In this document: piece after piece, positions 1-64,000 of the stretch
How the letters are laid out: every line of letters begins with the position of its first letter
Position numbering within the stretch: the first letter of the stretch is position 1
Origin: Myxococcota bacterium
Lineage (GTDB): Bacteria > Myxococcota_A > UBA9160 > SZUA-336
Assembly: GCA_965247115.1 (NCBI GenBank)
Contig: CBDFGR010000003.1
Span: 1,728,001 to 1,792,000 of the forward strand
DNA: 64,000 nucleotides
Reading direction: 5' to 3'
Translations under genes and position numbers: made by a program
Notes under the pieces: generated by a model
Told to the model about the DNA's origin: nothing
What the model saw: the letters and a program-made list of their open reading frames with translations, nothing else
Database searches by the model: none

Positions 1-2
1 TT

Positions 3-455
3 CGAGACCGCGAGCTTGCCGCGCTCGAATCTCTGCAACTTCCCGCCCGCCTGGAGCGCTTCGGCGACACCATTCTGGACTGCGCGCACACGCCCGACTC
101 CGCGCGGGAGCTGAGACGGACCCTGGGTGCGCTCTGGCCCGGTCGGCCCTGGGTGCTCGTCGTGAGCATTTCAGCGGACAAGGATGCCGCCAGGATTCTC
201 GCGGAGCTCGCGCCGCCATCCCGCGCGTGCATCGTGACCTCCGCCGAGCCCGTTCGCTCGCTCGCTCCAGAGGTTCTGAACGCTCTCGCGCGCGCCGCGG
301 GGATCGCTGAGGTCGAGTCGTCTGCGCAACCGGGGGACGCGCTGCAGCGAGCACGGGAGCTCGCGGGGCCCGACGAGCTGGTCGTGCTGACGGGATCCGT
401 CTACTTCGCGGGTGCGCTGCGGCCGCTCTTGGTGGGAGCCCAGAAGGGCGTGTAG
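3..455 (+). CDS. folC: Folylpolyglutamate synthase/dihydrofolate synthase, C-terminal part (5' end outside window)
   Basis: Frame open from base 3: LPARLERF..ILDCAHTPDS (FolC PGR / D-AH-P motifs), ADKD, and C-terminal VLTGSVYFAG. Confidence 0.85.
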   Translation, partial: RDRELAALESLQLPARLERFGDTILDCAHTPDSARELRRTLGALWPGRPWVLVVSISADKDAARILAELAPPSRACIVTSAEPVRSLAPEVLNALARAAGIAEVESSAQPGDALQRARELAGPDELVVLTGSVYFAGALRPLLVGAQKGV

Positions 456-503
456 AGTGGCGCTCGCTCGGCGCGGCTGCAGCGGGTTGGAAGGAGCACG
501 GAC

Positions 504-1568
504 GTGGCTTTGATTCGCAAGAAGACCGGGAATTTTCTCGAGGACTTCCGACTCGGTCAGGTCTTTCGCCACAAGGGTGGGCGCACGATCACGGAAGGTC
601 TCACCGCTCACTTCACGGACTTCTCGTTTACGACGAATCCGCTGCACAAGAACCTGCACTACGCGCAGACCTATGGCTACGATGGAATGCCCGTGTCGCC
701 CGGACTCGTGATGGCCGTGGCGTTTAGCCAGACGGTAGAGGATGTCTCCGAGAACGCGCGCGCGAACCTCGAGTACATCGACGTGCGCTTCGGCGCGGTC
801 GCCTACACCGGGGACACGATCGAGACCGAGACCACGGTGCTCGGCGTGCGACCGTCGAGGAGCCGCCCAGAGCTCGGCGTGGTCCACGTGCAGAGCGTGG
901 CGCGGAAGCAGACCGGTCAGGTTGTGGTCGCGTACCAGCGCAAAGTGCAGGTGTTCAGGCAGGACCTAGAAGCGACGCTCGAGCAAGGGGAGGTCGAGGC
1001 CGCCGACGTCGCGGTCGAGCTCGAGCTCCCTCCCTTCGACCCGAACACGAGCTACGTAGATCTGGCCCACCTGACGAACGCCGATACGTATCTCGAGGAC
1101 TTCACTCCAGGCGATACGATCGAGCACTCCCGCGGCCGGGTCGTAACGGACGAACACGTGTTTCTGACGGGGATGCTCGACAACACCTCGCAGGTGCACT
1201 GCAACCAGACCCTGATCGACCGCGATCCAGATCGTTACCTTGGTGGTCGGATCGTCATCTACGGCGGCATCCCGTTCGCCCTGTGTCTCGGCCTGTCGAG
1301 CGCCGACATCTCGGACAACAGCCTGGGAGACGTCGCCTACAAGACGGGCAGGCACACGGCCCCCATCTTTCCCGGCGACACGGTCTTCGCCTCGACCGAG
1401 ATCACAGGCATCCGTGCCTATCCCGACCGCGACGACCTCGGCATCCTCGAAGCCACTCTCCGCGGCCACAAGTTCGAGCGCAGAGCCGAAGAGGAACAAC
1501 GTACCGAGATCTTCGTGCTCGAGCGCGAGATCGCTGTCAAACGCCGATCGCACTACGCCAAGAGCTGA
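504..1568 (+). CDS. Double MaoC (hotdog) dehydratase, mesaconyl-CoA hydratase-like
   Basis: Two MaoC-type repeats (GNFLEDFRLGQ..RTITE and YLEDFTPGD..RVVTD); GGAG upstream of GTG. Confidence 0.8.
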   Translation: MALIRKKTGNFLEDFRLGQVFRHKGGRTITEGLTAHFTDFSFTTNPLHKNLHYAQTYGYDGMPVSPGLVMAVAFSQTVEDVSENARANLEYIDVRFGAVAYTGDTIETETTVLGVRPSRSRPELGVVHVQSVARKQTGQVVVAYQRKVQVFRQDLEATLEQGEVEAADVAVELELPPFDPNTSYVDLAHLTNADTYLEDFTPGDTIEHSRGRVVTDEHVFLTGMLDNTSQVHCNQTLIDRDPDRYLGGRIVIYGGIPFALCLGLSSADISDNSLGDVAYKTGRHTAPIFPGDTVFASTEITGIRAYPDRDDLGILEATLRGHKFERRAEEEQRTEIFVLEREIAVKRRSHYAKS

Positions 1569-1580
1569 TACCCTCTCCCG

Positions 1581-2450
1581 GTGATCCGGGAGCTCACTAC
1601 CGCCGATACTGCGGAGGCGCTTGCGCTGCTGCGGGCTCGGCCGCTGCACAACGTCTTTCTCGAGTACGTCGTGTCCATCGGCGGGCTCGGGTGGGCGAAC
1701 CGGCTGCTGGGCTACGAGGTCCGCGATCATATCGAGGCCATCCTGATGATCGGGCCCATCGGCGGGACGGTACTCGAAGTTCGCGACCCCCAGGCGAATG
1801 CACCGCTCGCGGAGGCCGCGAGCCGGCAGGCGCTCCGGCCGCGCCACCTGATCGGCTCGGAGGACGTGACCGAGCCCTTCTGGAGCGAGTACTCCGCGTA
1901 CGCTGCGGACCCCCTCTGGACGCGGCGCGAGCCCGTCTACCTGATCGATGCCAAAGGCCTGGAACGCGCTGGCCTGGCCAGCAAGTGTGGTCGGATCGAG
2001 TCGGCCCGCGAAAGTGACATCGACACGATCGTGGCCCACAGCGCACTCCAGCACTGCGAGGATCTCAAGGACGACCGCCGCGCGATGGACCCCGAGGGTT
2101 TCTTCGAGCGTCATCGGAAAGACGTGCGCGACGGGCGCTGGTGGGTGATCCGGCACAAGGGTCGGATCGCGTTTCAGGTGCACGTCGGAGTGCGGAGTCC
2201 GCACGCCGTACAGATAGGCGGCGTCTTTACACCGCCAGACATGCGCAACGAGGGGCATGCGAAGCGAGGAATGGCCGCCATCTCGGCGCGGCTCCTTGGC
2301 GAGCGGCCGCGCGTGTGTCTGTTCTGCGCGGAGGACAATCTCCCTGCCCGGCGTGTCTATGAATGCGTCGGCTATGCCATGGCACATCAGAACCGCAGCT
2401 GGTTGCTCGACGAGGCCTTCGTATCGGAGCTTCCGCAGGCGTACGCCTGA
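1581..2450 (+). CDS. GNAT family acetyltransferase (DUF4081-like N-terminus)
   Basis: C-terminal VQIGGVFTPPDMRNEGHA and N-PA-RVYE-VGY GNAT motifs. Confidence 0.8.
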   Translation: MIRELTTADTAEALALLRARPLHNVFLEYVVSIGGLGWANRLLGYEVRDHIEAILMIGPIGGTVLEVRDPQANAPLAEAASRQALRPRHLIGSEDVTEPFWSEYSAYAADPLWTRREPVYLIDAKGLERAGLASKCGRIESARESDIDTIVAHSALQHCEDLKDDRRAMDPEGFFERHRKDVRDGRWWVIRHKGRIAFQVHVGVRSPHAVQIGGVFTPPDMRNEGHAKRGMAAISARLLGERPRVCLFCAEDNLPARRVYECVGYAMAHQNRSWLLDEAFVSELPQAYA

Positions 2451-2485
2451 GCTCGAGGCAGGCGAGACCAGCGCTGGAGAATACG

Positions 2486-4381
2486 ATGTCGAGCAAGTTC
2501 GAGGAGACCTACCGACGCTCGATCGAAAAGCCCGACGACTTCTGGGCGGAGGCGGCCGAGGAGCTGCACTGGTTCCAGAGGTGGGATCGCGTACTGGATG
2601 ACTCCCGCCCGCCGTTCACGCGCTGGTTCTCCGGTGGCCGCGTCAATACCTGCTACAACGCGGTTGATCGTCACGTTGCCGAGGGACGAGGCGAGCAGGC
2701 CGCTCTGATATGGGACAGCCCGGTCGCGGGAGCAGCGGCGTCGTTGACGTATCGCGAGCTGCAGACTGAGGTGGCCGTTCTGGCGGGCGCCCTGCGCGGT
2801 CTCGGCGTCGAAGCAGGAGATCGCGTGCTCATCTACATGCCGAACGTACCGGAAGCCGCCGTGGCCATGCTGGCCTGCGCGCGCATCGGCGCCGTACACT
2901 CCGTAGTGTTCGGTGGATTTGCATCGAACGAACTCGCCACACGCATCGACGATGCCCGCCCAAAGATCGTGCTCGCCGCCTCCTGCGGTCTGGAGCCCAA
3001 CCGCGTTGTCGAGTACAAACCCTTGCTCGACGGCGCGATCGAGATCGCGACGCACACGCCGGAAGCGTGCGTCTACCTGCAGCGCCCGCAGTGTCCCGCC
3101 GAGCTCGACGCGCCGCGCGACCTCGATTGGACAGACCTGGTTTCCGCCGCAGAGCCTGTGGACTGCGTGTCGCTCCCAGCGACCGACCCGCTCTACATCC
3201 TCTACACGTCGGGGACCACGGGCGTTCCGAAAGGGGTCGTGCGGGACCAGGGCGGCCACATGGTCGCGCTCCACTGGAGCATGAAGAACGTATACGGGCT
3301 GGAGCCGGGCGAGGTCTTCTGGGCGGCGTCCGATGTGGGCTGGGTCGTGGGCCACTCCTACATCGTGTACGCCCCGCTCCTGTACGGCTGCTCGTCAATC
3401 ATGTTCGAGGGCAAGCCGGTCGGCACTCCGGACGCCTCTGCCTACTGGCGCGTCATCTCGGAGAACCGCGTGAAGGTGCTCTTCACCGCGCCCACGGCCT
3501 TTCGTGCGATCAAGCGCGAGGACCCGAACGCCGAGCTCATGAAGGGGCACGACCTCTCGGCGTTTCGCACGCTGTTCCTGGCCGGAGAGCGGGCAGATCC
3601 CGACACCATTCAGTGGGCGGAGGACGCCCTCTCCGTGCCGGTGATCGATCACTGGTGGCAGACGGAGAGCGGCTGGCCCATGGCCGCGAACTGCCTCGGC
3701 ATCGAGCCCTTGCCGGTCAAGCACGGCTCCCCGACGCGCGCCGTACCCGGCTACGACATTGCGGTGCTCGACGAGAGCGGGGAGCCCGTCGCGCCTGGCG
3801 ACACCGGGGCGATCTGCGTTCGGCTCCCGCTCCCGCCCGGCACGTTCCCCACCCTATGGAACAACGACGATGGCTACGTGGACACCTACCTGTCCCGCTA
3901 CGCGGGGTTCTATGAAACCGCCGACGCAGGCTTCATGGACGAGGACGGCTACCTCTGGATCATGAGCCGCACCGACGACATCATCAATGTCGCCGGCCAT
4001 CGCCTTTCGACGGGGGGGATGGAAGAGGTCATCGCCTCCCATCCGGACGTGGCCGAGTGCGCCGTGATCGGCGTCGCGGACTCCCTGAAGGGCCAGATCC
4101 CGCTGGGCCTCGCCGTCCTGAAGGCGGGCGTAGAACGCTCGGAGCTAGAGATCACGAACGAGATCATCGCGCTCGTTCGAGAGAAGATCGGTCCGGTCGC
4201 CGCCTTCAAGCAGGCCACCGTGGTAAAGAACCTGCCGAAGACACGCTCGGGCAAGGTGCTGCGTGGCACCATGCGCAGCATCGCGGACTCCGAGGAGTAC
4301 CGCGTCCCAGCCACGATCGACGACCCCGAGGTCCTGAAAGAGATCGAGCACGCCCTGCAGCTCCTCGGCTACGCGAGCTGA
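2486..4381 (+). CDS. prpE: Propionyl-CoA synthetase
   Basis: YILYTSGTTGVPKG, DHWWQTESG, LPKTRSGK motifs; GGAG RBS before ATG 2486. Confidence 0.88.
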   Translation: MSSKFEETYRRSIEKPDDFWAEAAEELHWFQRWDRVLDDSRPPFTRWFSGGRVNTCYNAVDRHVAEGRGEQAALIWDSPVAGAAASLTYRELQTEVAVLAGALRGLGVEAGDRVLIYMPNVPEAAVAMLACARIGAVHSVVFGGFASNELATRIDDARPKIVLAASCGLEPNRVVEYKPLLDGAIEIATHTPEACVYLQRPQCPAELDAPRDLDWTDLVSAAEPVDCVSLPATDPLYILYTSGTTGVPKGVVRDQGGHMVALHWSMKNVYGLEPGEVFWAASDVGWVVGHSYIVYAPLLYGCSSIMFEGKPVGTPDASAYWRVISENRVKVLFTAPTAFRAIKREDPNAELMKGHDLSAFRTLFLAGERADPDTIQWAEDALSVPVIDHWWQTESGWPMAANCLGIEPLPVKHGSPTRAVPGYDIAVLDESGEPVAPGDTGAICVRLPLPPGTFPTLWNNDDGYVDTYLSRYAGFYETADAGFMDEDGYLWIMSRTDDIINVAGHRLSTGGMEEVIASHPDVAECAVIGVADSLKGQIPLGLAVLKAGVERSELEITNEIIALVREKIGPVAAFKQATVVKNLPKTRSGKVLRGTMRSIADSEEYRVPATIDDPEVLKEIEHALQLLGYAS

Positions 4382-4401
4382 GACCTCGTCGCGGCGAGGG
4401 G

Positions 4402-5109
4402 TTAGCGGAGTGCGTAGGTGGCTCGCAGGTAACGAACGATGTCGGCGGACTCGAACATTGCCTGGTCCGTGTTCGGGTCGACCAGGTAGGGGACCATCAG
4501 CTTGCCGGAGCGCTTCTCGAAGGCGTCGCGTTGGGCGCTGCCGTTCGCGACGTTGTGCAGCAGGTACGGGAGCTCCAGGCTGGACAGCTCCTCGCGCACG
4601 ATACGAGAGAACGGGGAGGCTTCGTAGCTGTAGAGCTCGAGAGGCGCTTCCGGCTCTCGCGCTGGACGCCGCCAGATGCCGAGGCCCAGTCGGAACATTC
4701 CGCTCAGCATTGAGGAGAGGTCTGTGAGGGGGCCACCGGCGAGAGGCAGGGGGATGCTGCCGTCGCCGTAGGTCTCGAACAGGTAGCGGACGATGTCATC
4801 CGATTCGTACATCTCGCGCCCCGTGTTCGGGTCGAGCAGGTACGGAAACTGTGCCTTGCCGCCGCGCTCGATCAGGCCCGGCCGGAAGCGCGTGCCGTTC
4901 CTGGGGCAGGGGTAGACGCTGGCGTCGAGGTCGAGGATGGAGAGGGCTTCTCGGACCTTGCGGCAATACGGGCAGCCCTCGAAGTCCCAGAGCTCGAGTG
5001 GCTGCTCGGGTCTGGGACCGACCCCGGCCACCTGAGCTCCGGCGCCGAGCCGCAGCAGAGTGGCGGTGACCGAGCTTCCCACGTCGAGCGTGCGCAAAAT
5101 CCCAGGCAT
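4402..5109 (-). CDS. Tandem glutathione S-transferase N-terminal (glutaredoxin-like) domain protein
   Basis: CPYCRKVRE..PYLLDPNTG..ES-DIV-YL domain repeated (second copy SPFS); ATG at 5109. Confidence 0.85.
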   Translation of the reverse strand: MPGILRTLDVGSSVTATLLRLGAGAQVAGVGPRPEQPLELWDFEGCPYCRKVREALSILDLDASVYPCPRNGTRFRPGLIERGGKAQFPYLLDPNTGREMYESDDIVRYLFETYGDGSIPLPLAGGPLTDLSSMLSGMFRLGLGIWRRPAREPEAPLELYSYEASPFSRIVREELSSLELPYLLHNVANGSAQRDAFEKRSGKLMVPYLVDPNTDQAMFESADIVRYLRATYALR

Positions 5110-5165
5110 CAGATCTCTCCGGGATGTGCGCGCTGGGTGTCGAAGTCGAAGTAGATGATGCGCAT
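5109..5165 (-). CDS. 18-aa micro-ORF MRIIYFDFDTQRAHPGEI, possible sulfatase N-terminal remnant or coupling peptide
   Basis: GAGGAG 8 nt upstream of ATG; stop overlaps the next start (TGATG). Confidence 0.4.
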   Translation of the reverse strand: MRIIYFDFDTQRAHPGEI

Positions 5166-5177
5166 GTCCGCGTCTCC

Positions 5178-7127
5178 TCAGGCCAGCTCCGGGCGATCCC
5201 GATAGTGATCGAGCACCTCGGGGTTTGCCAGCGCGTCCACGTTTCGGACCGGTCGCCCGTGGATCAACTCGCGCACTGCCAGCTCTACGATCTTGCCGCT
5301 CTTGGTCCGCGGGATGTCGGGCACCTGGAGGATCACCGCGGGCACGTGGCGGGGCGAAGCCTCGAGCCGCACCTCCCGGCGAATGCGTGCGCACAGCGTC
5401 TCGTCGAGCTCGAGCCCCTCTCGCAGCCGTACGAAGAGCACGATCCGCATGTCTTCCTGCCACTCCTGCCCCACCGCCAGAGCCTCCAGAACTTCGTCCA
5501 GGTGCTCGACGGGCCGGTAGATCTCCGCCGTGCCGATGCGCACGCCGCCAGGGTTCAAGACCGCGTCGGAGCGGCCGCTGATCACCATGCCGCCGTGCTC
5601 GGTGCGCCGGACCCAGTCCCCGTGGCACCAGGCGCCGGGAAAGCGCTCGAAGTACGCGGCGCGATAGCGCTCCCCGTCGGGGTCGTTCCAGAAGCAGAGG
5701 GGCATAGACGGGAACGGTGCGGTGCAGACGAGCTCGCCGGCCTCGCCCTCGATGGCACGGCCGGTGTCAGAAAAGACCTCGACCTTCATGCCTAGCGCGC
5801 TCGCCTGGATCTCCCCACGCCACACCGGGCTCGTGGGGTCTCCGAGCACGAAGCAGCCGACGATGTCGGTACCGCCAGAAATCGAGGCGAGCCACACGTC
5901 CTCTTTGATCTTCGCGTATACGTAGTCGAAGCTCTCCGGCGCAAGCGGCGAGCCGGTGGAGAGGATCGTGCGCAGACTGCTGAGGTCGTGGCTCTCCCGT
6001 GGCTCTGCGCCAGCTTTGGAGAGCGCGTCGATGTACTTCGCCGAGGTGCCGAAGATGGTCGTGTGCTCGCGCTCGGCCATGTCAAAGAGCGCGTCGCGGC
6101 CCGGCCAGAACGCCGAGCCGTCGTAGAGCAGGAGCGTTGCCTCCGAGGCCAGGCCCGACACGAGCCAGTTCCACATCATCCAGCCGCAGGTCGTGAAGTA
6201 GAACAGCCGATCGTCGCGGCGCAGATCGCAATGCAGCTGGTGCTCGACCAGGTGCTTGAGCAGCGTACCCCCCGTCCGGTGCACGATGCACTTGGGCGTG
6301 CCCGTCGTACCCGAGGAGTAGAGGATGGCGAGCGGCTGGTCGAAGGGGAAGCGCTCGAACGAGGACTCCGCGGCGGGCTCGGAGCGCGCGATCTCGTCGA
6401 AGCGCGGCAGCCCGGCGAGCGGGTCGGATGCCCCAGTGGTGCCTGCGAAGGGCACCACGACCACGTGCTCGACGCTCGGAAGTCCTGCGCGCAGCTGAGC
6501 CACGCGTTCGCGCAGGTCATGGGTCTTGCCGTTGTAGAAGTACCCGTCGACGGCGAACAGGACTTTTGGCTCGATCTGTCCGAATCGATCGAGCACGCCG
6601 CGCACGCCGAAGTCCGGAGAGCACGACGACCAGATGGCCCCGATCGAGGCGCTGGCGAGAAACGCGGCGATGGTCTCGGGAAGATTCGGGAGGTAGCCTG
6701 CGACTCGATCTCCGCGCTGGACCCCCATCTCCCGCAACGCCGCCGCCAGCGACGCGACGCGTCGCTCGAGCTGCAGACACGAGATCGACACGCGCTCTCC
6801 CGGCTCAGACCAAAAGACGAGAGCTTCCGCGTCGTCCCGCCTGCGCAGCAGGTTCTCCGCAAAGCTGAGCGAAGCACCAGGAAAGAAGCGGGCTCCGGGC
6901 AGCTCGTCGCCGGCCACGAGCACCGGGTCGTCTCCAGGGTCGCCGAGGACCTCGCAGAAGTCCCACGCGAGCCGCCAGAATTGCGCCATCGACTCGACGG
7001 ACCAGCGCTGCAGCGCCTGGTAGCTCTCGAAGTGCTGCCCTGTCTCTGCTTCGACGCGCCGCCAGAAGGCGCGCAGCCGGGATCCCTCGACCCGTTCGGG
7101 GGAGGGAGACCAGAGTGGCCGGCTCAC
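5178..7127 (-). CDS. Acetoacetate-CoA ligase
   Basis: PLWSPS start, [40 protein letters not shown] start overlaps the asd stop. Confidence 0.9.
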
Positions 7128-8152
7128 CTGAGACCGCGGTCCAGCAATTCCTCGGCGATCTGCACCGCGTTCGTGGCCGCGCCCTTGCGGAGGTTGTCGC
7201 CGACGGTCCAGAGCCACAGGCGCTGGCTTGCAAGGTCCCTTCGCACTCGACCCACGAAGATCTCGTCGCGCCCGGCCGCCAGCTCGGGCGTCGGGACGAC
7301 GTTGGAGCCGCAGTCGTCGACGAGCTCCACGCCAGGGAAGGCCGCGAGCGCGTCGCGCGCAGCCTCCACGGACAGGGGGCGCTCCGTCTCGACCAGGACC
7401 GATGCGGAATGGCCGACGGGGACCGGCACGCGCACGCAGGTCATGGTCACGTCGACCTCCGGAAGTGCCATGACCTTGCGGGTCTCGAACAGGAGCTTGA
7501 CCTCTTCGGTCGAGTAGCCATCGTCGCGGAACGACTCGCAGAGCGGCACCACGTTATTCGCGATCCTGGCGGCGAACTGACGCGGAGCCGGAACCTCCGC
7601 CCCGATGTGAATGGCATGTTGCTGAGCTTCGAGCTCTTCGACACCGGGCAGTCCCGCACCGCTCACCGCCTGCAGTGTGGTTACCACAGCGCTCTTTACA
7701 CCAGCCGCCCGGTGCAGTGGCTCCAGCGCCATGACAAAGGGGATCGTGGTGCAGTTTGGAGAGGCGAGGATGCCCTGGTGCTTCTCCACGGCTTCGCCGT
7801 TCACTTCGGGAATCACGAGGGGCACGTCGTCGTGCATGCGCCAGGTTGCCGACTTGTCGATCGCGATCCCCCCGCGCTGCACGACCTCGGGCGCCAGCTC
7901 CCTGGAGAGCTCCCCTGTTGCGGCGAAGAACACGAAGTCCGCGCCGTCGAAGGCTTCGGGTCGCGCGACCTCGACGCGCAGCGGCTCGCCCCGAAAGTGA
8001 ATCTCGCGGCCGGCCGAGCGGTCGCTCGCGAGGGGGCGCAGCTCCGAAATAGGAAAAGCGCGCTCCTCGAGCAGACGCAGGAGTACCTCGCCCACCGCGC
8101 CGGTTGCACCACACACGGCGACAACACGGCCGCGCCCGCTCGACTCCGCCAT
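7124..8152 (-). CDS. asd: Aspartate-semialdehyde dehydrogenase
   Basis: [44 protein letters not shown]. Confidence 0.95.
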
Positions 8153-8274
8153 CTCCAGGCCCTCCGGGCGCAATCGTATCGCCTACCCCTGCTCTTCGCC
8201 AAAGGGAGGTCTCACCTGCGGGCTGCCGCCGGGCGACCGAACGCCCTACCTTCAGGACTGCGGGGGAAGTCATC

Positions 8275-10125
8275 ATGGACGCCGACGAAGAGCGATTCCA
8301 GGCGCGGGAGATCGGGCTCTCGACGCAGCTGAGTCCGCTGCGAAAGACCACAAAGGCCCGATCGGTCCAGGAGCTCACTCGGGAGCAGCTAGAGCACTTC
8401 TGCATCGATCCGGAGAGCCCTCTCGGGGTTCGCCTGCGAGACGTGGTCGAGCACATCTATCATGCGGACGCGGGCCTGAACCACCTGTGGAGCGACACGG
8501 TCCGGGTGCTTGCCGGACTCGAGCGTCGGGACCGGATCGCGTTCTTCAATGCCAAGCGCTTTCTGTGCTTCCAGCTCGCAAAGCTGCTCGATACGCTCCA
8601 GAGCCCGCTGCGAAAGAGCTACCAGTCGCTGGTGCCAAGGCAGACGACTCAGACAGCGAAGGGACCCTACTCGCTGTTCGACAACGTGACCGCGGTGTTC
8701 AGCTCCACGCCGGTCATCACGCGTACCGCAACGTATCTGTACGCTTGCACGGAGTGGATCGACGACGCGTTCCAGGGCAAGGAGCTTCTGCACGAGATCT
8801 ACTCCCGCCTGATGAACCCCACGTCGACGTGCCTGGCAAACCACATCGTTGACCTCGAGGCTGGACCCCTTGCAGGTGAGTACTTCGCCTGGAACTTCAA
8901 CTCCGGAATGGCCGCGATCGATGCCACCCTCGGCCACCTGGTCGGCTACCAGGACATGGTCCTCTCCAGTCGCAACATCTATGGCGGCGCATACCAGCTG
9001 CTGCACGACTGGTACGGCAAGCCGGGCAATCTGGACGTCGCCGTGCACTGGTTCGACGGCTGCACTGCGAATGCCTTCCGCGAGGGCCTCGAACGTGTGC
9101 GTACGGCGTGCCCCGCGCGGCTCGAGCAGGGGAGGCAGATCTTTGTCTACCTCGAGTCGCCCTGCAATCCGCACGGCTACGTGCTTGACGTGCCCGGCAT
9201 CTGTCGCGCCGCGCACGACGAGGGCCTCGAGGTCATCTGTGATGCGACGATCGGAACGCCCATGCTGCAGCCGGTTCTCAGGCGCGAAGATCCGCTCGAG
9301 CGACCGGATTTCGTCCTGCACTCGTATACAAAGGATCTCGTCGGCACGGGTACGACCACGGCGGGGGTGGCGATCGCCCGGAACGAACGCATGTTCATAC
9401 CGAAAGGCGAATCCCTCGAGGGAACGGGGCCCGACGGCGCAGCCCGGATCTACCGCTGGGACGAGACGCTGTTCTGGAACGTCTACTTCGTGAAGGGCGC
9501 GTTTCTCGATTCCGACAAGGCCTTCGAGGTGATCAATGGCATGCGAACACTCGAGGTACGCATGCTCCGAAAGTGCATCAACACGATCGTCCTCGCGCGA
9601 GTGCTGGCCCACCATCCGGATATCAACGTCAAGTGCTCGGCTGTCGAGGGAGACGCGAACGCCGACCTGTGCCGTGAGCACATGTTCCTGGGTCTGGCGC
9701 CCCCGCTGTTCACGTTCGACCTGGAGGGCGATCAAACCACGGCGCCTGCATTCGGGATCCCGGACTTCAAGCGCTTCTTCGACTGCCTGGAGCCCGCCTT
9801 CGGGCTACAGGTGAGTCTCGGTCAGGTGAACACGGTGGTGCTGTGTCCCGCGCTCACCAGCCACTCCGAGCTGGCGGGAGATGCGCTCACAGACGCAGGA
9901 ATCTCCGAGACAACGATTCGCGTCGCCGTGGGTGGCGAGGATCCGCGGACTCTGATCGCGCACTTGATGCGCGCCGCGGAGCTCGCGCTCGAACCGGTGC
10001 GCCCGGGCTTCGTCGCCAGGTTCATGAGCCAGGACGAGATCGACGCGCTCTACCGCGAGGTGTACGTCGACGTGCACACGCGCTACGTGCACGCTCAGCC
10101 CGACATGGAGGCGCTGCTCCTCTGA
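8275..10125 (+). CDS. PLP-dependent Cys/Met metabolism (trans-sulfuration family) enzyme with a long N-terminal extension
   Basis: IYSRLMNPT, FNSGMAAI, YGG, LESPCNP, D-T, HSYTK (PLP lysine), VSLG..CPALTSHS, IRVAVGGED. Confidence 0.85.
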   Translation: MDADEERFQAREIGLSTQLSPLRKTTKARSVQELTREQLEHFCIDPESPLGVRLRDVVEHIYHADAGLNHLWSDTVRVLAGLERRDRIAFFNAKRFLCFQLAKLLDTLQSPLRKSYQSLVPRQTTQTAKGPYSLFDNVTAVFSSTPVITRTATYLYACTEWIDDAFQGKELLHEIYSRLMNPTSTCLANHIVDLEAGPLAGEYFAWNFNSGMAAIDATLGHLVGYQDMVLSSRNIYGGAYQLLHDWYGKPGNLDVAVHWFDGCTANAFREGLERVRTACPARLEQGRQIFVYLESPCNPHGYVLDVPGICRAAHDEGLEVICDATIGTPMLQPVLRREDPLERPDFVLHSYTKDLVGTGTTTAGVAIARNERMFIPKGESLEGTGPDGAARIYRWDETLFWNVYFVKGAFLDSDKAFEVINGMRTLEVRMLRKCINTIVLARVLAHHPDINVKCSAVEGDANADLCREHMFLGLAPPLFTFDLEGDQTTAPAFGIPDFKRFFDCLEPAFGLQVSLGQVNTVVLCPALTSHSELAGDALTDAGISETTIRVAVGGEDPRTLIAHLMRAAELALEPVRPGFVARFMSQDEIDALYREVYVDVHTRYVHAQPDMEALLL

Positions 10126-10211
10126 TCGACCTGGTATCTTGCTGCTAGGGGTGAGCGCCACATCGCAGCGAGACGAGCTCTTGGACTGACTCCTGCGCTA
10201 GCGTATCCGGC

Positions 10212-11714
10212 GTGGGGAATGGCACGAGCGCCGCGGTCGCATCGGGACACCCGGCCGTCACGGAGGCCGCCTGCGAGGTGCTCCAGTCCGGGGGCAACGC
10301 TTTCGATGGCGTCGTGGCGGCGGGCTTCGCGTCTGCCGTTGCGGAGCCCGCACTCACCAGTCTGGGAGGCGGCGGCTTCTGTCTGGCTTGCCCGGCCGGT
10401 GCGCCGGCACTGCTCTTCGATTTTTTCGTCGACAGCCCTGGTCGCGGGCTCGACGCGAGCGCGTTGGAGCCTCACTTCCTGCCGGTGACGGTACGCTTTC
10501 CCGGTGCGGACCAGGTGTTCAACGCCGGTCACGGCTCGGTCGCGGTGCCGGGGAACCTGCGCGGCTACCTGCATCTGCTAGGTCGACTGGGGCGTCTGCC
10601 CCTCCGGGAGGTAATCGCACCCACCATTCGCCTGGCGCGCGACGGGCTGCTCGTGAACGACCGCCAGGCCTACTTTTTCGAGCTCCTTCAGCCGATCATG
10701 GCCCTCACGCCAGCGGGTCGGGCGCTCTACGAGCCGGAAGGCACCACCCTGCGCGCCGGCGAGCGCTTCGCCAACCCGGATCTGGCAGCGTTCCTCGAGG
10801 AGCTGCCGCGTGGCGGCGATCGCGAGCTCTACGAGGGCGGACTCGGCCTTCGGGTTGCGCGCGAGATGCGCGAGGCGCATGGCCTGCTCACGGCGTCGGA
10901 CCTTGCCGCCTACGCCGTGGTGGAGCGGGATCCCTTGGAGGTATCGTACCGGCGGCTGCGCCTCCTGACGACGCCTGCGCCCTCGCTCGGAGGTCCGCTC
11001 TTTGCGTTGGGTCTGCGCCTGCTCGAGACGTGTGACCTCGACGGGATCGCCTTCGACAGCTCGACGTGTCTGGCGACGCTGATCGCGGTCCAGCAGGAGG
11101 TCGAGCGGCGCCGCGGGGAGGAAGAGCTCTCCCCTGGCGCGTTTGGCGAGAGCGTGGCACGAGTGCGCACATCGTCGGGAGGCACAACGCATGTGAGCGT
11201 GTGCGACGCGGAGGGGAACGTGGCCAGCATGTCGACCTCAAACGGCGAGGGCTCGGGCTATCTGGTCCCCGGTACGGGGATCATGCTGAACAACATGCTC
11301 GGCGAGGACGATCTGCACCCCGATGGCTTTCACGCCAGCCCGCCCGGACAACGTGTGGCGTCGATGATGTGTCCGTCTCTCGTGCTCGACGAGCGTGGCA
11401 TCGCCCTCGTCGTCGGGAGCGGCGGCAGCAAGCGGATCCGTAGCACCCTCCTGCAGGTGATCTCGGCCGTGTTCGACTTTGGTATGTCGCTGCGGGACGC
11501 GATCGAGGCGCCACGCGTCCACTGGGACGGCGAGTGCGTCCAGGTCGAGCCCGGCTTCGACGCCGCGGTCATCGAAGAGCTCGCCCGCCGCTGGCCCACG
11601 AACCGCTGGTCCGTGCAAGACGTCTACTTCGGCGGCGCGCACGCCGTCTCCCCGCGCGGCGAAGCCGCCGCCGACCCCCGCCGCGACGGCTCCGCAAAGC
11701 TAATCCGCCCGTAA
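10212..11714 (+). CDS. ggt: Gamma-glutamyltransferase
   Basis: GGNAFD, SLGGGGF, SVAVPG, TTHVSV (catalytic Thr), LNNMLG, GSGGS. Confidence 0.9.
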   Translation: MGNGTSAAVASGHPAVTEAACEVLQSGGNAFDGVVAAGFASAVAEPALTSLGGGGFCLACPAGAPALLFDFFVDSPGRGLDASALEPHFLPVTVRFPGADQVFNAGHGSVAVPGNLRGYLHLLGRLGRLPLREVIAPTIRLARDGLLVNDRQAYFFELLQPIMALTPAGRALYEPEGTTLRAGERFANPDLAAFLEELPRGGDRELYEGGLGLRVAREMREAHGLLTASDLAAYAVVERDPLEVSYRRLRLLTTPAPSLGGPLFALGLRLLETCDLDGIAFDSSTCLATLIAVQQEVERRRGEEELSPGAFGESVARVRTSSGGTTHVSVCDAEGNVASMSTSNGEGSGYLVPGTGIMLNNMLGEDDLHPDGFHASPPGQRVASMMCPSLVLDERGIALVVGSGGSKRIRSTLLQVISAVFDFGMSLRDAIEAPRVHWDGECVQVEPGFDAAVIEELARRWPTNRWSVQDVYFGGAHAVSPRGEAAADPRRDGSAKLIRP

Positions 11715-11737
11715 TCCCCGTCCACGGCAAGCGCGCA

Positions 11738-11993
11738 AGAGCCCCGCCTCAGTGACCAGAAGTTCCGACTTCGGCCAAACAAGTAATAATTAAGGACCGT
11801 CCCTAAGTTCTAATTCCCAAACAAGTTCGGATTAAGGACCGTCCGCAAGTTCGGATTCCGAGGAGAACCGGCAACCTCCTCCGGGGCTTGGCAACCTTGC
11901 AAGCGCCGCGGGAGCGGCGCGCGCAGCGAAGGCCTCGGGCCTGAGCGGAGGTGGGTGGCCGCGGCCGCCCGCGGCCGGGTCCCACAAGACTAG
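11738..11993. repeat. Composite repeat copy A: two REP-like 22-mers plus the ~95-bp GC-rich palindromic element (11898-11993)
   Basis: Near-identical reverse complement at 22256-22468; this copy has an extra ~42-bp unit. Confidence 0.9.
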
Positions 11994-13225
11994 TACACGA
12001 GCCCGGCGATGGCCCCGGTGAGGAAAGTGGCCAGGGAGCCGGCGATGAGCGCGCGGATCCCGTCTCGGGCAATGTCGTGGCGGCGCTCGGGCGCGATGCC
12101 GCCGAGCCCTCCGATCAGGATTGCCAGCGACCCGAAGTTCGCAAAGCCACAGAGCGCGTAGCTCGCGATGACGACGGAGCGGGGCTCCAGTGTGTCCCGT
12201 ACGTTCGCCAGCAGCTGGTAGCCGAGGAACTCGTTCAGGATCGTCTTGATCCCGAGCATCTCGCCCACCACCGGCGCGTCGGCCCACGGTACTCCAAGCA
12301 GAAACGCGACTGGAGCGAGCAGGAGCCCCAGGATCCGCTCCAAGCTGAGGCCGTCAATCCCGGCCAAACGGCCAGCCCAGGCCAGGCATGCGTCGAGCCC
12401 GTAGATGAGCGCGACGAAGGCGATCAGCATCGCGCCAATGTTGAGGGCCAGCCTCATCCCATCGGCGGCGCCGCTGGCGGCCGCGTCGATCACGTTCACC
12501 GTGTCGCGGGAGATCTCGATCCGCGCGCCGCCGAGCGACGCGGGCACCCCCTCTTCCGGCACCATGATCTTGGCGATCGCCACCGCCGCGGGCGCGGACA
12601 TGAAGCTGGCAGCGATCAGATGGCCGGCGTAGTCCGCCCCGACCAGCCCCATGTACGCGACGAGCACGGAGCCCGCGACCGTGGCGAGTCCCGCCGTCAT
12701 CACGCAGAAGAGCTCGCTGCGGGTGAGGCTCGCGACGTACGGGCGCACAATCAGGGGAGCTTCGGTCATGCCGAGGAACACGTTCGCGATCGTCGCCAGC
12801 GACTCAGCCCCGCTGATCTGCATCGCGCTCCGCAGGCCGCGCGCGAGCCAGTCGACCACTCGTTGCAGGATTCCCAGGTGGTAGAGGACGGAGAAGATGC
12901 TGGCCATGAAGATCACGATGGGAAGCACGCGGATGGCGAAGACGTAGGGCAGCACGACCGGCTCGCCATCGGCGCCCATCACGCGCTCCGGCCAGGTACC
13001 GAACAGGAAGTCGATGCCCACGTCCGCGGCCGCGATGAACCCGGCGGCGGCGGCGTTCACCGCCTCGAAGAAGACCGCTCCCCAGGCCGTGCGCAGCACA
13101 AGGCCCGCGATCAGGAACTGGAGCAGCATGGCCACGACGACGGGCCGCCACGCGATGCGTCGCCAGTTCGTGGAGCCGAGGGTGGCCAGGCCAAGGAGCA
13201 GTGCGATACCGACGAACGCGATCAC
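11990..13225 (-). CDS. NupC/CNT family nucleoside:cation symporter
   Basis: ANVFLGMTEAPL, ATVAGSVL, MSAPAA, KTILNEF, YALCGFANFGS. Confidence 0.9.
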   Translation of the reverse strand: MIAFVGIALLLGLATLGSTNWRRIAWRPVVVAMLLQFLIAGLVLRTAWGAVFFEAVNAAAAGFIAAADVGIDFLFGTWPERVMGADGEPVVLPYVFAIRVLPIVIFMASIFSVLYHLGILQRVVDWLARGLRSAMQISGAESLATIANVFLGMTEAPLIVRPYVASLTRSELFCVMTAGLATVAGSVLVAYMGLVGADYAGHLIAASFMSAPAAVAIAKIMVPEEGVPASLGGARIEISRDTVNVIDAAASGAADGMRLALNIGAMLIAFVALIYGLDACLAWAGRLAGIDGLSLERILGLLLAPVAFLLGVPWADAPVVGEMLGIKTILNEFLGYQLLANVRDTLEPRSVVIASYALCGFANFGSLAILIGGLGGIAPERRHDIARDGIRALIAGSLATFLTGAIAGLVY

Positions 13226-13854
13226 AAGTGTTCCGCGAACGCGCGGGTTGCTGCGATTGGGTCAGACGCATCGGCGATGGCCGAGATGACCGCGGCGGCA
13301 GCCGCACCGGCGCGCGACACCTCCACAGCATTCCCAGCGTCGATCCCGCCGATGGCGACGACCGGACGCCCAGCCTGCTTCACGGCTTCCGCCAGCATGC
13401 CCGGACCGCGGGGCTGCCACTCGCTCCGCTTGGACGCCGTGCCGAAGACGGGACCAAAGCCGATGTAATCGATGGGCCGTTGCCGGCTCTCGCATACCTG
13501 ATCCAGGGTGTGGGTGGAGAGACCGATGAGCAGACGCTCGCGCAGCGCTGCGGGAACTCGCTCCGGTGCGAGGTCGTCCTGCCCGAGGTGCACGCCGTCC
13601 GCCCCGCCGAGGTCGGCAAGATCGAAGCGATCGTTCACGATCAGGAGTGCTCCGGCGCTGCGCGTCCGCTCGACCGCCCAGCGCACGAGTGTCAGGGCGT
13701 CCCGATCTCGCGTGTGCTTGAGCCTGAGCTGTAGCGCGGTCGCGCCCGCGAAGAGCGTGGCCTCGACTACCGAGCGCGGGTCGTGTCGCCAGCGCGGATC
13801 GTCGTCCGCCAGCGGGTAGATGCCCCTCAGGAGCGTGAGGGCAGCATCCTTCAC
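13222..13854 (-). CDS. thiE: Thiamine-phosphate synthase
   Basis: QLRLK, IVNDR, GVHLGQDD, GLSTH, GPVFGT-SK, VAIGGI. Confidence 0.92.
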   Translation of the reverse strand: MKDAALTLLRGIYPLADDDPRWRHDPRSVVEATLFAGATALQLRLKHTRDRDALTLVRWAVERTRSAGALLIVNDRFDLADLGGADGVHLGQDDLAPERVPAALRERLLIGLSTHTLDQVCESRQRPIDYIGFGPVFGTASKRSEWQPRGPGMLAEAVKQAGRPVVAIGGIDAGNAVEVSRAGAAAAAVISAIADASDPIAATRAFAEHL

Positions 13855-15269
13855 GAGATATCGATCCCGAGCTCCGAGATTTTCTTGCGTAGCGTGTTGC
13901 GATTGATGCCGAGCAGGCTCGCCGCCTGGAGCTGATTGCCGCCGGAGCGGGTCAACGCCTCGCTGATAATCGAGTGCTCGAGTCGCTCCACGAAGCTCCA
14001 GTAGTGGCCGCGCTCTCCCGACTCCGCGCTTGTATCGAGCAGGCGCGCGTAGTCGCGTCGCGCGACCTCTGTCCAGTCCACGCTCTCGGTGCGGAAGAGC
14101 GCCGTTGCACTCTCTATGTCCGCGGGTGTGATGACGTCGCCCGAGGCGAACACGAGCGCGCGCTTGATCACATTTTCGAGCTCTCGCACGTTGCCTGGCC
14201 AGCTGTGGCTCTCGAGCAGCTCGAGAGTGGCCTCGGTTGGCCAGCGTTCGGGCACGTTCAGCTCCCGTGCGAAGCGTCCCACGAAATGATGCACGAGCGG
14301 CGGGATGTCGCCCTCCCGTTCGCGCAGGGGGGCGATCCGGATCGGCACGACGTTCAGCCGAAAGTACAGATCCTCGCGGAATTGCTTTCGTTCAACGCGA
14401 TCCTCCAGATCCTGGTGCGTCGCCGCAAGGATCCGCACGTCGATCGGGATGGGACCCTTGCCTCCGAGCGGCGTCACCTCCTTCTGCTGCAGGACGCGCA
14501 ACAGCTTGGCCTGCAGCTCTTGCGATAGGTCTCCGATCTCGTCCAGCAGCAGGGTCCCGCCCTCGGTCTCGCGGAAGCGGCCGGCTCTGGCCTCGCTCGC
14601 TCCGGTGAACGCGCCGCGCTCGTGTCCAAAGAGCTCCGCCTCGATCAGCTCGCTCGGCAGGGCGGTCATGTTGATGGCGGCGAAGGGAGCCTCGCGCCGT
14701 GCGCTGTGGTAGTGGATGGCGCGCGCCACGAGCTCTTTGCCGGTCCCGCTCTCGCCGAGGATGAGAACGGCGGCGTCGCTGGGCGCGATCCGTCCGATCA
14801 GCTTGTAGGTCTCCAGCATGCTCGTGCTCTGCCCGACGAGCACCTCGCCGCCACGAAACGAGTTCCCCACCTGACGGCGCAGCTCCTGCATCTCGCCCCG
14901 CATGCTTCGAAGTTGCCGCGCCTTCTGGACGAGGCCTTCGACCTGCTTCAGGTCGAACGGCTTCGGCAAGTAGTCGAACGCCCCGCGCTTCATGGCCTCG
15001 ATCGCGGTGTCGAAGGTGTTCATGGCGGTCATGATCACGATGACCGGTCCTCCCGGCTCACGCGCGCGGAGCTCTTCGAGCAGATCGAGACCACTGTCCC
15101 CCGGCATGCGTACATCGAGAAACGCGACGTCGAAGCGTTCCCGGCCGAGACACTCGCGTGCCTGGTCGGCGTCTGCTGCTTCGACCACGCTGTGTCCGGC
15201 GTCCTCGAGCGCCTCGCGCAGCACGAAGCGAATCGACACCTCGTCATCGACGACCAGGATTCGGCTCAC
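13851..15269 (-). CDS. ntrC: Sigma-54 response regulator, NtrC-like (REC-AAA-Fis HTH)
   Basis: GESGTGKE, FGHERGAFTGA, WPGNVRELEN, LGINRNTLRKKI; GTG 15269 overlaps the ntrB stop. Confidence 0.82.
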   Translation of the reverse strand: MSRILVVDDEVSIRFVLREALEDAGHSVVEAADADQARECLGRERFDVAFLDVRMPGDSGLDLLEELRAREPGGPVIVIMTAMNTFDTAIEAMKRGAFDYLPKPFDLKQVEGLVQKARQLRSMRGEMQELRRQVGNSFRGGEVLVGQSTSMLETYKLIGRIAPSDAAVLILGESGTGKELVARAIHYHSARREAPFAAINMTALPSELIEAELFGHERGAFTGASEARAGRFRETEGGTLLLDEIGDLSQELQAKLLRVLQQKEVTPLGGKGPIPIDVRILAATHQDLEDRVERKQFREDLYFRLNVVPIRIAPLREREGDIPPLVHHFVGRFARELNVPERWPTEATLELLESHSWPGNVRELENVIKRALVFASGDVITPADIESATALFRTESVDWTEVARRDYARLLDTSAESGERGHYWSFVERLEHSIISEALTRSGGNQLQAASLLGINRNTLRKKISELGIDIS

Positions 15270-16345
15270 GGATGGCTCCGCAGCGGGAGCAGGACGCGTA
15301 CGTGCGCGCCCCCTCCCGGCTCGCTCGACACCTGAATGTGTCCGTCGTGGCGCACAGTCCAGTGCTGCGCGATGGGCAACCCGAGCCCGGTGCCACCGCT
15401 CGTCTGCGTGAAGAACGGCGTGAAGATGTGTGGCAGGTGCTCCGCAGAGATGCCCGGCCCCGTGTCCTCGACGTCGAGTCGCATCATTTGTTCGGGGCGC
15501 TGGCCGGGTGACAGCTGGTAGTTCGTCTCCACCCGGGTGCGCAGGGTGAGGGTGCCCTTGCCGCACATCGCCTGCACGGCGTTGCGCATCAGGTTGAGGA
15601 AGGCCTGAGCCATGCGGTCCGAGTCGATCTCCAGCTCGGGGATGCTGGGGTCGTACTCGCGCCGTACCTCGATCTCGCGCCAGGTCTCGGAGTGGCTATG
15701 GAGCTCGATCAGATTGTCGAGCACGCGGTGTACGTTCGTCGGTCGAAGGGCGAGCTCGCCGCCGCGCGTGAGCTCGGCGAGGTCACCCAGTAGACGGCGC
15801 ATTCGGTCCGTCTCGTCGCGGATCAGCTCGGGGAAGCGCCGCAGATCGTCTGTCCCGAGCTTGCCCAGCAGCAGCTCGGCTGCGCCGCGGATGCCGCTCA
15901 GTGGATTTCCGAGCTCGTGGGCGATGCCCGCCGCCAGGTGCGCGAACAGCTCCGAGCGCGAGCGCTGGTCGACCAGCGCCTCGAGCTCCCGACCGATCGT
16001 TCGGTCGCGCAGGGTCACGACCGCTCCTTCCCCTGTTTCCAGACCGATCGGTGAGGCCGCCAGATCCACGACGAGCGAGCTCGAGCTCAGCCTGGGCCGG
16101 ATCGCACACGCGTGGGAGGACACGGGCCGCTCCGCCCGGAGTGCCTCGGACACGAGCAGGGTCACGGGGTGATCGGCGCCCACGGATTCGGCCAGCGTGC
16201 GCCCCACGCTGAACTCCGAAGACGTGCCCAGGATGCGGCTCGCCTCCCCGTTCTGAAGCTCGATCCTGTCGTTGCCGTGGACCGCGATGATCCCGACGGC
16301 AACGGAGTCCAGGATGGCGTCCAGCCGCTCGTCCTTTTCGGTCAT
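15266..16345 (-). CDS. ntrB: PAS sensor histidine kinase, NtrB-like
   Basis: AHELGNPLSGIRGAA, YDPSIP, NLMRNA, DTGPG, GTGLGL. Confidence 0.82.
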   Translation of the reverse strand: MTEKDERLDAILDSVAVGIIAVHGNDRIELQNGEASRILGTSSEFSVGRTLAESVGADHPVTLLVSEALRAERPVSSHACAIRPRLSSSSLVVDLAASPIGLETGEGAVVTLRDRTIGRELEALVDQRSRSELFAHLAAGIAHELGNPLSGIRGAAELLLGKLGTDDLRRFPELIRDETDRMRRLLGDLAELTRGGELALRPTNVHRVLDNLIELHSHSETWREIEVRREYDPSIPELEIDSDRMAQAFLNLMRNAVQAMCGKGTLTLRTRVETNYQLSPGQRPEQMMRLDVEDTGPGISAEHLPHIFTPFFTQTSGGTGLGLPIAQHWTVRHDGHIQVSSEPGGGAHVRVLLPLRSHP

Positions 16346-16374
16346 ACTTACGCTCGCTCCTGCGGAGCTCCGTA

Positions 16375-16397
16375 GATTGCCTAAGAATTAGGCAATC
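16375..16397. promoter_or_regulatory. Perfect inverted repeat, NtrC/Fis-type operator
   Basis: GATTGCCTAA-GAA-TTAGGCAATC; core TGC-N11-GCA has NtrC-box geometry; lies between divergent ntrB and moeA. Confidence 0.7.
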
Positions 16398-16415
16398 CTA
16401 ACTCGAGGGGGACGG

Positions 16416-17672
16416 ATGCGCGAGCCCGAGGTCAAGGCAAGGCGGGTCTCGGTGACGGTGGCCGAAGCCAGAGAGATCATCCTGAGCTCGGTTCAGCCGC
16501 TGGGGCAGGAGACCATCGACCTGTCCGAGGCCGGCGGCCGCGTCCTGGTGGAAGAGGTCAGGGCGGACATACACATCCCTCCCCACGACAACTCCGCCAT
16601 GGACGGCTTTGCCGTCCGCGCGGAGGATGTCCGCACCGTGCCAGCGGAGCTGTCCGTGGTGGAGGACCTTCCAGCGGGACGCCGCAGCCAGAGGAAGCTG
16701 GGACCCGGTGAGGCCGCCCGGATCATGACCGGCGCGGCCGTTCCAGAGGGTGCGGACTCAGTGGTCATGGTGGAGGAGACCGCGAGCGCGGGCAATCGAG
16801 TCACGATCAAGCGCGCGCCGAGCAAGGGCGAGTTCGTGCGGAGAGCGGGGTCTGACGTGGAGCCGGGCTCGCTGATCGCCGAGCCGGGTGCGGTGATCGA
16901 GGCTCCGCTCGCGGGCATGTTGGCGGCCATCGGTCGCACCACGCTCAGTGTGGCGGCGCGGCCCCGAGTCGCGATCATTGCGACCGGGGACGAGCTGGTC
17001 GAGCCCGATCGTCTGCGGGAGGACGGCAGGATCGTGAGCTCCAACTCCTACTCACTGCGCGCGGCGCTACGGGAGCTCGGCGCAGAGCCCGTCTACCTGG
17101 GGATCGCACCGGACGAGCGGGAGCAGATCGAGGCACGCTTTCGGCAGGCGCTGGGCTGCGACGTGGTCGTGTCGACCGGGGGCGTCTCCGTCGGGGATCG
17201 GGATTGGATCAAGGAGGTGCTGGCGGACCTCGGCGGTGCCATGCGGCTGTGGCGCGTGAACATGCGACCCGGTGCTCCGCTCGCGTTCTCCGTCATCGAC
17301 GGCAGGCCAGTCTTCGGTTTGCCGGGCAATCCGGTCTCGACCCTGGTCACCTTCGAGGAGTTCGTGCGCCCGGCCCTGTTGCGCATGATGCGCCACACGA
17401 ATGTGTTCCGCCCCGTGGAGCCCGCGACGCTCGCCGAGACCTACGAGAAGCCGGCCGGTCGCATGCACCTCCTGCGCGTGCGTCTGGAGGACCGCGACGG
17501 TCGCCGCTACGCCGTCTCGACCGGCGACCAGACCTCGAACATCCTGCTCTCCATGGTCCGCGCCGATGGGCTGGCGATCATCCCCGCGGAAGTGGAACGC
17601 GTTCGCGCGGGCACGGAGGTCCCGGTCCAGCTGCTGCGCCGCGACGACCTGCGCGCGGATCCCGGCTTTTGA
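16416..17672 (+). CDS. moeA: Molybdopterin molybdotransferase
   Basis: SAMDGFA, IMTGA, TGDEL, SN, TGGVSVG, GLPGNPVS. Confidence 0.95.
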   Translation: MREPEVKARRVSVTVAEAREIILSSVQPLGQETIDLSEAGGRVLVEEVRADIHIPPHDNSAMDGFAVRAEDVRTVPAELSVVEDLPAGRRSQRKLGPGEAARIMTGAAVPEGADSVVMVEETASAGNRVTIKRAPSKGEFVRRAGSDVEPGSLIAEPGAVIEAPLAGMLAAIGRTTLSVAARPRVAIIATGDELVEPDRLREDGRIVSSNSYSLRAALRELGAEPVYLGIAPDEREQIEARFRQALGCDVVVSTGGVSVGDRDWIKEVLADLGGAMRLWRVNMRPGAPLAFSVIDGRPVFGLPGNPVSTLVTFEEFVRPALLRMMRHTNVFRPVEPATLAETYEKPAGRMHLLRVRLEDRDGRRYAVSTGDQTSNILLSMVRADGLAIIPAEVERVRAGTEVPVQLLRRDDLRADPGF

Positions 17673-18187
17673 GGCTTGCCCACGTCGAGGCTGCGATTCT
17701 CACGGGAGGGATGGATCGGAACGACGCACCGCTTCTCGCTCACGTCGTAGAGACGCTCTCGGAGTGCGTCGAGCGGGTGCGCCTGGTGACCAGACCGGGA
17801 GAGTCAGCCCCGCTCGAGCTCGAGTGCATCGAAGATCACTACGCCGAGCGAGCTCCTCTGGTCGGAATCCACGCCGCGCTGGCCGCGTGTGAGAGCGGCG
17901 CGGTGCTGGTCGCGGCCTGCGACCTGCCACCGGTCGATCCGCGCCTGGTCCTGGCCCTCCTGGCGCTGGTCCCCGACGAGGACTCGCACGAGATCGTGGC
18001 CCCCCAGAGCAGCGGCGGCGGTCCGGAGCCCCTGCTGGCCGTCTACCGTCCCACCCTCGTCCCCGAGATCGCCCGCCGGATCGAAGCCGGAGAGCTAGCG
18101 CTCATGCCGTTGCTGCGCGACGCGCGAACCCTCCTCATCCCGAACGCAGACCTCCGCTCCATCGACCCCAGAAAAAGTCAAGATTAA
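17669..18187 (+). pseudogene. mobA: MobA-like Mo cofactor guanylyltransferase, degenerate or truncated
   Basis: AAILTGG, PLVGIHAAL, ACDLP, EPLLAVY present; lacks S-RMG-DK and the terminal N-NTP; stop falls inside a REP-like 22-mer; TTG start overlaps the moeA stop. Confidence 0.6.
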
Positions 18188-18204
18188 GGACCGTCCCCAA
18201 GTTC
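18183..18204. repeat. Isolated REP-like 22-mer ATTAAGGACCGTCCCCAAGTTC
   Basis: Matches 11789-11810, 11831-11852, 22396-22417 (reverse complement), 22525-22546 and 22568-22590 (degenerate). Confidence 0.85.
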
Positions 18205-18208
18205 CGAT

Positions 18209-18703
18209 CTAGCGGGGTTTGGTGCGGCGGAGGAGGCGCGAGGTTCGTACTCCAGGGGTCTGGCGCAGGAGGACGAACTCGCCGCCGAGGGACTCGATCA
18301 ATGCTTGCTCGGCTGGTCGGGTGCCGCGGTACTCGCCGCCCTTGCAGACGACGTCGGGCTCGAGCGCGCGGATCAGCTCTACCGGCGTGTCCTCGCCGAA
18401 CAGCACCACGTAGTCGACACACGCCAACCCGGCGAGTAACTCCGCGCGCTGTCGCTCTGGCAGTACGGGCCGCCCCGCTCCCTTGAGCTCCCGCACCCGT
18501 TTGTCGCGGTTCAGACCGATGACGAGCAGGTCGCCGAGGGCGGCGCTCTCCTCGAGTGAGCGCAGGTGTCCCACGTGCAAGATGTCGAAGCAGCCGCTGG
18601 TGAAGATCACCCGCCGGCGCGCGCGACGCTGCACGGCGAGGATCTCGCGCAGCGCCCTACGGCTCTTGATCTTGTCCCGAGCCGGAGTTGTTGTCTTCGC
18701 CAC
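18209..18703 (-). CDS. rfaE2: ADP-heptose adenylyltransferase (RfaE domain II / HldC-like)
   Basis: FTSGCFDILHVGH, GLN-D..LKG-GRP, VDYVVLFGEDTP, KGGEY. Confidence 0.88.
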   Translation of the reverse strand: MAKTTTPARDKIKSRRALREILAVQRRARRRVIFTSGCFDILHVGHLRSLEESAALGDLLVIGLNRDKRVRELKGAGRPVLPERQRAELLAGLACVDYVVLFGEDTPVELIRALEPDVVCKGGEYRGTRPAEQALIESLGGEFVLLRQTPGVRTSRLLRRTKPR

Positions 18704-21329
18704 TCGCGTTGTCCTCTGACTTGTTCCGATTTCCTGGCAACGGGAGGATCTTCATCAGCTGCCCGACGGTCCCTTTGATCGCTCCCCTGAGCACGCCGAA
18801 GGCTGTCTGCAGTGCCCGTGGTGCCAGGATCGTTGCCTTGGGCTCGCTCCACGGACCGGAGATGCGGAAATACGTGGCGAGCAGGTTCTTGTCCGGGCCG
18901 AGCACGATATCGCGCACGACCGGGACCGCACCGAGCAGCTTGTCGAGGTTATGCAGGAAGAGCACTGCGACCACCATGTCGGTGTAGAACTCCTCCGTAC
19001 TCAGGTCGACCTCTCCCGAAGCCAGAATTCGCAGCTCGGGTCCCACCAGCTTGAAGTCGGCGAGCTGCAGCCTGCCCGAGTTGATGCTGACGATGGTATC
19101 GATCGTGTCGTAAGGCAGATCGCGCCCGAGCAGCCCTCGCACCCCGCGTAAAGAGGGCAGGCGCGCCAGTACCAGTGCGGCCGGCAGGTTGCCCACGCTT
19201 CCGTCTTCCAGCTGGATGCTGAGCTCGATGTCCGCCGTGTCGATGAAGCGCCGATCTTCTCGGAGGGCGCCAGCCAGGCGTCCGGCGCCCGCGAGCCTAC
19301 CGGTGAGGCTCCCTTCCGGGAGCCCCAGGTGAGGCTCCAGCCCAGTGGCGTTGCCCCCGTCGAGCTCCAGGTCGAACTCGAAGGCCGCTTGCTCCTCCTC
19401 TGCAAGAGAAAGCCCGCCGCTCCCCGATGTGTTGCCCTCGAGCAACGTCCCGCGCAGGTTGGTGGCACGGACCTCTGCGCCATGGACGCGGACCGTCCCG
19501 CGCAGGTCCGAGACCTGCCACTCGTCGAAGTAGAACTCGTCGGTCTCGAAGCGAGCGCTAAGCCACTCTCGGGGTGGGGTCGGGCGAGTCTCGACCTCGT
19601 GGTCCAGATACGTGATCTGCGCGTCCAGCGCGGCTGCGCCGGGATCCCACACGAGCGCCACCTCCGCCGGTGCTCCGCCGAAGATGCCCACGGTCTTCTC
19701 CAGGACGAGGGTGCGGCCGGGAAAGCGGAGCAGCCCGGTTGCTCCGCGCAGGGGGAACACGAAGGACGGGTAGTGGAGCTCGAGATCTTCGAAGCGGATC
19801 CGTGTCTCCGCCCGCTCCGGAGCTCCCGGTGCGCGGAGCGAACGAACCGCGGCATCGAGTCCCGGAATCGGCGTACCCGGTCCGCGCGGTGTGCGCCGCT
19901 CCTCAGCGGGAAGCCGTACCAGGCGGTGCATCCCGTCGACGGTGAGGTCGATCTGAGGCAGGTGGGTCCCTTCCCGCATCATGCGCAGCTCCCTCACCTC
20001 GAGGGTATTTCCGAGGATGCTGACGTCCCCGGAAATCTGCTCGAGCGGCGCGCTGCCAGGATTGGGAGTGTAGACACCGCCTTCCGCGCGAAGCTGGATG
20101 ACGAGCTCCTGCGGATCGATGCGATCTCTGAAGGCGAGGACGTCAGCGAGACGGTCGAGCGGTGTGTCCACGCGGATGGAGATATTCTCGACCCGGCCGG
20201 CTCCGACTCGCTCCGCGATACGCTTGAACGTGTCATAGCGGAGTCCGAGCAAGCGCAGCGGTTGCAAGCGTGTGGCAGACGCCGACGGCTCGAAGTCCTC
20301 GACCTCCAGGTCCGCCGAGAAATGCGCCTGCGGCCCACTCCTATAGACGACGCTGCCCTGCAGCACCAGGTCGTCGAGCTCCAGCCGCCGGAACTCGAGT
20401 GTGAGCTCGCCGCCGCTGTAGGTGGCGTCCAGGTTGATGCGGTTGTTCTCCGGGACGATCGGAGCACTCAGGTCAGGGAGCTCGAGCTCCAGCCCGCGAA
20501 AAGTGAAAGCGGCCCTGCCGTCGATGCCCTGTCGGCGCACGCCGAGCGCGATCTCGCCGTTGCCGAGACCGCGCGCCTTCACAGCTCCCAAGGGAAGCTC
20601 CGCGACATCAAGCGCCGTGAGTCCACCCTTTAGTGTGAAGTTCGTCATCTGGCCGTCGACGCGCAGATCGAAGCGAGAGATGGCGCGTCCCTCCCGACTC
20701 AGGCGACCCCGAACCTGACCGTGCATGGCGAGCCCGAACGCGCTCCGTCTGGCGGATATCGCCAGCTCGTCGACGACCAGGAGCTCACCATCCTGGCGAG
20801 CCCACTCCACGCGGCCACCGTTCAGGTCCAGGTTGAGCGAGGGGAGCTCCGGGGGCGTGAGCGTCGCCGCCTGTCCACCACCCGTTCGGATCCGCAGGGT
20901 CGGTCCCGTGATGTCCCAATCGAGCGGAACGAGCTGGCCTACAACGACGCGCGGCCAGCTCTGTTCACCACGGGCGTATTCGATCTCGAGCGTCGGAGGC
21001 TGGTCAATGCCGTCCGTTTCGTAGACGCGCAGGCCGCGGACCTCGATGCCCAGCTTCAGTCCCAGGCGCAGCTCGGCCGCGGCGACCTCAACCGGTCGCT
21101 TGAGGATGCGCGAGAGGGTGGCGGCGACGAAGTCCGCCGTCGGCGACTCCAGCTGTCGCACCGCGTGTGCCGATGCGAGTCCAAGGATCAGCAGCAGCAA
21201 CAGCAGTGAAGCGAGCGCGAGAGCGCGCCGTCTGCGCCTCACTTGCAGGAAACCGGCGGGTTCATGTTGGTGAAAGACCTTCGCAAATCGTGCGTGCCTC
21301 TGCCGTGGTCCTGACGATGTGACGGGCAT
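18657..21329 (-). CDS. AsmA-like / YhdP-like envelope protein
   Basis: N-terminal TM helix, long beta-rich body, AsmA_2-like end (LPYDTI..G-VDL..VPVV..ILG..F-ISGPW-EP). Confidence 0.7.
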   Translation of the reverse strand: MPVTSSGPRQRHARFAKVFHQHEPAGFLQVRRRRRALALASLLLLLLILGLASAHAVRQLESPTADFVAATLSRILKRPVEVAAAELRLGLKLGIEVRGLRVYETDGIDQPPTLEIEYARGEQSWPRVVVGQLVPLDWDITGPTLRIRTGGGQAATLTPPELPSLNLDLNGGRVEWARQDGELLVVDELAISARRSAFGLAMHGQVRGRLSREGRAISRFDLRVDGQMTNFTLKGGLTALDVAELPLGAVKARGLGNGEIALGVRRQGIDGRAAFTFRGLELELPDLSAPIVPENNRINLDATYSGGELTLEFRRLELDDLVLQGSVVYRSGPQAHFSADLEVEDFEPSASATRLQPLRLLGLRYDTFKRIAERVGAGRVENISIRVDTPLDRLADVLAFRDRIDPQELVIQLRAEGGVYTPNPGSAPLEQISGDVSILGNTLEVRELRMMREGTHLPQIDLTVDGMHRLVRLPAEERRTPRGPGTPIPGLDAAVRSLRAPGAPERAETRIRFEDLELHYPSFVFPLRGATGLLRFPGRTLVLEKTVGIFGGAPAEVALVWDPGAAALDAQITYLDHEVETRPTPPREWLSARFETDEFYFDEWQVSDLRGTVRVHGAEVRATNLRGTLLEGNTSGSGGLSLAEEEQAAFEFDLELDGGNATGLEPHLGLPEGSLTGRLAGAGRLAGALREDRRFIDTADIELSIQLEDGSVGNLPAALVLARLPSLRGVRGLLGRDLPYDTIDTIVSINSGRLQLADFKLVGPELRILASGEVDLSTEEFYTDMVVAVLFLHNLDKLLGAVPVVRDIVLGPDKNLLATYFRISGPWSEPKATILAPRALQTAFGVLRGAIKGTVGQLMKILPLPGNRNKSEDNASGEDNNSGSGQDQEP

Positions 21330-21438
21330 AAGCGCAGGGCCCGCCTAAAGAAACGAACCCTGGGTCCCGATCGTTCCGATGGTTACGAAACGAGGAGCGC
21401 CTAGAGGGAGGCGTCGCAGACGGGAGGAGCTCCACGGA

Positions 21439-21675
21439 ATGGAGCACGAGAACTTCGATCATGGAAGGCCCGCGGCAAGGAAGCGGAACCGGGTCCGGGA
21501 GCTGCGCGAAGACAAGCTCATGACCCAGGCTCAGCTCGCCCGCAAGGCCAAGGTGGCGCTGCGCACGATCCACTCGGTGGAGAAGGGAATGAACTGCCGG
21601 ATGGACACAAAGCGCAAGATCCTGCTCGCGTTGGGGATGCGCTTCGAAGACAAAGACCAGGTGTTCCTCGATTGA
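21439..21675 (+). CDS. Small XRE-family helix-turn-helix protein
   Basis: NRVRELRE..MTQAQLARKA-VALRTI-SVEKG; GGAGGAG upstream. Confidence 0.85.
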   Translation: MEHENFDHGRPAARKRNRVRELREDKLMTQAQLARKAKVALRTIHSVEKGMNCRMDTKRKILLALGMRFEDKDQVFLD

Positions 21676-21711
21676 GCTCGTAGGCGGCCTCGAGCTGCAC
21701 AGATTTCGAGA

Positions 21712-21748
21712 AAGGCGCGGCACCCAAGGATGCCGCGCCTTCTTCTTT
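21712..21748 (+). terminator. Intrinsic terminator
   Basis: AAGGCGCGGCA / TGCCGCGCCTT stem followed by CTTCTTT. Confidence 0.65.
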
Positions 21749-21772
21749 CGCGGTGACGCTGGCCGCGTTTCG

Positions 21773-21801
21773 TTGACAGTTCCTCATGCCCTCGATAGCG
21801 T
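21773..21801 (+). promoter_or_regulatory. Sigma-70 promoter of fur (probably leaderless)
   Basis: TTGACA-17 nt-TAGCGT; ATG lies 7 nt after the -10 box. Confidence 0.7.
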
Positions 21802-21808
21802 CGCTCGG

Positions 21809-22258
21809 ATGCCACGGGCTTCCGGTACGCGGGAAGAGGCTCACGGGCGTCTCACCGAGTACCTCTCCCGGCATGGTCTCAAGCACACGCGCCAGCGGGA
21901 CGCGATCCTCGACACGTTCATTGGGGCTCCGGGCCACGTCACGAGCGAGGACCTCTACGAGCGCGTGCGAGGCGAGAACCCCGAGATTGGTGCCGCAACG
22001 GTCTACCGCACGCTCAAGCTCTTCGTGGAGGCGGGTATCGCCAATGCTCACCACTTTCGCGATGGGGTCACCCTCTACGAGCACGAGGGTCGCCATCACG
22101 ATCACCTGATCTGCCTCGGCTGTGGCGAGATCGTCGAGTTCCGCCATCAGGTCGTCGAGGATGGTCTCATCGACGTGGCCGAGCAGCAGGGCTATCGGCT
22201 GACCCAGCACCGCCTCCACCTCTACGGCTACTGTCCGAGCTGCCGGGAAGCTCCTTAG
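21809..22258 (+). CDS. fur: Ferric uptake regulator family protein
   Basis: T-QR-AIL, ATVYRTL, HHDHLICLGCG, GYCPSC. Confidence 0.9.
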   Translation: MPRASGTREEAHGRLTEYLSRHGLKHTRQRDAILDTFIGAPGHVTSEDLYERVRGENPEIGAATVYRTLKLFVEAGIANAHHFRDGVTLYEHEGRHHDHLICLGCGEIVEFRHQVVEDGLIDVAEQQGYRLTQHRLHLYGYCPSCREAP

Positions 22259-22468
22259 TCTTGTGGGACCCGGCCGCGGGCGTCCGCGGCCACCCACCTC
22301 CGCTCAGGCCCGAGGCCTTCGCTGCGCGCGCCGCTCCCGCGGCGCTTGCAAGGTTGCCAAGCCCCGGAGGAGGTTGCCGGTTTTTCACGGAATTAGAACT
22401 TAGGGACGGTCCTTAATTATTACTTGTTTGGCCGAAGTCGGAACTTCTGGTCACTGAGGTGGGACTCT
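22256..22468. repeat. Composite repeat copy B (inverted relative to A)
   Basis: Starts at the fur TAG stop: TAGTCTTGTGGGACCCGG...; reverse complement of 11738-11992 minus the extra unit. Confidence 0.9.
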
Positions 22469-22524
22469 CGGCGCATTCGGTCATCTAGGCGTCGCTGCGG
22501 TCGTCTCACGCGGAATAAGTTCGG

Positions 22525-22757
22525 ATTGAGGACCGTCCCTAAGTTCGGGTTTCTTGCCTTCGTCGGCACTCAAGGACCTTTCCCAAGTTCCGGTTCGTGG
22601 GACCAACGCCCTACCTTGCTTGGCAGCCTGCAAGCGCCGCGGAATGCGGCGCGCGCAGCGAAGGGCGAAGCCCTGAGCGGAGGTGGGTGGCGCGCGACCG
22701 CTCGCGCGCCGGGTCCCACAAGGGTGGCCGCGGACGCCCGCGGCCGGGTCCCACTAG
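22525..22757. repeat. Composite repeat copy C: two 22-mers plus the long element (22629-22757) with a duplicated end
   Basis: TGCAAGCGCCGCGG..GCGCAGCGAAGG..CTGAGCGGAGGTGGGTGG..GGGTCCCAC (end present twice). Confidence 0.85.
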
Positions 22758-23374
22758 ACCCGGAGGCGGTTGTCGAGCTCGTTGGTGTCGTCCGGGCGCG
22801 GGGGGAAGCGGGCGGCGAGGATATCGCCGCACTCTCGGATTGCTTCGATCAGGCCCTGGTCGGCCCTCTTCTCGCGAATGGCGGCGAGGATGCGCTTCAC
22901 CAGAGCGTCCCACACGCCTGGCTCGACCTGCGAGTCTATGCCCCTGTCCGCCAGGATCTCCACGCGGTGCTCGAGGAGCGAGGTGTAGATCAGGATTCCG
23001 GTGCGGTCTCGCGTCTCGGTGAGCCCGTTCTCTAGGAACGCGAGGCGGGCGGCGCGATCGACGCGCTCCGCTCGAATCCGTTCCGGGATCAGGTGGCGCA
23101 GGAGCCTCCGGCTTCCCAGCAACCAGGCGCCGAGCACGAAGATCCCGACCTGCACGGGCGGCAGCCAGATCCAGGGATCCAGGTTCAGACCCAACACAAC
23201 TGCTCCCGCGACAAAGGCCAGCACTGCCGCGCCTGCCGCCCTCACGCCTGGGTAGCTATCGCTCCGGTCGACCACCATAGGAACGATCTCTCCCGACGTT
23301 CTGCTCTCAGCCTCGCGGACCGCGGCCTCCACGGCCTGGAACGCCTTCGAATCGAACAGCTCCTCGACACGCAT
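22754..23374 (-). CDS. TPM domain membrane protein
   Basis: AE-RTSGEIV, T-DRTGILIY-SLLEHRVEILADRGI, NEL-N. Confidence 0.88.
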   Translation of the reverse strand: MRVEELFDSKAFQAVEAAVREAESRTSGEIVPMVVDRSDSYPGVRAAGAAVLAFVAGAVVLGLNLDPWIWLPPVQVGIFVLGAWLLGSRRLLRHLIPERIRAERVDRAARLAFLENGLTETRDRTGILIYTSLLEHRVEILADRGIDSQVEPGVWDALVKRILAAIREKRADQGLIEAIRECGDILAARFPPRPDDTNELDNRLRV

Positions 23375-24096
23375 CACCAGCTCCCCGAGGCACCACCGCC
23401 CCCGAATCCGCCACCGCCGCCACTGAAGCCTCCTCCGAAGCCCCCGCCGCCGAACCCCCCACCGATACCCCCGCTGCGCCGACCACCCAGCATCGAGCCG
23501 GCGAGGAAGGGCCAGAAGAAGAGCCCTCGAGTGCCGAAGGCGAACAGAAAAAAGATCAGCCAGATCCAGACCGGAAGCCCTCCGCCTCCGCGACGTTCGC
23601 GGCGCGAACGCTCGGGCAGGGGCAGCACTTCCCCGCTCGCCGCTTGCATGATCGCCTGTGCACCCGTGAGGATGCCGGCTTCGAGATTTCCGGCGCGGAA
23701 CTGCGGAAGGACGTGGTCGCGGATGATGCGGAGCGCGACGGCGTCGGGCACGACGCCCTCGAGGCCATAGCCGACCTCGATCCGCACGTCTCGCTCCTGG
23801 GGCGCGATCGTGAGGATTGCGCCGTTGTCGAGTCCCTTCTGTCCGACCTTCCATGCCTCGGCAATGCGGATCGAGTACTCCTCGATCTCCAGACCCTCCA
23901 GCGATGGAGTGGTGTGCACGACGACCTGGTGACCCGTCTCCCGTTCGTAGTCGGAGAGCGTGCGCTCGAGCCCAGCGCGGCTCTGCGCGGAGAGCACCTC
24001 GGCTCGATCCAGAACGTGCGCGTCGAGCTTCGGAATCTCGAGAGCGCTTGCCTGCTGGGCGAGGAAGAAGAGTGCGGCCAGACACAGGCGGGTCAG
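23374..24096 (-). CDS. TPM domain protein (YgcG-like) with Gly-rich tail; start uncertain, possibly CTG
   Basis: W-VGQKG-DNG, RIEVGYGLEG, FSGGGGGFGGGGASGSW; signal peptide begins at the lemA stop. Confidence 0.85.
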   Translation of the reverse strand: MTRLCLAALFFLAQQASALEIPKLDAHVLDRAEVLSAQSRAGLERTLSDYERETGHQVVVHTTPSLEGLEIEEYSIRIAEAWKVGQKGLDNGAILTIAPQERDVRIEVGYGLEGVVPDAVALRIIRDHVLPQFRAGNLEAGILTGAQAIMQAASGEVLPLPERSRRERRGGGGLPVWIWLIFFLFAFGTRGLFFWPFLAGSMLGGRRSGGIGGGFGGGGFGGGFSGGGGGFGGGGASGSW

Positions 24097-24680
24097 AACT
24101 GGACCTCTGGTACCTGCTCCGCGCCGCTTCGCGCCTCGAAGGTCGGCTTGGTCTCCGCGCCGATGACACGCGCGGTCAGGTTCGAGGGGAACACCCGCAC
24201 CAGCGTGTTGTACGCGGCGACCTGCTCGATGAAGCGTCGCCGCGCCACGGCGATGCGGTTCTCGGTTCCCTCGATCTGCGCCTGGAGCTCCTGAAAGCGC
24301 GCGACGGCCTGGAGCTCCGGGTAGCGCTCGACCACCACCATGAGCCGCTGCAGCGCGCTCCCCAGCTGGCCTTGAACCTGCTGCAGGCGCTGAAAGGCCG
24401 CGGGATCCTGCAGCACGCTGGAGTCCATCTTCAGACCGGCGGCCTGCGAGCGCGCCTCGATCACCGCCGTGAGGGTCTCCTCCTCGAAGTCTGCTGCCCC
24501 CTTCACGGTGGCCACGAGGTTGGGAATCAGGTCCAAGCGGCGCTGGAACTGGTTCTCCACCTCCGCCCATCCAGCGGTCACAGCTTCATCAGCTCTCTGA
24601 AGGGCGTTGTAGCCGCAGCCGGAGAGCCCCACGACAAGCAGGACCAGCGCGAAAGCCTTTGATCTCTCTAGGGATTTCAT
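24093..24680 (-). CDS. lemA: LemA family lipoprotein
   Basis: LSGC lipobox, QRR-DLIPNLV-TVKG, E-YPEL, GTENRIAVAR. Confidence 0.93.
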   Translation of the reverse strand: MKSLERSKAFALVLLVVGLSGCGYNALQRADEAVTAGWAEVENQFQRRLDLIPNLVATVKGAADFEEETLTAVIEARSQAAGLKMDSSVLQDPAAFQRLQQVQGQLGSALQRLMVVVERYPELQAVARFQELQAQIEGTENRIAVARRRFIEQVAAYNTLVRVFPSNLTARVIGAETKPTFEARSGAEQVPEVQF

Positions 24681-24737
24681 GTCTTGATGCTAGCTCACCA
24701 GGCCTCAGAGGCGAGCGCTGGGGCCAGACGATAGTGC

Positions 24738-24768
24738 AATTGATTTTCATTCTCAGTTCGCGTAGTCT
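24738..24768 (+). promoter_or_regulatory. Fur box overlapping the -35 of the bfd promoter
   Basis: 7-1-7 TGATTTT-C-ATTCTCA (24741-24755); TTGATT-17 nt-TAGTCT. Confidence 0.7.
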
Positions 24769-24780
24769 GGCCCGACCCCG

Positions 24781-25005
24781 ATGATCATCTGCTGCTGCAA
24801 CGGCGTGACCGACCGCGAGATTCGACGCTCCGCGCTCAATGGCGCGTCGACCCTCCGCGAGCTCGCCCGTTCGTGTCGCGCCGGAACCGGCTGTGGCGGC
24901 TGCCGCCCGGCCCTCAAGGCGCTGCTCGAGGAAGCTCGGCGAGATGCGGCCGTGGCCCGCCCCGCGCCTCAACACACCCCCCAGCTGGGGCTCGCAGCCT
25001 CATAG
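24781..25005 (+). CDS. bfd: Bacterioferritin-associated [2Fe-2S] ferredoxin
   Basis: MIICCCNGVTDREI..AGTGCGGC. Confidence 0.88.
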   Translation: MIICCCNGVTDREIRRSALNGASTLRELARSCRAGTGCGGCRPALKALLEEARRDAAVARPAPQHTPQLGLAAS

Positions 25006-25026
25006 GGTGTCTCGCTGCGCGCGCCG

Positions 25027-26106
25027 CTAGCGCAGCGCTTGCGTTTCTGCCGTTCTGAGAGCTTTCTCTGCCTCGCAGAGTGCCAGCACTATGTGGTAGA
25101 CGCTGGTGGCGTTCATCCAGGGGGTGAGGGGGGCGCCATCGCGGCTGAGGTGTTCTTGCCAGCCGTGGTGGTTGGGATCAACGTAGCGGGAGAAGCAGTA
25201 GTCGAGGGCCTCGCGCAGGGGGCCGATCTCGCCGCGCACGGCGTGGGCCTTGATGCGCTCGGTTTGTGGCCACAGGCGTTTCGTAGCGACGAGTAGCGTG
25301 CCGTCGCATTCGACCTGGTCGAACACGCCGCCGTCCCCATCGATCCCGAAACGACTGGCGAAGTCGAACAGACCGCGCGCCGAGCTGCGGCCGTGGAGCA
25401 GCCAGATCCACTCGAAGTGGTGACCGGGCTCAACGATCCGGCCCTCATCGGAATCGAGCCGCTCCCAGCGCTCGTCGAAATACTCGCCGAGGCTCCCGGA
25501 CTTCTCATCGTAGAAGTGTTCGTGAAAGAGCGTCAGGAGTGGCTCCGTGTGCTCGCTCCAGCCCAGTGCAAGCAGCGCCTCGAGCATGTGCATGTGAGGG
25601 TTCTGGCGGCGCGTACCTCGCCTCACGTTCCAACCCTCGTCGGCTCCCTCAAAGAAGCCGCCATGACGGGGATCGGAAAGTCGCTGCTGCAACACCTCCC
25701 ACGTCGACTCTGCCAGACGCAGCGCCTCGGCTTCGCCGCTCGCGCGGTGGTAGTGCGCCAGCGCGAAGAGCACAAAGGCGTGCGTGTAGAGGTCCTTCGT
25801 GCGGTCCTCGGTCGTCAGGTACCAGCCACCGTGACGGGGATCGACGAAGCGCTCGCGAACGAACTCGAAGCCCCTCGTGGCAACGTCTAGCGCCCAGGGC
25901 TCTTCCAGCGCACTGAAGGCGTAGAGCTGACGCGCTTGAACGAGCAGCCGCTTCCCAGTGTCGGGCACGGGACGCAAATCGGGGCCAAGGCGATTGTGGA
26001 AGCCGCCGTTGGGGTCGACGCCGTGCTCCGCCCAGAGCGGAAGCAACTCCTCTCTGAGGTGACGCCCGATCTCGCTAGAGGAGAGCGCCTGCGTACTCGT
26101 CCTCAT
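25027..26106 (-). CDS. AGE family epimerase/isomerase (mannose-6-phosphate isomerase-like)
   Basis: VQARQLY, DLY-HAF, QNPHMH-LEA, EPGHHFEW-WLL, RLWPQTE, YHI. Confidence 0.88.
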   Translation of the reverse strand: MRTSTQALSSSEIGRHLREELLPLWAEHGVDPNGGFHNRLGPDLRPVPDTGKRLLVQARQLYAFSALEEPWALDVATRGFEFVRERFVDPRHGGWYLTTEDRTKDLYTHAFVLFALAHYHRASGEAEALRLAESTWEVLQQRLSDPRHGGFFEGADEGWNVRRGTRRQNPHMHMLEALLALGWSEHTEPLLTLFHEHFYDEKSGSLGEYFDERWERLDSDEGRIVEPGHHFEWIWLLHGRSSARGLFDFASRFGIDGDGGVFDQVECDGTLLVATKRLWPQTERIKAHAVRGEIGPLREALDYCFSRYVDPNHHGWQEHLSRDGAPLTPWMNATSVYHIVLALCEAEKALRTAETQALR

Positions 26107-26416
26107 TGAAGCCCACGATCACTGTCTTGCCCGCACGCAGCATGGGACTCCTCAGATTCCCCGTGGGACCGAGCATCGCGCTCACCACGTCCGCCCCCGC
26201 CCGGCCTCCTGGCCGGAACGTCTTCGTGGACTTGCCTTTCGCCACGATGACCCGTGTCGCGTCACGCGCGAGCTTCGCCGCCTCGCTCTTCCCGAGCTTG
26301 CGACTGGCAGGAACGATCTCCCTGGGCTCGAGCCCGTTGGCATCCAAGAACTTGGATGCTCGCCCACAGCTCGTTCACCCGTTGCGGTGGTAGTACCAGT
26401 CGACGCGCTTACCCAT
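26075..26416 (-). CDS. ArsC-like thioredoxin-fold selenoprotein (UxxC), 113 aa
   Basis: MGKRVDWYYHRNG-TGA-TSC-GRASKFL..MLGPTGNLRSPMLR-GKT-IVGF; in-frame TGA at 26375-26377; GGAG upstream. Confidence 0.85.
26340..26359 (-). promoter_or_regulatory. Candidate bacterial SECIS hairpin
   Basis: GCATCCAA-GTTC-TTGGATGC starting 15 nt after the TGA; loop begins with G. Confidence 0.65.
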
Positions 26417-26475
26417 CTCGCTCTCCCCTGGTCGTTTCGTCCGACAGGATATCAGTCTGGTCCCACAAGACTCAC

Positions 26476-27675
26476 TCAGGGCAAGAATTGCTCCGTGTTC
26501 TCCAGTTTGCGGGGCAGGTACTCGTCGATGACGTAGTTCAGGCCCCACATGGCCAAGGCCTGCTGCTCAGCGCGGACGCCCATCTTGACCAGCTGCTCCA
26601 GCGCCTTGCGCCAGCGTGGCTGGCTCTGGAAGAAGGGGTCGTTCTTGAGCGCGTCCTTGGCGCGCTTGACGTCGACGTCCTTCAGCGGGTGGGTCGGAAG
26701 CTCGTAGGTGGTGATGTCGTCCGGCGTCACGCCGAGGAAGCGCGCCTGCGGCACGCAGAAGAACTTGTTGATGTGCGCCGCAGAGCCGGAGCCCACCTTG
26801 ATCGTGCGGTAGATGTTCGCGATCCCGTAGGGATCGCAGTCGACGAAGGCGTAAACAGGCAGCTTCTGATCGTCAGTCAGCCTCCGCACGAAGCGGCGCA
26901 CGGCCCTCGTCGGCACGCCGCCCATCTCGACCAGGATACAGTTTGCGGTCTCCCAGAAGCGATGGGACTGCAGACGTTGGAACATGCCGCCGGTCTCGAT
27001 GAGCAGCACGAAATCTGCGCTCGTCTCGAACTGGAGCTGCTCGACGGACGATGGGACGGAGTAGGCGCCGGTGCCGAAGCGGGTGCAGTCGATCCGCGCG
27101 ACCTGTCCCGTGGAGTCCTCGTCGATCACCACGAGAGGGCCGGAGACGGAGCCCCCATGCTCCTCGGGGAAGAAGCGGAGCTGCTCGCGCGAGATGTTGT
27201 CAACACTGAACAGCGCCTCGATATCGTCCATCGTGGTGTCGGACTCGACCTGCTCGTCGAACTTCGCCTCTGCCCAGTTCTTGGAGATGTAGTAGGCCTC
27301 CCGCTTGGTGGCAAAATCGTTGTTCTGAACCAGGTCCTTGGATAGCGCCATCATCCGCAGGGTTTGCGCGAAGCCCTTCACCGTGTTGACCGAGAGGGTC
27401 CGCACTTTCTTCTGCTTCCCGATCTGCAGGTACCCCCTGCTCGCGCTGTAGGAGACGTTGGAGAGCGCGCGAACCGGCAGGGAGAGGTCGGGCTTGCTGC
27501 CCTTCATGATCGAGCCGTGCACGCGCGAGGCCGTTCCGGTGATCTGGTCGACCGTCTCCTTGTCGCTGGCGTGGACAAGCTGGCCGCCAGCAGCCGACGC
27601 AGCTCCCCCCCGCGCCTTCTTGCGGCTCGTCTTCTTCGCGGCCTTCTTCCGTACGGTCTTCTTCCGCGTCGCCAT
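26476..27675 (-). CDS. top6A: DNA topoisomerase VI subunit A
   Basis: ATKREAYY (catalytic Tyr region), FDEQ-ESD, IETGGMF, GGVP-R, DCDPYG TOPRIM, RAEQQAL. Confidence 0.93.
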   Translation of the reverse strand: MATRKKTVRKKAAKKTSRKKARGGAASAAGGQLVHASDKETVDQITGTASRVHGSIMKGSKPDLSLPVRALSNVSYSASRGYLQIGKQKKVRTLSVNTVKGFAQTLRMMALSKDLVQNNDFATKREAYYISKNWAEAKFDEQVESDTTMDDIEALFSVDNISREQLRFFPEEHGGSVSGPLVVIDEDSTGQVARIDCTRFGTGAYSVPSSVEQLQFETSADFVLLIETGGMFQRLQSHRFWETANCILVEMGGVPTRAVRRFVRRLTDDQKLPVYAFVDCDPYGIANIYRTIKVGSGSAAHINKFFCVPQARFLGVTPDDITTYELPTHPLKDVDVKRAKDALKNDPFFQSQPRWRKALEQLVKMGVRAEQQALAMWGLNYVIDEYLPRKLENTEQFLP

Positions 27676-29354
27676 CAGAGCTTCCGGCTCTTCTCCAGTA
27701 CCTGGGTCAGCCTCTCCACCGTCTTGTCGCGCTGCTTGTCAGAGTGCTCGAGGATCTCCTGCAACGCGAGCGCGACCTGGGGAATGTACTTCTGGATGTA
27801 GCTGCGCTTTTTCTCCTCATCTGCCTCGCGGCGCCGGCGCCGGAGGTGGGTCGAGAGTCGGCGGCCGCAGTCTTGCAGCGCGAGCTTGAGCTCCTTGACG
27901 ATCTCCGGGTAGTGCGCGATGGCCTCCTTGGATTCGGAGGTGAACGGCACCCAGACGCTCGCGATGTGCACGATGATCACAATCGGCCCGAGCGGCGGGG
28001 CCCCGCGCGGTTGCTGCAAGCCGTACTTCTTCCAATCGGTGCTCGTGATGGCGCGCGTGATGGCGCAGCCGCCCACCTGGTACTGCAGCGGCACCCGGTT
28101 CGCGTAGCGGTAGACGACGGCGGCGTCGTCGTGGGAAAGGCCGCCGCCGTATGCGAGTGCCGCCTCGACCAGGAAGGGGTTCCCCCGGTAGACGGCCGGC
28201 CGGCGAGATACGGCCGTCGTGAAGTCAGAGGGATGGATCGCATGCAGGGCGCTCTCCAGCAGCTCCTCGCCGACCGGCGCGATGCAGTCCGTCGGAGGCG
28301 CCATGATCTTGGTCGCGGAGATCCCCTTGTGGAGGGACTCCGCCTGCGTGCGATCGAGCTTGCTCGGCCGCGACTTCGGGTCGAGCTGCGCCGCCTTGCA
28401 GATCTCGGCGGCGGTGCGGGTCGACACGCGCGAGAATTCACTGCAGAGAAGGCCAGAGAGGTTTCGGGACTTCGACTCGCGCAAGAGCTGCATCAGGACG
28501 CCGAGCTCCACGCCGTAGGGATGCGACTTGATCTCCGCCGTCTCTGGAGGTAGCTCGGAGGTCACGCGGTCGTAGACGATCACCTCCTCGCCTTTGCCCC
28601 GACCCGGGGGCAGGTAGGTCAGCTTGGCGTGCGGGTTCGCGAGCGAGATCTGGCGCATGTAGGAGTCGACCGAGTGCTGTCCCTTGCGATAGGCCGCCTC
28701 CAGCTCGATCTCCACCTGCGTGCCGTGATCGAGCTCCCACTCGATCTCCTCCTGCTTTCGCACCGCGGGCTGGTTCTTCTGAGTGTCGATGGCGATCTCG
28801 AAGCGGTTCGCGGGCTGGGACTTCGAGATGCGCGAGATCACGCGAACGGCGTGTCCCGTGGTCATCAGGCCGTACATGCCCGCCGCGCTGACCCCTATGC
28901 CCTGCTGTCCCCGGCTCATGCGCAGGCGGTGGAACTTGGAGCCGTAGAGCAGCTTTCCGAAGACCATGGGCACGTTCTTGGCTGGGATACCCGGGCCGTT
29001 GTCGGTGCAGGTCACACGAAAGCGGTCCTCGCGGAGCTGATCGATCTGGACGACGACGTCGGCAGCGATCCTGGCCTCGTCCGCAGCGTCGAGGGAGTTG
29101 TCGACGAGCTCCTTTACGGAGGTGAGCAGCGCCTTGGCAGGGTTATCGAAGCCCAGCAGGTGGCGGTTCTTCGCGAAGAACTCCGAGACGGAGATGTCGC
29201 GCTGCTGGCTCGCGAGCTCCACGGCAGCAGGTCTGCGGGTGGGCTTTCCCCCGGGATCGCTGCGCCGGGGCCTCGGAGTCTTACGCCTGGTCGTGGCCTT
29301 GGCCCCCGCTCTCGAGGCCCTGGCGCGCTTTCGCGCCGCGGCGTTCTTGCTCAT
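27675..29354 (-). CDS. top6B: DNA topoisomerase VI subunit B
   Basis: SVSEFFAKN, ELVDNSLDA, DNGPGI, LYGSKFH, SRGQQGIG, RYANRVPL, VPFTSESKEAI. Confidence 0.95.
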   Translation of the reverse strand: MSKNAAARKRARASRAGAKATTRRKTPRPRRSDPGGKPTRRPAAVELASQQRDISVSEFFAKNRHLLGFDNPAKALLTSVKELVDNSLDAADEARIAADVVVQIDQLREDRFRVTCTDNGPGIPAKNVPMVFGKLLYGSKFHRLRMSRGQQGIGVSAAGMYGLMTTGHAVRVISRISKSQPANRFEIAIDTQKNQPAVRKQEEIEWELDHGTQVEIELEAAYRKGQHSVDSYMRQISLANPHAKLTYLPPGRGKGEEVIVYDRVTSELPPETAEIKSHPYGVELGVLMQLLRESKSRNLSGLLCSEFSRVSTRTAAEICKAAQLDPKSRPSKLDRTQAESLHKGISATKIMAPPTDCIAPVGEELLESALHAIHPSDFTTAVSRRPAVYRGNPFLVEAALAYGGGLSHDDAAVVYRYANRVPLQYQVGGCAITRAITSTDWKKYGLQQPRGAPPLGPIVIIVHIASVWVPFTSESKEAIAHYPEIVKELKLALQDCGRRLSTHLRRRRREADEEKKRSYIQKYIPQVALALQEILEHSDKQRDKTVERLTQVLEKSRKL

Positions 29355-29393
29355 CCGATCCCCACCCCCCCACGAAGGGCGGTGAGGGTAGCG

Positions 29394-29615
29394 TCACACG
29401 ACCTTGACGTCCGCTCCCAGGAACTCGCCCACCAGCGTCACCTTGCCGCTGTTGATCAGGCTCTTGACCGTGGCGATGACCTCCTCCTCGCTCGAGGACG
29501 AGTCGGCGACGGCCGCCACCAGGTCCAGCAGGGTGGTCACGCGCGAGGCGCCCTTTGGGGCCTCTTCGACCTCCAGCGGCTCGAGTTCGGCAAGGTTCTC
29601 TGCGGCCTGGGACAT
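29394..29615 (-). CDS. Small acidic hypothetical protein
   Basis: 73 aa, TTLLDLV-AV-D...EVIATV-SLINSGKV-L-G-F; GGAG RBS and a sigma-54 promoter upstream. Confidence 0.7.
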   Translation of the reverse strand: MSQAAENLAELEPLEVEEAPKGASRVTTLLDLVAAVADSSSSEEEVIATVKSLINSGKVTLVGEFLGADVKVV

Positions 29616-29661
29616 GCGCTGGCTCCGTTCCGGACCTCATGGGCCCGCTCCTTACAGACGG

Positions 29662-29678
29662 AGCATCAGCCGTGCCAA
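29662..29678 (-). promoter_or_regulatory. Sigma-54 (-24/-12) promoter
   Basis: Minus strand TTGGCACG-GCTG-ATGCT (GG-N10-GC). Confidence 0.7.
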
Positions 29679-29825
29679 TTCTGTCCGCTTGCCGACTCCT
29701 GGTCTAACTCTCCGAAAAGAGGGAGATATCTCCTGGCAGCCCGAGAGCCCTGCCGCGGTCGTGTGGACGGAATCCGTCGGTGCGGTGACGAGGATCGTCA
29801 ACCCTCTGGCGCTTCGAGGCGGAGC

Positions 29826-30476
29826 TCACTCGCTCACCAGACGGGGCCGCTCGACCCAGCGAGCGCTTCCGGCCCGATAGAACAGCAGGCGGCGCTGCGT
29901 CACGAGGGAGATCGAGCTGTCACTCGTGGAGACGGTCTCGATCTGCTCCCTAGGGCTGAGCCCGATCTCCACGAAGGCGGTCCGGTCCGAGAGGGCGATA
30001 GCCCGGCGGGAGGTCACCACGGCGCCCAGGTTCGAGTCCGAGAACACCCTCTCCGTGTGCTCGCCCGGACTGAGCACGAGCTCGAGCCAGCTCTTGCTGG
30101 ACGCCGTGAGCGCGACGATCCGGTCGGGGAGCGCCACCAGAGCGACTCGCTCCTCCAGATGGAGTCGCTCGGTCGGGCTCTCGCTGATCCGGTAGCGAAG
30201 CTCCACCCAGTTCGGAGCCCCCGAGCGGAAGCCAAGGAGCCGCGTGCTGGTCGAGGCGACCCCGAGCCGACCTTTGCTGCCGACCGCCACTACCTTCTCC
30301 CCCAGCTCCAGATCGAGCTCGGAGACCGCTCGTCCCTCGGCGTCTACCGCGATCAGCCGCCGCTCCGTCTGCAGGATGTCGACTCGGTCCTCGATCTGGA
30401 CGCCGGGCTGCGCAGGAGCCACTGCGGTCAGGCCCAGGAACAGGGCGAGCGTGGTGCTGAGTCCGCTGGGACGCAT
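29826..30476 (-). CDS. Secreted hypothetical protein with beta-strand repeats
   Basis: Signal peptide; recurring T-RR-IA / W-EL-L--GE units. Confidence 0.7.
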   Translation of the reverse strand: MRPSGLSTTLALFLGLTAVAPAQPGVQIEDRVDILQTERRLIAVDAEGRAVSELDLELGEKVVAVGSKGRLGVASTSTRLLGFRSGAPNWVELRYRISESPTERLHLEERVALVALPDRIVALTASSKSWLELVLSPGEHTERVFSDSNLGAVVTSRRAIALSDRTAFVEIGLSPREQIETVSTSDSSISLVTQRRLLFYRAGSARWVERPRLVSE

Positions 30477-30538
30477 TTGAACTGGCTCCTCGACGTACTA
30501 CCTTGCCTCGCCCGTTCGGGGCAGATCGAGCGAGGACT

Positions 30539-30856
30539 ATGGCATTTACTCGGGTAGCGGCGCTGGACGAGATCCCAGTCGAAGGGGGACTGCGGGTCAG
30601 CCTAGGCGACCTCGAGCTCGGGATCTACCGGATCCAGGGAGAGCTGTTCGCCATGGACAACATCTGCCCCCACGCGGGGACCTCGCTCCACGAGGGCTTC
30701 CTGGAGGGGACCTGCGTGATCTGCCCCGCCCACATGTGGGAGTTCGATCTGCGGACGGGCCTGCCGCCGGGCGTGAGCGAGGGCGCCAGCCTCAGCCGCT
30801 ACGCCGTCGAGCTTCGTGGGCAGGACGTGCTGGTCGACCCGGAGACTCCGCTATAA
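30539..30856 (+). CDS. Rieske [2Fe-2S] ferredoxin
   Basis: CPH...CPAH-WEFDLRTG. Confidence 0.9.
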   Translation: MAFTRVAALDEIPVEGGLRVSLGDLELGIYRIQGELFAMDNICPHAGTSLHEGFLEGTCVICPAHMWEFDLRTGLPPGVSEGASLSRYAVELRGQDVLVDPETPL

Positions 30857-30868
30857 GACCAGCCCTTG

Positions 30869-31669
30869 CTAGAAGCTGTCTTTGAGGTGGCGGATGGCTC
30901 CGAGGATGCTTACCTCGTCGGTCGGCGTCCCCGGTAGCTGTTTCTGTACGCTCGCGATGATCTCCGGCGACCGGGCACGCATGAAGGGGTTCGTCTCCCT
31001 CTCCTCGCCCATCGTCGAGGGGACTGTCATCTCCGCGTCGGTCGCATCGTGCCAGTCCTCAGCGGCGTGCGAGCGGATCGCCTGCACGCTCTTCATCTTG
31101 TCTTGCAGCTTTTGGTTGCCGGGCTCGACGCTGAGCGCGAAGCGGATGTTGCTCTCGGTGTACTCGTGACCACAGTAGACCCGCGTGTCGTCCGGCAGGC
31201 GCGAGAGCTTCTCGTTCAGCGCCGTGTGCATCATCTGCGGGTCGCCCTCGAAGAGGCGTCCGCAGCCAGCGGCGAAGAGCGTGTCGCCGGAGAAGACCGC
31301 GCCGGGGAACACGTACGCAATGTGGCCGCTGGTGTGGGCGGGGATGAACAGGATCTCTGCCTCGAGCTCGCCCACCGAGATCGTGTCGCCTTCCTCCAGG
31401 CCGTCGGTGAAGCCCGGGATGCGCTTCGCATCGGAGACGTGCCCGAAGACGGGGGCGCCATAGCGCTCGGCCAGAACGGGATTCGCCGCGCTGTGGTCGG
31501 GGTGGTGGTGGGTCGAGAGCACCTTGGCCACCTTCACGTCCAGCGACTCGACCCGTTCGATCACCGGGTCCGCTTCCGGAGCGTCGACCACTGCGGCCTC
31601 GTTGGTCGCGGGATCGATCACAAGATAGGTGTAGTTGTCGCGAAACGTCGGGATTCGCTCTATGCGCAT
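30869..31669 (-). CDS. gloB: Hydroxyacylglutathione hydrolase (glyoxalase II)
   Basis: DNYTY, THHHPDH, GDTLF-AGCGRLFEG, CGHEYT, TNPFMR. Confidence 0.92.
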   Translation of the reverse strand: MRIERIPTFRDNYTYLVIDPATNEAAVVDAPEADPVIERVESLDVKVAKVLSTHHHPDHSAANPVLAERYGAPVFGHVSDAKRIPGFTDGLEEGDTISVGELEAEILFIPAHTSGHIAYVFPGAVFSGDTLFAAGCGRLFEGDPQMMHTALNEKLSRLPDDTRVYCGHEYTESNIRFALSVEPGNQKLQDKMKSVQAIRSHAAEDWHDATDAEMTVPSTMGEERETNPFMRARSPEIIASVQKQLPGTPTDEVSILGAIRHLKDSF

Positions 31670-31706
31670 GGAGCGCAGTCTACCAGCTGGCCGGGAGCCC
31701 TCAGAG

Positions 31707-31764
31707 CTAGAGCAGCGAGAGCTGCTCGCCCTCGGCTAGAGCAGCGAGAGCTGCTCGCCCTCGG
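31707..31764. repeat. Perfect 29-bp tandem duplication of the nuclease gene 3' end
   Basis: CTAGAGCAGCGAGAGCTGCTCGCCCTCGG at 31707-31735 and 31736-31764. Confidence 0.95.
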
Positions 31765-32584
31765 GGCGGGGCCGGACCACTGGGGGCGGGCTCTTGTCGA
31801 GAGTCGTGGGCTCCTCGAGCCGGCGACCGGGTGCCGCGTCGCAGATCTGGTTGTAGTCGCACCAGCGGCAGAGCGCGCTCGGGGTCGGGGGAAACTCCTC
31901 CTCCGCCTCCACCTGGTCGATCAGGGAGATCATGTCGGCCTTGAGCTGATCGATCTGTTCGGGGCTGCGCCGCGAACGGATCGTTTTGTTGTGCGAGAGG
32001 TAGTGCCAGACGAGCTCGACCTCCTCCGCGTCCGAATAGCTCTGCTCGAGCCCGATCTGGTAGAGGGCGAGCTGGCGGTCGGTCTCGAACCTGCGCTTGG
32101 GAGGCAGGTAGGCGCCCGTCTTGTAGTCGTGGATCTCGTAGCGGCCTGGGTCTTTCCTGACGATCCTGTCGACGATCCCGAACCACTTGTAGCGGCCTTC
32201 TGCGTCCAGCTGACCGTGGAACGGGCCTTCGATCGCGATCGTCTCCCCCTCGTCGAAGGGGTAGTGCTTGCGGTAGTAGTTCTCGAGGCAGCGTGTCCCG
32301 ATGGAGTAGTAGTGCTGCATCGGGCGCTCGATGCGCACGATCCGGATCTGCTCGTGGTAGTGGAGCGACCAGTCCTTGCGGAAGCGGTCCAGCACCTGGG
32401 CCAGGCTCGGAGGCCTCTTGTGACGCGCCACGTGGTGGTACAGACGCTCCAGGATCTCGTGGACGCGGCGCCCCACGAACGCCTCGATGCCCTCGGTCTC
32501 GACCTTGATCTTGTCGAGGTAGCGGTACCGGAAGCGACGCGCGCAGGTCTCGAAGGTCGAGAGCCGCGAGTGGCTGTACTCCAC
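31736..32584 (-). CDS. Stand-alone PD-(D/E)XK (RecB/AddB/Cas4-like) Fe-S nuclease
   Basis: YSHSRL--F-TC, G--VH--LE, GIVDRI, IHDYKTG, QLALY, CRWC-Y--IC; GTG start inferred. Confidence 0.88.
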   Translation of the reverse strand: MEYSHSRLSTFETCARRFRYRYLDKIKVETEGIEAFVGRRVHEILERLYHHVARHKRPPSLAQVLDRFRKDWSLHYHEQIRIVRIERPMQHYYSIGTRCLENYYRKHYPFDEGETIAIEGPFHGQLDAEGRYKWFGIVDRIVRKDPGRYEIHDYKTGAYLPPKRRFETDRQLALYQIGLEQSYSDAEEVELVWHYLSHNKTIRSRRSPEQIDQLKADMISLIDQVEAEEEFPPTPSALCRWCDYNQICDAAPGRRLEEPTTLDKSPPPVVRPRPEGEQLSLL

Positions 32585-32747
32585 GAATGACTGCCCCGGT
32601 GGAGGATGGGAGCGGGGGGAGTCGGAGTATCGCAGAAACCACTCGTCGGGGCACGGCATCCCATTCCGGCTGGCTTGGAAACCCCACAAATCCTTCGTAT
32701 CCTCCGGCTTCGCCGCTTTCGGGGATGGGCGGGAATCGAGGTCCGAC

Positions 32748-33572
32748 GTGAGCAGCCGCACGGAAGCGATCGCGAGCCATCTGGCCGCTCAGCGTGAGAA
32801 GAGCGACCCGATCAACGAGGCGCGCAGCCAGAGCTGGGCGGACTGGAATCTGGTGATCGAGGCCAAGGAGAAGCTCCGGGCCATCCTGCTCGAGCGAACC
32901 CCGACCGAGCGGCTGACCTCGGACGTCGAGGTCGTGCACGGGCTGATCTCGGGGCTGGTCGGCTCCCCAACGGCCTCGGAGGTGATCGAGCGCCTGCCCG
33001 AGATTCGCCATTGCCTGGCGCTGGACGTCGAGGCGGCCTACGAGGGCGACCCCGCAGCGAAGACGTACGCGGAGGTGATCATCGCTTACCCCTCCATCCA
33101 CGCGATCTCGACCTTCCGCATCGCACGCGAGCTCTACCATCTGGGCGAGCCGGTGGTGGCGCGGATCATGGCAGAGCACGCGCACAGCAACACCGGGATC
33201 GACATCCATCCCGGCGCGACCATCGGCTGCCACTTCTTTATCGACCACGGCACGGGCGTCGTGATCGGTGAGACGACGATCATCGGCAACCGCGTGAAGA
33301 TGTACCACGGCGTGACGCTCGGAGCGTTCTCTAACAAGCGCGGCCGGGCCGACGCAAACAAGAAGCGCCATCCGACCATCGAGGACGACGTCACGATCTA
33401 CCCGAACGCGACCATCCTGGGCGGCGAGACCACGATCGGCGCGGCCGCCGTGATCGGCGGGAACGCCTGGGTCACGAGCTCGGTCCCGCCTTACACCCGC
33501 GTGGTGATGGAGCCGAGTCTCCAGCGGATTGAGGAGTCCGAGGCGGGCCCCCCGCTAGCCGCCGACGTCTGA
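32748..33572 (+). CDS. cysE: Serine O-acetyltransferase (CysE/EpsC type)
   Basis: AYEGDPAA, TGIDIHPGA, FIDHGTGVVIGET, KRHPTI. Confidence 0.9.
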   Translation: MSSRTEAIASHLAAQREKSDPINEARSQSWADWNLVIEAKEKLRAILLERTPTERLTSDVEVVHGLISGLVGSPTASEVIERLPEIRHCLALDVEAAYEGDPAAKTYAEVIIAYPSIHAISTFRIARELYHLGEPVVARIMAEHAHSNTGIDIHPGATIGCHFFIDHGTGVVIGETTIIGNRVKMYHGVTLGAFSNKRGRADANKKRHPTIEDDVTIYPNATILGGETTIGAAAVIGGNAWVTSSVPPYTRVVMEPSLQRIEESEAGPPLAADV

Positions 33573-33616
33573 CCTCCGCCCGGCCCGCGGGCCCGCTCCG
33601 GGCGAGTCCACGGCGC

Positions 33617-34333
33617 TCACTTCGCGTCGTGGAAGATGATGCCGAGTGCCCAGCGTTCGCCCCAGCGAACGCGGCTCACACCGTGGCGCAAATTCACGCG
33701 CAGCGTGCCCCGCTTGCCCTGCGTGGGTCGGTGCGCGTTCGGGAAGACCAGCAGGTCGCCCTGCTCCGCGCGGATCGCCTCACCGCGGCTCTGCGCGCGG
33801 GGGCGCTGCTCGACCAGCAGGAACTCGCCGCCGCCGTAGTCGACCTCCGGCCGGCTCAGGAAGCCCGTGACCTGGAACGGAAAGGATAGCTCGCCGTACA
33901 GATCCTGGTGCAGACAGTTGTAGCCGTCCTGGGTGTAGTGGAGCAGGAGCGGCGTCGGCCGCAGCTGGCCGTTCTCATGACAGGATTTTGTGTAGGAACG
34001 AAGGGTGCGCGGGTAACCCGTCGTCTTGCCAAGGGCGGCATTCCAGCGGTTCGCGATCGGGGCAAGGTGCACGTAGAGTTGCGTGCGAAGCGCTGCGACC
34101 AGCGCGGGGAGTGGACGCGAGAAGTAACGATACTCCCCCTCGCCGAAGCGTCGCGGCCCCATGTCGATCCGACTGCGAAAGCGCCCGTCCTCGTCCCAGA
34201 GCCCGACCAGGGCCCTGCACTCTGGACGCGTGAGTAGCCTCGGGAGCAGAGCGTACCCCTGCAGATCGAGATCGTGCTCGACGGATCTCCAGTCCGCATC
34301 TCCGAGCCGCTCCGCCACCGCTCTTCCAGCCAT
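33617..34333 (-). CDS. 2OG-Fe(II) oxygenase (DUF2086-like)
   Basis: FG-GEY-YF, RPTPLLL, NCLHQDLYG, EQRPR-QSR, RHGVS, LGIIFHDA. Confidence 0.88.
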   Translation of the reverse strand: MAGRAVAERLGDADWRSVEHDLDLQGYALLPRLLTRPECRALVGLWDEDGRFRSRIDMGPRRFGEGEYRYFSRPLPALVAALRTQLYVHLAPIANRWNAALGKTTGYPRTLRSYTKSCHENGQLRPTPLLLHYTQDGYNCLHQDLYGELSFPFQVTGFLSRPEVDYGGGEFLLVEQRPRAQSRGEAIRAEQGDLLVFPNAHRPTQGKRGTLRVNLRHGVSRVRWGERWALGIIFHDAK

Positions 34334-34404
34334 CTGCCCATGCTACACACTGGCTCGAGACGATCCAGCGATCCGTCCTACCGCACGGACCGAGACCCAC
34401 CGGA

Positions 34405-35169
34405 CTAGCGCTTGAGCTCCAGGCTGACCGGACAGTGGTCGGAGCCCATGACTTCTGGCTGGATCGTCGCGCTCACGAGTTTGGGGACGAGCTCTTTACT
34501 CACCCAGAAGTAGTCCAGGCGCCAGCCGATGTTGCGTTCCCGCACGTTCGAGCGCTGACTCCAGAAGGTGTAGTGGCCGGGGTCGTCGCAGAAGTGGCGG
34601 AACGTGTCGACGTAGCCGTGGCTGGAGAAGCGAGTCATCCAGGCCCGCTCCTCGGGCAGGTACCCGGCGTTCTTCTCGTTCGCCTTCGGATGCGCCAGGT
34701 CGATTGGCTTGTGGGCGATGTTGGTGTCGCCGCACAGGACGATTCGCTTTCCCGCCCTGCGGTAGCGGTTCAGCATACGCAGCATTGCGGCGCAGAACTT
34801 GAGCTTGTAAGGAAGTCGCACGCCATCCCGCTGGCTGTTCGGGAAGTAGGAGTTCACGAGCAGGAATTGCGGAAACTCCGTCAGCAGGGCGCGCCCCTCG
34901 CGGTCGATCGCCCTGTTCCCCATGCCCACGCGGACGGCGAGGGGCTTGCGCCTGCAGTAGGTCGTGACGCCGCTGTAGCCCTTCTTCTGAGCGGGGGCCC
35001 AGTAGGAGTGATAGCCCAGCGGTCGGAGCAGCTCCTTTCCGAGCTGCTCCGGAGTGGCTCGCGACTCCTGCACGCAGACGACATCCGCGGCCTGGGTCTC
35101 GAACCAGTCGAGAAAGCCGCTCTTCCGCGCGGCCCGCAGACCGTTCACGTTCCAGGATAGGAGCTTCAT
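34405..35169 (-). CDS. xth: Exodeoxyribonuclease III
   Basis: SWNVNGLRA, C-QE, KKGYSGV, GD-NIAH, GWRLDYF, GSDHCPV. Confidence 0.93.
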   Translation of the reverse strand: MKLLSWNVNGLRAARKSGFLDWFETQAADVVCVQESRATPEQLGKELLRPLGYHSYWAPAQKKGYSGVTTYCRRKPLAVRVGMGNRAIDREGRALLTEFPQFLLVNSYFPNSQRDGVRLPYKLKFCAAMLRMLNRYRRAGKRIVLCGDTNIAHKPIDLAHPKANEKNAGYLPEERAWMTRFSSHGYVDTFRHFCDDPGHYTFWSQRSNVRERNIGWRLDYFWVSKELVPKLVSATIQPEVMGSDHCPVSLELKR

Positions 35170-35468
35170 TCCGCCGGGGGAGGCGGGTCCCCTCGACCGA
35201 GCTCGCGGATGGCCAGGACGCTGGAAAGTGTCGAGACGACGTACGGCACGAGCAAGGTGAGCCCCATCTGCAGGACCCGCCCCGCGCCGACCTCTCCACG
35301 AACGATGGCGTCCCCGTGATTGATCGCGATCAGGACCGCACCCACCACGACTGCGAACCGAGTCGCTCGGCGGGCGACGGGCCAGGACGAGGCCTGGCGA
35401 AGCCACTCAATGATCGATGACGATGACAGCGACGGCTCTGTGTCCAGGCGAGCCAGCTCTCTCGACAT
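35166..35468 (-). CDS. Small membrane protein, NrtS-like
   Basis: A-VVG-VLIAINHGD..LT-LVPY-VST. Confidence 0.7.
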   Translation of the reverse strand: MSRELARLDTEPSLSSSSIIEWLRQASSWPVARRATRFAVVVGAVLIAINHGDAIVRGEVGAGRVLQMGLTLLVPYVVSTLSSVLAIRELGRGDPPPPAE

Positions 35469-35562
35469 GCGAGATCCTCCCGGGTGGAGCCGTCGTGTTG
35501 CGGCCAGCAATCCTGTGCCCGTGTGACGCCAGCGGTCAAGTCGCACGCTAGTCTCTCCTCCC

Positions 35563-37422
35563 ATGGCCGGTCCGCACACGGTTCGGGAATATTGTCGTCA
35601 TCTCCTCGAGAGCGGCGACCTCGCGAGCAAGCTGGCTCCGCCGCTCGCGCCGGGAGGTGCGGCCCTCGACGACAGAGCGCCCGGGCCGGCGCTCTACATC
35701 GATCGGCCAGCTCGCGACGCGGGTCTGTGCATGCGCGGTAGCGCCGAGAGGCTGCCCGGGCCCAATCAGCTCGCTGACCCGAGCGCACGAGCCACGTGTC
35801 TGCGCCGCTTCGCCCACCACGAGCTGATGGCCGTCGAGCTGTTCGCCTGGGCGCTCTTGCTCTGGCCGGAGGTGCCACGCTCATTGCGGCGGGCGTGGCT
35901 GAGAACCCTCCACGACGAGCAGCGCCACCTCGGGCTCTACCTCGGCCGCCTGCACGAGCTCGGCTCCGATCTCTCGGACGAGCCTCTCTCTGACTATTTC
36001 TGGAAGCACGCGGCGTCGATCCACGCCGGTGCGCGCGGGCCGCTCGGCTTCCTCTCCGCCATGGGGCTCACCCTGGAGCAAGCGAATCTGGACTTCACGC
36101 TGCTCTACCGCGACGCCTTCCGACGCGCCGGGGACGAAGAGAGCGCCAGGGTTTCGCAGCGCGTTCACGACGACGAGCTAGGCCACGTGAAGCTCGCTGC
36201 GCGCTGGCTCGAGCGCCTGAAGCGTCCCGATGAGAGCGACGTGGAGGCCTACGAAGCCTCGGTCCCCTTTCCGCTGGGCGCGGCACGGGCAAAGGGCCGG
36301 CTCTTCAGTGTGAGTGCCCGAAAGCGCGCCGGCTTGAGCGACGCGATGATCGAGTACGTGCGCCACGCCAGGCCTGGTGGGTCTGGCGGGACCCGGCGTG
36401 CGAGCAGTGGCGCGCCGGTCCTCTTTCCGAATCTCGGCGCGGAAGAGGGGGATGGCTGGCGTCGCGCGTACTCGCTCCCGAAGGTTCGCGAGATGGCCGC
36501 GTGGTGGGGCACGCTCTTCAGTCGCGAATCGACCTGCATCGGCGTTTCCGATGCGGCCTTGCGCTCGCTTCCTCCGGAGCTCGAGGAAGACGCAGATCGA
36601 GCCGCGTTCTCCTTTTTCGAGTCCGAAGGGTCGCTCGTGCCGTGGCTGTCGACAAACGAGGCGGCGAAGCTCGCAGAGGCCGAGGGTCTCGAGCTCGCGG
36701 CCGCGCGGCCCGAGGTCGTGCAGCAGGTGCACGACAAGGCCTTCGCGTTGCGCGTTGCTGAGCGCGAGGGTCTGGTGCCGGCAGAGCTCGAGGGAGCGAT
36801 CCAGATCATCGAGCCGGAGCTGCTTCGACGTCCCGAGCAGGCGCTGCAGCACATCGGGCGGATCGGGAAGGGCTTCGTGCTCAAGCCTCGTCTTGGCTCG
36901 AGCGGCCGGGGCCGGCTGCGGGCCGACGCGGCCGTGGCAAGGCGGGCGCTCGACCGCCTCGCGGCGCGCGGTGGCTGCGTGATCGAACCCTGGCTCGAGC
37001 GCACGGAGGATCTGTCCGCTCAGCTCTGGATCGCCCGGAGCGGCGAGTTCAGAATCCTGGGGACACTCCGTCAGGAGCTGACACCGTCTGGAGTATGGTC
37101 CGCGCATGCGGGACTCGTCGACGCGACCGGCGCCGTTTCTTCAAACAGCGAGCACGATGAGGGCTTGCGACGTGCCGCGGCCCGCATGGCGGCCGCGGCC
37201 GCCGAGGCCGGCTTTTACGGCATCTGCGGGCTGGATGCGTTCGTGTTCCGATCGTCTGGAGGCGCAGAGGTCCTGCGCCCGGTGGTCGAGTTCAACGCAC
37301 GCTTCACCGTGGGTACGATCTCGATCGGTCTCGTGGACCGAGCGCTGCGCTGCGGCATGGTTCGCCCTCCCGCTCGTTTTCGTTTCAGTGGCGAGCACGG
37401 GCTCGAGATCTCGGATCTCTGA
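35563..37422 (+). CDS. DUF455 ferritin-like diiron domain fused to an ATP-grasp-like domain
   Basis: FAHHELMAVEL, DEQRH, EQANLD, DELGHV; then LKP--GSSGRG, IEPWLER, G-DA..EFNAR. Confidence 0.8.
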   Translation: MAGPHTVREYCRHLLESGDLASKLAPPLAPGGAALDDRAPGPALYIDRPARDAGLCMRGSAERLPGPNQLADPSARATCLRRFAHHELMAVELFAWALLLWPEVPRSLRRAWLRTLHDEQRHLGLYLGRLHELGSDLSDEPLSDYFWKHAASIHAGARGPLGFLSAMGLTLEQANLDFTLLYRDAFRRAGDEESARVSQRVHDDELGHVKLAARWLERLKRPDESDVEAYEASVPFPLGAARAKGRLFSVSARKRAGLSDAMIEYVRHARPGGSGGTRRASSGAPVLFPNLGAEEGDGWRRAYSLPKVREMAAWWGTLFSRESTCIGVSDAALRSLPPELEEDADRAAFSFFESEGSLVPWLSTNEAAKLAEAEGLELAAARPEVVQQVHDKAFALRVAEREGLVPAELEGAIQIIEPELLRRPEQALQHIGRIGKGFVLKPRLGSSGRGRLRADAAVARRALDRLAARGGCVIEPWLERTEDLSAQLWIARSGEFRILGTLRQELTPSGVWSAHAGLVDATGAVSSNSEHDEGLRRAAARMAAAAAEAGFYGICGLDAFVFRSSGGAEVLRPVVEFNARFTVGTISIGLVDRALRCGMVRPPARFRFSGEHGLEISDL

Positions 37423-37551
37423 ATCGGCTACGATGGTGGGGAGAGGAAAGGTGGACGCCGAGCGCATCGTTTACGGCGGCCCCCTCGTTGATGAGGCCGG
37501 CGACTCCTGCCGCAGCGTCGTGATCTTCCGCACAGAGAGCCCGGTGTACTC

Positions 37552-38172
37552 CTAGTGGAGCTGGGTCCGGAAGTAGATGCCCCAGATGCTGAGGTCGTAG
37601 TCGTAGATTCCGAATGTGGAGCGGCTGCGGATGACACGCCAACCCAGCTCGATGCGCGTGCGTTCTGTGAGGCGCCGCGAAAGCCCGAGGTTCGCCTCGA
37701 GCGTCCAGTCGAGTGCGTGCAGATCCGGGGGATTCGGGACACCGGGCGTGCTCGTGTAGCGGTCCGAGGAGACCGAGCCGATAAAGTCGGCCGTGACCTC
37801 CAGGTGGAGCGGCAGCTCGAGCTTGAATGGGCCATCCCCGCCGGGGCGATCGATCGCGAGCGGGTAGCCTGGGACGCCGCGTAAGCCTCTCTCGCGCTCA
37901 GTGATCGTCGAGAGAGAGCGGCGCCGCGCAGCCCCCCAGTGTCCTTCGCTGAGCGTTCCCAGCCGCTCGACGAGCGGCGGCGGATTCCTGACGCTCTGAA
38001 CATCCGCGGGTCTGACCGACGCCAGCGCGACAGCTTTCGAGTCGAGGTCTGCGGCTCGAGTCGAGGCAGCAACGAGTGCGAAAGCCAAGGCGAGGCTGAA
38101 TGTAGCCAACCAGCCGAAGGGCCTTTCGACGCCGACTGCGGACGCACCGAGCGCGATGTGCTCCCGCTCCAT
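37552..38172 (-). CDS. Hypothetical exported protein with C-terminal amphipathic beta strands
   Basis: Signal-like segment LALAFALVAASTRA; ends ELGWR..WGIYFRTQLH; GAGG before ATG. Confidence 0.5.
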   Translation of the reverse strand: MEREHIALGASAVGVERPFGWLATFSLALAFALVAASTRAADLDSKAVALASVRPADVQSVRNPPPLVERLGTLSEGHWGAARRRSLSTITERERGLRGVPGYPLAIDRPGGDGPFKLELPLHLEVTADFIGSVSSDRYTSTPGVPNPPDLHALDWTLEANLGLSRRLTERTRIELGWRVIRSRSTFGIYDYDLSIWGIYFRTQLH

Positions 38173-38306
38173 CAATGCACCCTCGGCGCATCTGGCAACA
38201 AACTTTAGCTGCTGGCCAGATGATTCCGGTTCTGGGACCTCGGATGTGCGGGAGTGCGCAGCTGGCGCGCAGTGCGTCGGCAAGCCCGGTCGCCTAGTGT
38301 TGCGGG

Positions 38307-39002
38307 ATGCTGGACACGATCCACTCCGTCCAGACCCCGGAGGGTGTCGAGCTGAACCTGCACGTCGCCGGACCCGTCGTGCGGGGGATCGCGTGGGGGG
38401 TGGATCTCGCTCTGCGCGGAGGACTGTACCTCGTTCTGGGCGCGACGCTCGGCCTGTTGGGGCGCTTTGGACAGGGACTGATGCTGCTTGCTGTCTTCGT
38501 CGTCGAGTGGTTCTACCCAGTCTTCTTCGAGCTGCTCGCAGCGGGGCAGACGCCTGGCAAGAGGCTGATGGGGCTTCGCGTGTTGAACGACGACGGGACT
38601 CCGGTGACGTGGTCCGCTTCGGTCGCACGGAACCTGCTCCGCTTCGCCGACTTCCTTCCAGGCTTCTACGTGCTGGGATTGGCCTCGATGCTACTCGACC
38701 CGAGTTTTCGGCGTCTCGGTGATCTGGCTGCGGGGACGATCGTCGTGTACCCGACGCCCACGAACGCGCCGGCACGTGCGATCCCCGACGCGCCGCCACT
38801 CGCGCCGCCGCTTCCACTCGAGCTCTCCGAGCAACGGGCGGTAGTGGCGTATGCGGAGCGTTCCCCCTTTCTCTCGGAAGAGAGGGCGCGCGAGCTCGCG
38901 GCAATCCCGGCTCCGCTCCTCGCGGACGGCGATCCCAGGCAGAGACTCTTCCGCATCGCTGCCTGGCTCTCCGGACCCGTGCGCACAGCGTCGCAGCCAT
39001 GA
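38307..39002 (+). CDS. RDD family protein
   Basis: TPEGV-L--AG---R, GQTPGKR, RNLLRFAD, RLGDLAAGT. Confidence 0.9.
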   Translation: MLDTIHSVQTPEGVELNLHVAGPVVRGIAWGVDLALRGGLYLVLGATLGLLGRFGQGLMLLAVFVVEWFYPVFFELLAAGQTPGKRLMGLRVLNDDGTPVTWSASVARNLLRFADFLPGFYVLGLASMLLDPSFRRLGDLAAGTIVVYPTPTNAPARAIPDAPPLAPPLPLELSEQRAVVAYAERSPFLSEERARELAAIPAPLLADGDPRQRLFRIAAWLSGPVRTASQP

Positions 39003-39961
39003 GGCAGCAGTTCTTCGAGGAGCAGCGCGAGCCGGACTGGATCCGACTGGCCCGGATACTCGACGGCCTCGACGCCGGGAGGCGCATCGATGCGCGAGCC
39101 TTTCCGACTCTGTACCGCCAGCTGTGTAGGGATCTCGCATTGGCCCGGGACCGCCAGTTCGGGGGGCACCTGATCGACCGGCTGAACGGGATCGCGCTGC
39201 GCGGGCACGATTGGCTCTATCGGGCGCGTTCCCGAAGCTCTCTCCGCGTGCTGCGGTTTCTCAGTACGGAGTTTCCACGCGCGGTTCGCGCGGAGTGGCG
39301 CATCGTCACCTCCATGGCCTTTCTCTTCGTCGGCTTTGCGCTGGGACTGCTCTGGCTGGTGCAGGCAAACCCGGATCTCATCCACAGCTTCGTGGGCCAG
39401 GAGCAACTGCGCGAGTTCGAGGAGATGTACGATCCGTCGGCCAGTCACATCGGTCTGCCCCGGGGCTACGACGACGACGTGATGATGTTCGGCTACTACG
39501 TCCTCAACAACGTCGGCATCGCGTTCCGGACCTTTGCCAGCGGGCTGCTCTTTGGTGTGGGGAGCCTGTTCTTCGTAGCCTTCAACGGCGCCTACCTCGG
39601 CCTCATCGCGAGTCACGTTTCCAACCTGGGCTACGGCTCGACCTTCTATCCGTTCGTGTTCGGCCACGCTTCCTTCGAGCTGACGGCCATGGTGCTGTCG
39701 GGAGCCGCGGGGATGAAGCTCGGACTCGCTCTGCTCTCGCCAGGGTCGCGCACTCGCATTCAAGCCCTGCGCGAGGCGCTCACGGGCAGCATCCTGATCC
39801 TGTACGGCGCGGCGTGCATGCTCCTCGTCGCCGCCGTCATCGAGGCGTTCTGGTCCAGCAGCGCGCTGCTCCCTGCTCCGGTCAAGCTCGGCGTAGGGAG
39901 CGTTCTATGGATCGCGCTCGCTACGTACCTACTCGCGGCAGGCCGGGCCCGTGCAGACTGA
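38999..39961 (+). CDS. Stage II sporulation protein M (SpoIIM/DUF95) family membrane protein
   Basis: YR-LC-DLALAR, NNVGIAF-TFA-G, FNG, H-SFEL, AA-IEAFWS. Confidence 0.88.
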   Translation: MRQQFFEEQREPDWIRLARILDGLDAGRRIDARAFPTLYRQLCRDLALARDRQFGGHLIDRLNGIALRGHDWLYRARSRSSLRVLRFLSTEFPRAVRAEWRIVTSMAFLFVGFALGLLWLVQANPDLIHSFVGQEQLREFEEMYDPSASHIGLPRGYDDDVMMFGYYVLNNVGIAFRTFASGLLFGVGSLFFVAFNGAYLGLIASHVSNLGYGSTFYPFVFGHASFELTAMVLSGAAGMKLGLALLSPGSRTRIQALREALTGSILILYGAACMLLVAAVIEAFWSSSALLPAPVKLGVGSVLWIALATYLLAAGRARAD

Positions 39962-41408
39962 AAACATCCGTGCCTCGCTGCGTCCCCGTGCCGGCTGGGA
40001 GGCCGTCGACCTCGGCTTTCGCATGGCCAGGGTCTGGTGGCGCCCCCTGTTCGGGGCCTGGCTCGCGGTGGTTGTGCCGACGGCGATCCTGCTGAACATC
40101 CTGTTCCGCGATTCGCTGTGGCTGGCGGCCTTCGCGCTCTGGCTGCTCAAGCCCGCCTTCGATCGGGTAGCGCTCTTCGTTCTCAGCGAAGCGCTGTTCG
40201 GCCGCATCCCGAGCATCACCGAGAGCCTGCACGCACTTCCGGGTCTGCTGCGTACCGGACTTGTCGGCTCGCTCGGTATTTACCGCCTGTCACCCATGCG
40301 TGCGCTCGTGCTTCCGGTGCTCCAGCTCGAGGGGCTGAGGGGGCGTGCGCGGCGCGATCGCGTGCGTCTCCTTGTGGGGCGTGCGTTCAACGTCGGCTTC
40401 GGGCTCATCGTGGCATGCCTGCACTTCGAGCTGCTGGTCGCCGGGCTGGGCTGCCTCTCGCTGATCTGGATCTTCCTCCCCGCGGGAGTGGATCTCGGTC
40501 CTCTGGGGCTGGCCTCCGCCTGGCTCTTCGGAGAGGGAGGCTGGCCGGTGGCTCTTGGGAACGCGGTGCTGGTGTTCGCCATGAGCGCGATCGAGCCCTT
40601 CTACGTGGCGGCAGGCTTCTCTGTCTACCTCAACCGCCGCGTGTATCTGGAAGGCTGGGACATCGACCTGGAGTTTCGGAAGCTGGCCCGGCGGGCCGCG
40701 CCCCGCGCAGGTGCCGCCGTCGTCAGCAGCGGGATGGCACTGGCTCTGCTACTGGCTCCTGCGGCGCAGGCGACCGAGTGCACGGAGCATTCTCAGTCGG
40801 CAAAGGCCTGCGTCGAGGCGATCATGGAGACAGCCGAGTTCGAGACCGTGCGTCGCGTCGAGCTCTGGGTACCCAAGAACAGCCCCGAGGCGGGCGTTCG
40901 CGCTGCGGAGCCGTCGGGGCTCTCGGAGCTCGCCGAGCTGCTCGCCCTCCTGTTCCAGATCCTGCTGTGGGGAGCGGTTGGCCTCGCGCTCTTCGCCACG
41001 CTTCGTCGGCTGTTGCAGCGAGCTCCCGCGGAGGCGAGGCCGGAAGACCGCGAGAGTCCCGAGATCACCCTGGACGCGGCGCCGCTGCCCGAGCCGCTCC
41101 CGCTCGATCCGATCGGAGAGGCCAGGTCCCGCTTCGCCGAGGGGGACGCGATCGGCGCGCTGAGCCTGCTGTACCGAGGTGTGCTGGCCTACCTGAGCGA
41201 GCGCCGCGGGCTGCGGCTGCCCGGGAGCGCGACCGAGGACGAGTGCACCCGTGTGGTCGGAGAGAGACTCGAGGCCGGGCTCGCCCAGGACTTTGCCGAG
41301 CTTGCTCGCACCTGGCAGGGCTGCGCCTACGCGGGTCGGCAGCCCGAGCCCGCCGCCTTCTACCTGCTCTGCGAGCGCTGGGCCTCGCGCTTCGGGGCGA
41401 CCGCGTGA
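39951..41408 (+). CDS. DUF4129 domain membrane protein
   Basis: RPR--WEA-DLG, YLNRR--LEGWDI, ALSLLYRG, SATE-EC, W---AY. Confidence 0.82.
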   Translation: MQTENIRASLRPRAGWEAVDLGFRMARVWWRPLFGAWLAVVVPTAILLNILFRDSLWLAAFALWLLKPAFDRVALFVLSEALFGRIPSITESLHALPGLLRTGLVGSLGIYRLSPMRALVLPVLQLEGLRGRARRDRVRLLVGRAFNVGFGLIVACLHFELLVAGLGCLSLIWIFLPAGVDLGPLGLASAWLFGEGGWPVALGNAVLVFAMSAIEPFYVAAGFSVYLNRRVYLEGWDIDLEFRKLARRAAPRAGAAVVSSGMALALLLAPAAQATECTEHSQSAKACVEAIMETAEFETVRRVELWVPKNSPEAGVRAAEPSGLSELAELLALLFQILLWGAVGLALFATLRRLLQRAPAEARPEDRESPEITLDAAPLPEPLPLDPIGEARSRFAEGDAIGALSLLYRGVLAYLSERRGLRLPGSATEDECTRVVGERLEAGLAQDFAELARTWQGCAYAGRQPEPAAFYLLCERWASRFGATA

Positions 41409-42528
41409 GTCCGCGCCAGAGAGTCTGGCTCGTGTGCGCGGCAGCTCTCGCGCTCGGCGTGTACGGCTTTCTGGAGCTCTTTGAGAAGCGGAGCTTCGAG
41501 TTCGAGGTCGGCTTTCACGGAGAGGCGGCAGCGAACCGCTACCTCGCGGCACAGCGCCTGCTCGAGCGCATGGGTCTGGAGGTGCGGAGCCTGAAGCTCG
41601 GAGAGCTCGGCGCGCTGCCGCCCCACAATGGAACCCTGATCCTCCCCACCGAGCGTGCGACGCTGTCGCGAGAGCGCGCGCGCCTGCTCGAGCGCTGGGT
41701 GAACGAGGGAGGTCACCTGATAGTGGTCACCTGGACGCTCTGGGACCAGGAGGATCGACCCGACGATCCGCTCCTCGATCCGCTCGGCTTTCGCCAGTTC
41801 GCCCAGCTCGAGGACGTCGAGTCCATGCTGTCGCTCGCTGTCGTTCCGGGCCGAGACCGGCCGCTCGCGGTGATGTACGACCCGCGCTTTCGTTTCGAGG
41901 ACAGCGAGGGGCGCGCCAGCTGGTCGATCGAGGACGCGAACGGAACGCATCTCCTACAGACGCGCCTGGCACGCGGCACGCTGACGGCCCTGACAGACGA
42001 CCTGTTTATGACGAACTACACGATCGCCGAACACGACCACGCGGAGCTCGTGTACCGGTTGGCCCGAGCGGATGGGCGAACGGGCCCCGTGTGGATTGTC
42101 TTTGCAGAGGAGTGGCCGGGCCCTTGGCAGCTGCTCTGGGAGAACGGCTGGGCGGTGGTCGTGGCGCTGGCGCTCCTGGTCTGTGCCTGGATCTGGATGC
42201 GTTCGCGGCGCTTCGGGCCGCTGCTCCCGGATCCTTCTTTGGATCGCCGCAGCCTGATGGAACACATCGAGGCGTCGGGCCGCTTCCACTGGAAGCACGC
42301 CGGGGCGAGGATGCTGGCAGACGCGACGCGCGAGGCGCTGATGGAACGTGTCCGCACACGCCACCCCGGCTGGCTGGAGCTTTCGCCCGCAGAGCTCGCG
42401 GAGCGACTGGAGCAGACTGCGGACGTTCCGCTCTGGCGGATCAACCGCGCGCTGGCGTTTCGGCCCGAGCTCGTGCCCGAGCATTTCGCCCAGGACATCG
42501 CCACCATGGAACAGATCACGAGAGGGCT

Positions 42529-42532
<4 letters not shown>
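41405..42532 (+). CDS. DUF4350 domain protein
   Basis: N-YLAA-R-L, WV--GG-L, RFGP, RRSL-EH--ASG-F-W; operon position. Confidence 0.82.
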
Positions 42533-43505
<973 letters not shown>

Positions 43506-43509
<4 letters not shown>

Positions 43510-44810
43510 GTCCAACGTCGCGCACGCTCGCTCTGCTGGGCCTCTGGGTCTTGGTGGCGCTGGGGGTCGCGTGGTCGGCCGAGCTCGCTCCCCTCTGGGT
43601 CGCTTCGGGCCTGGGACTGCTCGTCGTGCTTGCAATCGACGCAGTGCGTTTGCGCCGCACCGGGACGCTCCTGGTGGAGCGGCGACTCCCTCCATCCGTT
43701 GCCATCGGGACCTGGAGCTCTGTCTTCCTGCGCCTCGAGAATCGAGGCGGGAGGCGGGTCTCGCTGGTGGTCTACGAGCACACGCCGTCAATCGTTACGG
43801 TGCGGGACATGCCGCGCAGGCTCGCCGTTGGCGCGGGGGAATCGGCGGAGCTCGAATACGGGATCTATCCGACCGAGCGCGGCGATCACGACTTTGGGCA
43901 GGTAGAGCTCGTGCTCGACTCCCCCTTCGGGCTGTGGCGTGGCAAGCGTCTCGTGGGATCCGGTGAGCGCCTGCGCATCTACCCGAACTTTCGCGCCATC
44001 ATGGGCTACGCGTGGCTCGCCCGCTCCAATCGCACGAGTCAGCTAGGCATTCGCAGGCGGCCCCGGCGCGGCGAGGGGCTCGACTTTCACCAGTTGCGAG
44101 AGTACCGCGAGGGAGACACCCTGCGTCAGATCGACTGGCGTGTCACCTCGCGCCTGCGCAAGCTGATCTCCCGTGAGTATCAGGACGAGCGAGATCAGCG
44201 AATCGTCTTCCTGCTGGACTGCGGTCGCAAGATGCACGCGCGCGACGATGCCCTCTCGCACTTCGACCACGCGCTAGATGCCGTGCTCCTACTGGCGCAT
44301 GTTGCCCTGCGACAGGGCGATGCCGTGGGGCTCATGACCTTTGCGGGAGAACGCCGTTGGCTCGCACCACGCAAAGGTGTAGGCCACCTGAACGCACTCA
44401 TGAACGCGGTCTACGATCTGCAGACCAGCCTGCGCACGTCGGATTACCTCGCGGCAGCGCGAGATCTCTCCACCCGGCTGCGAAAGCGCGCGCTCGTCGT
44501 GCTGGTCTCGAACCTGCGCGACGAGGAGCACGAGGAGCTCTCTCTGGCGCTGGACCTGCTGGGCCGCCGCCACCTCGTCCTGCTCGCGAGCATGCAGGAG
44601 CGGGTGCTGGGCGAGGCGCTGAAGCAGCCGGTCCGCGATCTCGATGACGCGCTGCGCGTGGCCGCGACGCGCGACTACCTGCAGCGTAGGAAGCGCGCGC
44701 ACCAGACCCTTCAGAGGGCAGGGGCGCTAGCGCTGGACGTGGAGCCACAGCTGCTCCCCGTCTCCCTCGTCAACGGGTACCTCGACGTGAAGAGCCGCGG
44801 CGTGCTCTGA
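43506..44810 (+). CDS. DUF58 domain protein
   Basis: G-DFHQLREY--GD--RQIDW, LLDCGR-M. Confidence 0.9.
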
Positions 44811-44813
44811 GAC

Positions 44814-46001
<1,188 letters not shown>

Positions 46002-46121
46002 GGACGTACCTCCGGGGTAGGGGGAATTAACGGGAGCCGCCCGACAATAGCGTGGCGTTCTGGGAGGCGCGAGCGGTCAGAGGTTTGACGAGGGCGCGGA
46101 AGATTGCGAGATTCGTGTGGC

Positions 46122-46487
46122 ATGTCTTTGCTGAGCGTTGTGGGGGCCGTGCTCTTCGCCGCCGGGGCTGCCGCCGGATGGTGGCTGTGCCGTGATCGCG
46201 AGGCACGGGGCCGCGCCGAGTGGCTCGAGCGGGAGCTCGAAGACGAGCAGCTCCGTCACCAGGCGTACCAGCAGGAAGTGGAGAAGCACTTCGCACAGAC
46301 CTCCGATCTGTTCCGAGATCTTACTCAGCAGTACACCGCCCTCTACGGACACCTCGCAGAGGGCGCCCGCGAGCTGTGCTCCACGCAGGTCCCAGCTCTG
46401 GCCAGCGGCCACGACTTCCCAACCCTCGCCGGTTCCCCCAACGCAAGCGCCGCGAGGGCACGCGAGCCGCGAACGCCCCAAGCCTGA
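46122..46487 (+). CDS. YhcB/ZapG (DUF1043) family protein
   Basis: N-terminal TM helix then YQQEV--HF-QT--L---LT--Y--LY-HLA-GA. Confidence 0.8.
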   Translation: MSLLSVVGAVLFAAGAAAGWWLCRDREARGRAEWLERELEDEQLRHQAYQQEVEKHFAQTSDLFRDLTQQYTALYGHLAEGARELCSTQVPALASGHDFPTLAGSPNASAARAREPRTPQA

Positions 46488-46605
46488 CACTAGCTGGGCG
46501 GCCCTCAACCGACGGCGGCTCGCTCACCTGCAAGAGCTGCCAGCGGGGTGACGGGCGTTGGCTGCACCGCGCCTTGGTCGGGCGTGCTCTGCTAGGTTTC
46601 TCGCG

Positions 46606-46621
46606 TGGCACGCCGGTTGCA
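46606..46621 (+). promoter_or_regulatory. Sigma-54 (-24/-12) promoter
   Basis: TGGCACG-CCGG-TTGCA, full consensus, 30 nt before the ATG; GGAGG RBS follows. Confidence 0.85.
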
Positions 46622-46651
46622 TTCCCTATGCAGCCGGTCCGGAGGACCTGA

Positions 46652-47605
46652 ATGGGTTGGATGGTCGCGATGCTCGCGCTTCTCACTCTCGTGCCCGCGC
46701 TCGCTCCAGCGGATGACATGGACCAGCGGGTCTACGTCAAGCCCGGGGGCAGTCTGCAGGTGGACCTGGACCTGGGTGAGGAGATCGAGCCCGAGCGGGC
46801 CTCCCTTCAGGTGATCTCTCACGACGCAGACCAGGTCTGGGTCAAGGCCGAGACGCTGGGCTGGGGGGCGTCTGACGTCAAGTTCCGGCTCGATCAGGAC
46901 GAGCGCGCCGTCCGTGTCTACGGGAGCGTCTCGGGTCTGTTCACGATGCTGTTCGGCGGTCCGACAATCCGCGTTCGTGTCTGGGTGCCAAGGAACTTCT
47001 CGGTCGACCTGCGCTCGACGACCGGGCCAATCCGCGTTGAGGAGCTGAGCGGAAGTGTTCGCGCCAGAACTCTGAACGGCTCCATCGAGATCTTGGGTGT
47101 GGACGGCCCCCTCATCCTGCGCAGCGCAAGCGGCCCGGTGAGCGTGAACGAGTCGCGCGGAGACGTCGCGATCCGCGCGGGAGCGGGAGAAATCGAGCTC
47201 AGCTGGGTGACCGGCAACGTCCGAGCCTCTACCGGCAAGGGCGATGTGCGCGCGCGCCACGTCGATGGCCAGGTGGAGCTGCGCACGGACGAAGGGGAGG
47301 TCAACCTGCAACAGGTTCGGGGGAGGGTCGAGGCCCAGACCGAGATCGGTGCCGTCTACGCGAGCTTTCTCGGCGACCCGGAGGGGCAGATCGAGACCCG
47401 GCGCGGCTCCGTGGAGGTGATCCTCCCTCGGGACGCGAGCGTCGATCTCGACGCGCGCAGCGCGGACGGCACCGTGCAGCTCGATGCAGATCTTAAGGTC
47501 GACGGTGAGCGCTCTCCTGGTTCCGCGATCGGTCACGTGAACGGCGGTGGCCCGAGCCTCCGCATCTACACCGCGCGCGGCAACGTGCGGCTGGATCGGC
47601 GTTAG
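46652..47605 (+). CDS. DUF4097 beta-strand repeat exported protein
   Basis: Signal peptide; repeated x-T-x-x-G-x-I/V units. Confidence 0.8.
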   Translation: MGWMVAMLALLTLVPALAPADDMDQRVYVKPGGSLQVDLDLGEEIEPERASLQVISHDADQVWVKAETLGWGASDVKFRLDQDERAVRVYGSVSGLFTMLFGGPTIRVRVWVPRNFSVDLRSTTGPIRVEELSGSVRARTLNGSIEILGVDGPLILRSASGPVSVNESRGDVAIRAGAGEIELSWVTGNVRASTGKGDVRARHVDGQVELRTDEGEVNLQQVRGRVEAQTEIGAVYASFLGDPEGQIETRRGSVEVILPRDASVDLDARSADGTVQLDADLKVDGERSPGSAIGHVNGGGPSLRIYTARGNVRLDRR

Positions 47606-47614
47606 GGTCGTGGG

Positions 47615-48496
47615 GTGGACTCGTTGAGCCGCACGCTCGGAATCGCGCTGCTCTGCCTTGCGTTGCCGCTCGCTGCGCGCGCCGACCAGTTCGACAAGAC
47701 GGTACTCGTCGTGCCGGGAGGGACGCTCAGCATCGATCTCGATCGAGGCTCTGTCGATGTGGAGACCGGCGATGACAACGAGGTGCGCGTCGAGGCCAGC
47801 GCTAGCGGCTTCGGGTCGGGGTCCGTCGAATTCGAGCTCGAGAGCGATGGGCGAAACGCGAGCTTCAGAGGCAGGTCGGGCTTCCGCTTTGGCCTCCTGG
47901 GCGGCGTGCGGATCAAGGTGGTGGCGCGCGTGCCGGAGGTGTATTCGGTGAACGTCAACACGGGCGGCGGCCGCATCGAAATCGAGGAGATCGACGGCGA
48001 CGTGGAGGCGCGCACCAGCGGCGGCAGGATCGCAGTGGACGGAGCCACGGGCGACGTTCAGCTCAGAACGAGCGGGGGGCGCATTCACGCCGAGAACATT
48101 GGGGGCGACCTCAGCGCCCGTACCTCCGGGGGAGCGATCCGCATCTCGGACGTGGTGGGGAGTGTCGAGGTTCGGACCAGTGGAGGCAGGATCGCGATCG
48201 ACGGAGCGGGCACGCTCGTCCGTGCCAGGACCAGCGGAGGCAACGTCTCGGTTCGTTTCGACGGGGCCCCGGAAGGCACGATCGAGACCTCCGGAGGGAG
48301 CATCGAGGTGGAGATTCCCGAGGAATCGAACGTGGATCTCGACGCCCGCACGAGCGGCGGCCGCGTCACGGTGGAAGCGGATATCAGCGTCCGAGGAGTA
48401 TCTCGCGCCAACCACATCGAAGGAGCCGTCAACGGCGGCGGTCCCCCTCTTCGCCTCCGTACCTCCGGCGGCAACATCAGTCTCGAAGAGCGGTGA
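47615..48496 (+). CDS. DUF4097 beta-strand repeat exported protein
   Basis: Signal peptide; multiple RTSGG repeats. Confidence 0.82.
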   Translation: MDSLSRTLGIALLCLALPLAARADQFDKTVLVVPGGTLSIDLDRGSVDVETGDDNEVRVEASASGFGSGSVEFELESDGRNASFRGRSGFRFGLLGGVRIKVVARVPEVYSVNVNTGGGRIEIEEIDGDVEARTSGGRIAVDGATGDVQLRTSGGRIHAENIGGDLSARTSGGAIRISDVVGSVEVRTSGGRIAIDGAGTLVRARTSGGNVSVRFDGAPEGTIETSGGSIEVEIPEESNVDLDARTSGGRVTVEADISVRGVSRANHIEGAVNGGGPPLRLRTSGGNISLEER

Positions 48497-48621
48497 GTCT
48501 TGCGGGACCCGGCGCGCGAGCGGTCCTCCCGCGGGTCAGCGACCCGCGGGCCGCTGACGGCCACCCGCCTCCGCTCAGGCCAAAGGCCTTCGCTGCGCGC
48601 GCCGCTTTCGCGGCGCTTGCA
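48497..48621. repeat. Long palindromic element, copy D
   Basis: GTCTTGCGGGACCCGG..CCACCCGCCTCCGCTCAGG..CCTTCGCTGCGCGCGCCGC..CGCGGCGCTTGCA directly after a TGA stop. Confidence 0.85.
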
Positions 48622-48677
48622 GGGGGAGACCTAGGTCACACTTGGACTCTGAGCTCTGTGCGCTCAGGGTAGTTCTT

Positions 48678-50093
48678 CTAGGAGTTGCGTTTTTCGAGGT
48701 AGCGGAGGACTAGGGTGACGAGGCGGCGACGGTCGATCGGTTTTGTTGCGAAGTCGGTACAGCCGGCGTCGAGGCAGCGCTGCCGGTCGCCGGCTAGCGC
48801 GTGGGCTGTGAGCGCGATGATGGGTTGCTCGTAGCCGCTCTCGCGGAGGCGTCGGCTGGCCTCGTAGCCGTCCATGACCGGCATTTGCATGTCCATCAGG
48901 ATCAGGTCGAAGGCCTCGTCCGCTTCGAGAGCGGCGAGTGCGTGATCCACTCCGACCGCGCCGTTCTCCGCGTGGCTGACGTCGAAGCCGGACTTCTTCA
49001 GGGTGAAGGAGATGAGGCGCCGATTGTCCTCTCCGTCCTCCACGAGCAGGATCCTCGCGCCGGGGCCGCTCACCCGCGTCCTGTCGAGAAACGCCCGTGT
49101 GGAGTCGTCCTCCTCGAGGAGCACGTCGCAGGTACGTGCGCGCGCGTCGGGATCCTCGATCATCTCGATCCCGTCGAGCGAGCCCGTGTCCACGCGAACC
49201 TCGAAGCGGCTGCCCTTCCCCTCCGTGCTCTCCACCTCGATGTCTCCACCGAGAAGGCGGGCTAGCTGACGCGAGATCGTCAAGCCGAGACCGGTGCCGC
49301 CGAACGTTCGGCTCATCGATGTGTCGCCCTGCGAGAACGCGTTGAAGATTCCATCGAGGCTGCTGTGCGGAACGCCGACACCGCTGTCCGTCACCCGGAT
49401 TTGGAGGGCGGGCGCTTGCTTCTCCCGGTGCACCAGCTCTACGGTGAGTACGACCGATCCCCGTTCGGTGAACTTGATCGCGTTGCCGACGGTGTGAATC
49501 AGGATCTGCCGCAGCCGGACGGGGTCCGTCCGGATCTCACGGGGGAGCGCTCCGCGGTACTCGATCTCGAAGCGAAGGCCCTTGGCCTCGGCGGAGCTCC
49601 GCATGACGGACTCGATCTCCGCGAGGATCTCGAACGGGGACGTCATCGTATGCTGCACGTCGATCTCCCCGGACTCGAGCCGGGACAGGTCGAGGATGTC
49701 GCTCAGCACCTGCATCAGGTGGGTGGCGTTCCGCTTGATCGTATGCAGTCGCTCGATCCGACTGCTGGGCGCGCGAGAGAGGTCGCCCTCCTCGATCAGC
49801 AGATCGGCGAAGCCGAGGATTGCGGTCATGGGAGTTCGCAGCTCGTGGCTCATGTTCGCAAGAAACTGTGCTTTGGACCGCGCGGCGGCAGCGGAGCTGC
49901 GCGTGGCGTCGAGCAGGTCCTCGAGGGATCTCTTGGAGCCGGAGATGGTCGAGCGCAGCACGCGCGAGATCGCGGCCGAGTCTTGACGGGTCCTGTCGAG
50001 CTCGTCGCTCAGTGCAGCGACCTTCGCGCGCAGCTCCGCGATCTCTTCTAGAAGCTCGCTTCTCGACTTCTCCTGGTCGCCGCACTCCGACAC
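48678..50093 (-). CDS. Cytoplasmic hybrid histidine kinase (HisKA-HATPase-REC)
   Basis: FLANMSHELRTP, GNAIKFT, FGGTGLGL, LMDMQMPVMDG. Confidence 0.9.
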   Translation of the reverse strand: MSECGDQEKSRSELLEEIAELRAKVAALSDELDRTRQDSAAISRVLRSTISGSKRSLEDLLDATRSSAAAARSKAQFLANMSHELRTPMTAILGFADLLIEEGDLSRAPSSRIERLHTIKRNATHLMQVLSDILDLSRLESGEIDVQHTMTSPFEILAEIESVMRSSAEAKGLRFEIEYRGALPREIRTDPVRLRQILIHTVGNAIKFTERGSVVLTVELVHREKQAPALQIRVTDSGVGVPHSSLDGIFNAFSQGDTSMSRTFGGTGLGLTISRQLARLLGGDIEVESTEGKGSRFEVRVDTGSLDGIEMIEDPDARARTCDVLLEEDDSTRAFLDRTRVSGPGARILLVEDGEDNRRLISFTLKKSGFDVSHAENGAVGVDHALAALEADEAFDLILMDMQMPVMDGYEASRRLRESGYEQPIIALTAHALAGDRQRCLDAGCTDFATKPIDRRRLVTLVLRYLEKRNS

Positions 50094-50103
50094 GTAACCA
50101 CCC

Positions 50104-50179
50104 CTTGCGGGTCCCGGCTCGCGAGCGGTTGCGCCACCCGCCTCCGGCTTGCTGCGCGCGCCGTATTCGCGGCGCTTGC
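50104..50179. repeat. Long palindromic element, copy E (shortened)
   Basis: CTTGCGGGTCCCGG..CCACCCGCCTCC..GCTGCGCGCGCCG..CGCGGCGCTTGC. Confidence 0.75.
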
Positions 50180-50237
50180 CAGCGACCGGCCCGTTCGGGT
50201 CCGGCCCACTTCTAGATCGGATGTATCATCGACTCCC

Positions 50238-52310
50238 ATGAGGAGCGCTGTGGTGAGCTGTCCGGCGTGTCGCCAGGAGAACCCCGTGGAGAACAACTTC
50301 TGCGGGGCCTGCGGCGCGCGGCTGGTGGGGGGCGATCCGCGCACCTACACGCCGAAACACCTCGCGGAGAAGATCCTCAACACGCGATCCGCGCTCGTCG
50401 GCGAGCGAAAGCTGCTGACGGTCCTGTTCGTCGATGTCCAGGGCTCGGGTGGTCTGTCAAGAAGCGTCGACGCCGAGCGCTGGCACGGCATCATGGACCG
50501 CTTCTTCTCGATCCTGATGGACTGTGTCCACCGCTACGAGGGAACGATCAACCAGTTCACCGGCGACGGAGTCATGGCGCTGTTCGGCGCTCCGGTCGCC
50601 CACGAGGACCATGCGCGTCGTGCCTGTCAGGCGGCGCTCGATATCGACGTCGAGCTCCGCTCGCTCCAGGTGAGCCTGGCCAGCGAACGGCTCGGCTTCG
50701 CGGTGCGGATGGGGATGAACTCGGGCGAGGTAGTCGTCGGGAGAATCGGCGATGACCTGCGCATGGACTACACCGCGCAGGGTTACACAACGACGCTCGC
50801 GTCCCGCATGCAGGTGATCGCAGAGCCGGGCTCGGTGTGTCTGACACAGCACACCGCAGCGCTGGTCGACGGCTTCTTCGAGCTGCGGGACCTGGGCACT
50901 CCCGAGCTCAAAGGCGTGAGCGAGCCCGTTCGCGTGTACCAGCTCGAGGGCCGGGGCGAGCTCCTGACGCGACTCGACGTCTCGCGCGCCCGAGGTCTGA
51001 CTCGCTGGGTCGGGCGAGGGCCGGAGCTCGGAGCCCTGGAGTCCGCGCTGGCGCGGGCCCTCGATTCCGAGGCGCGAGTGATCGGCGTGGTGGGCGAGGC
51101 CGGTGTCGGGAAGAGCCGTCTATGCCTCGAATTTCTCGATCGCTGCCGCGAGCGCGGGCTCCTCGTGGTCCGCGCGAGCTGCCCGGCTTACGGACGCTCC
51201 GTTCCCCTGCTGCCGGTGCGAGATCTGCTGCGCGGTCTCCTCGAGCTGGAGGTGGAGGACGAGCCGGCCGCAGCGCGCGAGAAGATCGAGGCCACGTTGC
51301 TGGAGCTCGATCCCGGCTTCGGCTCGGCGCTTCCACTCGTGTACGATCTGCTCGGGGTAGGCGCGGATGCCAGCCCGCTTGCCGTCGACCCGGCGAGCCG
51401 CCGACGGCGCGTATCGGAGTTCGTGGGAAGGCTGCTTCAGCAGCGCAGCACGATCGCGCCGCTGATCCTCGCGATCGAGGACCTGCATTGGATCGACCCG
51501 GAGAGCGACGAGCTGCTCGCGCGCATCGTGGACGCTGTGGGCTGGACACGCACGCTCCTCGTACTGAACTTTCGGCAGGGCTACCGCGCGGACTGGATGA
51601 GCACTCCCTACTACACGCCGCTGCCCCTGGTGCCCCTGGACGACGAGGCAGCAGAGGAGCTGCTGCGCAGCCTGCTTGGGGATGATCCCTCGGTGCGTTC
51701 GGTCCGGGAGCTCGTCCGCAACAGGACTGGCGGGAATCCCTTCTTTATCGAGGAGGTCGTCCAGGAGCTCGTTGCCGCCGGGAGTCTCGTCGGGGAGCGC
51801 GGCTCCTACCGTCCGCTAGGGGAGCTCGCGGAGATCCAGATCCCCATGTCCGTGGTGGCCGTGATCGAGGCTCGGATCGACAGGCTTCCGGAGCGCGAAA
51901 AGCAGCTGCTCCAGACGGCGGCGGTAATCGGGCGGAGCTTCTCCCGGTCCGTCCTGGAGGCTGTGTCCGCGTTTTCCAGCGCGGAGCTCGAGGAGGCGAT
52001 CGACCTGCTGTGCGAGGGAGAGTTCATCTACCGGGACGGCGGTGCGTCGACAGGTGACCATGCGTTCAAGCACTCGCTCACCCACGAGGTCGCGTACCTG
52101 TCGCAGCTGCAAGACACGCGGCAGGAGATCCACGCGACCGTTGCCCGCGCGCTCGAGGAATTGCACGCCGATCGGCTCGGAGAGCTGGCCGCGTTGCTGG
52201 CGCACCACTGGGCGGAGGCCGGCCAATCGCACGACGCCGCGCGCTGGCGACGACGCGCGGCCCTCAAGGTATCGCGCATCCAGATAGGGGGTGGCAAAAA
52301 AAGGCCCTGA
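50238..52310 (+). CDS. Class III adenylate/guanylate cyclase with zinc ribbon and AAA (STAND) ATPase
   Basis: CPAC..FCGACG, GERK-LTVLF-D, FTGDGVMALFGAP, GEAGVGKS, EDLHWID, GGNPFF. Confidence 0.9.
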   Translation: MRSAVVSCPACRQENPVENNFCGACGARLVGGDPRTYTPKHLAEKILNTRSALVGERKLLTVLFVDVQGSGGLSRSVDAERWHGIMDRFFSILMDCVHRYEGTINQFTGDGVMALFGAPVAHEDHARRACQAALDIDVELRSLQVSLASERLGFAVRMGMNSGEVVVGRIGDDLRMDYTAQGYTTTLASRMQVIAEPGSVCLTQHTAALVDGFFELRDLGTPELKGVSEPVRVYQLEGRGELLTRLDVSRARGLTRWVGRGPELGALESALARALDSEARVIGVVGEAGVGKSRLCLEFLDRCRERGLLVVRASCPAYGRSVPLLPVRDLLRGLLELEVEDEPAAAREKIEATLLELDPGFGSALPLVYDLLGVGADASPLAVDPASRRRRVSEFVGRLLQQRSTIAPLILAIEDLHWIDPESDELLARIVDAVGWTRTLLVLNFRQGYRADWMSTPYYTPLPLVPLDDEAAEELLRSLLGDDPSVRSVRELVRNRTGGNPFFIEEVVQELVAAGSLVGERGSYRPLGELAEIQIPMSVVAVIEARIDRLPEREKQLLQTAAVIGRSFSRSVLEAVSAFSSAELEEAIDLLCEGEFIYRDGGASTGDHAFKHSLTHEVAYLSQLQDTRQEIHATVARALEELHADRLGELAALLAHHWAEAGQSHDAARWRRRAALKVSRIQIGGGKKRP

Positions 52311-52344
52311 GCCCACTGGTGTAGAATGTGTTCGGAGGTGTTGG

Positions 52345-53919
52345 ATGGAAGTTCCGTTACTGACTGACGACTTTCTGCGTCGTCCCGCGCTGCTGTACCC
52401 GGACAAGCTCGCGATCGTCGATGGCGAGCGCCGCTTCACGTACCGCGAGTACCAAGAGCGCGTGAACCAGCTGTCCCACGCTCTTCTAGAGCTCGGCGTC
52501 GCTGCGGACGATCGGGTCTGTATCTTGAGCCCGAACTCGCACTTCTTCCTGGAGAGCTTCTACGCGACGAGCCAGATCGGCGCGGTGCTCGTTCCGTTGA
52601 ACTATCGACTTGCCGCAGAAGATCACACCTACATCCTGAATCACGCCCGCGTGAAGGTGGCGCTCGTCGACCACGACTACACCGCCGACGTGGATGAAAT
52701 CCGAGCGCAGCTGCCAACCGTGGACACCTGGATCGTGGCTCAGGACTCCGGCAATGCTGCGCCTGGCTGGACCGATTGGGAGACGCTGATCGCGGACGCG
52801 CCCACGACTCCTCCCCCCGGGATCGAGCGGGGGGAGAACGATCTGGTCTCGATCAACTACACCTCCGGAACGACTGCGCGGCCGAAGGGCGTCATGTTGA
52901 CGCACCGCAACTGCTACATCAACGCATACAACCTCATTGCGCATCTCCGTCTCGCCCACGAAGACGTGGAGCTCTGGACACTGCCGATGTTCCACTGCAA
53001 CGGCTGGGGCGGGGTCTACGCGCTCACCGGGATGGGCGGAACCCACGTCGTGTTGCGCGCCGTGGAGGGTGCGGAGATCTTCCGGCTGATCGAGCGTGAG
53101 AACGTCACGTTCGCGTGTATGGCTCCTGCCGTGCTGCGAACGGTGCTCGACTACCCGGAGAAGTCAAAGCACGAGATCGAGACGTGCCCGCGCTTCACGG
53201 TGGCTGGGGCGCCGCCTCCCGCCGCCTTCATCGAGCGGCTGGAGCGGGAGCTCGGTTGGCAGTTCATCCAGATCTACGGCCTAACGGAGACCGCTCCGCT
53301 GCTGACCGTGTCCACGCCCGACTTCGCGACGAAGCACGACGACTACGCTCGCCGCTCGCGCGCTGGTGTTGCAGGGATCGGCGTGGAGCTCGAGGTCCGG
53401 GCACCGGATGGGAGTCGCGTGCCGATGGACGGTGAGACCGTCGGCGAGATCTGCGCGCGCTCGAACGTGGTCTTCAAGGGCTACTGGGAGCAGCCGGAAG
53501 AGACCGCGGAAGCGATCCACGACGGTTTCTTCCACACCGGTGATCTGGCTGTCTGGGACGAGACCGGCAGCGTGCACATCGTGGATCGAAAGAAGGACGT
53601 CATCATCTCGGGCGGAGAGAACGTCAGCTCGGCGGAGGTCGAGGACGCCCTCTACAAGCACGAGGCGGTGCTGGAGTGCGCGGTCATCGGAGTCCCGGAC
53701 GAGAAGTGGGGAGAGACACCGAAGGCACTGATCGTTCCGCGCGAGGGCCACGAGCTGAGCGAGAAGGAGCTCATCGACTTCTGCCGTGAGCACCTTGCGC
53801 ACTTCAAGTGCCCGAGCTCGGTGGAGTTTCTGAGTGAGCTTCCGCGCACGGCAACCGGAAAGCTGCAGAAGTTCCGCTTGCGCGAAAAGTACTGGGGGAC
53901 GGAACGCCGCGTCGGCTAG
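52345..53919 (+). CDS. Long-chain fatty acid-CoA ligase family protein
   Basis: NYTSGTTARPKG, YGLTE, HTGD, ISGGEN, PRTATGK; GGAGG RBS. Confidence 0.9.
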   Translation: MEVPLLTDDFLRRPALLYPDKLAIVDGERRFTYREYQERVNQLSHALLELGVAADDRVCILSPNSHFFLESFYATSQIGAVLVPLNYRLAAEDHTYILNHARVKVALVDHDYTADVDEIRAQLPTVDTWIVAQDSGNAAPGWTDWETLIADAPTTPPPGIERGENDLVSINYTSGTTARPKGVMLTHRNCYINAYNLIAHLRLAHEDVELWTLPMFHCNGWGGVYALTGMGGTHVVLRAVEGAEIFRLIERENVTFACMAPAVLRTVLDYPEKSKHEIETCPRFTVAGAPPPAAFIERLERELGWQFIQIYGLTETAPLLTVSTPDFATKHDDYARRSRAGVAGIGVELEVRAPDGSRVPMDGETVGEICARSNVVFKGYWEQPEETAEAIHDGFFHTGDLAVWDETGSVHIVDRKKDVIISGGENVSSAEVEDALYKHEAVLECAVIGVPDEKWGETPKALIVPREGHELSEKELIDFCREHLAHFKCPSSVEFLSELPRTATGKLQKFRLREKYWGTERRVG

Positions 53920-53932
53920 CGGGGCTACCCGA

Positions 53933-54127
53933 TCAGGAGTCGTCGATCGCGAGCGCCTGGCGGGGGCAGAGCCGCACCGCGTTCTCGACCTTCTCGCGAA
54001 GCTCCGGTCCCGGACTCTCCTGAAGGACGTCCAGGTTGTCGTCTTCGTCGACGCGGAACACCTCGGGAGCTTGTTGCATACAGATCGCGTTGGCTTCGCA
54101 CAGGTCGTAATCTACTTTGATCTTCAT
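53933..54127 (-). CDS. Small single-cluster ferredoxin ([3Fe-4S]-type)
   Basis: CEANAIC...APEVF...CPRQA; GGAGG RBS. Confidence 0.88.
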   Translation of the reverse strand: MKIKVDYDLCEANAICMQQAPEVFRVDEDDNLDVLQESPGPELREKVENAVRLCPRQALAIDDS

Positions 54128-54168
54128 GCATGCCTCCTCGGACTCGCAGGTGAGGATATCACGAGCCC

Positions 54169-55332
54169 CTAGCGCGCGTGCGCGCGCACGGCTTTCGCCA
54201 TGCGTTCGAGTGCCTCGGTGAGGAGGCTCTTCGACGTGGCGAAGTTCAGTCGGACGCAGCCTTCCCCGCCCTGACCGAAGCTCGCGCCCCGACTCAGCGC
54301 AACCCTGGCCTCCTCGAGGAAGAACTCATAGGGTTCGTGAGGGAGTCCGAGCTCGCGGCAGTCCAGCCACGCCAGATACGTTCCCTCGGGCCGGGAATAG
54401 CGAACCTCCGGAAGCTCCGCAGCAAGGAACTGCTCGAGCAGGTCGAGATTTCCCGAGACGTAATGAAGGACGTCGTCTAGCCAGGGCTGGCAGCGCGTCC
54501 ACGCCAGCTCTGCGGCAGATGTCCCGAGCGATCCCAGCCCGCCAAGGATATGCCTCGAAAGGGATCCGAAGCGCTCCTGCAGGTCGGCGCTGCCGAAGGC
54601 GGCCACCGAGCAGCGCAGCCCCGCGATGTTGAAGGCCTTGGTCGCCGAACTGAGCGTGACCGTGCGCGCCTCGACCTCCGGACCCAGCGTGGCAAGCGGA
54701 ACGTGCTGATGCGGAGCGAACACGAGATCCGCGTGGATCTCGTCACTGATGATGACGAGGTCCGCCTCGATCGCGAGCTCAGCCAGCTGCTCGAGCTCCT
54801 GGCGGCGGAACACGCGGCCGGTGGGATTCTGCGGGTTGCAGAACATGAGCGCCTCGGTGTCGGCATCGATACAGGCACGCAGGGCTTCGAAGTCGATCGT
54901 GTAGCCAGAGTCGTCTACCACGAGCTCGTTCGTGACCATTCGCCGATCGAGGTGGCTGACGCAGCTGAGAAAGGGCGGGTAGACCGGGGTTTGCACCACG
55001 GTGCCCGCACCTTCGGAGGTGAGCGTCGAGAGCGCGACGTACATGCCCTGGACGACGTCGGTGATCACTGCGACCCGCGTCGGGTCGAGCTCCCAGCCAA
55101 AGCGCTCCTTCACGCGCGTGGCGAAGATCGTGGGCAGCCCCTCGAGTCTGGGATGGCGCGGATAGCCCACGTCGGAGTTCTCGAGGGTTTCGCGCAAGAG
55201 CTCCCGGATCGGCTCGGCTACCGGAAAGTCCATGTCGGCAACCCAGAGGGGCAGCACGTCGTCGGGATAGTGCTGCCACTTCTCGCCTCGGGTCTTGCGC
55301 AGGCGCCGGATGTCGACGTCATCGAAGCTCAT
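54169..55332 (-). CDS. MalY/PatB family PLP-dependent C-S lyase
   Basis: LPLWVADMDF, CNPQNPTG, SDEIHAD, SATKAFNIAG, EGTYLAWLD, RLNFAT. Confidence 0.92.
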   Translation of the reverse strand: MSFDDVDIRRLRKTRGEKWQHYPDDVLPLWVADMDFPVAEPIRELLRETLENSDVGYPRHPRLEGLPTIFATRVKERFGWELDPTRVAVITDVVQGMYVALSTLTSEGAGTVVQTPVYPPFLSCVSHLDRRMVTNELVVDDSGYTIDFEALRACIDADTEALMFCNPQNPTGRVFRRQELEQLAELAIEADLVIISDEIHADLVFAPHQHVPLATLGPEVEARTVTLSSATKAFNIAGLRCSVAAFGSADLQERFGSLSRHILGGLGSLGTSAAELAWTRCQPWLDDVLHYVSGNLDLLEQFLAAELPEVRYSRPEGTYLAWLDCRELGLPHEPYEFFLEEARVALSRGASFGQGGEGCVRLNFATSKSLLTEALERMAKAVRAHAR

Positions 55333-55347
55333 CCGCGCATTGTAGCG

Positions 55348-58300
55348 CTATTGGAGGCGGACCCTCTCGCCGCTGCGAAGGTACAGGAGCTCGAGCGCGG
55401 GCGGAGCGGCGTTGGGGAAGGCGCCCGCGACCCCCCGAGCGTAGACCTCCAGCTGCGCTCGGTAGCGCTCGCGAGCGCCGGACTCCGGCTCCCGATCGGT
55501 CTTGTAGTCCGCCACGACCAGGCGCCCGTCAGGATCTCTGTAGAGCAGGTCGATGGTGCCGCTCCAGGCTGTGCCGTCCTGGTCCTTGAAAAGCAGCGGA
55601 AGCTCGCGTCCCACGACCTCGACGCTGGCAAGGTATGCCGGGAGCTCGCTCTCCAGGAGCGAGTTCAGGACCGCCAGGCTGTGCCGCTCGAGCTCGGCCG
55701 GCTCGCCCCCATCGTTGCGGCACACCCGTGTGACCGCGGCGCGTAGCAGGCGAAGGGCGACGGCGCGACTGCGAAAGTCCCAGCGCTCGAGCACCTCGTG
55801 CAGCACGGTTCCGATCTGTCGGCCGCGCGCGGCTCCGCCGACGCCGACGCCGACGGGCGCGCTCGGAACGTCGCTCCCGTCGGACCGCGCCGGGGTTCGC
55901 TCCCCCGCGCCCGCGGGATGGCGAAAGGCCGGCCTCGCCATGGCACGGGCGCGCGCGGCAATGCGCTGGGCTTTCCCCACCGACCGCGAGAGATCCGCGC
56001 GCCCCTTCCGGGTCGGCAGGCGCTGCGCCGCGGGCGACGTCTCCACGAGCCGGTGGCTCACCTCGGGGGCGCCAGGAAGAACGGCATCGTTCGCGAGTCC
56101 CTCGCTCGGGTAGCCCCACGCTGCAAGGTGCTGCACGGGTGCATCCGCCGCGACCCGCTGCCGCGGGCCATGGACCAGGATGAGCCGCTCCGAAGCGCGC
56201 GTACAGGCAACGTAGAACAGGCGCCGGTTCTCGGCACTCTCGTGCTGTGCTTCCAGAGCCTCGCGCACGATGGCGCCGGCGGACAGCGGCCCGGCGGTTC
56301 GCAGCGCAAGGCTCTTGTGCTCGCGGAGCCAGTGCACGCTCGTGGTCGCCTCGCCGCGCGGACCTCCCGCCGGACTGCGTGCGAGGTCGGGCAGGAACAC
56401 GATCGGGAACTCGAGGCCCTTCGCGCCGTGGATTGTCAGCAGCGTGAGCTCTTCGTCGCGGTCCACGGGCGGACCAAGCGCATGCTCGCTGTGCTCGAGC
56501 CAAGGCAGAATCGACGCAATGGTGTGTGCGGAGTCTCGGCGTGCGAGCTCGATCAACGGGTCGAGACGCGCGCGCAGGTTGGCGAGTCGCTGCGTCCCGT
56601 CGGACGCCGCGGCGTGCAGAGCGAGCAGACCAGTCTCCTCCGCCAGCTCGAACAGGAGCGAGTCGAGCGGGCGTTCCAGCGACGCGGTCTGCAGATTACG
56701 CAGAAGTGCGTACGTTCTGGCGATCGCCGGAAAGCGCGCCGGATCCGGCTCCGTTTCGAGATACGACCAGGTGGATCGCGCCCGCTGGGCGGTCGCGGCG
56801 AAGGCCGCCAGCTCGGCATCCCGGACGCCACCAAGGGCGGAGCGCAGCACGCCGAGCACTGCGGGCGCGTCGTCCGGATGCGCCAGAGCCCGCAGCAGCG
56901 CCAGCAGCTGCTGACCTTCGGGGCGGTCGAACAGGTCGCGCCCGGTCTCCAGCGCGTAGGGGATTCCGTGCTCGCGCAGTGCGCCCGTGTAGAGCGGCAC
57001 GCTCGCGAAGGCCCGGAACAGGATGGCGATCTCCGCGGCCGCGATCCGCTCGGCCCGCAGCTCCCGGGCGATCCAGCTCGCGATCGCAGCGGCCTCGTCG
57101 CGGCGCGCGCGGTCCGCGCTGCGCCCGACGTCTCTGCCCACCGTCCAGACCTCCACGCGCGGCTGTCCGTCGCAACTCAGGGGCGGGCGTGCGGAGTGAA
57201 GCCCATCGTAGCCTGAGTAGGCGGCTCCATCGGTTCCGGCGGGAGCATTCAGGAGGGGAGGAAAGAGTCGATCCAGCGGCTCCAGCAGCTCCGGCGGAGC
57301 GCGGAAGCTCCTCGTGAGCGTGAGGCGCTGGCCGCCGGAGCGCTCCACATGAGCCACCGCCATGTGGTACGAGGCCATGTCCGCGCCGCGAAAACGATAG
57401 ATCGCCTGCTTGGGATCCCCCACGATGAAGAGCTTGCCGGGTGCCAGTCGTGTTTCGAAGGCGCGGGCGGCGGGCGGCCCACTCGCGTCCTCGGCCAGGA
57501 AGAAGACGAGCTCGTACTGCAGCGGGTCGGTGTCCTGGAACTCGTCGACCAGCAGGAGCCGGAGGCCGCGCGAGATCCTTCGCCGTACGTCGGGGTAGTC
57601 GGCCAGCATGTTCCGTGTCAGCAGCAGGAGCGCGTTGAACGGGAGCAGGTTGCGCCGGCGCGACTCCGCGAAGACCTGCCGTGCGAACGGGCTCAGGAGA
57701 TCCAGGGCGCGCCCGCACAGCTCGTCATCCACGCGCTCGAGTCGGTCGAGCAGGCGGTGCGCGGCTCTGGCACAGCGCTCGGCCTCGGGGGCGTTCTTGG
57801 AGGTAGGGGGGGGCCCGTCGAGCAAGCCCCGGGACCCTCGCGCTGACTGGAAGCGGGCGCTCCGGAGCTCCACGCGAAACGCCTCGATTCCGCCCGACAG
57901 GAAGGCCTGCAGGACACGGTCGACGACGTGGAGGTAGCTCTCGGGACCCAGGGTCCCGTCACCGCGCACACCCGCATGCGTGGCCAGCTGCGCGCGAATC
58001 AGGGGCTCGAGCAAGGCGTGCGTCGGTGCCAGCTCGGTTCGACCCGCTGGCAGCTCGAAGCTCGCGAGCCGCCACCCGATCTCGCGCAGCTCGCCAAGGT
58101 CGATGCCGCGCAGCACGGCCCGCCAGGCGTCGCGGGGCTCTCCCTCCGGTCCATGACTCCCGCTGAGGAACTTCTCCCAGAGCTCTTCCTGCAGCGCGTC
58201 GAAGAGCGGACCGTCGTCGATCGCGAAGTCGGGGTCGACTCCGGACTCCGCCGGGAAGCGCCGGAGCAGCGCCGCGCAGTAGCCATGGATCGAGTCGATG

Positions 58301-58842
58301 CTGGCGCGCTCGATCTGTGCGAGCAGATGCTCGGCTCGCGAGAGCAGTGCCGTCCGCGAGATGCGCGTTGCAAGAGTCGCGTACACGCGGTCTGCGGTAC
58401 TTGCGAAACCCGCAGGTCTTGCGGGACCCGGCCCACGGGCGGCCGTGGGCCACCCGCCTACGCTCGCCTGCGGCTCGCTGCGCGCCGCGCCTGCGGCGCG
58501 GCTTGCGGGTGCCTGGTCGTGCAGTGGCTGGTCGTCGCTCGGGGTTTGGGATCTCGGGGGGCGCGGTGGGTTTGAGGGGATTGGGTCCGGGGGGTTGTCC
58601 GGGTGCGTTGCCAGATTCACCAGTCGTGCGAGGGCTGCTTCGAGGCGGGTGCGTAGCTCGGTGGCGGCTCGCTCTGTGAAGGTGATCGCGGTGATTTCGG
58701 TCATGTCGAGCTCTTGGTCGACGAGTTGGGTGAGGAGGCGCTCGATGAGCAGGCTCGTCTTGCCGGTGCCGGCTCCGGCGACGACGATGACGTTGCGATC
58801 GTAGCTCTGGACGGCGCTCTGCCGGGCTTCTGCGTCGCTCAT
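55348..58842 (-). CDS. addA: AddA-like UvrD helicase-nuclease
   Basis: AGAGTGKT, ITFT-RAA, VDEFQDT, VGDPKQAIYRFRGA, TIHGAKGLEF, YVA-TRA, G-IDLLY..ADYKT. Confidence 0.85.
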   Translation of the reverse strand: MSDAEARQSAVQSYDRNVIVVAGAGTGKTSLLIERLLTQLVDQELDMTEITAITFTERAATELRTRLEAALARLVNLATHPDNPPDPIPSNPPRPPRSQTPSDDQPLHDQAPASRAAGAARSEPQASVGGWPTAARGPGPARPAGFASTADRVYATLATRISRTALLSRAEHLLAQIERASIDSIHGYCAALLRRFPAESGVDPDFAIDDGPLFDALQEELWEKFLSGSHGPEGEPRDAWRAVLRGIDLGELREIGWRLASFELPAGRTELAPTHALLEPLIRAQLATHAGVRGDGTLGPESYLHVVDRVLQAFLSGGIEAFRVELRSARFQSARGSRGLLDGPPPTSKNAPEAERCARAAHRLLDRLERVDDELCGRALDLLSPFARQVFAESRRRNLLPFNALLLLTRNMLADYPDVRRRISRGLRLLLVDEFQDTDPLQYELVFFLAEDASGPPAARAFETRLAPGKLFIVGDPKQAIYRFRGADMASYHMAVAHVERSGGQRLTLTRSFRAPPELLEPLDRLFPPLLNAPAGTDGAAYSGYDGLHSARPPLSCDGQPRVEVWTVGRDVGRSADRARRDEAAAIASWIARELRAERIAAAEIAILFRAFASVPLYTGALREHGIPYALETGRDLFDRPEGQQLLALLRALAHPDDAPAVLGVLRSALGGVRDAELAAFAATAQRARSTWSYLETEPDPARFPAIARTYALLRNLQTASLERPLDSLLFELAEETGLLALHAAASDGTQRLANLRARLDPLIELARRDSAHTIASILPWLEHSEHALGPPVDRDEELTLLTIHGAKGLEFPIVFLPDLARSPAGGPRGEATTSVHWLREHKSLALRTAGPLSAGAIVREALEAQHESAENRRLFYVACTRASERLILVHGPRQRVAADAPVQHLAAWGYPSEGLANDAVLPGAPEVSHRLVETSPAAQRLPTRKGRADLSRSVGKAQRIAARARAMARPAFRHPAGAGERTPARSDGSDVPSAPVGVGVGGAARGRQIGTVLHEVLERWDFRSRAVALRLLRAAVTRVCRNDGGEPAELERHSLAVLNSLLESELPAYLASVEVVGRELPLLFKDQDGTAWSGTIDLLYRDPDGRLVVADYKTDREPESGARERYRAQLEVYARGVAGAFPNAAPPALELLYLRSGERVRLQ
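58416..58506. repeat. Long palindromic element, copy F, in-frame inside addA
   Basis: GTCTTGCGGGACCCGG..GGCCACCCGCCT..CGCTGCGCG..GCTTGC; the addA frame stays open through it. Confidence 0.8.
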
Positions 58843-61800
58843 GACGCCTCCCCGTTGAGCTCGAAGTAGGGTGCGAAGCTGGCGAATGCGGCGACCCGTT
58901 GCGCGCTCGAGGGGTGCGTGCGCCGACATGCGACCGCGTAGGCGCAGTAGCGGCACCCGTCGTGCTCGCGAAAAGGGAATTGGCTGTCGCGAAGCAGCTC
59001 GCTGAGCACGGCGAGAGGCCGGGCCGTGCTCGCCTCGATGGTTTCGAGGTCGAGCTGTCGCTCTCGCTCGCGTGCCCCACGGCGATCGCGTTCCGGTCTG
59101 AGCGGTACGGAGAGAACCTCTCCGTAAACGAACGGCGTGTCAAAGCTGCGAGCCGCCGCCAGCGCGTAGAGCGGCACCTGCAGCGCGGTCCCTCTCTCGA
59201 CGTTGCCGCGGCGCACGAACGCGTCGGGATCGCGACGGGTCTTGTAGTCACCAACTCGCAGCACTCCTGAGGGACTGCGCACCACGCGGTCCACGCGTCC
59301 GCCCACCTCGAACTTGCCCGCGGCGGCCACGAAGCGCAGCTCCTCTTCGGCGCGCAGGTCGCTCACACCCTCGGGGAGCAACAGCTCCAGGTCGCGCTCG
59401 ATGAAGTCCAGCGCGGCGGAGGTGAGCTGCCGCTGGAGCGCGGCCCACAGCTCCGGGTGGCGCCGCGCGAGGACGCGGCGCAGCTCAGGCGCGAGTGCGC
59501 TCATCGCATGCGGCAGCAGACCGCGCGCGCGCTCCAACGCGTCGTGTGCCGAGGTGCCCGGTCGCAGTGCTCCGGCCTCGAACAGCTCCTGGTAGAGGCG
59601 CGCGAGGAGCGCGTGCACCACGGTGCCCGCCTCCGCCGCTCCGAGCACGTTCGGCGCTGGCGCGTCGAGCTCGCCTACCCGAAGCAGGCGCTGAAAGAAG
59701 GCCTTGAGCGGGCAATTGCCGAGCGTCTCCAGAAAGCTCGGTGAGACGGTCTCCGGAACGGGCGGCGCATCGCTTCCGAGCACCCCGTCGTAGTCGAGCG
59801 GTCCGTCGAGCGAGTCGGTGGTGGCGATGTGTGCGAGCCCAGCAGAGAGGCGCTCGACCGAGTCCGGGAGGTAGGTGCGGGCCAGCGCGAGCGTATCGCT
59901 CTGCTCGTGCGGGTCAGAGGCGAGCGCGCTTGCGACCAGCGCCTCGCTGGCACTGAGCAGGCCCGCGTCCCTGGTCGGCCGTGCGTCGAGCTCCGACAGG
60001 TGCACGGGATGCTCGCCGGTGACTACCGGCAGATCTCGCAGAAACGCGGAGGCCGCCAGATCGCGCTCCCAGGCGTCGGCGCACGGCCTGGTGAGCGTCA
60101 GGCTCGCGCTCGCCTGCGACAGGAGCAGTCCGAGGAGGAAGCGCTCCTCCCGCTCGGCGAGCTCGGCTGCCGGCACGGGCCGACCCGTCGTGCGCCGCAC
60201 AACGAGCCGCAGCTCGTCCGAGAGGAAGGGATCCTCGCGGCGCTGGCGTGGCCAGTTCCGGTGATCAAGCCCGATCAAGAACAGGTGCGGCGTGGCGAGC
60301 GCCCGAGCCTGCAACGCATCGAGCACCCGGACCCCTCCGTTGTCCTCGCTGTGTGGCTGCCAGCTCGCCGATCGAAGCGCCTGCTCGACGCTGGCACGCA
60401 GCTCGTCAGCCGAAGGCCGCTGCTCGCTGTCTCCCGCGACCTGGTCGACGTCTGCGACCTGGTCGACGTCTGCGACCTGGTCGACGTCTGCGACCTGGTC
60501 GACGTCTGCGACCTGGTCGACGTCTGCGACCTGGTCGACGTCTGCGACCTGGTCGACGTCGTCCAGGAGTGCAACGCCTCGGATCGCGTCCCTCGCCAGC
60601 TCATCGGTGCTGGCGTGATCCCCCGCGCTCCCGAGTAGCCGGTCGCCGATTTGGAGTAGCCGAGTCGCACACTCGCGGAAGCTGCGAGCTTCGCGGAGCC
60701 GCCTGGCGGCGGCGTCGAGGTCTGCAAGACGCTCGCGTAGCGAGTCCAGCAGTCGCGGCTCGATGCGACGGGACTCCTGCGCCGCAAGGCGCTCGGCATC
60801 GGCGAGCGCGACCTGCCAGTCCTCTCCCTGCACCACGGCGGCGCGCCGGCAGAGCCAGCTGGCGAGCTGCGCGAGTGCCTGATCTGAAGCGTTGGCGAGG
60901 CGCGGCGAGCGCAGCAGGCGCAGGACGGCGCCGCGTTCCAGATCCCCGAAGAGTGCGTGGACGAGGTCGAGCCAGACCCGAACCGTCGGGAGGCGCAGCA
61001 CAGGCTGGGACAGCGACGAGGTGAAGGGGATCTCGTAGCGGCCGAACACGGGCTCGATCCAGGCCGCATAGGGCTCGAGCGAGCGGGCCACCACGTGGAT
61101 CTCCGCTGGTCTCGTCCCCGCGTCCAGCAGACACAGGATCTCACGCGCGACGCATTCCAGCTCCTGGCGGATACCGCGCGTCCGCAGCGAACGAAGTGCT
61201 CCCGACGGAGCGGCGAGCTCCCGCTCGACGAGCGGCTCTGCAACCACTCTGGCTGGCTCCGGGATGAAGCCCCAGGGCCAGCTCTCCCGCAGCTCGCGTG
61301 CGAAGTCTCCCCCCCAGTCAGGCTGGATCATCCGCAGCGGCAGGACTGCCGCGAGAGCCTCGACCAGGTCGCCGGCAGACCCGACGAGCTCGGTCGCTCC
61401 GTGAAGCTCCGCGCGCTCGAAGCCCATGCGTTCGGTCCAGCCACGCGTCCCGTCTGCCGCCAGGCGGAACAGGCCCACACGTTCGTACATGCCGCGCTCC
61501 GCCAGCCTCTGCAGCGCGCGCTCGTAGGCGGCCAGGACCTGGCGTAGCTCCATTGCCCGCTCCGGGAGGGCGCCGGGAGAGACGCCGGCGTCCCGCAGAT
61601 CCCGGAGCGTTTGCGCGAGCGTTTTCGCCAAGCTCGGTCGCTGGTTGATCAGCGCGGCGAGGCGCGGGCTCGCGCTGACGCAGCGCTGCACCACGCGCGT
61701 GAGGGCCGCTTCGTCGAGCCAGCCGGAGATGGTGACCTCCGTCTCCGCCGCGCAGGCCTCTGCGAGGCCGCGCAGTGTCAGGAAACTGCGACCGAGCACG

Positions 61801-61910
61801 GCACCCCCGCTCCCTTCGCGGAGTGCGTGTACGCGTCGCTCCCCCAGCACGCGCGCTGAGGCGCAGACCTCGAGGATTCGCGGTACCGAGAGTCGCTCGC
61901 TCTCTTTCAA
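58839..61910 (-). CDS. addB: AddB-like partner: inactive helicase scaffold plus Fe-S PD-(D/E)XK nuclease
   Basis: SPS-LE----CP, G-VVH, GRVDRV, VGDYKT, LQVPLY, CRYC-Y---C; TTG start overlaps the upstream stop, and its stop overlaps the addA start. Confidence 0.8.
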   Translation of the reverse strand: MKESERLSVPRILEVCASARVLGERRVHALREGSGGAVLGRSFLTLRGLAEACAAETEVTISGWLDEAALTRVVQRCVSASPRLAALINQRPSLAKTLAQTLRDLRDAGVSPGALPERAMELRQVLAAYERALQRLAERGMYERVGLFRLAADGTRGWTERMGFERAELHGATELVGSAGDLVEALAAVLPLRMIQPDWGGDFARELRESWPWGFIPEPARVVAEPLVERELAAPSGALRSLRTRGIRQELECVAREILCLLDAGTRPAEIHVVARSLEPYAAWIEPVFGRYEIPFTSSLSQPVLRLPTVRVWLDLVHALFGDLERGAVLRLLRSPRLANASDQALAQLASWLCRRAAVVQGEDWQVALADAERLAAQESRRIEPRLLDSLRERLADLDAAARRLREARSFRECATRLLQIGDRLLGSAGDHASTDELARDAIRGVALLDDVDQVADVDQVADVDQVADVDQVADVDQVADVDQVADVDQVAGDSEQRPSADELRASVEQALRSASWQPHSEDNGGVRVLDALQARALATPHLFLIGLDHRNWPRQRREDPFLSDELRLVVRRTTGRPVPAAELAEREERFLLGLLLSQASASLTLTRPCADAWERDLAASAFLRDLPVVTGEHPVHLSELDARPTRDAGLLSASEALVASALASDPHEQSDTLALARTYLPDSVERLSAGLAHIATTDSLDGPLDYDGVLGSDAPPVPETVSPSFLETLGNCPLKAFFQRLLRVGELDAPAPNVLGAAEAGTVVHALLARLYQELFEAGALRPGTSAHDALERARGLLPHAMSALAPELRRVLARRHPELWAALQRQLTSAALDFIERDLELLLPEGVSDLRAEEELRFVAAAGKFEVGGRVDRVVRSPSGVLRVGDYKTRRDPDAFVRRGNVERGTALQVPLYALAAARSFDTPFVYGEVLSVPLRPERDRRGARERERQLDLETIEASTARPLAVLSELLRDSQFPFREHDGCRYCAYAVACRRTHPSSAQRVAAFASFAPYFELNGEAS
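60436..60560. repeat. Perfect 18-bp tandem repeat x7 encoding (DVDQVA)7 in addB
   Basis: GCGACCTGGTCGACGTCT: six full copies plus 17 of 18 nt. Confidence 0.97.
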
Positions 61911-63052
61911 CGAAGCTCGCGAAAGAAGTCCCGGATCTCCCCGATCAGCACGTCTGGCTCTTCGAGTGCTGCGAAGTGCCCCCCGGACTTCAAGCGTGCC
62001 CAGCGTCGGATGTTGTAGCGTCGCTCCGCCCAAGCGCGCGGCGGCTTCGCCATCTCGCCGGGAAAGAGGGCAACGCCGGTCGGCACCTCGACCCGCTCCT
62101 GCCCGGCGCCGAAGCCCCCTGTGTGCATGGTCTCGTAGTAGAGTCGCGTACTCGACGTGATCGACTGCGTGATCCAGTAGATCATGATGTTGGTCAGGAG
62201 CTCATCCTTGGTGAAGCGGCTCTCTACGTCTCCGCCACAATCGCTCCAGGTGCGGAACTTCTCCACGATCCATGCTGCCAGGCCCACGGGGGAGTCGTTC
62301 AGCCCGTAGCCCAGCGTCTGGGGCTTCGTGCCCTGGATCCGCTGGTAGCCCGTCTCCTGGTTGCGGAACTCAGCGGTGCGGGCCAGGTCCTCCAGCTCGT
62401 CGGGAGCGAGCCCCGCGGTCGGGTCCGCCTCTCCTTTGGGTCGTCCGGCAACCACCATGTTGAGATGGATACCCCGGACGTGCTCCGAGTCGAGCAGCCC
62501 GAGCCAGGTGGAGACGATTGCCCCCCAGTCCCCTCCTTGCGCCCCGTACGCCTTGTACCCAAGGGCCTGCATGAGCCTGGCCAGCGTCTCGGCGACCGCG
62601 CGCGCGTCGAAGCCGGGTCTGCTCGGTGCGCTCGAGAAGCCGTAGCCTGGCATCGAGGGACACACCACGTGGAAGGCGTCCTCGGCGCGCCCGCCGTGCG
62701 CTACGGGATCGGTGAGGGGGCCGAGGATCTTGTAGAACTCGAAGACCGAGCCTGGCCAGCCGTGCGTGATGACCAGCGGGAGCGCGTCGGGCTCGCTCGA
62801 CCTGGCGTGTACGAAGTGGAGGTCGAGGTCAGCGAGCTTCGTCTTGTACTGGGCGTAGCGGTTCAGGATTTTCTCCTGCTCTCGCCAGTCGAACTCGTGC
62901 TGCCAGTAGTCGACCAGCTCGCGCAAGTAGCCGAGCTCGGTTCCGTACTCCCAGCCCGCGCCTTCGAGTTGATCGGGAAAGCGCGTGTTCGCGAGCCTGA
63001 GCTGCAGGTCTTCTAGCAGAGAGTCCGGAACGTGGACCACGAACTTCTCCAT
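61907..63052 (-). CDS. Epoxide hydrolase (EHN plus alpha/beta hydrolase)
   Basis: FDWR-QE, HGWPGS, PGYGFS, QGGDWG, DSPVGLAAWI-EKF, GGHFAA-E. Confidence 0.93.
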   Translation of the reverse strand: MEKFVVHVPDSLLEDLQLRLANTRFPDQLEGAGWEYGTELGYLRELVDYWQHEFDWREQEKILNRYAQYKTKLADLDLHFVHARSSEPDALPLVITHGWPGSVFEFYKILGPLTDPVAHGGRAEDAFHVVCPSMPGYGFSSAPSRPGFDARAVAETLARLMQALGYKAYGAQGGDWGAIVSTWLGLLDSEHVRGIHLNMVVAGRPKGEADPTAGLAPDELEDLARTAEFRNQETGYQRIQGTKPQTLGYGLNDSPVGLAAWIVEKFRTWSDCGGDVESRFTKDELLTNIMIYWITQSITSSTRLYYETMHTGGFGAGQERVEVPTGVALFPGEMAKPPRAWAERRYNIRRWARLKSGGHFAALEEPDVLIGEIRDFFRELR

Positions 63053-63230
63053 TGGGTGCCTCCACCTCGGCAGCAGCGACGCTCTCCCGGTTGCCCGAGA
63101 AGGCGTCGCCGAGCGCCGGTCTCCCCACGAGACGCTCTATGAGAACACCCGCCCTGGCGTCTCGCAAGTCATCACTTCACAGCGTCGAAAAACGGTTGAC
63201 TCCGACGGACGCTGGGCGTAGGTAGTATGT

Positions 63231-63550
63231 ATCGGTCGGTCGAGACCGAGGGTACGGAGGAGTGAGGTACTCGCCCCGTCGGCTCGATCAGTCCTCGGAC
63301 AAATGACCGACCGAGATGTCGAGGGGGCGGGTGTGCGGGTGCTCCGGTGACCCACCGGGGGCGTCAAACATAGCCGGGAGGGCAGAAGGCGCTCTCCGAC
63401 TCGAGCGACACGACGAGGTGTGTCGCCACCACGGTGCCGCGACGACACGAGTCGGTGTTCTTCTGCCGCAGTCAGTGCCCTACAAGACCTGTCTGGCTTC
63501 CGCGCAGAAGTGGTTCCGTGGCTGAGCGTCACCGTCACCCGCAGCCTCCA
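63231..63550 (+). ncRNA. Candidate structured non-coding RNA, family unknown
   Basis: At least 8 nested helices with G-U pairs on the + strand; TTGACT and TAGTAT boxes just upstream; no credible ORF. Confidence 0.5.
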
Positions 63551-63573
63551 ACTCTCTTCTCGCGCGACCGGTC

Positions 63574-64000
63574 CTACCGGAAGTCGTGAGATAGTGGGAG
63601 CTGGGCGCGCAGGCTAGCGCCGTCCAAGCGCTCGAACCTGCGTGCCTGCACGTGGACCACGCCTTCCTGGTTCTGAAGCGGACCCTCGATGAGCAGCAGC
63701 CCGGCGCCGTGAATCACGGCGCGGTGCTGATGGAACATGTCGGGCACCACGATCGCGTTCGCGTGGCCGGTCTCGTCCTCGAGGGTGATGAAGAGGAAAC
63801 CTTTTGCCGTACCGGGCCGCTGGCGCACGATCACCACACCGGCAGTGCTTACCCATTGACCATTGGGCGCCTGCCGCAGCTCTTTCGCTGTCAGCACCCC
63901 CCGCTCGTGGAGCTCCTTGCGGAAGTGCGTCATCAGGTGCGCGCCCGTCGTGAGGCCGGTCCCCCGGTAGTCGGCTACGGTTCGCTCGAAGTCGTTCATC
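63574..64000 (-). CDS. dnaE2: Error-prone DNA polymerase DnaE2, C-terminal part (5' end outside window)
   Basis: ADY---GL, RQRPGTAKG--F-TLEDETG OB fold, terminal SHDFR (DnaE2 SRDF-type motif). Confidence 0.92.
   Translation of the reverse strand, partial: MNDFERTVADYRGTGLTTGAHLMTHFRKELHERGVLTAKELRQAPNGQWVSTAGVVIVRQRPGTAKGFLFITLEDETGHANAIVVPDMFHQHRAVIHGAGLLLIEGPLQNQEGVVHVQARRFERLDGASLRAQLPLSHDFR

Follow-up and report, generated by a model that had tools for sequence, protein, structure and literature searches.

Near its end, the window (the whole stretch of Myxococcota DNA analysed here, 64,000 nucleotides long) has a gap of 520 nt between an epoxide hydrolase gene and the 3' end of dnaE2, both on the minus strand. 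Does this gap contain a gene for a structured RNA, and what could such an RNA do? The original prediction placed in it a non-coding RNA (ncRNA) of about 320 nt with two domains of nested helices. That the gap harbours an RNA gene is shown by its conservation, by a promoter motif, by helices that covary and by matching contigs in RNA libraries. Judged by sequence comparison the ncRNA family is real, its fold is complex and well supported, and it has apparently not been described before. The features of the locus are listed in Table 1.

Table 1. Features of the ncRNA locus and related genes; helices are predicted, and positions are those of the window unless a contig is named.
Feature	Position	Strand	Basis or remark
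ncRNA gene, ~320 nt (homologues ~300-365 nt)	about 63232..63549	+	ends placed by promoter position, P0 and contig limits
Epoxide hydrolase gene, divergent neighbour (context only)	61907..63052	-	Pfam EHN, NCBIfam
dnaE2 (error-prone DNA polymerase) 3' end, convergent (context only)	63574..64000	-	NF004225, E 1e-202, C-terminal 508 aa
-35 box TTGACT	63196..63201	+	TTGAC in 27/28 homologues, TTGACA in 20
-10 box TAGGTA, 17-nt spacing	63219..63224	+	hexamer starts TA in 25/28 homologues
Pseudoknot 1: Pa 63234-41/63305-12 and Pc 63246-50/63294-98, leader into Pb loop	63234..63312	+	
P0 63264-67/63545-48, closes three-way junction with Pb and P1	63264..63548	+	89% paired
Pb 63269-83/63318-32, 13-15 bp	63269..63332	+	80% paired, 9/13 pairs two-sided
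Rod, closing part: P1 63335-41/63536-42, P2 63345-51/63528-34, P3 63358-62/63513-17	63335..63542	+	
A-rich internal loop, 5' strand 63363-74, 3' strand 63503-12; then P4 63375-80/63497-502	63363..63512	+	
Apical arm: P5 63381-89/63459-67, P6 63396-402/63449-55, P7 63405-11/63434-40, P8 63415-20/63427-32	63381..63467	+	
Pseudoknot 2: 63423-26 in the apical loop with 63441-45 in the strand right after P7	63423..63445	+	
Variable side hairpin	63468..63496	+	absent to ~70 nt among homologues (alignments)
RNA contigs	63244-63540; 63239-63509; 63271-63541 (twice); 63341-63548		near-identical contigs
Contig, RNA status guessed	63256-63524		
6S-like gene, full-length	G000:C2:209614-209784 (L026:1501-1671)	-	36.7 bits, under Rfam cut-off

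The ncRNA is a single-copy conserved gene confined to one family of the Myxococcota. With a covariance model, 28 of the 32 genomes in the family each gave one copy, and 118 genomes from elsewhere in the class gave none; the model covers the rod only (205 positions, built from 16 sequences), and the class-wide search used strict filters with 16 candidates scored per genome. The family genomes in which this search found no copy are G027 (92% complete), G005 (73%), G006 (75%) and G021 (58%). Throughout the phylum (150 genomes) only two matches lay outside the family, with E values of 0.19 and 0.46. Searching at the DNA level gave matches in 23 of 61 genomes, 20 of them with full-length homologues, and three short matches were discarded. 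A pattern scan of metagenomes returned 42 stretches, 26 of which scored 42 bits or more, and no match in viral contigs; in a species collection the 27 matches consisted of 11 chance matches and 16 duplicates of known loci. The weak matches L021-L023, L025, L145 and L188 were rejected as chance or coding sequence.

The predicted fold combines a three-way junction with a long rod, which is interrupted by an A-rich internal loop; a variable side arm branches off, and there are two pseudoknots. We evaluated the model of 14 helices on alignment A7, an unfitted MAFFT alignment of 28 sequences, in which 88% of the cells are paired and 64 of the 88 pairs change on both sides, counts which ignore the relatedness of the 28 homologues. 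None of 500 shuffles reached any of the measures, and 39-49% of the cells were paired with slid partners compared to 88% for the model. One must keep in mind that the revised structure was selected on the same sequences that were used for counting covariation.

The RNA as such is borne out, by its homologues rather than by folding energy, whereas about half of the helices first listed had to be replaced: that two-domain fold is 79% paired on alignment A1, the revised structure 91%. Helices 63232-41/63305-14 (92-96% paired, 5 pairs with two-sided change), 63246-53/63291-98 (79-89% paired), 63334-41/63536-43 (99.5-100% paired), 63381-88/63460-67 (8 of 8 pairs changing on both sides) and 63396-403/63448-55 (93% paired on A7, 57% on the first alignment) were retained. 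Three were given up, namely 63323-28/63544-49 (68% paired), 63372-78/63492-98 (64%) and 63405-11/63420-26 (69%). A hairpin at 63342-60 could form (88% paired) but shows little covariation above shuffles, its percentage of pairing being reached by 39 of 500 shuffles, its two-sided pairs by 474 and its two-sided cells by 4. In the model with better support, the bases assigned to an inner hairpin at 63254-79 belong to P0 and Pb. Folding energy alone is weak and does not discriminate between the strands: when compared with shuffles the whole RNA has a modest z-score of -2.29 on the plus strand, compared to -2.49 on the minus strand, and the values are -1.60 for domain 2 alone and -1.65 for the homologue L118.

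In the 5' part Pa (92% paired, 5/7 pairs two-sided on A7) and Pc (79% paired, 4/5) both cross P0 and Pb, and the crossing helices may represent alternative states rather than coexisting ones. P0 has one two-sided pair out of four and a nearly invariant 5' strand; a short helix at its place was also predicted unaided from nine metagenome sequences. RNAalifold with nine metagenome sequences recovered the rod unaided, and did not recover Pa, Pc and Pb. Within the rod P1 is 99.5% paired, and two-sided changes on A7 occur in 6/7 pairs of P2, 3/5 of P3, 5/6 of P4, 8/9 of P5, 5/6 of P6, 7/7 of P7 and 5/6 of P8. P3 and P4 have a low probability in single-sequence folding of the window's own copy and of several homologues. 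The internal loop measures 12 x 10 nt, or about 10 x 7 nt if P4 is extended by two G-C pairs. Pseudoknot 2 contains the third-ranked mutual-information pair of alignment A6 (A-U in 14 and G-C in 13 of 28 sequences), which was aligned by a model without this pseudoknot; it is 89-90% paired with 3/5 pairs two-sided. In both predicted pseudoknots two segments of an upstream strand would pair with the loop of a hairpin, and the long stems of pseudoknot 1 (approximately 13-16 bp each) raise a question of folding topology. Invariant bases are concentrated at P0/P1 and beside the internal loop, and a purine-rich GGAGG-like linker is near-conserved among homologues. A small ORF at this SD-like linker was discarded by eye, its start codon being absent in many homologues and its spacing too short.

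The divergent metagenome member L172 (minus strand, about 150-545) has an insertion of approximately 40 nt between P5 and P6. Its 5' domain is largely rewritten in sequence with the pairings retained; by eye, Pa/Pc, Pb, P0 and pseudoknot 2 are all kept in different letters.

Which strand is transcribed, and from where? TTGACT at 63196 had been noted upstream of the predicted RNA and proves to be a real -35 box, TTGAC being kept in all but one of the 28 homologues. Its proposed partner, TAGTAT at 63223 with a non-canonical spacing of 21 nt, has to be exchanged for the hexamer at 63219-24, which gives the canonical 17 nt; the pattern TTGAC-N17-TA is conserved. This -10 box was overlooked by a consensus scan because such a scan demands T at position 6. 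In 28 of 28 loci P1 is preceded at a distance of 128-152 nt by a TTGA(C/T) box (sought within a 50-nt range and found in every locus), and in run X14 the -35 box of a close strain reads TTGACA. The promoter is likely of the sigma70 type. We also observed in the upstream regions of tRNA genes of the same genome that several stable-RNA promoters consist of TTGAC followed by a -10 box starting with TA, and that in the promoters of ncRNA homologues the -10 box often has no T at position 6.

Over the pairs of the model 195 cells are G-U and 71 are A-C. This imbalance and the conserved promoter assign the RNA to the plus strand, in agreement with the direction favoured originally from G-U positions, and we infer transcription from about 63232.

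The transcript itself was sought in sequence runs, and nine RNA or presumed-RNA runs contain 6-14% of the words in a query of 2 kb. Six of the seven runs examined, from three studies, hold a long near-identical contig confined to the predicted gene, within 63239-63548. The contig of the seventh run (X1), 63314-63996, continues into dnaE2, and a contig from a run of unrecorded type, probably DNA, passes through the locus (60531-64000). Contigs of two studies end at 63540-63548, which corresponds to the end of P0. As the contigs carry no information on strand, exact ends or level, they represent a hint rather than a map, and missing cover by RNA contigs is no evidence of silence.

The genes around the ncRNA bear on whether it acts in cis or in trans. 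An epoxide hydrolase gene is the upstream neighbour in 20 of the 28 loci, with another neighbour in the other 8; dnaE2 lies downstream in 12, leaving 16 without dnaE2 nearby, and in the remaining loci different genes flank the ncRNA on either strand. The neighbours identified are hydrolase, addB, patB and dnaE2. The convergence with dnaE2 that had been pointed out therefore holds for the present locus (NCBIfam error-prone DNA polymerase) and does not hold as a conserved link. The view of a stand-alone RNA is strengthened by the conserved promoter of its own and by a downstream gene that varies among loci in identity and orientation. Because of this variation the ncRNA is not a leader; the consistent same-strand downstream gene expected for a riboswitch or cis leader was not found, both gene and strand varying. 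Taken together, the promoter, the varied neighbours and the G-U excess argue for a plus-strand RNA acting in trans, neither a leader nor tied to dnaE2.

It is accordingly very improbable that the conserved stretch acts as a cis element, either as a leader on the minus strand for the epoxide hydrolase, addB and addA genes or as a site in the DNA. The hydrolase gene does adjoin in most loci (20/28), but the G-U bias and the promoter indicate the plus strand, 8/28 loci have another neighbour, and the hydrolase gene occurs without adjoining ncRNA in G027, G017 and other families. Beside hydrolase orthologues from other families no similar RNA was found.

Beyond the epoxide hydrolase gene follow addB-like and then addA-like genes. 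We observed that patB, the addA-like, the addB-like and the epoxide hydrolase genes form one minus-strand block (54169-63052), that the adjacency of hydrolase and addB is repeated across the family, and that dnaE2 is often found on the opposite flank of the ncRNA. This adjacency with dnaE2 on the other side locates the ncRNA within a DNA-repair gene cluster. At 60440-60570 in the addB-like ORF an 18-nt unit, encoding six residues, is repeated in tandem and in frame about seven times, and the addA-like ORF has a proline-rich insert (58400-58530), from which 18 and 15 nt, both in frame, are missing in the close strain of run X14.

A small RNA that acts by base pairing, e.g. as an antisense RNA to the 3' end of dnaE2 or through SD-/anti-SD-like stretches, or else a sponge for CsrA, appears improbable. 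Such a role would suit a family-restricted RNA with a near-conserved GGAGG-like linker in a genome that has csrA (G000:C3:1914837-1914989), and dnaE2 is convergent in 12/28 loci. Against it, nearly the whole RNA is engaged in covarying helices, merely one or two GGA motifs are available to CsrA, and the RNA does not overlap dnaE2, which is not nearby in 16/28 loci.

Could the ncRNA belong to a known family? None of the 4227 Rfam families, raiA (RF03072) included, matched at the locus or across the ncRNA of 12 homologous loci, in keeping with the novelty originally claimed. Look-alike motifs of group II introns, RNase P and c-di-GMP riboswitches were considered and dropped with the lack of an Rfam match. 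Models of tmRNA, RNase P and SRP do not match at the locus; the true copies of tmRNA, RNase P and small SRP lie elsewhere in the genome, as does a 6S-like gene. A search of the literature yielded no description of the ncRNA family; the main text of 10.64898/2026.10.21.760802 makes no mention of Myxococcota or dnaE2, while its supplements and cluster database may hold the family unnamed. A bacterial Y RNA was rejected because the Rsr/TROVE protein (PF05731) was found in 0/32 family genomes, in a search whose control was found in 2/14.

A divergent 6S-like RNA had been kept in mind from the beginning. The genome's canonical 6S gene lies elsewhere (Table 1), and the ncRNA is not this gene; a role like that of 6S or Ms1 may still apply. 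RF00013 gave no match to the ncRNA at E<=10, and our own HMM and covariance model of the ncRNA did not score ten 6S loci. There is a likeness in plan: in both RNAs an internal loop follows a closing stem and precedes an apical stem, which begins in a GGGAG-like manner, and a 5-bp helix borders the loop, whose strands of at most 12 and 10 nt in the ncRNA are close to the lengths of about 11 nt each in the genome's 6S-like RNA. A difference lies in the alternative hairpin, which is on the 5' side in the ncRNA, whereas the hairpin of 6S lies opposite the 5' bulge (PMC8414754). The lengths differ as well, with 180 nt for 6S and approximately 320 nt for the ncRNA, and there is no model match either way. 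A motif common to the ncRNA and the present genome's 6S was discarded, as it is not retained in other 6S genes of the family.

Matches to 6S occur in only 7 of the 32 family genomes and in 0 of 5 well-assembled ones that were re-searched. The sensitivity of this search must be considered: the genome's own 6S falls below the cut-off (36.7 bits), and the control was detected in 5/14 genomes. The scarcity may thus reflect replacement or merely poor sensitivity. Six genomes including the present one have both the ncRNA and a 6S-like gene. A hunt for 6S by synteny in five genomes reached only similar coding stretches. As side observations, relatives of the 6S-like gene in six other family genomes have the same bubble motifs as this gene and some have long apical insertions, and none was found in the 12 genomes of the largest genus.

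The second RNA for comparison is Ms1 of the Actinobacteria, described in the sections considered of PMC4191392 and PMC9130861 as about 300 nt long with a long hairpin, a central bubble that matters for binding the core enzyme, and extra end structures. The ncRNA has in common with it the size of approximately 300 nt, the stand-alone gene with its own promoter, the long hairpin with an internal loop and a terminal structure. It differs in phylum and in its ends, which form a pseudoknot and a three-way junction (two pseudoknots in all), and core binding is only a prediction for it. The Ms1 model (RF02566) gave a single match in the own genome, elsewhere, with E 3.2; its control reached the cut-off in 0/14 genomes, so that this search has no positive control. 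The consulted descriptions of 6S and Ms1 mention neither pseudoknots nor a side arm beside P4, both of which belong to the fold of the ncRNA. Polymerase-binding RNAs have little sequence in common between lineages and further classes are expected, according to the part of PMC11077062 used here. CoRP RNA of Corynebacterium, from the same source, is likewise lineage-restricted, structured and missed by 6S and Ms1 searches; the likeness is one of description, and unlike the ncRNA it is 516 nt long and processed.

On the whole the ncRNA is likely a stable RNA that binds a protein. With its duplex-loop-duplex plan, size and stand-alone promoter it fits the polymerase-binding RNAs 6S, Ms1 and CoRP. 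We therefore put forward, as the leading but tentative reading by analogy, that it is a trans-acting decoy of the Ms1/6S kind to which RNA polymerase binds. The single-copy gene of about 320 nt would be transcribed from about 63232 on the plus strand by its own promoter, and the RNA would fold stably and compactly, with pseudoknot 1 and P0 presumably shielding its ends. The duplex-loop-duplex part (P1-P3, internal loop, P4-P6) might then occupy the DNA channel of the polymerase as a mimic of an open promoter, and the polymerase could perhaps be stored or titrated in this way, e.g. during slow growth. The distribution favours such a decoy, 6S being matched in 7/32 family genomes and the ncRNA found in 28. 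Against it count the absence of sequence or model similarity to 6S and Ms1, the six genomes with both RNAs in view of the one polymerase-binding RNA type per species that is proposed in the part of PMC11077062 considered, and the loop, which with the P4 extension shrinks to a size smaller than a typical bubble. The pseudoknots, the side arm at P4 and the contig of run X1 running into dnaE2 are further points against.

A more specific form, which we regard as rather unlikely, would be a new class of polymerase-binding RNA, doubly pseudoknotted and possibly threaded, that exists beside 6S in some genomes and replaces it in others. Were this true, one cell could contain two different classes of polymerase-binding RNA. 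Polymerase binding in itself would extend the theme of 6S, Ms1 and CoRP to a Gram-negative lineage and put the proposal of one type per species to the test.

Nearly as likely as the decoy is an RNA with a compact tertiary fold, of the same sort as the raiA motif/ModT RNA, which would bind a putative protein other than polymerase or oligomerise. A strand of the A-rich loop might dock into the junction or the pseudoknots, and the invariant P0/P1 junction could serve as recognition surface. This is in agreement with the two pseudoknots and two junctions with covariation and with the clustering of invariant bases at P0/P1 and on the flanks of the loop. According to the part of PMC11706538 considered, ModT is abundant and stable, acts in trans, has two pseudoknots and lies among genes that are uninformative; the raiA motif (RF03072) resembles the ncRNA in being structured, trans-acting and set among variable neighbours. 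The comparison is weakened by the absence of any match in Rfam, whether to raiA or to another family, by a different helix order and size, and by the far narrower distribution of the ncRNA, confined to one family.

Few bacterial ncRNAs are both large and intricate in their fold; several of those that are proved to be ribozymes, guides or core regulators. The well-supported fold, the defined promoter, more than 28 diverse homologues and the presence in RNA libraries make the ncRNA ready for experimental study, while its narrow distribution limits the general impact. A ribozyme or a ligand-sensing RNA of a new fold is suggested by the double pseudoknot, the junctions and the small invariant core; we give this little weight. 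By eye no known catalytic motif was recognised, the sole ribozyme match was a hammerhead at chance level in one homologue (E 5.1), unbroken RNA contigs span most of the gene, and no gene is consistently downstream.

The last reading, a domesticated relative of the IS110 bridge RNA that would guide a recombinase-derived protein in trans, is hardly credible. It arose from L146, the best-looking match beyond the family (20.6 bits; E 0.46 per genome). This match is located in the left end of an IS110 element, ahead of the recombinase gene, and has a 13-nt stretch in common with two homologues; orphan sRNAs linked to IS110 exist, as reported in the part of PMC12288879 considered. Bridge RNAs also resemble the ncRNA in having an internal loop within a hairpin. 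However, 1 of 9 related IS110 left ends scores and the other eight do not. The IS110 RNAs pair the shared motifs with other partners and form two separate loop hairpins in place of the single rod of the ncRNA, whose loop strands are A-rich and are not varied guides. Transposase_20 occurs in 9/32 family genomes with 1-4 copies, the L146 recombinase in 0/31, and no recombinase is among the identified ncRNA neighbours. Given the non-scoring relatives, the different pairing and the sparse recombinases, the L146 match was treated as chance.

In their own right L146:415-2025 (G033:C39) and L207-L214 represent an IS110 clade with recombinases of approximately 410-440 aa and a conserved two-loop RNA in the left end. 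The second loop of this RNA contains a stretch complementary to the left end of the element, as a bridge RNA would have. The genome of the present locus itself has two divergent IS110-family ORFs (G000:C3:1212336-1213241 and G000:C2:1294741-1295427; 385 and 393 aa) and a fragment at C3:2388249.
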